Below the pieces are notes generated by a model that saw nothing but the letters and a program-made list of their open reading frames with translations, did not search any database and was not told the origin of the DNA. The translations under genes were made by a program, and so were the position numbers. This document shows, in pieces, positions 1 through 64,000 of a stretch of 64,000 bases of DNA. The stretch's first letter is position 1. The number at the start of each line of letters is the position of its first letter. Where the stretch lies: assembly GCF_009914755.1 (NCBI RefSeq), contig NC_060938.1; one strand, 5' to 3'. The DNA is from the human T2T-CHM13v2.0 reference genome, Homo sapiens.

Positions 1-721
1 CCATAAGGGATGTTCTAGAGGAAAGTCAAATGGAAAATGCTAAGCCCCTTTGGATTCCCTAATTCATAATTGGAAGTTGAGGTAAGAAAGCAGAGAAACG
101 GAAACACAAAATCTTCAGGATCATTTTGGGTCTTGAGAGCCCAACATCCCAAACGACAAATCCACCCAGATCACATTTGCCATTTGAATGCTGAAGCAAA
201 GAACATGGGGTCTCCAGGCAGCATTTCTAAGGCAGGAGAGCCCTGTACCAAAATGTGATCCCCTCCCCTCTACAACAAAACCACAGCAATAGATAAGAAT
301 ATTCTAAGGCACTTCGTAGCCAAGCAGGCATTTCGAATGTGTGTCTGAACTGACACACCTATTACCTATGCCCAACCCAGTCTGAGTGGCTGGCTCTTCA
401 GGAGTGAGGGAAAAGAGTTGTAGGTCTGGCATCTGACAGTGGCCAGGTAAGGACTTTCTCTTCTGCTTAACACTCACCTTCCTTCCTCTGGGAGCAGAGC
501 AGGGTGTGTGAGCCCAGCCCTGCTATTGCTAAGCCTAGGGTTGGGCTGAGCTGCAGGGGCAGCTGGCTGGCTGGCTGAAAGGGCCAACACACTACAGCAC
601 ATTGAGACCACTCAACGGTTGCTACCAGAAGATGCCAGCAGTGAGAAAAAGGAACAAGGAACGCTCCCCAGCCTGTCTAACCCACTTCTTCACTGCCCCA
701 ACCTAACAAGTAGGCACTCAC

Positions 722-859
722 GCCTGTGGTTCTCATTTCTGTGGTTGGGTGGGGACCGAGTCTCCTGGTCTTGAGCTTCATCCCCCTCCTCGCTGGCCAG
801 GTGAGTGTGAGCATAGTGGTAGCTGAGCCCCGGTCGGTTCTTGTAGCGCTTGCCACAGA
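722..859 (-). CDS. DPF3: DPF3 coding exon (exon 7; remainder of the C2H2 zinc finger), 138 nt, phase 1-1
   Basis: ttttcctctctag|TCTGTGGCAAG...CACAGGC|gtgagt = (I)[45 protein letters not shown](P) (ORF 690..905). Confidence 0.97.
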
Positions 860-1084
860 CTAGAGAGGAAAAGAGGAAAAAAGGGAGAGATACAAATATT
901 AGCAACCTGTGCAGCCACCGCTATCATTCTCCCAGACAGTGATCCCATCCATCCACCCCAGAGCCAGGCTTCCCTTAAAACTGTCTCCCATCCCAACATC
1001 CCTTTCCCCCACCCAACAGAACCAACACCCTTGTAACAACTCAGGTCATGGAAAGAAAAACTGTAAAAGTAAAATATGAGGTTA

Positions 1085-1280
1085 AGAGCTGTGTGAGCAC
1101 TCCACCGTTTCTAGCTGTGAGACCCAGGGCAAGTCACTTGACCTCTCTGTGCCTCAGTTTCTTCCGAGATAAAATGGGAACAATAACAGTACTTACCTCA
1201 CAGGGTCATTGTGATAAGTTTATCTCTATGCAAAGTACTTAAAACAATATCAGGCACTTTGTGAGGGTAATTGTTATGAC
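1085..1280 (+). mobile_element. MIR SINE
   Basis: MIR core: ctagctgtgagacccagggcaagtcacttgacctctctgtgcctcagtttcttc...aaaatggg. Confidence 0.75.
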
Positions 1281-2179
1281 GTTGAATTCAAAGGGCACTG
1301 GGAATCTACCCAATCCAACATCCCATGACACAGATGAGGCAAGTGAGACCCAGCAACACCAAGTGACTTGCCCAGGAGCACACAACTAGTGTGGCAGAGC
1401 CACCAGAACCCATGTCTCCTGGGTTCCTGTGCACTGTCCCTTCCACCACCCCATGGTTGGCCTCTGCAAGAAGTAGAAAAGTTTTATCTGGATAATCCTT
1501 TTGATGTCTCACCCAGCGATTTTGTGCCAGAAACACATGCTGCACTTCTACCATGAACGCCATGGAGTTAAAGCATCCTTGGTGAGTGTAGTCACCAAGA
1601 GCTTGTGCCCCTGATGCCCCAGGGCAGCCAAATCTGTAAAAGGTGCTCTCACAAGTACTACCTCTCAAATGGGGCAGTTTGAGCCAAGGGCAGCGAGCAA
1701 TCGAAATGTGCCTTCTTGGAGCCAGGAAGAAAGGGCAGCAGTTCTGTTGGTTAGATGCTCAGTTCCTGGGAAGCAGAAGTCTGGCTAAATGGCTCAAGGT
1801 CACACTACCACCCTCAACCTCCCCACATAGGGATCATTATCTCGGCCCCTAGGGGGACGGCATTGCTGGTAGCAGAAACCTCGAGAGTCTTCCCAGTGAA
1901 ATGTCCATGCCAACCTTCTATGCTTGTCCCCCAGCCTGGGTCCCCATCAGAGCAAACCAACCTGCTCTCTGCTGGAGTGCCTGAAAGTTACAAATTCTAA
2001 AAGACTTCTCCCTTGTGCTGACATGACCACGTCATACAAGGAAGCATAAATGCTTCACAAGGTGGGAAGAGCACAACTTTAGCATCAGGCCTGGGTTCAA
2101 ATCCCAGTTCCAGCTGCTGAGGTTCACTGGCTGTGTGGTCCTGAGAGTATACAGAAGTGCTGTCATCCAGTCATCTTAT

Positions 2180-2790
2180 CCAATACCCTTATTACTTCTG
2201 ATAGAGTTTCTCTTCCTACCAGATTCTCTTGGGGTTTTTCAGTAGACAAACATTGGCCAAAATAATGTCACCTCTTCTTCCCCATATTTACATAAACTAT
2301 TTTATCTTAGCTTAGATCATTTGTAAGAACCACCAAAACAATATCTTCAAATGGCAAAAGCAAGCATTTCCAATGTTAATGAAGGTGGATTTAGTGTTTC
2401 ACTGTTTAGAACGATGTATCTGGCTAATTTTTAGTCTTTACCAAATTTAAGTAGTTCTTCTTATTCCTGCTATAGAGTTTTATTATAGGAGAATTTTATC
2501 AACTACCCTTTCAGCATCTACTATAATATGATTCTCCTTTAGTTGGTTGATAAGGTAAATTACGTTGATTTCCTAATATTTCCTATTATTGAACCATTCT
2601 TGCATTCCTAGAATGCACTCCATTTGGTCAGAGTATATTATTTATTTGATATACTGCTGCATTCTGCTTTCTAATACTGCATCTTGAATCTGTACTAAGA
2701 CTTGAGCTCAATCTATAATTTTTGGACTATCTTTTATTAGGTTTCAATTTTATGGTGATGTTGATTTCTAAAAATTAACTGAAGAGTTTT
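2180..2790 (-). mobile_element. Old L1 (L1M-type) fragment
   Basis: T-rich degraded L1 ORF2 antisense text (ttgaaccattcttgcattcctagaatgcactccatttggtca); edges approximate. Confidence 0.6.
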
Positions 2791-3130
2791 GCTGCATGAA
2801 ATTGGACAAGCTGCAGCTCTGTGCCTTTTCTTTTATCTGAAAATGAGGATAACAGTACTTATCTTGCAGGATGGGTAAAGGTATTATAAATAGCATTTGC
2901 AAGCAGCTCTCTCAATACCCAGCACATAATAGATGTTCAATAAATGGTAAATGAGGGGCAAGGGCTGTCAGCATTTTTTGCTGCATCTTAGGTACTGGAT
3001 CTTCCTGAAAAGAGGGACTTTGACCCTTGCCTCATATTATAAAATCTGGCAACTGGTTGGACTTCTTTGTTAAGGTAAGATGAGAGTCTGAAATTCAAGT
3101 TGGTGACCCAGTGACTATAAATTCAAGGCC

Positions 3131-3500
3131 CAATGTTTAGCTCCCACTTATAAGTAGAACATATGGTATTTGATTTTCTGTTTCTGCATTAATTCACTTA
3201 GGATAATGGCCTCCAGCTGCATCCATGTTGCAAAGGACATGATTTTGTTCTTTTTATGGCTGTGTAATATTCCACGGAATATCCTGAACACTGGGTACAC
3301 ACAGACGTAAAGATGGAAACAACAGATGCTGGGGACTCCAAAAGGGGGAAGGGAAGGAAGAGGGCAAGGCTTGAAAACCTACCTATTGGGTACTATGTTC
3401 ACTAATTGGATGATGGGTTTAATAGAAGCCCAAACCTTAGCATTATGTAATATATGCATGTAACAAACCTGAATCTAAAAAAATAAAAAATTAAAATAAA
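3131..3500 (+). mobile_element. L1PB-type 3' end with 5' inversion
   Basis: 3131-~3280 is antisense L1 (caatgtttagctcccacttataagt..); ~3287-3500 is sense L1 3'UTR (acactgggtacacacagac...gtaacaaacctg) ending in an A-rich tail. Confidence 0.8.
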
Positions 3501-4397
3501 TAGGCCTATCATTGGCTACTTACATTCATATATTCTCTCTTCCTCTCTCTCATAAATATTGTAAAAAAAATAAAATTAAAATAAAATAAAATAGTGCTAT
3601 GCATCTTAATTCCATGTGACTCAGGAAGCTGGACCCAAAGAGGCCCCTGAGGTGCACTCTGGATCTGCTTGTGGCTTTTTCTATTTAGCTTTTTAGATAA
3701 TCTGAAGTTAATACACAGCAAATTATGGGGTCATTGCATATAAATCCATTTAGTTGCCAGGCATACTGTTAGTAAGGAATAAATGCTTATTAAAAGTAAT
3801 GATAATGATATCAGTATTTACACAAAGAGGCCTCAGCCACCTCTGCAGATCCCCAGTATAAACTCACAGCATTTCACTTGTGCCATTTTGTTATGTCAAT
3901 CATCACTGTTGCTTAATCACACAATTTCAGGATCTTAATGGTCATTTTGTCTATCTAGAGAAGTGTTTTATTCCCAATAACTCTAGAAGGCTGTTCTGGA
4001 CAACTCCATTGATAGGGAACTCACTACCAGTCAAAGCAGGCATTTCTCCTTTAGACTCCTTGAATTATGGCTATGTCTGCACTATGTCTCTTAAGGACAG
4101 TTTCATATCAATTTCATCTTGATATCAACAACTCCACCTTATATGTTGACATATACATACTACGCCTTCAAAACATATTTGTTGAGTGGCTCATGAATGA
4201 ATACAGAACCATTTTGTGGGAAGGCCAGGAGATGGGCGAAGAGGCAAATTGTAGAATCTAATCCTTCTACCCACATTAAGCTCAGACTAATTGTTCTTAA
4301 AAGTCTACAAAACCAAACCTAAGCAAAAAGCTCCCTCTATCTCCTTCCCCAACATGGTAGAAAGTAATAATGTTTAGAGCAAATCCTTTTGCTAGAA

Positions 4398-4586
4398 CAG
4401 AGATTCTCAAACAGTGGTCCCCAGACCAGCACCATCCACATCTCCTGGCAACCTGTTAGAGATGCAAACTCTTGGGCTCCACCCCAGACTGACTGAATCA
4501 GAAACTCTGGGGGTGGGGCCCAGTGATCTAGATTTTTAAAAGCCCTCTAGGTGATTCTGATGCACACTAAAGTTTGAGAACCACTG
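4398..4586 (+). mobile_element. MER5A-type hAT-Charlie DNA transposon relic
   Basis: ttctcaaa...ccccagaccagca...gaatcagaaactctgggggtggggccc...aagtttgagaaccactg. Confidence 0.75.
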
Positions 4587-5799
4587 GGCTAGAAGGCTGG
4601 ATCTATTTAGGCTTGGCTCCACCAACCCTATGTCCACATGCCCTTCTTGATGGATGGCCGTAGCAGGCAGGGGCAGGATAGGCAGCCTTGAGACCTTTGT
4701 TCAGTTATTAGCAGAATCAGGACCAGACAATACATGGAGGTCCCAGAAGCCAGACTTCTTCATGAAGAGCCCTCTGGATGGAGCTCCATTTTTAACCGGG
4801 TATTTGTACCATGTCATTCTTCTATCACCAGGTCTTCAATTCAAGAAATATTTATTAGACACCTAATATGTGCCCCACCCTGTGCCACAAGAAGGACAAA
4901 AATGAACAAGCCCCAGACCCCTCCATGGAGGAGGTCGCAGTCTAGCAGAGATCTGCATGTAAACAAGCCAGGGGGAGGTGGGTTGGATACAGGGTGAGAC
5001 CGTGCCAGGCAAAGAGGGACATCAAAGAGGGGACAGGAAACTGGCTTGAGTGAGTAGGGTAGGGCTTCCCAGAGAAGGAGCCCCTGACATGAGCAGGACT
5101 TCAGCAGGCAAAGGGGGCTCAAAGCACATGCAGTTATCACCTCTGCAAACTGCGAGAAGTCTAACAAAGTTGAAGAGGTGGAGCGGTGGGGGTGGATGTG
5201 AGGAAGACTAACAGGAGAGGAAGCTGAGCAAGGCTTTATCCTGACAATGGGGCAGCCAGGAGAGGATTCTATCCTGAGGACCAAGTTAAGCAGACTGACA
5301 TGTTAGAAATACTGCTTAAGATTGTAGGGCAGAATATGGATTTGAAGGTGGCGAGGGGCTATTTCAATTGTTTACCTGTGCAACAATGAGGACTTGTGCA
5401 TGGAGAGGAAAAATGGGGTGGGAGAGGGGTTAATGAGAGAACTTGGTGGAAAAGGGAGTGAGTAAGAAAGCAAGGAGGAACCCAGAAAGACTAACATGGC
5501 CTTCCTGGCCAGGCCTGACCCAGCCCCACCCACCTCTCCAGCCTCTTCTGACACCACGTTCTGCCTCCACACAGCCCTTCTGCTCGCTGGCCTTTTCGTT
5601 TATTATAGATTTCTCTTCCCACCACAGAGTCTTCACACAAGCTCTTTCCTCTGCCTAGAATGTCCCCATCCCCAATTTGCCTGATTAAGGTCTAATCATC
5701 CCTCTGATCTCAGTTCAAATGTCCTCCCCCAGGGAAGTCTTTCAAATCAAAATTACAACCTTAGTTTTTTGCCTTCCTAGGACTAATCACGTGTCAATA

Positions 5800-6464
<665 letters not shown>

Positions 6465-6789
6465 TATGCATCTCTCCCACTGGCAGCAAGCATGGCAGGT
6501 CCTGTGTATCCGCAGGTGCTGTGTCCCGATGACCAGCACAGGGCCTCACTTGTGGCAGGTGCTCAATGTCAGCTACGGAAAGCAAAGAGATGCACATGTT
6601 TCTGACGTGGGCAACTGGGTAGAAGGATGAAGGAGGAAAACCAGATTTAAAGAAGGAAGAAAATGAGTTGAGTTCACCTAAAGCTTGGGAAAGAGACGTA
6701 GATTTTGGAGCTGGCAGGGTGGCAATGGATGTTATAAGTATGGGGAAAAGTGTCAGGAAGAGACTGTGGAGAGAGAAAAGAGGTGCCTA

Positions 6790-7177
<388 letters not shown>

Positions 7178-7877
7178 TTAGTAATTGTTAAGAAAAACTC
7201 ACACAGGAGTGAGCAACATAAGCCAAAGGAACAGGGTTTCAAGACGACAGTAACAATGACACCACCAGTCACAGGTCCTGCCAACAGCTATTGAGTGTTT
7301 ACCACGGACCAGGCCCACTCCAAGTGCTTCAAGTAAATTGACTCACAGCAACCTGCATCCCCATTTTAAAGAAAGATGAGGAGATTCTGCACCGAGGCAG
7401 AGCCACAGTAATAAATTAATCAGATGCCTGAGAAGGGTCAAGAAGGTTGGAGACTAAGAGACCACTGGATTTGGAAATTGGGAAGTTGCCTTAGCAAGAA
7501 GAGAATCCACAAAGTCGAGGAGCACAACTGCAGGGTGCTCCAAGAAATGAGGAAGTGCTGATGGGGCCAGCTGTGGGAGGAGGAAAGAGGGAGGTTGGTG
7601 GGTGGAGGGGAGCTTAGGATCAGGGCAGACCAGGGTGGAGCCTGTGTTTTACCAGCCTATTCTGACTCCCAAGTCTTAGTCCTTGGAATGATTTCATCAT
7701 AGGGGCAAGAGGAAGAGTGAAGACTTCCAAGAGTTATTTTGGTTGGATTGCATCAGGATGAAACTGCTTCATTACAATGGAAAGAAACGTCTTGAAATCC
7801 TGCTTTGACTGGCTTAGAAAAGCCAGCACTGTTTCTCCTTCTGTGTTTAATCATGTCTTCCTGTCACTGCAAACACC

Positions 7878-8053
7878 ATGGGCCAGCTTCGTGAGCCTGT
7901 GACCTGTGCTTCCAGACAGGGTCCGAGTTCAGAAAGGCCCCACACTTGGTTTAATGCCCTGCTGTTGGCATCTTGAAATTCTTAATATTTATTGAACAAG
8001 GGCCCCCGCATTTTCATTTTGCAGTGGACCCTACAAATCACGTAGCCAGTTCT
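7878..8053 (+). mobile_element. MER91-type hAT DNA transposon relic
   Basis: gggcccccgcattttcattttgcagtggaccctacaaatcacgtagcc signature. Confidence 0.55.
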
Positions 8054-8309
8054 AGAAGTCTGTTGGGTTCAGAGTGGAGATCTGAGACTAAGTTACTCCA
8101 AATAGCTGACCTGATAGTCTGAGAGCTGCCAAGGTGAACCCAGGTCCCAACCAGTCCTGAGTCAGGCATAAAATTCCCTTCTGAGATAATCTTGAAAGTC
8201 TGGCCAGAGTGATTAGCTGCTCAGTAGTCATCATCTCAGTGCCATCAACCACCCAGGCCTGGCTTCTAGATCGGCTCTGCCCTCAGAGAGGCAGAATCTG
8301 CAGCAGGTA

Positions 8310-8500
8310 AGTGGGCAGGCTGGATCTGAACTGCCTGGGTTCAAGTCCCAGCTCTGCTGTTGACTCTGTGATCTTGGGCAAGTTACTAATCCTCTCTGTG
8401 CCTCAGCATCCTCTCTGTAAAACAAGGTGGATCATGACAGCACACCTGCTCCCCGCGGTGAGACCCATATGAGAGAATGTATTTAAAACAAAGCCCAGCT
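8310..8500 (+). mobile_element. MIR SINE
   Basis: ctgggttcaagtcccagctctgc...gtgatcttgggcaagttactaatcctctctgtgcctcag. Confidence 0.75.
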
Positions 8501-11229
8501 CATGGGGAGTCGTGGCTGTTCTCAGCTGCTCTCATCACCACTGCTGTCAAAGTGGCCCAACAAAGAGAATAAACCCCAAAGTGGGGAGTTATTTCTCCTC
8601 TGAAGTCTGGAGTGGAATAGCAAGGAAAAGAGGGTGGGAAAAGAAACATTTTGAAAATAAAGTACTGGAACCATCTGCTCTCCTTTTATCATGTCGGCAT
8701 TCTCACTCTGGAAATATCTGTCGTGCGGAATCAGCCTGAGCCCCAGGAGCGCTGAAGCAGCAGAGAGGGTCATGCCCCATCTTCCCACTCCAGTCTCCTT
8801 CCCCGGGGGCAAGCGCTTTTGCACCATGCACCTCTGAAGCCACCACCCCTGGGACCAGTCAGCCCTGCCTGTGCACGACCTAAGGTCCTTCTTTTCACCT
8901 TGGCAAGCGTGCACCTGGATTTTGTGTTCCTGGCATGGTGCACATGGAGAGCAGTGGCTGTGACAATAAGGGAGGTCCAGCTTGCCTTCTCTTTCTCCTT
9001 CCCCCTGGGGCGGATCCATCTGTCAAGCTGCAGAAGGAGTGTTTGCCCACTTCCCAATCCAGAACTGGATTCTGCATGCAGGACCTCCTGTCTGGAGTTA
9101 TGGATGCCTTCAGTGCCGCTCCAAAATATTTACTGCACGCCCCCTGCCCTCCTTCAAACCTACCCCACTCCTAGTCTGGGCGGGGGTCGGGGGGAGCAGG
9201 GAGGAGGAGGAATCAGGGGCAGCTTGTGTGAACAAAGCCGCTGCAGCAGACAGCAGAATCCTTCCTGCCGGGGAGAAGCGGCTGCCTTCCCCACTGATAA
9301 CTTAATGACTCTGGCACATTTTCATCAGCCCAACTTGGAGCACACAGTGGGAATCTGAGCCAGTGGTTTCCGAGAGACTGAAAGCAGTGACTGAAGGCAA
9401 TTACAGGATGAGCATCCCAGAGACAAAGCCTGGGCCCTGGGAGTCACCAGCCAGTCACCAGCCACAGCTCATTCCCGGCTCTGCCCCGTGGCACTGACAT
9501 ACAACCCTGAGGACACCGCTTCCTTCTCTCTGCAGCTGGACTTCCTCATCTGTCACCCAGACCCCACCATGCCTGTCATCTGCCGATGCCTCCAAGGCAT
9601 CACACCTACCATCAGGCAGCACCCATTCCCATGCAGAATCTCACAGCTCAGGAGGCAAGGATCCCCATTCCACAGATGAAGAAACTGAGTCTGGGGGAGT
9701 TTAAGCAATTCTCTGGATGGCACAGCCAGAGTTTGAGCCCTGGTCTGTCTGCCCTTGAAGCACGTGACTGAAAGGTGCGCTGGTGAGTCTCTGCTTGGCA
9801 CTGCCTCCCTCCCCACCCACCCCAACGGCCTGGGGCTGACTGGCGTGGCCTGCTTCACCCATGCTCCCTTGCTCTCGGCAAGAAGGAGGCACCAGCAGGA
9901 GAACGGAGGGTGGGAAGAAAAACACGTGGGGACTTGGGCCCTGCCCTGCCTGGGCACTGTGCTATACAGGGGCTGTATAGGGGCCCACCTCCAAGACTCC
10001 AGTCCTGCCTGGCTCTGGGAACCCCATGTCTCCCCTGCTCCTTGGAGCTGGGGATAGGGAGGGCTTCCCGCTCTCCCTGTCAGCACCTTCATCTTGCCCA
10101 CACCTTCATAATCACTCTGGCATCAAATTCCCTTCCATCCAGCCCTTCTGAGTGGAATCCCACATCCTGCCGGATACCATTTGGACACATATTCACACCC
10201 TACCAGACCGGCTCGTAGAAGTTTGGGGCCACCAACACCTCCCAACGACCCTCCATCTTCTCTCTGCAGAACCATCTGGGGGATGGAGGCATTCCTACAA
10301 CCAATTCCCCCGAGCAGGGAGAAGCCCCAACTGAGAAAAGCCCTGTGTGACTCCCAGATACAAACTCAGATCGGGATAAAGCCCAGGAGGTACTTCCAAA
10401 AGCCACCTGCTCAGACTGGGTACACAGGGTACAGTTGTTCATCCCACAGCCACTTCAACTGGCCAGGCTTTTCTCAAAAGCCAACGGTGGATCCAACCCC
10501 CAGGTGGGCTTCTCCTCCCTCCCCTGCCCTTGAAGTTCGAGGCCAGCAGACTCGGTGGCCTTCTAGAGACCGGGGGTCTGGCTCTGGGTCTGATACTAAC
10601 CCGCTATGCACCCTTGGACAAATTCATACCTTTCTGGGTCTTGATTTTTCTTATCTGCAGAATATGGGGGTTGGATCAGATGATCTCTAAGTCCTTTGCA
10701 TTCTAGCACTTCACAACTCTCTGTAGGTCCTGAAGCTATTATCTCCTCAACTGTGATAGGAAAATGATGAGGCTCCCAGAGGCTGGCTACATCCACCTCC
10801 CCCCACCCCACCCTGCACGATTGGCAGCTGCCGTCCCGTGGCTTCATACCTTCTTTCAGGCCACCCTTGATGCTTATTTTAAGCTGAATTCCTTTGGATG
10901 GAGACACAGGGGATTGGGGGTAGGGGTGGGGTAAAACACCCTGATTTTTCACAGCCACATTTCTTGGGGCCTGGTGGTGACCCAGGATCTATCAAACTCC
11001 AGTGACCCAAAAGTCCTGTGTCTTCATCAAGGGAGAGTGTCCTGCTTATTTTGGGAATTTACTAGATGTGAGGAAGAACAGAGACAAGCAACCAGACTCT
11101 CGTTTCAAAATATTCTATCACCTGATTTCTGGATCCTCAGCAGGGAAATGCAGAAACCCCCAAAACCAAAGCACTCCATGTGTTATGGGAATGTTTCCTG
11201 CCCTGCTGAGAAGCCGGGTAACAGAATGC

Positions 11230-11450
11230 AGGTGAACTCGGGAGTCTGCCTTCTTGGGTCAGCTGATTTGCAATGTGACCTTGGGCAAGTGACTTAGTCT
11301 CTCTCAGCCTCGGTTTCCTCGTCTGTAAAACAAGGGCAATAACAGTTTGTAGCTCATGGGGGAGGTGTGAGAACTGCAGGAGTTCATCTTCTTACAATGC
11401 TCAGCCCAGTGCCTGGCACACAGCACATGTTCAACAAACATCAGCTATTT
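11230..11450 (+). mobile_element. MIR SINE
   Basis: gtgaccttgggcaagtgacttagtctctctcagcctcggtttcctcgtctgtaaaa...gtgcctggcaca. Confidence 0.75.
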
Positions 11451-12690
11451 TTGATCATTCATTTAACTTGATCAGACAACTCCCTTAGATCCTGCAGCAG
11501 CTAGGGCACAGAACACAACTGGGGCCCCAGCTTAGGTGTTAAATAAGTACCTTTTCTTGATTCAGTATAAAGAAAATAAACATTTATTGAAAATATCTAT
11601 GAACCAAGCAGTGAGCTAATTGTTTTTACACAATTTCTCATTGAACCCTCTTGGAAACCCACTAAGGTTAATATTATTGTCCTCACCTAACAGACCAGAA
11701 AACAAAGGCTCAAAGTGGTTTTGTGATTTGCCTGAGGTCATGGCTAGGAAGTGACCTGGTAAAGATTCAAATCCTAGCTTTCTGACTCCGGAGCCACCTT
11801 CTTCCAACTGGCATCCCTTTCAGGGTGGTGTCTTTGATTCCTGATTCTAGTGAGTCCTGCGTTAGCATGTCCTTAATGAGCTTAAATTAAGAGTGAAACT
11901 GAATTCTCCTTTCAATTGTACAATAAAAATAATTTAAATAATAAATGTCATTGTCAACATTTCTGGGGAAGGTAAAAAGAGAAAGGTCAAAAATCAGACC
12001 TGATTACCCTAAGCTGAGGCAGCCCCCAGGCATCTGGGAATCCTGCTAGCATCCTCTCTCTCAATATCTCTGTACACCTCCCATGCCAGGACATCAGTGC
12101 GGCCTCAAATGCTGAGCAGGTTTTATTTGTGAGTTCCAGGCTATCCAGTGTGATTCCCCACCCCCTGCCTGAGGTAGGCCTTCTTCCACCTACAATGTCA
12201 GTGTAAGCTCCTCAGTGCCTTAGAGGAAACAACAACTGTCCATTAGCATCTGTTAAGACGTTTCTGCCTGGATTCCTGCCATTTCCACCAACTCATATGT
12301 CAGTTTCATCACACTCCCAAAATTACTTCCCCTTTTAGGATATTCCAGTTAAGCTACCCCTTTTGTCTCAATGACCCAAGTGCAAGATGTCAAGAGTCAT
12401 CACTGCCACCTCCCTCTCTCCTCTCCTGCTCTCCACATCCTGTCCATCATCTGCCGGGTTCTGTGAATTTCTCTTTCATTAAGTCTTCTTCATCTGCCCC
12501 GTCTATTTCACTGCTGCTATCACCACCATCCAGATTTCATGTCTTCTCCTAGCTGACTAGAAAAGGCTCTTCTCGGTCATCAGGCTTCAGGCTTTCCTCC
12601 CTGAACACCGAATCCTACAGATCAACCTTCCTAGAGATGTCCCTAGGATTGTCATGAATTACCACGGACCATGCAGGCCAACCTCTAAGC

Positions 12691-13203
12691 CAGGGGTCCC
12701 CAACCCCCCGGGCTATAGACTGACACCTGGACTGCACAGCAGGATGTGAGTGGCGGGCAGGCAAGAGAAACTTCATCTGTATTTACAGCTGCTCCTCATC
12801 ACTCGCATTACCACCTGAGCTCCACCTTCTGTCTGATCAGATTAGATGTCACACTGGATTCTAACAGGAGCACAAACCCTACTGCAAACTGCACATGCAA
12901 GAGATCTAGGTTGCACACTCCTTATGAGAATCTAATGCCTGATGATCTGTCACTGTCTCCCATCACCCCCAGATGGGACCATCTAGTTGCAGGAAAACAA
13001 GCTCAGCTCAGAGCTCCCACTGACTCTACATTATGGTGAGCTGAATAATTATTTCATTATATATTACAATGTAATAATCATAGAAATAAAGGGCACAATA
13101 AGTGTAATGTGCTCAAATCATCCCAAAACCTGCCCTCCGCCCCTGGTCCGTGGAAAAATTTTCTTCCATGAGTCCCTGGTGCCAAAAAACTTGGGTACTG
13201 TGG
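12691..13203 (+). mobile_element. MER1A-type hAT-Charlie DNA transposon
   Basis: Starts caggggtccccaacccc, ends ttgggtactgtgg; 8-bp TSD ctctaagc at 12683-12690 and 13204-13211. Confidence 0.85.
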
Positions 13204-14450
13204 CTCTAAGCACCTCAGCCTGATGTTCCCAGCAACCCTCGTCTAACTCTGTGCCCCCAATCTCCCTACCCACATGCTCTGGGTTAGTCGAGCTGAGCCT
13301 TCTTCTTCCCTGGTATGCACATCCCACATTCCCTTCTCCAGACATTCATCAACAGTTTGGAAGCACCACTGTGCTGGGGCTGGGCTGCAAGTTGATTCTG
13401 GCCTGGGCCCTGCCCTCAGAAGGCTCACAGTCCAGCCTGAGGGAGCAGAGAAACAAACTGTCATCACACAATGTGGGAGGCAGCCTACCAGGAGGTAGGC
13501 ACAAGGTACCAGCAGCTTCCAGAAAGGGACAGTGATAGTGTGTGTGGTGGGGGAGGGAAGGAGAATGAGAGAGAGAAAAAAAAAGAGAGAGAGAGAGATG
13601 AATGACTGGGATCAAATCTTGGCTCTAGCATTTATTCACTATGTGACCTCAGGAAAGTTAATTAACCCTTCCTCTCCCCAGTTTCCTTATCTGTAGGATA
13701 GAGATGACCAAAGCATCCATTTCATAGCACTTTTGTGGGAGTTAAAGAGTTAATATAGATGAAGCCAACAGAATATTCCAGGTCTATAATATAAGTCAAC
13801 AAACTTCAGCATTATCATTATTACCTCTTCCCCCTACCCCTGGGCACACCCATCCACCCCTGGGGGCCAATATCAATTCCATCCATGCGCCCTAAGGGCC
13901 TTCTTGGCATCCCGGGGCTGCACTCTCTGACACAGCAGCCCCTCTTCGTGTGACCACTCCCTGCCCTGTTCCTTCAGTGCTCACTGTCCCCTCAATTAAA
14001 TACCGCCCCGGCAGTGTGCTATCTCCTGCACAATATCAGCCTTTCTCCTTCCAAGCATATTGGAGAAAGAGAAAATAAGACCAAGGTGGGGGAAACCTTT
14101 GTCAAGCACATGCCACGTGCAAAGCTTTTTACATACATCATCACAGTCAGCTTTCCCACTGTGCCCCATCCCCACCATACACCGGAGGACATGGAGACTC
14201 CTACAGCAAAATGACTTTCTCGATGTCACAGATAACAAGCAGCAGAACCACTCCAAAGTCAGGGCACATCCTGCTTCACCCAGCTCTCTGCAACCTGGCA
14301 GACCCATCAGGCTCCTTGCTTTCCTATACTCCCCACCATGACTCAAAATAAGAGAGATCAAAGGCCATGCACCAGGCCCTGCAGCCTCACAACTGTACTT
14401 CTAGGAAACAATAAAGCATTATGCAAAGGTATAGCTGGAACAGTGCTTTT

Positions 14451-15070
14451 TTTTTTCTTTTTTCTTTTATTATTATTATACTTTAAGTTTTAGGGTACAT
14501 GTGTACAATGTGCAGGTTAGTTACATATGTATACATGTGCCATGCTGGTGTGCTGCACCCATTAACTCGTCATTTAGCATTAGGTATATCTCCTAAAGCT
14601 ATCCCTACCCCCTCCCCCAACCCCACAACAGTCCCCAGAATGTGATGTTCCCCTTCCTGTGTCCATGTGTTCTCATTGTTCAATTCCCACCTATGAGTGA
14701 GAATATGCGGTGTTTGGTTTTTTGTTCTTGCGATAGTTTACTGAGAATGATGGTTTCCAATTTCATCCATGTCCCTACAAAGGACATGAACTCATCATTT
14801 TTTATGGCTGCATAGTATTCCATGGTGTACATGTGCCACATTTTCTTAATCCAGTCTATCATTGTTGGACATTTGGGTTGATTCCAAGTCTTTGCTATTG
14901 TGAATAGTGCCGCAATAAACATACGTGTGCATGTGTCTTTATAGCAGCATGATTTATAGTCCTTTGGGTATATACCCAGTAATGGGATGGCTGGGTCAAA
15001 TGGTATTTCTAGTTCTAGATCCCTGAGGAATCACCACACTGACTTCCACAATGGTTGAACTAGTTTACAG
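14451..15070 (-). mobile_element. Young 5'-truncated L1PA (PA2/PA3-like) 3' end
   Basis: Near-consensus L1 3'UTR plus ORF2 C-terminus (ORF 14680..14922, MFIAALFTIAKTWNQPKCP...); TSD cagtgctttt at 14441-14450 and 15074-15083. Confidence 0.93.
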
Positions 15071-15305
15071 GGGCAGTGCTTTTAATAGTAAACAGATATT
15101 AGACTGTCTAAACATCTAACAGTAGAACATTGAGCAAATTACGAGACATGTCCATAAGCTGTGGCACATCTGCATAATGGAACACTATATAGCCCTAAAA
15201 ACTATGTCATAAAATCTATTTATTGACACAGAAAGATGTTCCTGATGTATCACTGAGTGGGGCAGCGGGGCTTTAAAATGGTACGTATCATTTCTTAGTC
15301 GTCTT

Positions 15306-15345
15306 CTGTGTGCGTGTGTGTGTGTGTGTGTGTGTATGTGTGTAT
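15306..15345. repeat. (TG)n microsatellite
   Basis: tgtgtgcgtgtgtgtgtgtgtgtgtgtgtatgtgtg. Confidence 0.9.
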
Positions 15346-15449
15346 AGACAGAGACAGAATTAATCCTAGAATGGAATACAGCAAAACAAATACAGCAAAA
15401 AATTATCTCCAAGGAGTGAGATTATGGGTCATTTTTGTTTTTTCCTCTA

Positions 15450-15531
15450 TTTTTTTTTTTTGAGACTGCGTTTTGCTCTGTCATCCAGGCTGGAGTGCAA
15501 TGGCGCAAGCTCAGCTCACTGCAACCTCTGC
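15450..15531 (-). mobile_element. Alu 3' fragment
   Basis: Poly(T) followed by gagactgcg...caggctggagtgcaatggcgc...cactgcaacctctgc. Confidence 0.85.
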
Positions 15532-17299
15532 TTTGCGTATCTGTAATTCCTGATTATTCTGCAATGAACAAATACTATTTCCATAGAAAAAGTTATTTTA
15601 AAAAAATAATGAAAAGCACCTCTACAATGGTTAATATCTACCCTATTATGGGTCATCTACACAGAAATAGGAATTGTCATGAAGTGTGCATCAAGAAACA
15701 GTTAGTGGAGAGCAAGGTTGTGACTGAATAGAAAATAACTCCAGAGGGTGTGGGTCACAGCCCAGAGAAGGCAGGTGTAGGTTAGAAGGTCAAATGCCAA
15801 GATGCGAGCCCTGGAGGAGAGGAGGCAGAGACAGGAGGGTCTAGGGACAGCAAAGAGAAACTTCACCCTCTCCCCAGCCCTGCCTCTGGCCAGTCCTGCC
15901 GGAACACCTGCAACCTGTGTCCATGACACAATGGCATTTAAATATTTAAACAGACCCAGCTTTGCTGGAACGGCGCACTCAGTCTCCAGGGATCAATCCC
16001 ATGCCACAAGCCCCGCTCCACAAATCAAGTTTCTGGGGGCACCGAGCCTTTCCTCCCCTCCCCGATCCTACCCCCATCCAAGGACCTGCAAGACAACTGA
16101 GTGATGAGCCCAGCTTCCCTTCCGCGACAAAGGCAGTGAGCCTGAAGGCCGCGTTATTGGCTTTTCCACTGCAGCTTGAAGCGAAAAGCACGTGAGCCTT
16201 AAAGAATATGCGCCTTAATGCCCTCAAAAAAATTTTTTTCTTAGCAAAACTGCAAGAGTCATCTAACTCTCCCTGCTGCACTCAGGTAGGGGTAAAACCA
16301 GGGTAGTTTGAAAGAGGTTGAGGTCAAGCAGATTTTCTGGGACTGCCTTGGGCTCAAGCTTTTGTCTGTCCAGTCAGCAGATCCACCCATCCCATCGCAC
16401 CTCTTGGCCTGTGGCACAGTTTCCCGTGGTATTCCCCAATCCACTGCTCCCTTCATGTCCTCCAGACATCTTGCCTCCCTAGTAAAGAGCATCATTGTTA
16501 AGCTGCTGCCTGGGAAGAAAGGCGCCACTGTGTGGGGAAGGAGTGCTGATCAGGGCAGTCCGGAGGCCCAAAGGAGGAGCCATCCCCTCACGGACAAAGG
16601 AGGAAACCAGTGCCATAGCAACTGAGGTGTAGAACCAGGACTAAACGTCCAGCCTGCTCCTCCCATCAGCCTGATACCCTTCTCTCTGAAGTACACCACT
16701 GCCAAGAAACAAGAGACTTTAGAACGGGAAGAGACCCTAGACCCTATTCTGATACTACCCCCACTGGGTGTGGCAACACACTCCCCGACTGGGTTTCTAG
16801 AAGGGAGGCAACAGGGTGAAGCGGCCACACAGCTGAAGACGCACATCTGTAGGGTGGAGGTGGTAGAGAACAGAGACTTTGCTGAGACAGAGGTGGCCTT
16901 GAGAGGGCCCGCTCCTGGTGTGTGACACCTGACGTGACTCAGGAGTGAGTCATGCTTCTAGGAGGGCTTTAGCCATGTCTATTTGCCTTTTGTCACTAAT
17001 CTAGCCTAATGCCGTAGTTGGGGGGCAGTGATTTTAATAGATTTAAATTTAAAAGACTGGAAATCATATAATTCCTTCCATCCTACTTCAATTGTAACTA
17101 CTACCTGACTCCAGCCTGCCCGCCTGATGCCTAGAAATTGCCCATCGACAGCGGCCAGGGCTTCACCTCATAAGTAAGTTGTGCGTTCTCATTAATTAAC
17201 TTTGAAAATGCTTTTTCCGCAGCCTTCAAGAGAATGAAACTCCAGGGTAGGAGAGCATATGTAAGGGGCAGTTAGTATGGAAGATGTCCTAGGGTATGG

Positions 17300-17520
17300 C
17301 GGTTCTAGAGTTGAGGACGCTGGGATCATATCCCACTGTTCGCATCCTAGATCCCAGCTGTGTGACCATGGACAAGGCCCTACACCTCTCTGAGCCTCAG
17401 TTTCTTCACGGTAAAGTGAGGTCAACTGTCCCTGCCTCTCCAGGTTGGTGTGGGGGTTTACAGAAATAATCCATGTGAAACACTTAGCCTAGCGCTCTAC
17501 ACACCCTAAGCACCTACTCA
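17300..17520 (+). mobile_element. MIR SINE
   Basis: agctgtgtgaccatggacaag...cctctctgagcctcagtttcttc...gtgaaacacttagc. Confidence 0.7.
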
Positions 17521-20175
17521 CAGGAATTAAGACCATGATTCAGAAAACACTTCGAGGAAAAAAGAAAACTTCCTACACTGCTTCCCTTGTGTCTAGCAAA
17601 AGGGCATATGCCTGCTTTGCTCCTCCCTGCATGGCTAATGCTTAGAGACAAAATGTTCTCCCTGAATATCACAACGTCATCACCAACTTCTTTGCTATGA
17701 TGTTTCTTGAACAAAGAAAATGGAAAAGTGGGTCTCTCATCAGGAGTCTGCTCCAATGACGCTAACAGAAAAATTCGGGCTTGGGAGCAATTAGGAAGAG
17801 AAGAGGCAAACTCTTGAAATGACTTTTAAAACTTTCTAGCAGCCCAAACCCAAGGATTCCTTCCACCTGCCTGTCCCCAGTTATCATCCTGCCTACAAAA
17901 TGGGGCTAAGGATACTGCTAGGATTTAAAGCGATTAAGTGAATTAAAAATCAAGCGCTGGATAGCTGAGTTGTATATCAATGTGAAATAAATGGAAAGAA
18001 TAGATTCTAAGGAGACCAACTAAAACACTGATGCAAGCCAGTGGCAACCTGCCTGGAGAATTCCTGGAGACTCCAGAATGTCCAGATGCAAAAAGCAGAA
18101 AATAATAAGAGCTGAGCAGTCAGGAGCCAGAAGCCTTCATGTTTAAATGAAGTAGACTTGTCACTGTCAAAAGCCAGTATACACAAGAATCCCCTGAAGA
18201 GCGCTCAGAAAATGCAGGCCCCTTGGCCTTCCCTCCAGTGATTCTGATACCGGAGGTCTGATGTGGAGCCCAGGAGTCTGAATTCTAAGAAGCGTCTAGG
18301 CATTGCTGTGCAGCTGGTCCGGGCCTACACTTTCACAAACACCAACAGACTTTTCCACAATGTCCTATTCAGTTGCTTTTTTTGTGCATAAGAAACACTT
18401 TTCCTTAAGCAAGAGATTAAAAGGGAAGAAACAGAACTTTAACCCTTAAGCTTGGTAAACTTTCAAGGTAATTAAAAGAGACTGGTTACTTGCTGGAAAA
18501 CAAAGTATTCATACATCCATACACCATGGATTGGGTAAAACATAAATCATGTTCAGGTGATTTAACATTTCTCTGAGACGGAAGAAATTCAATGACTGAG
18601 TAAAAGGCATCAAGCAAACTCTCTATCACCTGCAGTTAGCAGCTACAATAGTATTCAAGCCACCCATTTTGCAAAGGAAGCTTGGAGCAAGAACACATAG
18701 GACCACTATATTCAGGAATGCATTCCAGGAAGGGTTAAATAAATCACATCAGAATATAGCTTATTACCACTACACATAAACCCAGAAAGGGGTTGGGGTC
18801 CAAGGTGATCTAATATTTTCATAAATAACTTGAAAGATGGAGTGGGAATTATGCAAATCACACCATAGATGATACAAAAATGGCAGGGACGGCAAATCTG
18901 TGGAGAATGAAATTTAACTACTGGGCAATGTCTTTAAATTTGCCTTTATTGAATCTTGTATATTGAAGTCACATATTATTGGATCTGTTTATTGAGACTC
19001 AATGGGACCAAATGCAGACTGATTTATGGAAGAAGGAATAATCAAACGCATAAGTAGAAAAGAGCATGCACCTGGAGAGGCATCGACACCGAGGCTGGGA
19101 CAGGCTCCGACTAGTAAGCTGTTGAGAGGGTGGACAGGGCATAAGTAAGGAGATATGTCCGCTGCTCTTTGAGCCACCTGGACTTGATGCTACTTCTTAG
19201 GAGTGCCATGCTTAAGTGTAGACCTGGAAGGGAATTCCAAGCAGGGTGCCATAGAGACTATGGGGTGGGGCCCTAAGTCAACCAAGAATATATGGGATGT
19301 TCAGAAGGTCTCCCAGACGGACAAAGCCCTAATGTGCCTATTCGTAGGGGAAAGATGCGCAAACGACAAGGGGACCTGTAGGAGAGAAAATCTTCAGCTC
19401 CTATTAAGGAAAAACACTCATTCGAAGCACAGCTGGCATCATGGAAGAAAGGGCAGCTTATGGTAACACCATCCCTAGGGACGCTCGAGGAGGTGGCCAG
19501 ACACCTCTCTACTTAGGATGCATTAGAGATTATTAAAAGCACTCCTTGCCCAGTTTGGGGGTGGTGGGGGTGGGCCTTGTGACCTCTCCAAAGGTCATTT
19601 CTATCCCAAAGGATCACATGTCTGAAGGGCACCAGATAAAAATAAAGTCTATTAATCACCGAGCTGCCACACAATTTCCAAAGAGAGCCAGAACAGAGAA
19701 GGGCAATCGACGGTGGCCCCTGCTCCACCGAGAGAGGGAGAGGAGGCAGCACGCATGCGGACAGAGCCAAGAAAGCAGCCGCTGAGACTTCCAGAAAGCC
19801 TGCCGTCAGGCCTCCCAGGCACTACAGGGCACACAGAAGGTGGGAGAGAGCCTGCGGGGAGGGCATCGAGAGAAGCAAACGTCACTGAGAGTCCCGAAAC
19901 AAAGCCATGGGGACTCAGGAGACAGTGTGTGATGCAAGCACTTTGCAGAAAGAGGGGTGCCCAGTAAGAGAGGGATGCCCACAAACAGCACTTCATGGAG
20001 ATGATCCACAAGGAGGCAGAAGTCAGAGGCAAAGGTGGGAGGAGAGGAACTGGGAGGGGATGAAGTCAGAGAAAAGGGCACACAGGTGTGTGTGTCTGGG
20101 AGTCCATGGGATTATGATGGGCTGGGAATCCAATGAAAGCTGCAGAGATAGAGCAAAAAGGGATCCCACGGTCTA

Positions 20176-20540
<365 letters not shown>

Positions 20541-21552
20541 CGAAGAATATAGTAGCAATGCCCCAGTTCCAAAGCAGTTGTTGGCATTCTTGATAGATGT
20601 GCTGGTCAAGCCAAACACAGCTAGAAAGCCCAAGACGGTCTGAGGGCCCTTCCCAGCCCATGGCTTACAGCCAGTCTCTCAAGGGTCAGCATGCTGGGGC
20701 TTCTATGTATCAGAGTGAAACTGAACGCCATGTAGGAAGCAAGACCCAGGCCAAGGCAGGCACCTCCTGGTGCTGCCAAAAGGCATCAGACCCCATGCCC
20801 CGCTCCTTCCTCATCCTGGACTAGAACTGCTTTGGGGTGGAGACGTTACCTGCAGGAGTCATCTCAGGAATGGCATCTGCATGGAGTATTAAGCAGCCAA
20901 ATGGGAGTCATGGAGTTTGAGTTCTTCTAGCAAAATGTTCTCCAACCAGCTGTCACCCCATTGGACACAGAACAACTTTTTGAAATCAAAAGAGGCCAGT
21001 GAAGGGGGAGACAAAAGACACCACCCCCAGGGTGCTCCCTGGGCCCCACCCCTACCCCGCCTTGCCAGCTCTCTCCCTGCCTTCAGGGAGACTGCAGACC
21101 CTGGCGAGATGGGTGGGACACCCAGAGGGAGACCCGTGCCAGGGTCCAGCCTCGACTGTTTCACTGCCATCCTCGCTGCAGCCTCTTCCCTCCTATGGCG
21201 AAGCTCTGCATCCTCAGAGAGGAGAAGACGGCAAGTGAAGATCATTAGGAGTGTGGTGGTGAGGGCTGCCCTCCCATAGAATGAGCAAATGGTACCCGGT
21301 ACAGTGAGAAGATGACTAGGGCACAGGTTTTCAATCTGCCTCCCAGTGCTCTGCTGTCTGGAGCTGACCACCTCCCTCATCAAGCTGCAGGTTTCCCGAG
21401 GTCCACCCACTGCCCTGGCTCCCTGCGACTCCCCTCCCGTGGGCTCCCTAGCTCTGTCTGCACGCCCTAAACTCAGGAGCCAGCCAGGCAGTCGCTTGTC
21501 CAAAAGATGTTTCTGAAGCAAGCAAGAAAGGCTGGAGATAGATTGAGGGCCA

Positions 21553-21600
21553 TTTATTAAAGTAAGTCATCGTCATAGAAAGATTCATAACTTGCCCTAC
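21553..21600 (-). other. DPF3: Candidate alternative terminal exon of DPF3 (x-RASYESFYDDDLL*) with AATAAA overlapping the stop codon
   Basis: About 40-nt polypyrimidine tract ttccctttaatttcctttccctcttcctctcctgtcctag|GTAGGGCAAGTTATGAATCTTTCTATGACGATGACTTACTTTAATAAA; in frame with the phase-1 donors of exon 6 and of the 42-nt exon. Confidence 0.45.
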
Positions 21601-21670
21601 CTAGGACAGGAGAGGAAGAGGGAAAGGAAATTAAAGGGAAACAAATGAAAAGCCATGGCGAGCCAAGTAC

Positions 21671-21712
21671 CTTTGTCGGAGGGTTTTGAGTTATGCTTTT
21701 GTTTGTAACTCT
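21671..21712 (-). CDS. DPF3: Probable alternative cassette exon of DPF3, 42 nt, phase 1-1 (inserts KSYKQKHNSKPSDK inside the C2H2 finger)
   Basis: ctctatttctttctgtatttcag|AGAGTTACAAACAAAAGCATAACTCAAAACCCTCCGACAAAG|gtactt. In frame, no stop; the peptide resembles the 14-aa alternative exon I recall at the same position in the paralog DPF2 (NSFKQKHTSKAPQR). Confidence 0.8.
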
Positions 21713-22059
21713 CTGAAATACAGAAAGAAATAGAGGATGAATCTTAAAGGAGACAGAGCGCGTGAGAGAGAGAGCCGGAGGAGAGCCACACAGGAGGCAT
21801 GGCAGGAGGTGGGGGTGCAGAACTGAGGGTGGGGGCCACCCCAGCTGGCTTCCCCTCTGCAGAAACCCCCTGGGGCAGCAGAGGCCCAAGGAAGTGGTGA
21901 CTGCGGTGGAGGCGGCAGGCGAGTAAGCTGGGGTGCAGACAGAGGAAGAGGAGAGCACACACTGAGGTTGGCAGGCGGATGGCCAAGGAAGCACAGGGAA
22001 GAGGGGCCCTGGGGGCAGGCGCACAGGGAGGAAGGAAGGTGGGACCGGCCCATACTTAC

Positions 22060-22138
22060 TGTCACAGACGTAAGGTTTGTCGTGGTCTTCCTGAGAGGCG
22101 GCGTCGTGCCTCCTCCTGCCCCCTGCAGAGCCGCGAGC
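22060..22138 (-). CDS. DPF3: DPF3 coding exon (exon 6; ends at first Cys of the C2H2 finger), 79 nt, phase 0-1
   Basis: tctccccag|GCTCGCGGC...GTCTGTGACA|gtaagt = ARGSAGGRRRHDAASQEDHDKPYVCD(I) (start of ORF 21557..22150). Confidence 0.97.
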
Positions 22139-24533
22139 CTGGGGAGACATTGGGGTACAGGATGCTTGTTACCATGGTCATCACTACAGCTCCGGAGCAT
22201 GCGCTCTGCGAGCTCCTTACACCGTCTTCATCCCAACTTTTGTGCCAACACCAGTCCCATCTTACAGGGGAGGAAACTGAGGCCCAGAGAGGTCAGGAGA
22301 CATGCCCCCAAATCACTCAGTTGCTCACCTGTATCACCTCATTAAATGTTCACAACGCCAAGAGGTGGTTTCTACTAGGGTCCCCATTTTACAAACCAAA
22401 GGACTGAAGCCATAGAGAGGTTAAGTAGCTTGCCCAAGGTCGTTCGGCTACTCAGGGCAGCTGTACTGAAAAGCCCTCCTCTACCAAATTCCCACACACT
22501 ACCGTGCCACTGAGGCCGCTTCCTCCTGCTCCTTAGCCTCCTAGCTTCACTGACACAGCTGAGGTTGACAACCCCAGGCCCCTCAGCAGACCAGCTGATG
22601 CACGTATCAGGAGCAAGGCCTGACGGGGGCAAGGCTAGGCTTCTGTGTCCATCCCCGCAGTGTCGCAAGAGCCAGACAGTCCTGACATCCAGGCCCAGTG
22701 CACGAGTGTAGATACAGGGGAGCTCCCGCCACCAGCCCATGCTTGGCCTACTCAGTAGGGGTGGGCTTTGGCTAAGGCCTCCCTGTGTGGTCTGCCTTGG
22801 GCCTTCAGCCAGTGACGAAGACCTTGACCCCCATGGTCTCCTGGGCTGGACTTCTGATACCACCACCCTGTGTGAATCTCCCAGGGTGGCGGTGGAATGA
22901 GCTCTACCTTCAAGAATCAAAGAGCCCAGTCAGAGAGGTTGCTGGCAGCTCTGCAGCCCCAGGGCGGTGGTGACAAGAACACAGCGAGGTTTATTTTTAA
23001 ACCTTTGTAAGTCCCACACTGGTCACGTGTATAGCACCCTCGCCTCTCCAGGTCATTCTTTGGTAATGAGTAGCAGTCAACTCCCAACCAAGGAAAGGGC
23101 CTGTCGGGGTCTTTGGGGACAGAGAGGAAGGGGCAGCAGGTGAGGAATAAGACCTGGCAGCAGCCTGGGGTGCAGGGGAAATGGGGCAGCCCCTGGGGCC
23201 TGGCTTGGAAAAGTGGCCATGGGGACTTGATGGTGGAAAGTCCTTGGATACTCTCACACACACACTCACACTCTGTGCACACACACACTCCATGTACACA
23301 CTCACCGGGGACTTCACAGTGGAAAGGCCTGTACCCTAGGCCTGCAACACACCCACTCAGAAAACACACCCACTTCCCAATCAACACCACCTGCCAAGCT
23401 ACCACCTCTGCCACCTCCTCAGCTTGTCTCTCTCCAAAACAAATTCCACTTCCTCCCTCCCTCCCACCAGTCTCCCTCCCCACCCCACCCCTGCAGCGCT
23501 GACAGCCAGCAGCCCTCCTCCCCTCGCCCTCATTACTCAGAGTTGACCCCAAGAAGGATCTGTAGGTGCTGGCAGTCACCCCGGGCACTGACAGGCCTCC
23601 TGCCTGCCCGCACTGCCGAGGGTGGTCACCCTCAGCTGCCCTCCCCCTCCACACCCCTCTGTGAAGCCAGGGACAGCTTGACATGTAGCCTGCAGCCCTG
23701 TCACAGCCGCCTCTGAGCAGGTGAAAGCAAGTCAAGCAGAATGACGAGGCAACAGCAGACTGGGGAAGGGGCTCTGGGAGACTAAAAATACCTCCATGGG
23801 GAAGGGGAGGAGTCGAGCAGAACTGGATGTACGAGGGCTTCTGGGGGAGCTGCCAGCAGGAAAGGGAGGGTGCTGTGGGAGCCAGGTTTTCATCTCCTAC
23901 AGCAGGGCTGACCAGCAGAGTGACTCTGTGCCACACTCGCTTTGCCTCAGTTTCCTCAATTGCAAAATGGGGATCGTGTCTATAGGGCACTTCAGGGGAC
24001 ATGCAAGGGACTCTTCCTGAGGCAGTAGCACTCTTAGGGTCTCTTAGAAGATCTCAGGTTTGGAAACTCAGAATCCTACTTGGCCTTCTCAAATGTCACC
24101 TCCTCAGAGAAGCTCTCCCTGACCAACTTACATCCACTCACACCCTCTCCATTGTTTTCTTTCCCCTCCCATTTCATCATGGCACTGAGCGCTGTCTGGC
24201 ATTAGATTATACCTGTGTTGGTTTACAAGTTGATTTTGTCTCCCCTACATGGAGAGACAAACATGGTGGAGACCATGTTTATTTTGGCCCCCACTAGTCT
24301 CAGAACCTGGCACAGGGCCAGCCACATAAGAAGCACTTAATAAACATTCGCCAAATGGATGAATCAATCAGGCAGGCAGCGAGTCAGTCATCTCTGGTTC
24401 TTCTCCTTCATTCTCTGTATCCAAATGTTATTGCTTCTTCCTCCAAAGGCCATCTAGGCTTTGCATTTCCTTTCCATTGCACACCCTAATCCAGGAGCTC
24501 ATCGACTGACCCCTGAGCTGTTCAAAGAACCCA

Positions 24534-24615
24534 CTAAGGGGGATCTACCTCCACATTGCCCCCCTAGTCCACCCTAACGGGGGATCTACCTCCACACTGC
24601 CCCCCTAGTCCATCC
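24534..24615. repeat. Two-copy tandem duplication, about 41-bp unit
   Basis: ctaa(c)gggggatctacctccaca(t/c)tgcccccctagtcca twice. Confidence 0.9.
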
Positions 24616-25499
24616 CAAGGGACTTTCAGACCATTAGACAAAGGGATGAAAGACAGGAGCCCATGGTCATAGGTTCATGCATTCACACGTTCATTCATTC
24701 ATTGCCATCTACAACCCACTTACACAGCCAGTGGCAACCTAGTGCTGATCCCCTCGGGTTCACCCCATGATTGTGCTCTCCTCTGCCCATGCACATCTGA
24801 TCCAGGCTTTGCCCTTGCTAACCTCCACTCCTCCAAGAATCTTCCTCTTGCCACACTAAGGAGTGAAAAGAGCATCCGCTTAAAGTCAGATAGACACAGG
24901 TTGAAACACCAGCTATGTGTCTTGGGCAAGTTACTTCTCTAACTTTTAGTTTTCTCAACTGTAAAATGAGCACACCAACACCTATATAGCAGAGCTGTTG
25001 AGAGAGTTTGAGCTGAGAGTGTGTGAAAGCACAGGGGACAGCACTAAGTCCACAGGAAGCACTCAACACATCATTTCCCCCCTCCTTGCCTAGGCTGATC
25101 TCTCTCCTCTGAACTCCTGTTGCCTTTGGTTAGTGCACAGTCAGGTGCCTGCTGTTTCTAATGGTATCAAGGGTATTAGCATCTTCTTCCCAGTTTGATT
25201 CGAAGGTCCTTGAGGGCAAAAATGGCATTCTATACTTTATTATGACCCCCTAACACTTAGCACATAGCGTGCAAAGCTCTTTTGCATATAGTAACTCAGT
25301 TAATTCCTACAATACCCCTATGAGTTAGACCAAGCAGTGTTATGATTCCTAGCTGGCCCTTGATGAAGCAGGTTCTCACCTGTCCACAGTCCCAGGGCCA
25401 GCAGAAGGAGCAGGACCTAGGTCTCCAGGCTCTGTTATAGAAAGCTTGGAAGGTGACCAGCCAAAGGAAGCCAATCCTTCTTCCCCAAGAACTGCCCAC

Positions 25500-25975
25500 C
25501 CTACTTCATTCCTCTCTACCAGTATTCCCACACTGCTGGGCCATGGCAGCCATGAGTGTACCACATGGCCCTGTCCCACTGGCCACAGTTGATTGGCTGG
25601 CTCGGGAGTAGTCACCTGATTCAAGCTGGGCCAATCAGATCCTACCTCCAAGGGGTTTGGAATTAGAAAACAGTGACCCTAGCTAGTATAGGCCACTTGA
25701 ACTGAGGGCCCATACATTCAGGAGCCTTATGGGGCCATGTACACATGGAAGCAGGAAGAATGAAGGAGGGAGAAGTAGAGGCCAGAAACCACCTGGGTTC
25801 CTTACTGTTTCCTAATGCTAAGTCCCTGCCATGTTCCTGCTCTTCCTGTGGTTTGGATCTTCAAAGGTTGCTCAAATTTGGGGCAGTGGCCTGGCAGCTT
25901 TTCAAATCCTTCCCATTTTTATTGAAGCTGAAAGACCCTTGACTAGGACAGACTCGGTCCCAAGCAGAGAGCTAG
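25500..25975 (+). mobile_element. MLT1-type (ERVL-MaLR) LTR relic
   Basis: gtcacctgattcaagctgggccaatcag...ccatgtacacatggaagcag MLT1-like text; edges approximate. Confidence 0.55.
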
Positions 25976-25987
25976 ATCTTCTATACC

Positions 25988-26396
25988 AGTTGTTTTCAAA
26001 CAGTGTGGCCCAGGAATCCTGGGGGATCCCTGAGTGTCCTTTCAGGGACTCTGCAGTGTCTGAACTATTTTCATAGGAGTCCTAAAACGTGATCTGCCTT
26101 GTTCACTCTCACGCTCTCACAGGCATCCAGTGGAGTCTTCCAGAGGCGACATGACACGTGACGATGCTGTCACTGTGTGTGTATTCTCTAGTTTAAAATT
26201 TGTTTTATTTTTCTTGTAAATCTTTTTTACTGGGCTACCTCTTAAACCACAATAGGTTCAGAGAGACAACCTTTTTAATTTCTAAAATGGCAAATATCAT
26301 TAGTGGTATGAATATTACTGGTTATAACCTGAATAACAGCCTTTGGGGGCTCTCAGTGTAAGGAATTCCTGAGATCAAAAAAATTGAGAACCACTG
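25988..26396 (+). mobile_element. hAT-Charlie DNA transposon relic
   Basis: cagttgttttcaaa... / ...ttgagaaccactg terminal inverted repeats. Confidence 0.6.
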
Positions 26397-26412
26397 CTCT
26401 ACACCCTTGCTA

Positions 26413-26719
26413 TTTTTTTTTTTTTTTTTTTTTTTGAGACGGAGTCACTCTGTCATGCAGGCTGGAGTGCAGTGGCTCAATCTCGGCTCACTACAACCTC
26501 CGCCTCCGCCTCCCGGGTTCAAGTGATTCTCCGCCTCAGCCCCCTGAGTAGCTGGGATTACAGGTGCATGCCGGCATGCCCAGCTAATTTTTCATATTTT
26601 TAGTAGAGACGGGGTTTCACACTGTTAGCCAGGATGGTCTCAATCTCCTGACCTCGTGATCCACCCGCCTTGGCCTCCCAAAGTGCTGGGATTACAGGTG
26701 TGAGCCACCGTGCCAGGCC
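26413..26719 (-). mobile_element. Alu (Sc-like) inserted into the tail of the adjacent AluJ
   Basis: tgttagccaggatggtctcaatctcctgacctcgtgatcc diagnostic text. Confidence 0.9.
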
Positions 26720-27017
26720 TTTTTTTTTTTTTTTTTTTTTTTGAGATGGGGTCTCACTCTGTCACTAGGGCTGGAGTGCAGTAGCACAATCACAGCTCAC
26801 TGAAGCCTTAACCACTCAGGCTCCAGTGATCCTCCCACCTCAGCCTCCCAAGTAGCTGTAACCAGAGGTGCACACCGCTCTGCCTGGCTAATTTTTTCAG
26901 AGATGAGTTCTCACCATGTTGCCCCCAGGCTGGTCTCAAACTCCTGGGCTCAAACCATCCTCCCACCTCGGCTTCCCAAAGTGCTGGGATTACAGTTGTG
27001 AGCCACCGCACCCAGCC
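26720..27017 (-). mobile_element. Alu (J-like)
   Basis: Dimeric Alu; TSD ctacacccttgctattt flanks the whole two-Alu block. Confidence 0.9.
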
Positions 27018-27268
27018 TACACCCTTGCTATTTAAAGTGTGGTCCTGACACCAGCAGCTCCAGCATCACTTGGGAGCTTATTAAAAAGGCAGGAGCTCAG
27101 CCCCCACCCCATGGACTTACTGCATCAGAATTTGTATTTTAACAAAATCCTCAGGTGCTCCATATGCACATAAAGTTTGAGAGGCACCTGAACACCACAG
27201 TACATAAATAAATACTTCATGATTGATTGATAATTGATTAATTGGTAATACTCACATGGATGACTCAC

Positions 27269-27307
27269 AAGAATCTCATGAATTTTAAAGAGCTTTGACT
27301 TCTTGGG
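27269..27307 (-). CDS. DPF3: Candidate alternative cassette exon of DPF3, 39 nt, phase 0-0 (PKKSKLFKIHEIL)
   Basis: ttgtgtctttggtaacttcag|CCCAAGAAGTCAAAGCTCTTTAAAATTCATGAGATTCTT|gtgagt. Matches the phase-0 intron 5, no stop, apparently non-repetitive sequence. Confidence 0.45.
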
Positions 27308-27865
27308 CTGAAGTTACCAAAGACACAATTATTAATTGTTGGGCTCCCCTCACCACTCAGAGAATACCCATTATCAAAATTCCAAGAGTTATTCCCTTTG
27401 CTTGCCCCCTCCTGATAATATCTAGGCAGTATGAAGCACTCAAAACTTACTGATGAAGAAACTGAGGCCCAGGGTACTTATACAATTTGCCCACCATCAC
27501 AGAGGTTACATAATTCATCCAACGTGTAGTAAGTGGTAGAGCTGGAATTTGAACTTGCAAGGTCTAAGTTCAAATAAAGCAGAGCCTATTCTGTAATCCC
27601 TACCTTAGCCCTGGCCTCCTCAGTGAGCACACAAAGCACCTGGGGGCTTGTCAAAGTGCAGACTCTAATTCTCATTAATCTAGTGTGGAGTCTGGGCTTC
27701 TGCATTCCTAATGAGCTCCCAGATGATATTAATGCCACCATCCAGAGACCACACACAGAGGTGTCAAGACTTAGACTGCCTCTAGGTTCTGACAAGACAA
27801 ATGGGCATAGTTGTTCTCCAGTGCCAGCAGCAGCTGGAATATACCACTTTAAATGGTGGGCAATG

Positions 27866-28008
27866 AGCTGGGTATGGTGGCTCATGCCTGTAATCCCAGC
27901 ACTTTGGGAGACCCGGACAAGAGGATCGCTTGAGGCCAGGAGTTCCAGATCAGCCTGAGCAACAGAGTGAGGCCCCCATCTCTAAAACATAATAATTATA
28001 AAAATAAA
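27866..28008 (+). mobile_element. Alu monomer (FLAM-like)
   Basis: Left-arm Alu only, with A-rich tail. Confidence 0.8.
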
Positions 28009-28469
28009 GCTTGGGCAAAACAGCTGAACTGAGGCTGTGAGTGCAGCAGCTTCACACACCCCAGCACAGGAGGCTTGCCCACAGCCTTCTGGGTCCTTCC
28101 ATGGCTCCGTGCATGGGTAACATGTCCACAGTATCACTGTACAACATGGAACCATTCAGCTGCTGCTTGGCCAGTATCTGGTGGGCCCAGAGCCAGTCTA
28201 GGCTCCATCCAGCCCCCTCACTGTGTTCAGGTGTCTCTCATCTCCCCTACAGCTGAAATACGACTTTTCTTTCTCTTTTCCATCATTCAATCATTCATTC
28301 GACAAGCTAATCATTGGCTATATGCTGGGCCCTGGGCCAGGCATGAACTCAGAGGAGAAAGCACAGACCTGTGTTCAAATCTTAGCCTCTTCCTTACTAG
28401 GCTGAGTGACCTTGAACAAATTGCTTAACCCCCCTGGGAGCAATAGTACCAGCTTGTGGAAATGAAAGA

Positions 28470-28785
28470 AGTTCTGACCAATAGAAATACAATGTGAGCC
28501 ACACTCATCATTTTAAAATTTCCAGCAGCACATTTTTTTTAAAAAAATAGATAGGTGCAATTAATTTTAATAATATATTTTATTTAACAATATATCCAAA
28601 ATATGATAGTTTTATAATTTAATATAAAAATTAAGAATGAGATGTTCTGCATTCCTTTTTCATACTAAGTCTTCAAAATTTCATATTTATTTTATATTTA
28701 CAGCACATTTCCATTAGGACTAGACACATTTTGAGGACTCAGTAGCCACATGTGGCCAGCAGCTGCCATAATGCACAGTGCAGAA
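28470..28785 (+). mobile_element. MER33-type DNA transposon relic
   Basis: ccaatagaaatacaatgtgagccac...cagtagccacatgtggccag...cagtgcag. Confidence 0.7.
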
Positions 28786-30659
28786 ATAGAGATAGGAGTC
28801 TAAAGCACCTGGCACAAAGGCATCACTCTCTATGTGGTAGCTCTTGTTATACAGAGCCCATCACATTGCCTGGTTTACAGGAAGTACACAGTAAATATAC
28901 ATGGTTGCACTGACTGCTGATGTTTTCACAGACACCCAATTCATATCCACTGACTGCAAGCTCAATCTTCTAAATGTAGGTTGGGGAGAGGTGTGAAGAG
29001 GACCATTTCCCACACTTGCGTCAGTTTGGTTGGGGTGAGAGAAGGAAAGGAAGTGGGTCTGGACATGCACAGCTCTTTGGGAGTTCACCAAAGGTCCAGG
29101 AAGTCCAAGCTCGAAAGTCTCCTTTAATAATGGAATTCAATTTTCTTTTTAATACCCTCCCCTCCGTGAATGGGTCTAGGCCAGTTTATCAATGGCTGCA
29201 AAAATCATTAAGTAAAAACTTGATGAGGAACTGTATAAGGGAGAGATCAGGCTGACAACACTCAAATCTACTGATCAATTAAAACACCACCCAAAGCAGA
29301 ACTGGACAGGGTATGCCCCTGATGTGATACGAGAAGAACCTATCACCACCTAGGAAGGATTCTTACCTCCCCACAAGAAATGTTTGTACACACATACACA
29401 AACACACACACACACAAGCACACACCTTGAATCTAAGCAAGTTTCTAATCAAACTACCAGTTTTCAGGAAACACAGAGGATGGAGAAAGACATTAAATAC
29501 CACCCTCCCACCACTTCTAGAATGTGAGAAGTTCCACAAGACAAACAACCCAAATTCTTCAACAAATTAATGGCATGGAGAAAAAAAAATGTGTGTGGTG
29601 GGGTGCAATACAGAAGAGAATACAGAAGAGGTATGCTGTGGAATCCCGGAGACTTCAGTTTCAAACAAACCAACTATAAAATGGCATTTTTTGACAAAAG
29701 GGGAAATGATAAGGGACTAGATAGTAGGTATTATAACTATTATTTTATTGGATATGATAATGATATCTGTTAAAGACACACACTGAGATATGTGTCAGTT
29801 AAATGATAAGATGTCTAGAACTTGTTTTCAAATACTCCAGAAAAAAAATCAAACAAACACAAATCAACAAAAAGTAGGAGAAAAGAAGAGACGAGCCAAG
29901 ATAGCCAAAATCTTGCTAAGTGATGAGGCTGGTCCCAGCTGTACCAGAAGTGCACCATCAGAGAGCTGCCCGCCCAGCCCCTGCACAGGCTGCACAGCCC
30001 CACATGCGACAGGCTGGAGCATCTCAGCTCAGTGTGTGCCGCGCTGGCCGATGTGCAGCGGCCGCCTGGGAACTTGCTTCTAATATAGTATAAAGCCCCG
30101 CCCCAGAGCTCCTAAAGCAGAATTTCTGAGTGGGGTCCTGGGAATCTGCATTCAATAAGCTCTCTCAGTGATCCTAATGTCTGCTGAGGCATGAGAACCA
30201 CAAGAGTGGAGAGCCCTGCCATGGTTATCATTGGCAGCAAACCCACAGAATGCCTGGGACTAAGTGCTTATCCGTGGGAGGGGTAAGAGTCCCGCCTAGA
30301 GCCTGAAGGGGTGAGATCCTCAAGCCTGAGAGTCCATTTTCCAGGTGGACAGCAGCAGTTTACTTCTGGAGGTCCCTCTCCACCTGGTTATTGTCACATG
30401 CCCTTGCAGACCCCAGACGGCCACCACAGAAAGCCCCTTCGGGCGTGAACTCTAGATTCAACCTGAATGCCTGGAAGTGCCTGACCAGTCTCTTGTTTTT
30501 ATTCCTTCCACCTGGGTTTTTTCCCCTCTGCCCTTCCCCAGGCTCTGGCTTTTTCCTTGTCCCATCCAAGGACCCCTGGGATGGTCTCAAGCCTCCAGAG
30601 CTCATGCCAAACCCACTGGGAGCCACCAGCTGCAGCCCCCTGCTACCCCGGCAAACTTC

Positions 30660-30896
30660 TTTTTTTTTTTATAGTCATGATTATGGTTTATTTATTTTTT
30701 TTATTATACTTTAAGTTTTAGGGTACATGTGCACAATGTACGGGTTAGTTACATATGCATACATGTGCCATGTTGGTGTGCTGCACCTATTAACTCGTAA
30801 TTTAATATTAGGTATATCTCCTAATGCTATCCCTCCCCCCAGCCCCTATCTCACAACAGGCCCCAGTGTGTGATGTTCCCCTTCCTGTGACCATGT
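30660..30896 (-). mobile_element. Short L1PA 3' end with a double poly(A) tail
   Basis: ttattatactttaagttttagggtacatgtgcac...cttcctgtgaccatgt; two T-tracts separated by 16 unique nt. Confidence 0.88.
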
Positions 30897-31286
30897 ACCC
30901 CAAAAGCAGGTACCCTGACTCTGTCATTCTGGCACAGCACCAGGGACAAGGCAGGAAATGTCCAGCCTTCTTTAGTAACCAAGCAGTGGTGACAACAGGC
31001 ACATTCTCCTTATCTTCCACCCTCACCCTGATCCCATCCTTCAGCCCTCCCCAGACCTCACCACCCACTCAGGGTACCCCCTCTGCCTCCTCTCCTCCCT
31101 CTTGCCAGCTCTGAACTCTTCCAGGCTACGACCTGGGATCAGAGCTGTTCTGGAGTTTTCTCCTTTGAGCGTTCTCCATGTAAGACCATGGCCATGATTT
31201 CCATCTAGCTGCAGTGGAGATCAATCGTTGGCCGGGCACCCCAGCCTCCCTCATCTCTTTCCTCGCTCATGTCATCCCCAACTTAC

Positions 31287-31382
31287 CCGTCCTCTAGTCC
31301 TGTTCTTTCGCTTGGGAATATCCTCTTCCAAATCCTCTTCTTCATTCCCTTCTTCTACATTTTCATCATTTTCCAAAACCCT
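31287..31382 (-). CDS. DPF3: DPF3 coding exon (exon 5; acidic stretch and basic NLS-like motif), 96 nt, phase 0-0
   Basis: Not in the ORF track; read by hand: ttttttttcatttcag|AGGGTTTTGGAA...AGAGGACGG|gtaagt = RVLENDENVEEGNEEEDLEEDIPKRKNRTRGR. Confidence 0.97.
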
Positions 31383-32210
31383 CTGAAATGAAAAAAAAAA
31401 ATAGAAAAGGTGAGAAACGAAATGCAAAGGGAAAAACCATCAGAGAGTAATTTTAAGGGTGTTCTGATTTGTTGTTATTTTTTAACAAAGTGAAGACGCT
31501 GCCTTTGCTTGGGCAGTTGGGCCCTCTGAAATGCTGTCTGGAGTTTGAACTCTTGGCACTACCGAGGCTCTCCTAAGCCCTTGGGCCCCTTCCAGACAAG
31601 TCCTCCCAGAACACTGACCTTTTTCCATTCTTTTTGCCCAAGAAGAGTTTTCTAACAAGAGACTATGCTGGTAGGGGCCCTTTTCTATGTGGGGCCAAAA
31701 TGTTTACTTTTGTAAATGTAATGTTTCTTTTTGCTCCCAAAGGGCCACCTCAGAAATATGAAAATGTTTCTCCTTTCCCTGCCATTCTGGAACCCTGCCC
31801 TGTCTGATGAAAGCAAGTAACTTCCTGTTCATCTGACCAGATTTAACACGAATGTGCTGTTCATAATAAGCCACTGCTTTTTTTTCTTTTTTTTTTTTTT
31901 AAGAAAAATAGACTTTCATTTAGTACCCGACTTGTCATGGAGCTTAAAGATAATGAATTTTAAATTATCTCTCTCCAGCAGCCCGCCAGTCACATTGCAA
32001 CATAGAATCCAATTTCCATTTTGCAGGTGAATACGCTGAGGCTGAAAACAGTTTTGAGTGCTCCAGATCATCCAGTGAAGCCATGACCAAAGCAAGGTCA
32101 GGTTCATCGGCTCAGGGTTCCCCATTCATTTCTCAGCACAGTGGCTGAGAATTCCAGATGTAATCTGGCATACTCTCCATGTAGGGGCCTAAGCACGTCA
32201 CTCCCTTTAG

Positions 32211-32670
<460 letters not shown>

Positions 32671-32759
32671 ACCTGGGGGGTTCTTTATGGGCTCACTGTG
32701 TGATCTAGGGCAAGTCATCATCTCTTCATCCTTCAGTTTCCCCAATTATACAATAGGAA

Positions 32760-33260
32760 TTCATTCATTCCATCTACAAACATTTATCTAGTGCTGACTA
32801 CGTGGCAGGCTCCATGCTAGGCAAGCTGCAAAATGGCTACAGTCCCAGCCCCAAATGGACTTTCCAGTCTAGGAAAGGGAGAACAGATTTAAACAATGTG
32901 CATATGTCACCATATAATTACAACTCTTCTCAAAACAGTGGTAGCCAAGTTCAAAGTGCTATGAGAGGGTGTTAGGAGGGAGTTTTCCCTAATCCAAGGG
33001 CCAGGGGAGGCCTACATGAGAACATGAGCTGAGAAGTTGAGATGTGGAGGATGAGCAAAGACTGGCCTTGTGAATGAGGACAGAGGGGAGGGAGGGAAAA
33101 GGTTCTAGGCAGAGGAAACAGCATAAGCAAACTCCCTGAGGCAGGGAGAGGAACACGGCTTGTCCAAGGAGCAGAAAGGCCAGTGTGACCAGTGCTTAGT
33201 GGCTCAAGGAGAGATGGCATAAGATGGAGCTAGTAAGGGGAACAAGTACCATACTACACA
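32760..33260 (-). mobile_element. L2 fragment
   Basis: tcattcattc...aaacatttat...aggttctaggcagaggaaacagcataagcaaa L2 3'-region text. Confidence 0.6.
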
Positions 33261-34949
33261 GGGTAACCCCATCTCCTCTTCCTTGTGGTGATGGGTCAAA
33301 GATCACAAATATGTTGAGAAGGCTGAGACAGTGGCACACACTGCACTGTTGTCTGATAACCATCGCTGTTTAAGCCGCCTCCTGGATGACACCTCTGGCC
33401 TGTCCTCAAAGCAGGAAGCCCGGGGTGAGCCACCAGGCAGTGATCTTCCACCACTGCCCCTGGCTAGAATGTTCTGCTCTAAATCACAGGGATCAGGACA
33501 CTTCTAGTCACCCAATCCATCCAAAGAACTCAAAACAGGTCTAGTAAATTCTTCTTTGCCTTTTCTACTAGGTTTATTTGGGAATCCACCAGCTGACAGC
33601 ACTTAAAGGGTCTCTGAGCCAGCCTTAACCATCTAACAGAGAAGAAGCATTGTCTGCTGGACATGACCTCTGGCCCATAACTAGGAAACGTCAGCCCCCA
33701 TTCACAGTATAAGTCTCTTGAGTTCCTGACCTGTAGGTGGGAACACTAGCAAAAGCCGACTGAGACAGTGACAGGTCAAATGCTCTGCAGCCTTTGGGGC
33801 AAAGACATAGTATAAATATAAGGTCTGGTTATGACTGTTGTTGCTGTTCGTAGAACCATCTTGCAAACTTTCCAGGTCTTGAAGTCACTTAATCATGGTA
33901 AGTTCCAAGTGCCTCGAATTTAAAGGTCATAGCCTCTGGCATCTCAGTACAACTCCGACTCTCATTTTTCATTATAAGGGTATTTATTACCCGCAATATG
34001 GACTCTGGGTTGGAAGGTGAAAGACTGGTAGAGGCAGCTGAGCTAGTCCCCAGAGTGTCACATGGCCTCCATATCTGGGAGTAAACTGACTTCTCTTCTC
34101 CCTGAGGCTCCATCCTCCCTCTGCCCATCAGCTTCCCTGTGACTCTAAAGCCTCTGTCTATGCCCTGGGCCTCAGATGTGATGGCGGCAGACCCAGTGTG
34201 TCTGCATTTCCTGCGATGCGGCCCTGACACCAGAAGCCTCTCGACATAATTCAGGAGGAGCCAGGAGTTTCTAACAAACAAAGCTTGTTTCAGACCTCAG
34301 GAAGCGGAGGGGGAGTCCTGCATCAGGAGTCGCTGACGGGGGTGGGGTGTCCAACTACAAAGTCAGCTGACCCCCCAGTAACAGACATGCATTCCTTGTC
34401 CAAGGACATTATCTGGAAAATAAACACATTTTAAAATAACTTTTCTCCCTGTTACTCTAAACAGTCTTTATGGTGATAACAGCGGTTTGTGGTTGTGTTT
34501 AAAAAAAAAAAATCCTTTTTAAAGACTACATTATCTCTGGCCTGGAATACTGCAAAAATCTCCTGATTTCCCTCCTGCCATTGCTGGCCCCACATCCAAT
34601 CTCCTCTCCATGCAGCAGGCAACAGGATCTTTATGAAATACAAATTCACGGCCCTGATCAAAATCTTCCAAATGGCTTCCTTCTTTATATCACATGGAAC
34701 CAAAAGCCACTTCCCTGTCCTGTGGGAACTAGGTGGTCTGGTCTCGGCCCACCTGTCAAACTCCTGGGCTCTTTTTTCCCTGGCACAATACTCCGGCCAC
34801 ACAGGTCTTCTGTTCTCTCAACAAAACCAGCTCTGACCTGTCTTGGGGCCATCACACCCACTGCTCCTCTGCCCAGAAAGCTCTTCCCCAGGACCATCAC
34901 TTTCCTGACTCTTCTCATCCCATAGGGTTGAGGTTAAATCCCTCAACTC

Positions 34950-35249
<300 letters not shown>

Positions 35250-36561
35250 TCATCTTCCTCAGGAACTCTACTCTGATGCTGAATCTTCATACTGTTTGTT
35301 CTCATGGATTTTATCCTAAAATGCACTTATTTTATTTGTATTCCTTGTTTCCTGCCTGTGTGTCACATTCGAATATGAGTAGAGAGGATAGGTATCTCTT
35401 GGTCTCTGTGTCCCTAGCACCCAGCACAGTGCCTGCACAGAGGAAGCCCTCATGAAACTTTGGTCAAATGAATGAATGAATGAAAAAGCATAATCCATTC
35501 GCTACATGTGTATTTTAATAATGCAAAGTCAATAAAAACACGTAAACTCATTTGACTTATGGTCCTGGCTTTGTCTTCTAGCACAGTAGACAGCAGACCC
35601 ATGCGCTGCACTCAGCAGACCTTCAGTTTACATAGGAGATGATGGTGACATGATGACGACAATACAGCACCAGCCCAGTGCTGCATGAGAAGAACTCAAG
35701 CCCACCACCAGCTTTAAAGGGAAAGGGACCCACATACCCAGAGCATCAAGGCTCTGGGCAGTGGCTCTGCCCCATGCATTGATTCTGTCAAATTACATGA
35801 ACTAAGCAAAAAAATACTCTAGCAAGTAACACAGAGATGACAGACCTTGACTTCAAAATCTGAAAGTCACATACACACACACAAGGAAGAAAGCAGTAGG
35901 TGGCTTAAACACCAAAGGCAAGAAGAGATCCCTCTGGCTGGAGGGGAGATCAAGAAAGGCTTGATGGGGAAGGTGGCACTGGGGTTGAGTCTAAAAGATG
36001 AGTGAGATTTGTACACATGGAGATGGAAGAAAAGGCATGCCAGATAAAGGGCACAGCGGGACCAATGGCATGGAGGGAAGAAGGCTGAAGAACAGAGCGG
36101 CGAAAGGAGTAGTGGAAAATAAGCCTGAAAACTAGGTTAGGAATGGAGAGGACACGCCCAGGAAGGTCACGCTCATCCTTTTCGATTTATTTAGTGGGAA
36201 ACAACAGTTTTTTAGCAGAGTTTTGCTCTAGAACAAAAGGACAGCTAGCAAAGTAGGACATGTCAGAGACGGGAAGAACTGGGGACAGGGCGATTCCTGG
36301 AATCTGTTCCCTCATGTGTCCATTCAACAAATATTTATGTTGCACCTGGTAAGCACCAAGCACTGTTTGGGTGCTTATGAGATATAAGCAAGCAAAACTG
36401 GCAACGGATCCTGCCCTCGAGGAGTTTACATTCTACTGGAAGAAAACAGACAATAAACAATAACATAATAAGTAAGTAAATTAGAAAGTACATTAGATGA
36501 TGATAAGAGTGATGGAAAAGAACAAGAAAAGCAGAGTGGAATCGGGAGGCAGGGGCAGTCA

Positions 36562-36945
<384 letters not shown>

Positions 36946-37214
36946 ATGAAGAAGGTGAGGGTGAGAGACAAGTGTACATCTGGGGAAATGGCCAGGGCAA
37001 AGGCCTGAGGTCTGGGACAGGCCTGGCATGTTCTGGGAGGAACAGAAGGAGATTCTTGTGCCTGGAGTGGAGTGGGTGAGGAAAAGAGGAAGAGTGGAGT
37101 CAGAGAGGGGTGAGAAGGCCCTGAATTTCACTCTCAGATAGCAGGGGCGGTAGCGGGTTCTGAGCACAGAAATGATAAGAATAGACTTAAATTTTAAAAA
37201 GCTCCCTCTCCTGT

Positions 37215-37735
37215 GGTGTATCTAGACAACAGAATATTATTCAGCATTAAAAAGAAATGAGCTATCTGGCCATGAAAAGACATGAAGGAACCTTAAATGA
37301 ATGTTACTAAATCAGAGAAGCCAATCTGAAAAGGCAACATACTGTGAGTCCAAGTATATGACATCCTGGAAGAGGCAAAACTATGGAGACGGGGAAACGG
37401 CCAGTGGTTGCCAGGCATTAGGACGGAGGGAGGGATGAACAGGTGGAGCTCAGAGGATTTTTAGGGCAGTGAAACTTCTGTATGATACCGTAAGAGTGGA
37501 CAGATGCCATTACACATTTGTTCAAACCCATTGAATGCGCAACGCCAAGAGTGAACCGTCATGCAGACTTTGAACATTGGGTGATAATGATGAGTCAGTG
37601 CAGCTCATCTATTATAGCAAATGCACCACTCTAGTGGAGGATGTTGATCATGGGGGAGGCTATACCAGGGGTACACAGGAAATCTCTGTACCATCCTCTT
37701 CATTTTGCTGTGAACCTAAAACTGCTGTTAAAAAA
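37215..37735 (+). mobile_element. L1M-type 3'UTR fragment
   Basis: gaatattattcagcattaaaaagaaatgagcta...ggcaaaactatggagac...ttttgctgtgaacctaaaactgct. Confidence 0.8.
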
Positions 37736-38259
37736 TATTTTTTTTTAAAGACTGCCCCTCAAGCACTATCAGGGAGACCACTGAGAAGACAACCGCAGCA
37801 GTTCACACAAAAGATGAGAGCAGCTTGGGCCAGGGTAGCAGTGGTGGGTGCGGGGAGAGGGGATGCGGGAGAACTGGGCTTATGTTGAAGGCACAGTCGA
37901 CAAGGCTCCTGATGAGCAGGATGTCAGGTGTGAGAGACAAGCAGGAGTCAAATATGACCCCAAGGTCCCTTAGACAAATAAAGGTGACAGTTAATGAGGA
38001 TCTTCACTAGGGCTGCAGCTCGTGGAAAAGAGAGGAGGGAACAAACACAAGCCATGTTGTGGCAACTCAATGGAAAAGATTTGACAATTCATCTTAACAC
38101 GGGAATGGCGGAGAAGAAGGCCAAATTCTGTGATTCATTCAATGCCTTTATCGAGACTCAACTCTACCCAGCTTGGGAAAGGCCCCGGGGACACTGGTGA
38201 GCATGACCGCATTGGCCCTGGCTATCGATGGAACTTACCAAGCCAACCAGCAATGTATT

Positions 38260-38460
38260 ATTCCATTATTATTAATTTAATTGTAGTTTTAATAAATTAA
38301 TATATAAATTAATAAATTTATTGAATATTAAATATGCACAATAGGTATAGCATAAAATATAAACATTTAATATGTAATATAAATTTAATAGAAATACAAT
38401 TTAATTTTAATAATTTAATATTAACTACCAATGCTATTATTTCATAATAGGATCAATTCA
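38260..38460. repeat. AT-rich low-complexity tract
   Basis: Almost exclusively A/T (attaatttaa, taataaattaatatataaatt...). Confidence 0.85.
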
Positions 38461-38540
38461 TATTACAATACTCAATGGCAAACATTGTATTAGACAATGA
38501 GGATTCCAGACAAATAACAAATAAGAGATGGTAGGTGTGA

Positions 38541-38878
<338 letters not shown>

Positions 38879-39460
38879 CTATTCAGTGAGAGTTTTAGAA
38901 GTGGCATGGATAGAGGGTAGTGGACCCATGGGGACAGAGCAGCCATCCGCCTGAAGGGTGAGGACGGCATGGGCTTGAGGGATGGCTGGGCACTGCTGGG
39001 AAACGGAGTGTGCAGTCATGGGGACCGGTGAGGCTGGGTGTGAGGGTGGGGGGTGGGCAAGCCGGACTCACGTGGCCGTAGCTGGAGCAGACGCTCCCAC
39101 GTTTCAAGCCTAGACAATGGACTCTTGGTTCCATGGGGACAAGGATTCAGACTGTTTTGTCCACTCTGTGTCCCTGGGACCCTGCACAGTCCCTGTGTTC
39201 ACTAGGCTCAACAAATTCACTTTGCATAGACAGACAGAAGAGAGGGAAGGGAACCGAGGTGAAGGCAATAATGACTCCTTCGGAAGATAGGTTAAGTCAG
39301 AAAAGAATTTGGGAGCTTCCTGGCCACCATAGAAACAAGGCAGTCTGAGACTGAGCCCCGGCCCTTGAGGGGAGGATCTGGAGCCAAGCCGGTGCTGGAG
39401 TTCTGGAAGCGCTATGGTGACAGGAACACTCTGTGGGGTCCCCAGCAGGTGCGGGAATAC

Positions 39461-39588
39461 CTGTATTTCCTGGATGCTTTCCTCCTCCCTGGCATCCACC
39501 TTCTTCTCAACCCCCTCGCCACGGAGCAAGGCTTCCAGCGTGGTGCTCTCTGAGGTGAACCCATCCTTCTTCAGGGGAAGCTCCACTT
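39461..39588 (-). CDS. DPF3: DPF3 coding exon (exon 4), 128 nt, phase 1-0
   Basis: tttgtttttcag|AAGTGGAGCTT...GAAATACAG|gtattc. Encodes (E)VELPLKKDGFTSESTTLEALLRGEGVEKKVDAREEESIQEIQ (ORF 39110..39586); phase continues from exon 3. Confidence 0.97.
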
Positions 39589-40303
39589 CTGAAAAACAAA
39601 GATAGAAAGGCAGGTCAGGCCACTAGAAGCAGGCAGGGCAGGAGGGACAGTCCTGGAGGACACGCAGGGCCCAGGGCTCCTGAGGAGGACTCGGGGCCTG
39701 TGCTCTCTCCTCCTGGAGGGAGAGGAACACTGGAGCCCTGTCCAGCTTTTCCATCTCCATTTCATAATCCAGAGACAGATTCCGACCATGCCCACACCCC
39801 CAGAGGAAGCTGAGCCAGAGCAGAAAGGGTGCGGGGTGGATGTGGGCTCACACGGCCATGCTTCTGCCTCTCCAGCCATGACATCGGACAAGGCAGGCGT
39901 CAGGAGCGTGGAGCCCTTATTGCATCCACAAAGCAGGGGTAACAATACCCAACCCCACAGGTGGTTTTGTAAGGGGACATGTGTTCATTTGCGGGAAAGT
40001 GTTTCAAAAACTCAAGCAATGCACAATGCTGGCAACCAAGTATGCTCATTCCCTCCTATCCCAGCTCTTGTCTGTCAACCCCATGACCTCCTCATGGCCA
40101 TGCTGGCTGCCCAGCTCTGCTTTCCTCCATGAAAAGCTAGTTCAGCCTCAGAAAGGTTGTTCTCTTCAACCCAGGGGGAAGTGAGAGCTTCAAAAGCCAC
40201 GGGAAGAGGAGCGACGGCGAATGCCTCACAAGCCCCGGATGAGCAGAGTGGCCACTGCACAGCCACGCCATGACCTTTTTTTCTGAAGGTATCAGGAGTT
40301 TGA

Positions 40304-40795
<492 letters not shown>

Positions 40796-43709
40796 TGATT
40801 TACTAAAATATTTCTTCAACCTCTCCTCTGATCCTGGACCTCATACCCCCACACTGCCACAGTTTGATATGTGGTCCTTACCATTGCACCAGGTAAGCTG
40901 GGGGCAGGAACTATGATGCAGTGGTGTCCCAGAAAACAGGAGAGATGAATGGCCTGCTCTTTTGGGGGTATTGAGAGTTTAGTGTAGGGACTATTTACAG
41001 AGATGGGGAGAGGTGATTAAGGGATCTGACAAGGTAGGTTAAAGCATCCCAGGTGGGTTTTGGGCAGGGGTGAGGGTGGAGAGGGGCCATTACCGCTGCT
41101 GCTATTTTTGGAGGGACAGAGGGAGAGTGCTTGCAAGAACCTGGAGATAGCACCATTAGCAGAGCCCCAGGACAGGAGCTATGGCTTGCAGAAGCCAGGA
41201 ACCAAGGGAAGAAACAATCCAACCACCCTCTCCATCCATCCTCCATCAGCCTGCTGCGTCCTCTCCCAAGGGCCAACCTTAAACAGAAGCGAGAGGGGAA
41301 GGGAGCCCCCTTCACACAGCCTACCGAGCTCCGAGCAGGGTGAAGACGGAAAAGCATGGATCTGGAGGGGCAAATGGAAAGAGCAGCACCACCGAGCCTG
41401 CTCCACTGGGCTCTGTCCTGACTCCAACAGAATCCTACCTGCACTTTCCACTTCCTCCACCAGAAACAGAGGGAGTCTGACCAATCCATGAGGAAGCGGC
41501 AAGCGGGCATCCATTAAAACTGAACAAATGCACACCTGTGGGTGACCGGCCCCCAGAAAAAGAAGGTGGGAAGGAGAAACAGCATCTAAAATCTCTTGAG
41601 AAACAAAGTCTTTGGGATTTTTCCTACCAAAAAAGGAGAGCAAAGGATCCACTTCCCATCAAGGAGCGCTACCACGAAATCAGCCACCTCTGAATCCATC
41701 TATCCATTCAACAGATATTTACTGAGCACCTGCCATAGGACCACCACTGTGCTGGGACTAGGGACATAGGAGGTGAACCAAATAAAGACAGGCCCTGCCT
41801 TTAGGAGGCTTACAGTCCAAAGAGACAGATAGTAAATGCAAAATACAAAATCAAAATGCAATTACGAATTGTCGTAAATGTTAGGGAGGAAAACGACAGA
41901 ATGAAATGTGAAAGAATATAGGTAACGGGGTCTACCTTAGATCAGGGAGTCAGGGAAGGCCTGTATGATGAAGTTACATTTAAGGAGAGTGTCAGACAAA
42001 CAGCCAACTGTCTGCTTTAATGAGTTCATGGAGTACATCTCCATAGCCTGCTCTGATGACATATTACTCTTTCTCCCAAGTCAGAAAAGTCTTCCAAATG
42101 TCTACTCTAAAGCAATTAGTGTGTGCTGTCTCATGTCCTGTCCTCAGTCAAAAGAGAACAGCTGGTCACAACCCCTCAAACTTATAATAATCATATATAC
42201 ATAGAGTTGAAGTTCATATTTTAGTATCCCCCTTAGCCTTCGCAGCACTAAATAAATCCTATTTATTAGTGTTATTTCCCAGAATGGTACAGCATTTTAG
42301 AGCTAGAAAAGACCTTATAGATCATCTAATTCAATCATCTCATTTTGTAGATGCGTCACCCGAGACCCTGAAAAGTTAAGTAACCACCAACAGCCACACA
42401 GCAGGATGAGAATGCAGCTGAATGATATTTCCAAGTTGCCACTGAAATCACGACAATGGCCCCCTCTCATTGTATTCTTATTAGTGGTTGACAGGCTTAG
42501 GCTGAGCCCTGAATGAGCTTTGGTACATCCGTGTACATGCAGAGGGCTTGGCAAGCAGCAAACATTCAAAACTTAGCAGCTGTTACTGCTACGTATCAAT
42601 CCCCACTACACCCAAGAGCACAGTTATTAACCCGTTTTACAGATGAGGGCAGTGCAGCTTATAGAGGTTGAGAACTTGCTTGATATCACACAGCTGGTAA
42701 GGGGCAAAGCCCGGCCTTAAACTCAATCTGCCTTCAGACCCAGTCACCTAATTAGGCTGCATGGACTCCACCCTGTCTCTCTGTGGTCCTTCCTTGAAAA
42801 GTCTTTTTCCAAACCTTTATGCATTTTCATTACATTCTGAGACTCACTCCATAGTTTTCATATTTCAGGATAAAAGGCAGATCTTTAACTGAGGATGAGG
42901 GCAGGTTTGTGCCATGGTTTTGGGTTCTGCTCTATACGATCATCCCCGTGCAATGTTCACCATTCTGCGACAGTATCTACCCACTATAGAATGTTCCATC
43001 AATAGTGAACTTGCCCCTCTCTTCCTTCTCCTGCTCTTCCTTCCTCCTCTGATAAATATGCCTCCATCCTGCTTTCCCATAATTGAATCTACTCTCTTGG
43101 TCCTCTTTAACCAAACTTTACCAGATAGGCACAGTAGAAGAATCAAGAGGGAAAACAGAACCAAATGGGAAAAGTGAAATGGAAAAAGCAAGAAGGGATC
43201 TCCAATAGCATCAAGAGTCCAATCCCTTAAACAGGAAAGTGAAGCACAGAAAGATATAGAGATTCCCCCAGGGTCACAGAGACATGTAGTGGCATCTTGC
43301 TTCCCTAATTACCACAATAGTTGATTTGCTCCCATAGGTTCTGCCTTCAGACAGCCCTGGAGTCAATCCCTAGCCTTGCCACGTATTAGTAAAGGGACCA
43401 TGGGCTAGCTACGTAACCTAAGCCTCCATTTCCATATGTGGTAAATGGGTGTGGTCATAGTATCTATTTCAGTGTTGGCGAATCAAACATGGCAATGTGC
43501 TACATAAAGAAACGCTAAAAGAATCCACACACAAAAAAACTAGTGTGATAAATAGGGTAGAAGATGAGGCTTATCAACTTTTGTTTTATTCTATTCAAAA
43601 CTTAGATTCAAAATTAGATCATATACGTAAAGAATCTACAACATGGTAAGTATCCTAAAAATGCTAGATGTTATTCCCTAAGTTTGAATAGTTTTGATTT
43701 CAATGGTAC

Positions 43710-44032
43710 AGCTGCACTGTCCAACAGAAATGTAATACCGGCCACTTATGTAATTTTTAACTTACTAGTAGTCACATGTAGAAAAAGGAAGAAAGTCAGG
43801 TGTCATTAATTTTAATAAGATATTGTATCCGATCTGGTATTTCTAAAACATTACCATTCAACATGAAATCAACATAAAAATATGGACGCAAAATTTTACA
43901 TTCTTTTATCTGCATTGTCTTCAAAGTCTGGTGGGTATTTTCCATTTAGAGCGTATCTCAATTCAGACTAGCCACATTTCAAGAGCTCCATAGCCACAGG
44001 TGGCTACCAGCTACCATAATGGACAGTGCAGA
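43710..44032 (+). mobile_element. MER33-type DNA transposon relic
   Basis: ctgtccaacagaaatgtaat...ctagccacatttcaagagctccatagccacaggtggctac...ggacagtgcag. Confidence 0.7.
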
Positions 44033-46299
44033 TTTGCAGCATTAAAAATAACATTAACTATGACTTTGCTTCCAAAAAATGGAAAGAATTTTACTGTGGT
44101 TCTTAATGTTGTCCACGTAATAGCTGCCGAGTGCCATTCCAAGAGCAGAGTTCTAGCGGATCACTGCAAACCCTGGTTGCAAAGCATGATGGGTAAGGCC
44201 TGCAAGGTCAGAGTGAAAGGGTAGCCATCCCTCCCTACAAACAAACACAGGGTGCACTCTGCCTCCTGACCACAGGAGGTCCCAGAATGAAGGAGGAAGA
44301 AAGGTAACAGGTCCAAGCCCTTGCACAATGTATGTCCTAAACACACTTCTATTGAGCCCTTAGGGATTTCATTTATCCAATTTTATTTGAATATGGCCCA
44401 TCTGGATATAGGATTTAATAATTCTTTGAAAGTGTACTCATTTTGAACCTCACACAAACTTGGGGCCCACATAACCCGACAGGAGCCATTGAACCTTTAA
44501 CATTAAAAGAAAATGGTCCAAAACACACACATAATTCATCTTTAAATTAGCCTGATTTTATACACATGGATATAAACCCATGGATCGTTACTCTCTCCAG
44601 AGCGGCAGCAGCTGTCACCCAAGCCAGCCGCCTCCCTGGGCCCCCGTAAGCAGCTCTGCCTCTACTTCTAATTGGGAACAGAGATACTCCTTGGGTGACT
44701 TCCAGCACGATCCATCACACCAGAGACAGCTTCTGTGCAAACCGAAGCAAATCGGTTTCTAAATAAGAAAAAACCTCCGAGACAAACAAGGATTGAAGCA
44801 TAGAAAGTCTTTTAAAAACAACCAAAAAAAGCACAAATAAAAGCAAAAAAACAAACAAACAAACAAAAAAAACCACACACACACACAGAAATTTCCAGCA
44901 AAGAGCAATGGCTTCTTCTCTTTAGGGCTACAGACAGGGCAGCCATCCTCTTGGGTGCAGATCAAAGCCACAAGCTTTTGACACAGGTGCCCCAAGCCTG
45001 CCACCCAATGCACTGAAAGCAAAGCTTCCACTGGGTTGTTGGAGCCACCGAGCTCATTAACAGGATGCAGGCGAGATGAGTCTGAAAGTGCAACATGGGA
45101 GCACAGTGAGTAATTAAATCCCAGGTCATTTAAAAATGCAAACGCCACGAATGTCATGAGCTCCCCAAGCCTCTGACTCCTTCTCCTTCGTTATTTGGCT
45201 CAGGATGAAGGACTGGAAACCTGCAAGTCGTATATGGATTATAATAAAATATGCCATATAGAAAACAGATTAAGACAGTTCTTCTTTGGGGAAATATACA
45301 AGGAGAGGAGCTGTCTGTTAGCTGTCGAGTTTGCAAGAGATACCATCTTTCGGGAGGCAGTGTGTTCTGCCAACAGACAGACTGCCCCAAGGGAAATTGT
45401 GGTGAAACACCCCGACAAGGCGCATCCATCCGTCCATCCATCATGGGCTCCCTCTGATGCAGGGGCCTGGAGATAGAGTTATGGTGCAAAAGGGAGGGAG
45501 AAATCCCACAGACAATGGCAAAGAATCCTCCTGCTAGATCATGAGTGCTCAATTTTTTTTTTTTTTAGCTGCCTCTAGTTTTTCTTCAAAAATACAAACA
45601 TGCAGTTTTCTCGTCTGGGTGCTTATTATATTGAGGAGTTAAGCTCATCATATTTCCTTGGATTTATACATCAAATTACACGAAGGAGAAAAGAGCTTAA
45701 GAATCATTATTTCATTTATCCCCATCAGACTGTCAGACTCGTGAGGAGGGAGAAGGGAGGGAGGTATTGTTATCTCTCACCTCACAGGGGAAGAGACTGG
45801 GGAGGGGGATCAGAGACCTGATTTCCTAAGATGGTGGCAGGCCCAGGGATCCATCTGCTCATTCCCTAGGGGTGCCACTTTCTTGGCTGCCTTTGACTCC
45901 CTGTTTTGTGACTCATAAAGCTCGAAATAGATGAGGTTCACATTGAGGACCCATCACCCAGGCTGCACCCTGCAGGCCCTATTACCACTTGCTTTAGAAT
46001 CTCAGGATATCCATATAACAGGAGGACTCATCCCTCCCCCATATGGCCTCTGCTGCACCTACCCTCTCACCCCTAAGTAGACACGCCAGGATGGGTTACG
46101 GCATCCAGATATCAGGACCACAGATAAGCATTCCCCCACCCCGAGATACAGAAAAACACCCACACTGCCCAAGGAAGCTCACCACTGAGCTGCCAGCAGA
46201 CCAGGTAAATGCAGCTACCAGGAGGGTGAGACGGGGAGGGTGGTGGGAGTGGACAGAGTGCGGGCAGCATTTCCAAAGGCAAGGTCGGGGAATCAGGAG

Positions 46300-46580
46300 A
46301 GGCTGGTCAGATGGTACAGAGTGTCAGTCAGACAGGATGAATATGTTCTGGAGATCTGTTGTACAGCATGGTGACTCCAGTTATTAGTAATGAAAATTGC
46401 TAAGAGAGTCAATCTTAAATGTTCTCATGCACACACAAAAAATGACAAGAATGTGGAGTGATAGATACATTAACTAGCTTCATTTAGTCATTTCACAATG
46501 TATATATATATTTAAACATCACACTGTATGCCATAAATATATATAACTTTTATTTGTCAATTATGCCTTAATAAAGCTCG
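46300..46580 (+). mobile_element. L1M-type 3'UTR fragment
   Basis: gacaggatgaatatgttctggagatct...tgaaaattgctaagagagt...ttatttgtcaattatgccttaataaagct. Confidence 0.75.
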
Positions 46581-46612
46581 GAGGGAATAAAAAAGTAAAT
46601 AATAAAAATGCA

Positions 46613-47056
<444 letters not shown>

Positions 47057-47429
47057 TTATGGGGCCAAAGGAGATAATACATATGAAGTGTCTGGCACAG
47101 GTGAGATGCTCAATAAGTATGAGCTCCCTTCTTTCCACCTCCTACAGTTTCCCTCTCCTTGTGCTTTTCAGCAAAAAAACCCTCACCTTTCTGACACTCT
47201 AAGACCACCAGATGTGGTGAGTGAGGCACAGCTAACCCCACCATGGGCATGAGCCCAGGGAGGATGGAAACAAACGGAATCTGAGGCAGGTAACAGGATG
47301 GAAGAGGCCAAGAATGAGACGCAGCTGGAAAGCAGACGCTGGTGCTGCTCCAAGTCCAGGGTGGCCATTGCTCCTGGAGCTTCGGGGGAAAAATCATGGC
47401 AGAGCCACAGTGGAAGATACCCTGCTTTA

Positions 47430-48050
47430 TCCCTTCATTTGGCAAGTAATTATCAAGCACCTACTATGTATCGACTCTGTTCTAGGTGCTGGGGCAATGA
47501 CTCTGAAGAAAAGAGACAAAAATCCCGGCCCTCATAGAATTTATATTCTAGCAAGAGAGAAACAATACATGAAGCAAACAAGTGAAACCTTCAGTGTGAC
47601 AGATGGTAATCAGTGCTTTGGAGGAAAAACAGAGCCAAGGAGGAGAAGTTGGAGTGTCAGGGTGATGGGAGGGGGGTTACACTTTTAAATGTGGCCAGGA
47701 AAGTGCAAGCCTGAAGGAAGAGAGGGAGGGGGCTACGCTGACATCCAGGCAAAGACGTTCCAGGCAAAGGGGCCTTCAGCACAAAAGCTCTGAAGCCGGC
47801 CCATCTGCCTGGAGCACGGTGAGCCAGGGGGATGGTAGGAGACCAGCTTGGGGAGCTACAGGGGCATTGAAGGCCATGTAGGCACCTGCAAGAATGTTGG
47901 CGTCCACCCCAAATGCAATGGCAAGCCGCTGGAGGTGTTGAGCAAAGCATGATATAATGATGCCTACATGTTAACAGAATCACTCTGAGAATAAGTGAAG
48001 GGGGTCGGAGCAGATGTGGGGTGACCAGTGAGGAGTTACTGCAAAATGTA
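47430..48050 (-). mobile_element. L2 fragment
   Basis: ttcatttggcaagtaattatcaagcacctactatgt...gacgttccaggcaaagggg L2 text. Confidence 0.6.
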
Positions 48051-48574
48051 TGTCGTCTCTTAATGAGTTTGGTGCTTGGGGAGGGAGCTATGCACGATAT
48101 GGACAGAGCTCTGTCCTCATGGTACTAATATTGTGGTTCTCAGATGTGTCCTGGGGGCAGTAAGCACTGGGGAGCAGTGCCCTGAGCAGGGGGCTTCCCC
48201 ACCAGTGAACCAGGATGGAGGCCAAGTGGAGAGGCTGGTGTCAATGCAAAGTGGGCAAAGGTGTGAAGCCACACCAGGGTGAGTCCACGGAGGAATGGCT
48301 CTTCAAGAAGAAAGTGGACCAGCCCAGGCCAAGGGCAGGGAAAAAGATCTAGCCACATGGGCCTGGCCTGGCATACCATGGTTTAACAGGTGTAGTAAAA
48401 GCAGAGAGGAGGCCTTCCCAGTTCATCTCTGTGCCCTGGGCCATGGGTGCCTCGGGGCTGAGTTCTGGGACATAGGAGTGAGGTCCTGCAAGCTGTGGTT
48501 CTGGTAAAGGTGGGTCCCACGGCCAAGTTCTAGGTCATCTATAGACTGGGGCCTTTTAAAAGGCTATAAGACAG

Positions 48575-48720
48575 AGCTGGGCATGGTGGCGCATGCCTGA
48601 ATTCCCAGCTACTCAGGAGGCTGAGGCAGGAGGAGGATCACGTGAACACAGGAGTTCAAATATAGCCTAAGGAACACAGCAAGGCCCGTCTCTAAAAATA
48701 AATAAATAAATAAAATAAAA
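48575..48720 (+). mobile_element. Alu monomer (FLAM-like)
   Basis: Single arm with (AAAT)n tail. Confidence 0.8.
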
Positions 48721-51700
48721 TGAATAGACTCTAAGGCAGAATGAGTTGCCATTCTGGGCCAGATGGCACACACTTTTCCAGCGGGGCAGCGAGCTGTCTG
48801 CAGCAAATTCATTTTCGGTGTTGGGGACGGGAACTGTGTTGCAGAGACCCACCCAGCAGTGCAGTGTGGAGGTAGAATCACAGTGCCTCCTCACACTTGC
48901 CAAGTCCTCCACCCTCCATCCCACACGCCTCTCAGAATAACCCCGCAAAATCACCATGACCCACATCTCACAGATGAAGGACTGAGGCAGGAGTGGTTAG
49001 GAAATTGTCCAAAATCACACAGCCAGTGGCTGGAGGGATCTAGACTTGAACCTAGGCCTGTGATCCCTGTTTGGTGCCTGTCCTCCTGCAGAGCAAGGAT
49101 ATTTGGACAGGGAAGGCCCCTACAACCCAAAACCAAACAGCCAAGATGGCAACACTTGGGCCCCCCAGGCCAGGCTGGGAACCACAAGGGAAGCCAAGCT
49201 CAGCCACCCCAGGCCTCTCCTCTCTGGCGGAGCCTCCCTCATCTGTGAAGCAGAGATGATGAGAGCTAAGTCATGTTCTCCAAGGTTAAGATCAAACACC
49301 AGACATGTCTCTTTCCCTCATCCCTTTAGAAATCTTTACTGCCCATGTACTATGTGCCAAGCCTCATGCTGGGTGCTAGGGATACAGATGAAGAAACAGA
49401 TGGGCCCTCGCCGTCAAGTTGTCCACCTCCCAGTGGGCAGAGGTACAGGTGAGCAGGCAATGGCATAACTGGGTGATCCCTCAGACTCACAACTCATGCT
49501 CTACACGTGGCTCTGCCAGGTCCCACTGCAAAACATGACCGTGGACACTCAGCAGCAGCCGTGCCACTGTCCTGCCCACTGCCTGCTGCCAGCCCACCTC
49601 CTCGGCCAGCCCAAGCTCCCAGAGCCCTGCAGAACACCAGCAGAGCTGGGGAACACGAGCAGAGCTGAAGTCACACAGACTTCGTCCCCCAGTCCCTGCT
49701 CCTTTCCTGAGACGGACAGGAAGGCAAAAGGAGCAGGTCCCTTCCAGCACGTAATAGCCACAGCCTGAGTGGGGGCTGCACGCCCTGCCCACCTCGCTCC
49801 AGCTCCCCTTCTCATGAGGCCAACCAGAGCTGACGAAGCTGCCGGTGCAGGCCTCCAGATGGATGGCTGCAGGCTCTGACACTGCAGGAAAGAGATAAAT
49901 GACTGGTCATTTCCCCCTGATGCACTTGAAGGCATCCATTCTCCCAGCCGTACCAAGCTCAGGCAACCCCCACCGCCCAGAGACAGATAAGCACTGACAG
50001 ATGGGGGTGGGAGCCGGAGCGTCCTTCCCCCTCGGAAGGACACAGCCAGACTCCTCTGCAGGCCGGGAGAAGGTCGCGTTGTCCATTGGCTCACACCTGG
50101 CTCGAGGCTCCGCGGGTCCCTTCCTCCATCTCCCCGTTCTTGCCCACCCCCGCCTGGCTCATCCATCTGAAGAGCACACGGCAGAGGGGGAAGGCTGGGG
50201 GCAGAAGGAGCCGCTGACAGGCTCATCAATCTCAGGTTACATGCTTGGCACCTCGGCGTTCCTTAAGTTGTTCCCGGATTGGGAGGGTGTCGCAGGAGCC
50301 AGGGGCACTGTCTTGAGGAGAAGAGAAATCGCACCGAACATCAGAGAGCAAATGGTGGAGAAGCCTGGAGACTATTAAAATGTGGGCCATGTACAAAAGC
50401 AGTAGGGAACTAATTAAGATGCAGGATTTTCAAAAGCTGGGGAAGTTGGCCGCAGCCTGCTCCCATCTGTAGAGTTCTGGCAGTTCAGCGCAGCAGGGAC
50501 AGCACCCTGGGTGGGTGAAGTAGGCCTCACCACCCCTGCTCGAGCTGGCCAGACTCAAGTCCCTCCGCCTGGACCACCCCTTTGGGAGATACCCCTCTGC
50601 AGGTCCCTACGACTTGCTTGTTGGCCAGCCTGTGGCCCTCTCTGCTTTGGGACACCTTAAGCCACTGTCGTCTTCGGGGTGCATGCCCTCTTGTCTGAGT
50701 TTCCCCCAACGACATGGGATGGGGGCGATCATCCTGGTCGTTCATCCCCAGTCATTGAAGGACTGCCAAAAACAGAAAAAATACAAGAGAAAGAACACTA
50801 TCCCTGGCTGCCCTCCCTCCCATCACCCTCGGAATTCGGCAAGGGTGGCAAAGAGCCACCCTGCTCCCCAAGAGTCCTGGAGCAGAAGGGATCGACAAGG
50901 CCTCAGGTGCATTCCAGGTACAGGAGGAGCGTCAACTGTAAAGCCCTTTTCATCTGCGGGTCCAGGATAAGTGAGTGTGTCGGGCCTTCAAGCAACATGG
51001 CAGCAGCTCCAGCAGGCTCCCCATAGGGAGCATCACCAGGATCCTGGCATCACCAGGATCCCCTGGGAAATTAGCTTCCTAATTCTGTGCCGCAGTTTCC
51101 CAACCTCTAAAATGAAGATAATATCTGTCCTAGACCATGGGGACCGAAGGTCTGGGGTTGAAAGATGCTAAATTGATCTAAGCAGACTATCTGGGCATTT
51201 ACTTCAAGGGGACACAAGTAAAAGTTTGTTCCCAGCCTTTGTCTTTTCTTCATTCAAAAAAAAAAAAAAAGGAAAAGAAAAAGAAAGAAAGTGAAGTTAA
51301 AGGCCTCTTTTTTAATCAGCTGGCTTTTGCCCAACATCTGCTGTGCTCCCAGGCCTTCTGGTGGATATTTACTCTCCACCTTTCTCTTCTGCCAGCTCCA
51401 CTCCCCCTTCACAAGGACAGAGCCCTTTTCCTGGGGAGATGGTCCGGGGGAGGCCCCTTGCTGGCACCAGGCCCCTGCCCAAGTCTTTGTGTTGTAGAAT
51501 TGTGATGTCTACATCATGAAACACCTTGCATTCGCCTCTGTGGCCAAGTGCAAGCTGCAGAGAACACTGAACTCAATTGTCAGTCACTGGGGAGAAATAA
51601 TGTTGTGTGTGTTGTCCTTCAGATGCCCAGGCAAGTAGGAGGTTGCAAGATGTTTATTCAAGACTGACTAGAGGGGTGACATTTGGCAGGAGAAACACAT

Positions 51701-51940
51701 AGGTCCAGGGACACTGAGAACACTTGCAAATTCCAAAGAGTTCTTCCCAGATCTCAGGCCCTTCCTATCCCCATGCAGACAGATTTTTATTTTCAGCAAA
51801 TAATAAAGAAACAGAAGAGGGATGGTGCATTTACCACACTGAAGGGGTGAGGACAGCAGGACTGGGAGTCACTCCAGGAGGGAATAATTTCACCCAGGAA
51901 CAAATGACTCGATGTCAGCCAAGACCCAGCTCCCCACTTT

Positions 51941-52139
51941 TTTTGAGCCAGGGCCTCCCTCTGTCACCCAGGCTGGAGGGCAGTGGTGCAATCATGGCTC
52001 ACTGCAGCCACAACCTCGCGGACTTCATTGATCCTCCTACCTCAGCCTCCCTAGTAGTGTCACCCTACAGGTGCCCACCACCACACCTGGCTAATTTTTG
52101 TATTTTTTGTAGAGACAGGTTCTTGCCATGTCACCCAGG
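51941..52139 (-). mobile_element. 5'-truncated Alu (J-like) with 16-bp TSD
   Basis: cccagctccccacttt at 51925-51940 and 52140-52155. Confidence 0.88.
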
Positions 52140-55100
52140 CCCAGCTCCCCACTTTCCAGCCTGAAAGGTCCACTCATCCCACATGAGCAAAGTGCTTCGG
52201 GGGACTGAATCAGAAAAGGATGGTTCTGTGGCACTGTCCTCAGATCTTCTCCAACAGCCCTCAAGATTCTTGAACGTGCACCCCCCACTCTTTGCCCTGA
52301 CCTGGTTTCCTGACACAGCTCCGCAGACCTGAGGTCAGAGAAAACTCTGACCCTCGTTACCCCTGGACTTCGTTGCTGAAACCTGCCCATCACTGCTGGA
52401 CTCAGGCAGGGACAGAAAGGAATACAGGAGGGACAAGCTGAATGTTGGCATAAATTTTTTGTGACATCTCCTCACTGTCCATAGGAGAGTCTGACGTGGA
52501 AAGAAACTCATGCCTTGAGACAATTCTGCTCCAGGCCAGTGGCCCCTCAGTCTCTTGAAGAGCAGGCAGACTATTCTCCCTCTTCCCGGAGGAGATGAGG
52601 ACATGTCAGGGTGTGCTGACGGCAGAACCCAGGTGGGCTTCAACAGTACTAGGCAAAACTAGATTCCTGAGCATCCTCTGTCAAGGGGAGGTCACACCAG
52701 GAGGCTGGGAGGGAAGATGAGGAAAAGACAGGCATCCTCAGGGGGTGGGTGTGGAGGGGCACCATGGGTGGGTGGGTTGGTTGGTTGGGTTCTTTCCAAC
52801 ATAACTCAGCCTTCCAGTTTCCATAAATTTAAAGAGATGCAACCCAGGATGGACAAATTATCGTTCTTCAGCAAGTTTTGCCCAGAGGATTATATACAAT
52901 GTTGTACAATTTGCTTTTTGTTGTGCAATTTGTTTTTTTTCGCCACTTAGCAATATATCTTTAACATCTCTCCATATTTTTTTTACTCATTCTTTTAAAG
53001 GACAAAATAATATTCCATTCATAGAATATACAAGTACTATATATTTAACTAGTCCTCATCAATGGATCTTCTGGAAGTTTCCATTCTTTGTTGTTATTAC
53101 AAACCATGCCACAATAAAAAATATATACCCAATATATATTATATGCATATATTCATTTATAGAATAAGTTCCTAGCAATAGAATGTCTAGGTCAAAGAGC
53201 ATGTGTGTTTTAAATACTGGTAGGTACTATTCATTGTACCTCAAAAAGGTCATACCAATTCCGTTGCAATGTGTAAAAAAGAGCCTCTCCCTCCATCTCC
53301 ATCTCTGTTTCCCTCACCTGCTCCCCTCTCCTTGGGAAGGTCAGCCTCAGTCCACCCAGCTAATGATCCTCACCTCCTAGGAATTTGCAGCAAATTCTCC
53401 AGAGACTCTGGCCAATGACTCTATCCTGAGTCACGCGCGAAGTATCAGCCAAAAAACTGAGCTCTCCTTGAGCCCAAATCAAATGGAATAAAAATAAGAG
53501 ATAGTTATTTTAAAATACTGTCCGAGTTAGCCCTGTTAACCCTCCTGAGGGAGGACATACCCCCAAAAAAGGGAGGAGTCCTCTCAAGTGGAAACTGCAT
53601 TTTATGAATGATGAGGGCAGAGCCTCTGGAAGTTGGGCAGGTTGTGCCCTCAAAGGGACCCCCACCAGGTGCACAGAAGAGGGGCTGAGATCTAGCTCGT
53701 GCTCTACTAACCCACCAGAAAGGGCATCATACGTTTTGTAAACGTCCACCCCCCAGGGGGCACCACCCTCCACTTTTGCACAAACAAAACCATATGTGCT
53801 AGTCAAGGCCCTGGATGAAGTCACTCTTCTGAAATTTTGGCCTGTGCAAAAAATTCAAATGCAAACTTGCATCACCTCTGGGAAGACAGTGGGTACATTT
53901 CTTTGGCTGCGCTGTTTCTCATTCTCTAGATGGGCCCTGGCTGCTTGGAGGTACCAGGCTGAGGCTCGTTACCACTGACTCCAGGGCACTCCGACGGCCT
54001 CTTCATTCACCACCCGCAGCTGCAGGCTGGCATGGTGGTACATTCTGGGAGCCAGGTGCAGCCCCGGCTGTTCAGACTCAGAAGAGGATTGGGAAATGAC
54101 AAGCATCTGCCCTAGGGTTTGTGGGGGTTGTTTCTGTGTTTTTAGCAGGCCTAGTAGTAGGTCTGTTTACCCAAAGAGGGGAACAAGTTCCTCTGAGAAG
54201 GTGCTCTGCCATGTGACAGTCACGCATTCCAGCCCCGGCTGTTCATTGCTTCTCAGCATCTGGGGGCTGGTGTGGAGGAATAAGCCTGCCTTGGGGGAAC
54301 CCAACTTTTCCCCCGAGGGCGGATAATTGCAAAGGCCAGCACCTGTCTCTGCAGATGGGGTCCTTCCCCGGGACCCTGCCCATCCCTGGGGTGGACTTTC
54401 ACCACTGGAAACCTGGTCTAGCCACTTCTGCCTCATGCTTGGGCAGAGGCTGAAGAAGCCTCTCAAATGATCACAGATACAAGACGCCATGTGCAGGTGG
54501 GGACTTGGCTATGGCAAACCGCTAGCCCTAGGTTCTTCCTTTCCCTTCCCCTCGCATGTTACGGCAGGCCCGACAACGGGGCATGGCCAAAGCAGGCTGT
54601 GAACTCAGCTGCTCCACGTTCACCCACAGGCCAGGCATAAACACTGGCAGGCCCGTGTGCCCAAAGTAAATGTTTTTAGGCAGAAGGCACAAACACTCAA
54701 GAAATAGCTGCCTGCCTCAGTCCCACCAACATGGGCTCCTCAGATACATGAGCAGCACAACAAATTCTTCTTGGCTCTGTCCACAGTCTGATTTCTCTCA
54801 CCTCTAAAATGGGCTCACAACCCTCTTACCTCTTCCTTCCCTCTCTACCTTCCAGGGCTATGGTAGGGACCAAGGAGCTGACATGAAAGAAAATGCTGCA
54901 TGAACTACAGCATGCTCTTCGGACTCTGGTTATGATGATGATGATTAACCAGAGTGTCCCATCCCCTGGGTGGCAGCAATTGGTTGTGGGGGGGTAATAA
55001 CCCCAGCCAGCTAATCTGTCCTTCCTAGGTCTTCTCTGCCACAGCTGTTGAGGGTGACTGCCTTTCTGCTGGGTGTGGTATGTGCTGAGACTGGAGCTGC

Positions 55101-55158
55101 TGGCAGCCCCCTCACTTACCCTATGAGGAGAAGAGAGTGTTAAAGGTACAGAGAGACT

Positions 55159-57540
55159 GGCTGGGTGTGATGGCTGATCCCTATAATCCCAGCATTTTGG
55201 GAGGCCCGAGGCAGGAGGATTGCTTGAGGCCAGGAGTTTGCAACCAGGCTGGGCAACATAGTGAGACCCCCGTCTCTACAAAAAAAAAAAAAAAAATAGC
55301 TAGGTGATATGGTTTGGCTCTGTGTCCCCATCCAAATCTCATCTTGTAGCTCCCATAATTCCCACGTGGGAGGGACCCAGTGGGAGATGATCAAATCATG
55401 GGGGAGGGTCTTTCCCATGCTGTTCTTATGATAGTGAATGGGTCTCACGAGATCTGATGGTTTTAAAAACAAGAATTTCTCTGCACAAGCTCTCTCTTTG
55501 ACTCCTGCCATCCATGTAAGATGTGGCTTGCTCCTCTTTGTCTCCCCAGCCATGTGGAACTGTAAGTCCAATAAACCAGTTTCTTTTGTAAATTGCCCAG
55601 TCTCAAGTATGTGTTTATCAGCAGTGTGAAAACAGACTAATGCAGTAAATTGGTACCAGTAGAGTGGGGCATTGCTGAAAAGATACCCGAAAATATGGAA
55701 GCAACTTTGCAACTGGGTAACAGGCAGAGGTTGGAAAAGTTTGGACGGCTCAGAAGAAGACAGCGAAATGTGGGAAAGTTTGGAACTTCCTAGAGACTTG
55801 TTGAATGACTTTGCCCCAAATGCTGATAGTGATATGGACAATAAAGTCCAGGTTAGGGTGGTCCCAGATGGAGATGAAAAATTTGTTGGGAACTAGAGCA
55901 AAGGTGACTCTTGTTACATTTTACCAAAGAGAATGGGGGCATTTTGCCCCTGCCCTAGAGATTTGTGGAATGTTGAACTTGAGAGAGATGATTTAGGGTA
56001 TCTGGTGGAAAAAATTTCTAAGCAGCAAAGCATTCAAGAAGTGACTTGGGTGCTGTTAAAGGCATTCAGTTTTATAAGGGAAGCAGAGCATAACAGTTTG
56101 GAAAATTTGCAGCCTGACAATGAAATAGAAAAAAAAAATCCATTTTCTGAGGAGAAATTCAAGCTGGCTACAGAAATTTGCATAAGTAATGAGGAGCCCA
56201 ATATTAATCCCCAAGACAAAGGGGAAAATGTCTCCAGGGCATGTCAAGGGTCTTCACGGCAGCCCCTCCCATCACAGGCCTGGAGGTTTAGGAGAAAGAA
56301 ATGGTTGTGTGAGCCAGGCTCAGGGTCCTTCTGTTATGTGCAGCCTAGGGACTTGGTGTCCTGTGTCCCAGCTGCTCCAGCTGTGGCTGAAAGGGGCCAA
56401 CATAGAGCTCAGGCTGTGGCTTCAGAGGGTGCAAGCCTCAAGCCTTGACAAATTCCATGTGGTGTTGAGCCTGTGAGTACACAGAAGTCAAGAACTGAAG
56501 TTTGGAAACCTCTGCCTAGATTTCAGAAGATGTATGGAAATGCCTGGATACCCAGGCAGAAGTTTTCTGTAGGGGTGAGGTCCTCATGGAGAACCTCTGC
56601 TAGGCAGTGTGAAAGGGAAATGTCGGGTGGGAGCCCCCACACAGAGTCCCACCTGGGGCACCACCTAGCGGAGCTGTGAGAAGAGGGCCACCATCTTCCA
56701 GATCCCAGAATGGTAGATCCACTGACGGCTTGCACCTTGCACCTGGAAAAGCCGCAGACACTCAATGCCAGCCCATGAAAGCAGCCAGGAGAAAGGCTAT
56801 ACTCTGCAAAGCCACAGGGGTGGAGTTGCCCAAGATCATGGGAACTCACCTCTTGCATCAGCATGACCTGGATATGAGACATGGAGTCAAAGGAGATCAT
56901 TTTGGAGTTTTAAGATTTGACTGCCATGCTGGATTTTGAACTTGCATGGGGCCTGTAGCCCCTTTGTTTTGGCCAATCTCTCCCACTTGGAATGGCTGTA
57001 TTTACCCAGTGCCTGTACCCCCATTGTATCTAGGAAGTAACTAACTTGCTTCTGATTTTACAGGTTCATAAGCAAAAGGACTTGCCTTGTCTTGGATGAG
57101 ACTTTGGACTGTGGACTTCTGAGTTAATGCTGAAACGAGTTGAGACTTTGGAAGACGGTTAGGAAGGCATGATTGGTTTTGAAATGTGAAGATATGAGAT
57201 TTGGGAGGGGGCAAGGGCAGAATGATATGGCTTGGCTCTGTGTCCCCAGGCAAATCTCATCTTGTAGCTCCCCTAATTCCCACGTTGTGGGAAGGACCCG
57301 GTGGGAGATGACTGAATCATGGAGGTGGGTCTTTCCCATGCTGTTCTCATTCTAGTGAATGGGTCTCACAAGATCTGATGGTTTTAAAAACAAGAGTTTC
57401 TCTACACAAGCTATTTGCCTGCTGCCATCTGGGGAAGTTGAGGCTGCAGTGAGCTGTGATCGTGCCACTGCAGCCAGGGTGACAGAGTGAGACCCTGTTT
57501 AAAAAAAAAAAAGAAAAGAAAAGAAAAAAAAGTAAGAAAG
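55159..57540 (+). mobile_element. AluJ split by a THE1 insertion (left part 55159-55304, right part about 57430-57540)
   Basis: Left arm, A-linker and tagctagg; later gaagttgaggctgcagtgagc...gagaccctg plus A-tail. TSD aggta(c/a)agagagac at 55144-55157 and 57549-57562. Confidence 0.85.
55305..57429 (+). mobile_element. THE1 (THE1A-like) ERVL-MaLR element: 5' LTR 55305-55644, internal 55645-57222, truncated 3' LTR 57223-~57429
   Basis: Both LTRs begin tgatatgg(t/c)ttggctctgtgtcccca; the 5' LTR ends aacagactaatgca; internal ORF remnants (55933..56448 etc.) are typical THE1-int. Confidence 0.92.
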
Positions 57541-58445
57541 AGAGAGAGAGGTAAAGAGAGACATGTAGCCCTCACTACGCTCACTATGCTTGAGCACCTG
57601 GATGTAGCTATGCCTGAAGCCAGATAAACCCTGGGATTTACTGGTACATGAGCCAACTTTCCTTTTTCTGCTTAAGATAGTTTGACTTGAGCTTCCAATG
57701 TTTATGACTAAAGGAATTCCAACTATCTCTTGGTTATTTTAATAATTTATATATTAGTTTTATGATCATAAAATAAAGTTTTTAAGAGAAGAAGCCTGGC
57801 TAAAGTTTCTTTAAGTTAGTATACCTATCAATAGTATGAGGAAGCAGAAAAAGTATTGAACAGGGAAATCAGGCAACCTAGATTCTCTGCTGGACCCACA
57901 AAAATTGCTGTATGACTTTGAACAAGTTTCTTAAACTGTCTAGACTCCAATAAAATAAAGAATCAGAGTTAGTGATATCTAAGGTATCGTATAGTGCTAA
58001 AAGTCTTTGCTTCTATAAAAGAAGACCTAATTAGTCTGATATAAATTGTTCTTAACCAAGACTTTTTATAGAAATGTTAAGAATAAAGACTAATAATTTA
58101 AAACATGTCAAGCACTTATAATAAAACCCTTTAAATTGACAACTTACATATGAGACGTCCTCATATATACATGCAAAATATTCATTGCATCACTCACTGG
58201 TTAAATTGGAAAATTTAGAAACAAAAATTGAGAACAGCCCGGTTAGACAAATTCATACAATGGAATATTATGTAATTACAAAAACGAAATGAAGAAACTT
58301 TATATTTTGCTGTGGACAATATCTAAGGCACATTTTTAATTGAAAAGTGCAAAATCCAAAGTGGTTGTGCTGTGTAAAAAGAGGAGGGAAAGTCAGATAG
58401 ATTTAATTCCTGGTGCATGCATGGATTATCTCTTGAAAGAATCTC

Positions 58446-58476
<31 letters not shown>

Positions 58477-58564
58477 CTACCACTGATTACCTTTGGAGAG
58501 ACTGGGTCTTATTTTTCATGATACAGTATATCCTTTTATCTTTTGAATGTCAAAATATGTGACT

Positions 58565-58877
58565 GCCAGGCACAGTAGCTCCTGCCTGTAATCTTAGCAC
58601 TCTGGGAGACCGAGGCAGGAGGATTATCTGAAGCCAGGAGTTTAAGACTAGCCTGGGTAGCATAGTGAGACCCTGTCTCTACAGAAAAGACAAAATTAGC
58701 CAGACATGGTGGCATGCACTTGTAGTCCCCACACACTGAGGAGGCCAAGGTGGAAGGAGTGCTTGAGCTCAGGAGTTGGAGGCTATAGTGAGCTCATTGC
58801 AACTACTGCACACCAGACTGGGCAACAGAGCGTGACCCTACCCTCTAAACAAAAATTAAAAAATAAAATTAAAAAAA
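58565..58877 (+). mobile_element. Alu (J-like, diverged)
   Basis: Dimeric Alu. Confidence 0.88.
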
Positions 58878-59014
58878 CTGTACATGTAACTGTATTACCT
58901 ACTCAAAGTCAAATAAATTTTGGAAGTTTTTAATTTAAAAATTACATAAGGCTTTTTTGGTACTTATGGTCATGTCAGGGTGACATGTAGCCTAGCTACC
59001 TGTAAGTCTTCGAG

Positions 59015-59495
59015 ACCAGCATTTCTCACACTTCATCGTGCATTCTGAGGATGCACTCCAGGGGATCGTGATAAAATGCAGGTTCTGATGCAGCAGGTCT
59101 GGAGCAAGGACCAAGCTTCTGCACGTCTGACAAGCTCCAGGTGATGCTGCCGCTGCAGGCCAGGACCGCACTTTGAATGTAGGTCTAGAACCACACTGAT
59201 CAATACGGTCACCACTAGCCACCTGTGGCTACTGAGTGCTTGAAATGTGGCTAGTCCAAAAAGAGATGTGGGGATGTGTAAAATACACAATGGAATTGAA
59301 AAAGAGTATCAAAAAAGATCATAAATGATTTTATATCGATGACATGCTGAAATGATGTTTTTGATATGTTGGGTTAAATGGAATATATTATTGAAATTCA
59401 TTTCCCCTGTTTCTTTTTCCTTTTTTTAATGTAACCACTAGACAAAGTAAAACAACACACATGGCTTGCATTATATTTCTATTGCATCATGCTGT
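59015..59495. mobile_element. Adjacent MER5-type and MER3-type DNA transposon relics
   Basis: cagcatttctcaca...gaccgcactttgaa followed by cactagccacctgtggctactgagtgcttgaaatgtggctagt. Confidence 0.65.
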
Positions 59496-60025
59496 CTAGG
59501 AGAACCTGATCTCCTACAACCTGCAACAAGGCAGGGGTTGGGACAACCTTGTCATCACCCTGGAGTATTTGCAAGGGTCTGTAAATTGGTATAAGGACAC
59601 TGGAGACTTGGGAGAGAGCACATTGAAGAATCTGGCACCCACTCACCCCTAACAAATAAAACTTCTATTTAAGTGAAATACGGATTGAAGCGAACAATCA
59701 AAGCAGTCGTAACCCTGGAACTGTAGGTAGAGCTTTTGCAGAGCAGAGTCAGCCTAAGGGACCAGTGTTGCAAGGAAGGAGTGAGGTACCTTTGCCAGGC
59801 AGCCAGGCTTGACAGTCTGCAATGCTGTGGTGACAGTGGGAGGAAGTATGTCAACTCTACTTGCACCACTGAACAGCACTGTCCCTACCACCCTGAGTCA
59901 CATCCCAGCCTGGCACCCTCAAAAACAAAGATGCGTTTAAAGCTAAGGGCCTGGGGTAATCACTTGGCTTGCTGCAACACAGACACAGGTCTGAAGACAG
60001 CCAAATAGTCAGAAGTGTAATATTA

Positions 60026-60337
<312 letters not shown>

Positions 60338-60918
60338 TTAGTATAGACATAACGCCACCAATTCCTTCTGTGTGGCCACAGAGCAATCTGCATCACACGG
60401 GTAAATTGTAATCTCAAACTCTTCCATCCTCATCCAAGGTAAGTGCAATTTTTAGTGAATTGGCCCCTTTTTGTGTAAGATGCTCCAAAGCTCATACAGG
60501 GTAAGGGGTAGAGGGTCCACGGTGTATTATCTTCTCCTTAGAAACATACAAACTGGGCCAAGATTTCTTTACTTGAGGCCACAAGAAAAGTATCACATGA
60601 CCCGAAAGAGCTGCAAATCCTTCAGTTCTGTTGGGAAATTCATCCTGCACCTGGGCTGGGGTGCAGCCTTTCTTTCCTCCCTGGGGTGGCAAAGGGAAGG
60701 CATGAGACACCCAGAGGGGAGAAAAGCTCAGGTGGACACGTGGTCATGTTTCTACTCAGCAGGCACAGAGGTGCACCCTTAAGCATGATGTGGGCATGTT
60801 CCCTCTCCCAGAAAACTTAGCTCTATGGACAAAGGAGCAAACCAACCTTGTCCTGGGCCCAGCCCAGTCCTCCCACCTTTCCCATCACAGACCCAGCCAA
60901 GCTCCAGAGGGCACTGAC

Positions 60919-61026
60919 CAGGTTTTATCTCCAGCAGCCGCAGTTTTGGATCTTCAGGTGGGTGCAATCGTCTCTTCTTGCGCCAGCAGCGGGCAGGGTA
61001 TGTATACAGCTGGCCCGGGGCAAGGC
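60919..61026 (-). CDS. DPF3: DPF3 coding exon (exon 3; end of Requiem/d4 N-terminal domain), 108 nt, phase 1-1
   Basis: Minus strand: ctctgtccacag|GCCTTGCCCCGG...GAGATAAAACCTG|gtcagt. Encodes (G)[35 protein letters not shown](E), recognised DPF3 sequence, and is embedded in ORF 60779..61105. Confidence 0.97.
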
Positions 61027-64000
61027 CTGTGGACAGAGACAATATAAAGATTAAAGGCTCCAGGCTGGAAGGGGCCTTGGAAACTACCCTGACTAACCCC
61101 GTCATTCACAAGGAGAGGAAGCTGAAGCCCAGAGAGAAGTGACTTGTCAACATCACAAAGCTGATTGCTAGTGGTGGCAAGGCTGAATCTAGGTCATCTG
61201 ACCCCAGGACCCTGGCTCTGTCAGCTCCACCATGCTGTTCAGCAAGCCCATGCCAACGAGAGCCATTGCCTTCACCAAAACCAATTCTGCTCTCCTGCCT
61301 GGAGAGATCACCAACTGGACCTTCAGACAAGAAGGACCTTTGCAGTGTCTCCAAAGCAGTGGATCTCTATCCACTGCCCCTCTATCCTGATCCAGGTTAA
61401 GCAGGTTCCCTTCAAAACGGAGCAGCAGTCAGTTGGCCTACTGTATGGACAGCCTGGGTTGAGAAGCATCGCAAAGAGACAGAACCAAAAACACTAGATC
61501 TACTCAAAGGCGTCTCCCACCCACTCCCAGCTGCTGGCAGCTCACTGTAGGCAAATGGAGGCTTGTGTAGCCCCCATGAGAACATAAACCCACTCTGGTG
61601 ACCAGGCCACATGACCTGCAGAGCCCGCACACCTCTATATCCCCGCCTACATGCCTGGGCCTTACAAAAAAAAAAAAATAGGCAGGAGGCCAGGGGCTGG
61701 GCTTACGTGCCACCCTGTGTGTGTGGCCTTTGACACCAACAGCATCACTGTCATGCCAAGCACCATGAGGAGCCTTCCTGCTCACCCGACAACAATTGTG
61801 TGTGGCTCTGGTGGCAGCCACGGGCCTTAGAGGAACAGGGACTTCTCCATGCCAGGTCACAGACTATTCCCAGGGAAATGGGGCGGGGAAGAGGCTGAGG
61901 GGTGAGGAGGCAGGTATTTGAGACTGGCTAGGTAATTTTCAGACTGGCTAGGTGATTTGTAGTCCTGAAGAGAGTGTCTGATACCCCCCATAATAAACCA
62001 GCAAGCCAACAAATCCCTAATAGGAAGAAAAGCCTAATGAAGACAGGGACTTTTTTGTCTTGTTCTTGTCAGAAGCCCCAGAATCAGAACTGTGCCTGAC
62101 ACAGAGCAGAACCAAACTAAATACTCATTGAATTAATGAATGAATATATTGCAGCTTCCTTTAAAATCACAACTCTGTCTTCTGCAGGTAAATGTGGCAC
62201 ATGGCAGCTGTTGGACGCAGGCGGCCTACCACAAAAGTGTCACTGTGCACACCTAGGACCATGGATTCAGAAAACATCAGCACCTGATTCCCATCTGCCG
62301 TCTTCCATTTTAGGGCCCTTAAAAGTTAAGAAAGGAAACTGGCTTCATTTTTCACCTTTGCAGAGAAAATCTATGTAACTTTCATTGCTATATACTCATT
62401 CATTCATTTTCATTTTTACCAGTCAACTCTACCCATTTATTGGGATGGGGCCAAAACAAAGTCAATTATCCCAGCATTAAAGGAACCAAAATACTCAGGT
62501 CTCTTTATGTTTAATCACACAGCTGCTCCACAGGTCACAAGATTGTGAACAAGTTGGAGGTTCTGACCACCCCACCCCTTTGGTTCTTAGAAACTAGAAC
62601 TGACCTGGACTCAGAAATGTCAGAATTGAATGACCATTGGCCCTGCTGTTCCTGGCTCCAGGGGACTCATCCACCCAGATCCAAAGCATCCAAGAGGGAC
62701 TCCAGAAGTGGAGGCCCAGGCCTGAGGCCAGAGCCCCCTGCACCCCCTCTCCCACCATGGCCATCTCTGGGCCTTAGGTTTCCTTCGTTCCCCAGTGGCT
62801 GCTTTACGGTGCTTCCAACCTAATCAAACACAGGTAAGTAAGAGTGAGCTGGCCCCCACCAGCACCCTCCAAAGGTCTACGTGGCAAGAGTGCAAAAGTG
62901 TCCACACTTGTCCAGGTCCTACACCCTCCCTGAGACAGCAGTCACTGTGCTTGGTGGTCAGCGGTACCAGAGAAGCCCCAGGCCACTCTGCTTGGAGCTT
63001 TAGACCCATTCTTCTGGGAGAATTCATTTTAGCAACTAGTTTGAATCTCCAGAAGAAGGGGCTGTTTTTGTTCCATTCTTTCTCTGCTGGATTGGAGACA
63101 CTCTGCAGTGCAAAGGAAGAGCACGTGAGTCCTGGGAAGCATCCTAACACCTTTCTGAGCCTATTGCCTCACCTGTAAGATAAGGGCATTGATAACATTA
63201 ATACCTACCTCCTGGGGCTGTTATGGGGATTTGCTTATATTCAAGAGAAAGCTCTCTATATCCACAAAGATGACAAATGTCAGTTGTTAATTGTCATGAG
63301 TTAGCTGACCTAGTCTTGGACTCCACACTCATGCAACATGACAGACCCCCTGCCCCATCCACCATGCTGCCACTTGGTTCTTTAGCCATGAAGGTGGAAA
63401 CAGGCTTCTTTTTGATGTCTGCTTTGAATCCACCTCATCACAACAAGCAAATGGTCGCAAGAGCTCTCTTGGAGCTCCCTGGCCCCTTCCTTGCCCTCCT
63501 CAACAGGCTGACAGGCACCAGGGTTCCTTTATAGGAAAAACACGTTCAGCCCTGGAGTTCCACTTACAGAGGGAAGAGCAGGGCCCCATGAGACTTATGT
63601 TGTTTATCTCAGAACAGGAGGCAGATAACTCAAAGCATGTGTGTGTGTGCATATGTGTGCGTGCATGTGCATGTGTGGTAGATGGAGGTGGGGAAGGAGG
63701 ATGGAGTCACAGCTGCTGTCAGGGAAATTAACCTTGGGGAGTGAGCCTAGGGCTGGGGAGGGGACATGAAGGAGGGGAAACAAGTGGCCAAAGACAAGAG
63801 GGGAAACCAGTCCTCCCTGGTAACCAAGGCCACTGCCACCCCTCACTTCACATACCCCACTGAGCAAACTACTTTTCTGTTACTTTGAGCTGCAACTCGA
63901 GCTACAACATTCCTGCCCATGTGTAAGCACAAATGTGATGCACAAAGACACACACACACAATCAAAAACTCACACACTTGCTGGGAGAACTGGCTCCATG

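What the first reader, a model, noticed from the sequence alone, without database searches (positions are those of the whole stretch)
21671..21712. 42-nt cassette exon that splits the Cys-x2-Cys knuckle of the C2H2 zinc finger
Seen: a clean AG/GT-bounded, phase-matched 42-nt exon converts YVCD-ICGKRY into YVCD-KSYKQKHNSKPSDK-VCGKRY, putting 16 residues between the two zinc-ligating Cys. It is flanked by CU-rich tracts upstream (ctctctctctcacgcgctctgtctcc...ctctatttctttctg) and downstream. From recollection (to be checked), the paralog DPF2 has a same-position, same-length exon (NSFKQKHTSKAPQR) that is tissue-regulated and PTBP1-repressed. Inference: an ancestral d4-family zinc-finger splicing switch survives in DPF3, although absent from the canonical 378-aa protein, and is likely PTBP-repressed and included in neurons or muscle.
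Basis: partly seen in the sequence, partly recalled or inferred. Interest (0 to 1): 0.72.

Follow-up and report, generated by a model that had tools for sequence, protein, structure and literature searches.

The report
Hidden zinc-finger-splitting exon in human DPF3
The human DPF3 gene still holds an intact, unannotated copy of an ancient 42-base exon that interrupts the zinc finger in its sister gene DPF2 and in DPF3 gene models of fish, frogs, birds and a marsupial, but in people it is likely kept mostly switched off.

Summary
21712-21671 (minus strand) is an AG/GT-bounded, phase-matched 42-nt segment that would widen the first Cys-x2-Cys of the DPF3 C2H2 finger to Cys-x16-Cys. It is not chance. 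It is the only match elsewhere in the human genome to the DPF2 exon 7 region (73% over 115 nt, E 1.3e-8; exon 32/42 nt, acceptor 17/18 nt). Its peptide is 12/14 identical to inserts in bird and shark DPF3 models and 11/14 to Tasmanian devil. The DPF3 insert is already tabulated for lamprey, zebrafish, medaka and frog, but not for mouse or human. I found no evidence of inclusion in any placental mammal: no placental DPF3 protein with the insert among 117 hits, and no 42-nt Dpf3 event in mouse cortex or retina tables that list the Dpf2 exon. Three unnamed mammal-like genomic copies keep the frame but change residues that never vary that way elsewhere. Best reading: a real ancestral cassette exon, intact but likely strongly repressed (upstream CU tract, weak donor) and under loosened constraint in placentals. 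Substantial neuronal or muscle inclusion in humans is untested and less likely (about 0.3).

The parts
21671..21712 (-). 42-nt phase 1-1 cassette exon, homologue of DPF2 exon 7; not in the RefSeq transcript shown
   Evidence: (32/42 nt to human DPF2 exon 7)
21713..21730 (-). 3' splice site and polypyrimidine tract; 17 of 18 nt identical to the DPF2 exon 7 acceptor. The exon begins AGAG, so two weaker AGs follow 2 and 4 nt downstream
   Evidence: 17/20 is the best of 4,678 minus-strand AGs in the window (next 14/20)
21737..21741 (-). candidate branch point (YTNAY match, A 26 nt upstream of the exon); a second match lies at 21766-21762
   Evidence: motif scan only; inferred
21746..21786 (-). CU-rich tract with a (CT)5 repeat at 21774-21765; predicted PTBP silencer
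   Evidence: (11 PTB tetramers in -100..-40, DPF2 has 8); Ser-Leu repeats at the same place in 2 of 3 unnamed genomic ORFs suggest the repeat is shared
21665..21670 (-). 5' splice site GTACTT after AAG; lacks the consensus +4 and +5 bases, so predicted weak
   Evidence: 6/9 consensus matches, within the 5-8 range of the annotated exons; no MaxEnt score could be run
21603..21652 (-). downstream pyrimidine tract, alignable to the tract after DPF2 exon 7
   Evidence: (24 of 1000 shuffles reach the score); 28/32 aa identity of this flank read in a shifted frame in ORF P0248
22060..22138 (-). annotated upstream exon (exon 6), ends after the first Cys of the finger
   Evidence: annotation
722..859 (-). 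annotated downstream exon, holds the second Cys and both His of the finger
   Evidence: annotation; (matches the DPF2 C2H2 structure 3IUF, E 1.8e-14)

Best explanation
This is the human DPF3 copy of the vertebrate d4-family 42-nt cassette exon, intact in frame and splice sites but likely repressed and included only rarely in people. Shown: sequence, phase, homology to DPF2 exon 7, and insert-bearing DPF3 models in non-placental vertebrates. Inferred: the upstream CU tract binds PTBP1/2 and, with a weak donor, keeps the exon skipped. Inferred from DPF2: when it is included, the 14 basic residues break the canonical finger, the protein still enters BAF, and the complex is retargeted. Inferred: in placentals DPF2 carries most of this switch, and the DPF3 copy is a minor isoform under partial, loosened constraint.
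For: Homology. Constraint has not been absent for long: the 13 internal residues differ from the shark insert P0124 at 1 position; a neutral simulation gives 1 change or fewer with probability 0.011 at 0.25 and 0.002 at 0.35 substitutions per site (that these distances span the time since the marsupial split is recalled, not measured). Low use: no placental DPF3 with the insert among 117 hits of an insert-centred search that returned 8 bird and 2 marsupial ones. Table 3 of PMC11678306 lists no insert isoform for mouse or human DPF3, and its text says only Dpf2 makes one in mice. The mouse cortex table of 2,883 known and novel regulated exons has the Dpf2 exon (PSI 0.20 rising to about 0.8) and no Dpf3 row. 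A mouse retina table with novel-exon discovery (18,203 rows held) has the Dpf2 42-nt exon at PSI about 0.8 and one Dpf3 event of 1,295 nt, with the two genes similarly expressed (log2 CPM 5.6 and 5.3). Loosened constraint: three unnamed genomic ORFs keep the frame but carry K6M, K10N and D13N, each seen in 0 of 104 insert-bearing proteins; in P0248 the exon (10/13) is no better kept than the intron flank (28/32).
Against: All evidence of low use is absence. The protein database is clustered at 90%, so a 14-aa insert can hide behind a skipping representative: in the exon-8 search 0 of 36 reptile and bird hits had the insert although birds make it, so the 0 of 58 placental count there means little. 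Known placental DPF2-L was also not retrieved, so that search is not exhaustive. The retina file was cut when stored, and the cortex table lists only exons that change in development. No human RNA data were examined. The species of the three ORFs are unknown and only their protein sequence was seen. At 0.07-0.15 substitutions per site the neutral model is not rejected (0.43 and 0.084), so recent complete death also fits.
Confidence: 0.55

Rival explanations
1. The exon is a fully working, tissue-regulated cassette in humans, substantially included in some neurons, muscle or a developmental window, and annotation has missed it.
For: Intact splice sites and frame; acceptor 17/18 identical to that of DPF2 exon 7; same flanking architecture; 12/14 peptide identity to birds and shark; a marsupial model includes it; the DPF2 exon is near 100% included in brain and muscle; only 1 of 7 shared-residue codons differs synonymously from DPF2 against 14 of 28 in the constitutive finger codons (p 0.20, not significant).
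Against: No placental model or table row with the exon; substitutions at near-invariant lysines in mammal-like copies; no TGCATG (RBFOX) element from 347 nt before to 400 nt after the exon, whereas human DPF2 has one 226 nt downstream (weak, since the mouse Dpf2 exon is not scored as an Rbfox target).
Confidence: 0.3
2. The exon is dead in placentals or primates: a fossil that has not yet decayed, or is preserved for another reason such as an overlapping regulatory element.
For: No inclusion evidence; exon no better conserved than its flank in P0248; drift at invariant residues; neutral decay over short distances fits. DPF1 has lost the exon: its intron shows no such peptide.
Against: Both splice sites, frame and length are intact in human, and the frame is kept in 3 of 3 DPF3-type ORFs found (these were found because they stayed similar). 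Conservation with DPF2 covers the exon and its near flanks and stops further out (361 and 100 of 1000 shuffles). The RefSeq enhancers listed for the window (15501-16001, 49737-50694) do not overlap.
Confidence: 0.14
3. A chance AG...GT stretch that happens to resemble the DPF2 exon.
For: Short AG/GT-bounded frames are common in a 21-kb intron (general knowledge).
Against: 43.3 bits against 10.8 next best; the only other genomic match is DPF2 exon 7 at E 1.3e-8; same intron, phase and length.
Confidence: 0.01

Closest known systems
DPF2 (BAF45d) exon 7, the PTBP1-repressed switch from DPF2-S to DPF2-L (bioRxiv 10.1101/2023.09.10.556946)
   Same: Same intron and phase, 42 nt, 14 aa between the two Cys; 32/42 nt identical; near-identical acceptor; CU-rich flanks; donor off consensus.
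   Different: DPF2 exon 7 is annotated, near 100% included in mouse brain and muscle, and functionally tested. For the DPF3 copy no inclusion, PTBP binding or function is shown. The intron after it is 20.8 kb against about 1 kb in DPF2.
Insert ('Ins') isoforms of dpf3 in lamprey, zebrafish (NP_001104639.1), medaka and frog (PMC11678306, Table 3), and RefSeq/UniRef models of shark, lungfish, bird and Tasmanian devil DPF3
   Same: Orthologous exon; 11-12 of 14 residues identical for bird, shark and marsupial; 7-9 for most teleosts.
   Different: That table lists no such isoform for lizard, chicken, mouse or human DPF3. The human copy starts with Lys, not Asn (101 of 105 have Asn), a change shared by the three unnamed ORFs.

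Membership tests
d4-family zinc-finger-splitting cassette exon | 42 nt, phase 1-1, in the intron between the two Cys codons of the C2H2 finger | tested here: met
d4-family zinc-finger-splitting cassette exon | peptide and DNA homology to known inserts | tested here: met
   12/14 aa to birds and shark, 32/42 nt to DPF2
d4-family zinc-finger-splitting cassette exon | inclusion removes the canonical C2H2 signature | tested here: met
   Pfam zf-C2H2 matches 2 of 2 marsupial skip isoforms (17.9 and 17.8 bits, below the curated cut-off of 25.2) and 0 of 2 insert isoforms; the human isoform itself was not scanned
d4-family zinc-finger-splitting cassette exon | spliced into mRNA in this species | not testable with these tools
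   no human RNA data; indirect searches found no placental inclusion
d4-family zinc-finger-splitting cassette exon | purifying selection on the peptide in placental mammals | tested here: inconclusive
   frame kept in 3 of 3 unnamed ORFs, 2-3 changes each, some at near-invariant sites
PTBP-repressed exon | CU-rich elements at the 3' splice site and downstream | tested here: inconclusive
   upstream met (top 0.4%), downstream not distinctive (12.8%)
PTBP-repressed exon | PTBP crosslinking and rise in inclusion after knockdown | not testable with these tools
   shown in print for mouse Dpf2 only

The most novel reading that the evidence does not exclude
Human DPF3 makes an undescribed, PTBP-controlled long isoform (DPF3-L, +14 aa, broken C2H2 finger) in specific neurons, photoreceptors or muscle. 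Both DPF2 and DPF3 would then switch fingers together as PTBP1 falls, and the published view that only DPF2 does so in mammals would be wrong.
Probability: 0.3. Interest if true: 0.62.

Novelty: new member of a known kind. Interest (0 to 1): 0.42.

Why it matters
DPF3 steers BAF remodelling in heart, muscle, brown fat and neurons, and the same exon in DPF2 retargets BAF during neuronal differentiation. If the human exon is used, there is an unlisted DPF3 isoform, missing from standard annotation and variant interpretation, that could also be unmasked by PTBP loss or by intronic variants. If it is mostly silent, it is a clean case of an exon as old as vertebrates being lost in one paralog (DPF1), kept in another (DPF2) and fading in the third, testable with existing junction data.

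Tried and rejected
AlphaFold2 models of marsupial insert and skip isoforms were uninformative: mean pLDDT 50 and 38, and the intact-finger control did not fold, so no fold search was run and nothing is claimed about the insert's structure. The search of shorter proteins gave 9 hits among 15 candidates, none a placental DPF3 with the insert. The synonymous-site test against DPF2 was not significant (p 0.20). Supplements of PMC8187152 and PMC6952364 held neither DPF2 nor DPF3, so they say nothing. The PhyloCSF supplements (PMC6886504) had no DPF3; the full ranking file was cut when stored and was searched with recalled hg38 coordinate prefixes, so this is no test. The 16,036-row mouse table without Dpf3 covers EST/mRNA-known exons only. 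No retrocopy holding the exon was found. P0235 passed the 14-residue pattern but is DPF1 intron read-through and was dropped (105 to 104). Earlier findings of the scan could not be consulted, and one paper on PTBP and CU repeats was not held.

Full report
Observation. On the minus strand the annotated DPF3 exon 22138-22060 ends one base into a codon after the first Cys of the C2H2 finger, and exon 859-722 supplies the second Cys and both His. The latter matches the solved DPF2 finger 3IUF at E 1.8e-14. The segment 21712-21671 lies 347 nt into the intron, is 42 nt long, and is bounded by tttcag| and AAG|gtactt. Its 13 internal codons read SYKQKHNSKPSDK. Spliced in, it adds 14 residues and makes the Cys spacing 16. 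A profile built from 45 distinct non-human inserts scores it 43.3 bits; the next best of 74,062 stop-free 13-mers in the window is 10.8.

Homology to DPF2 exon 7. I fetched the human DPF2 and DPF1 introns. DPF2 exon 7 is 32/42 nt identical, and the last 18 nt of its acceptor are 17/18 identical; no other of 4,678 minus-strand AGs in the window exceeds 14/20. A genome-wide DNA search with 21600-21790 returns only itself and the DPF2 exon 7 region (73% over 115 nt, E 1.3e-8). Similarity in the 100 nt on each side is modestly above shuffles (12 and 24 of 1000) and disappears further out (361 and 100 of 1000). The short DPF1 intron shows no such peptide, and the chr6 DPF2 retrocopy is the skipped form.

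Distribution. An insert-centred search with a marsupial isoform gave 117 hits among 445 candidates; 105 fit the 14-residue pattern and 104 are true inserts. They come from hagfish, sharks and rays, lungfish, teleosts, amphibians, birds and Tasmanian devil, plus DPF2 of fish, reptiles and birds. The human peptide is 12/14 identical to 7 of 8 bird DPF3 inserts and to a shark insert, and 11/14 to the devil. Only two hits carried placental names, neither with the insert. In the exon-8 search (120 of 811 hits listed) 52 of 58 named placental proteins skip, 6 are other models and none includes; but 0 of 36 reptile and bird hits included either, so that count is weak (I grouped the ids by hand from the printed names). 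Clustering at 90% can hide the insert, and placental DPF2-L was also missed.

What is in print. bioRxiv 10.1101/2023.09.10.556946 (passages; supplements closed) shows that mouse Dpf2 exon 7 inserts 14 aa between the Cys, is near 100% included in brain and muscle, is repressed by PTBP1 through flanking CU elements and a weak donor, leaves BAF composition similar and changes its targets. Its four mentions of DPF3 are introductory. PMC11678306 (passages, Table 3, supplement passages; figure S5D not seen) lists insert isoforms of dpf3 for lamprey, zebrafish, medaka and frog, not for lizard, chicken, mouse or human, and says only Dpf2 makes one in mice. PMC11701043 (passages) adds nothing on DPF3. 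Nine searches listed no paper on a mammalian DPF3 copy; most hits were seen as listings only, and most subscription papers are not held.

Is it used in placentals? PMC5989265 (passages and supplement searches; files 14 and 15 not searched, one dataset file nearly empty) has the Dpf2 exon as a Ptbp-repressed exon rising from PSI 0.20 to about 0.8 in mouse cortex, and no Dpf3 row among 16,036 known exons or 2,883 regulated known and novel exons. PMC4991804 (passages and supplement search) has, in mouse retina with novel-exon discovery, the Dpf2 42-nt exon and a single Dpf3 event of 1,295 nt among 18,203 rows held, with the two genes similarly expressed; the file was cut when stored. These are absences in mouse, not measurements in human.

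Constraint. A search of 1.84 billion representatives with the unspliced frame 21743-21600 gave 5 hits: three genomic ORFs that cover the DPF3 exon and its flanks, one that covers a DPF2-type exon, and one repeat artefact. The three keep the frame and share the human first-residue change; that they are placental mammals is my inference. They differ from human at 3, 2 and 3 of 13 residues, including K6M, K10N and D13N, each absent from all 104 inserts. Birds differ at one position in 1 of 8. In P0248 the intron flank (28/32) is kept better than the exon (10/13). Human differs from the shark insert at 1 of 13 internal residues; neutral decay gives that with probability 0.002-0.011 at 0.25-0.35 substitutions per site, and 0.08-0.43 at 0.07-0.15 (the mapping of distances to dates is recalled). 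So constraint lasted well past the marsupial split but may since have loosened.

Mechanism. Shown: intact splice signals, an upstream CU tract as dense as that of DPF2 (16 tetramers, top 0.4% of the window), a less distinctive downstream tract, and loss of the Pfam C2H2 match in 2 of 2 marsupial insert isoforms. Inferred: PTBP1/2 binds the tract across the branch point region and, with a donor lacking the +4 and +5 consensus bases and a 20.8-kb downstream intron, keeps the exon skipped. Inferred from DPF2: inclusion would retarget BAF without changing its assembly. Structure prediction failed its control.

Verdict. The feature is real and is the human orthologue of a known vertebrate exon. Odds: intact but rarely included 0.55; substantially included in some human cell type 0.30; dead fossil 0.14; chance 0.01. 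It is a new member of a known kind, unannotated in the RefSeq table given and at odds with a published statement about mouse only if inclusion is shown. One junction query would settle it. Interest 0.42.

Noticed in passing
G000:C6:132378769-132379892 (L001, L002, L010): A processed pseudogene of DPF2 with stops; it derives from the exon-7-skipped mRNA.
   Followed up: partly
L012 (DPF1 intron between the two Cys codons, about 200 nt): DPF1 shows no trace of the 42-nt exon's peptide, so it appears lost in that paralog.
   Followed up: partly
window 22139-31286 (intron before exon 6): Bird DPF3 models carry a further 13-residue exon before exon 6; it was not among the 15 best non-exonic tblastn matches in the human window.
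   Followed up: partly
window 21712-21709: The exon starts AGAG, giving tandem AGs 2 and 4 nt after the acceptor; DPF2 starts ATAG. Their use would shift the frame.
   Followed up: no
window 21710-21690: After the first Cys, the insert's start resembles the residues that follow the second Cys (aromatic residue then Lys at the same spacing), which hints at an origin by partial duplication of the next exon. Seen by eye only.
   Followed up: no
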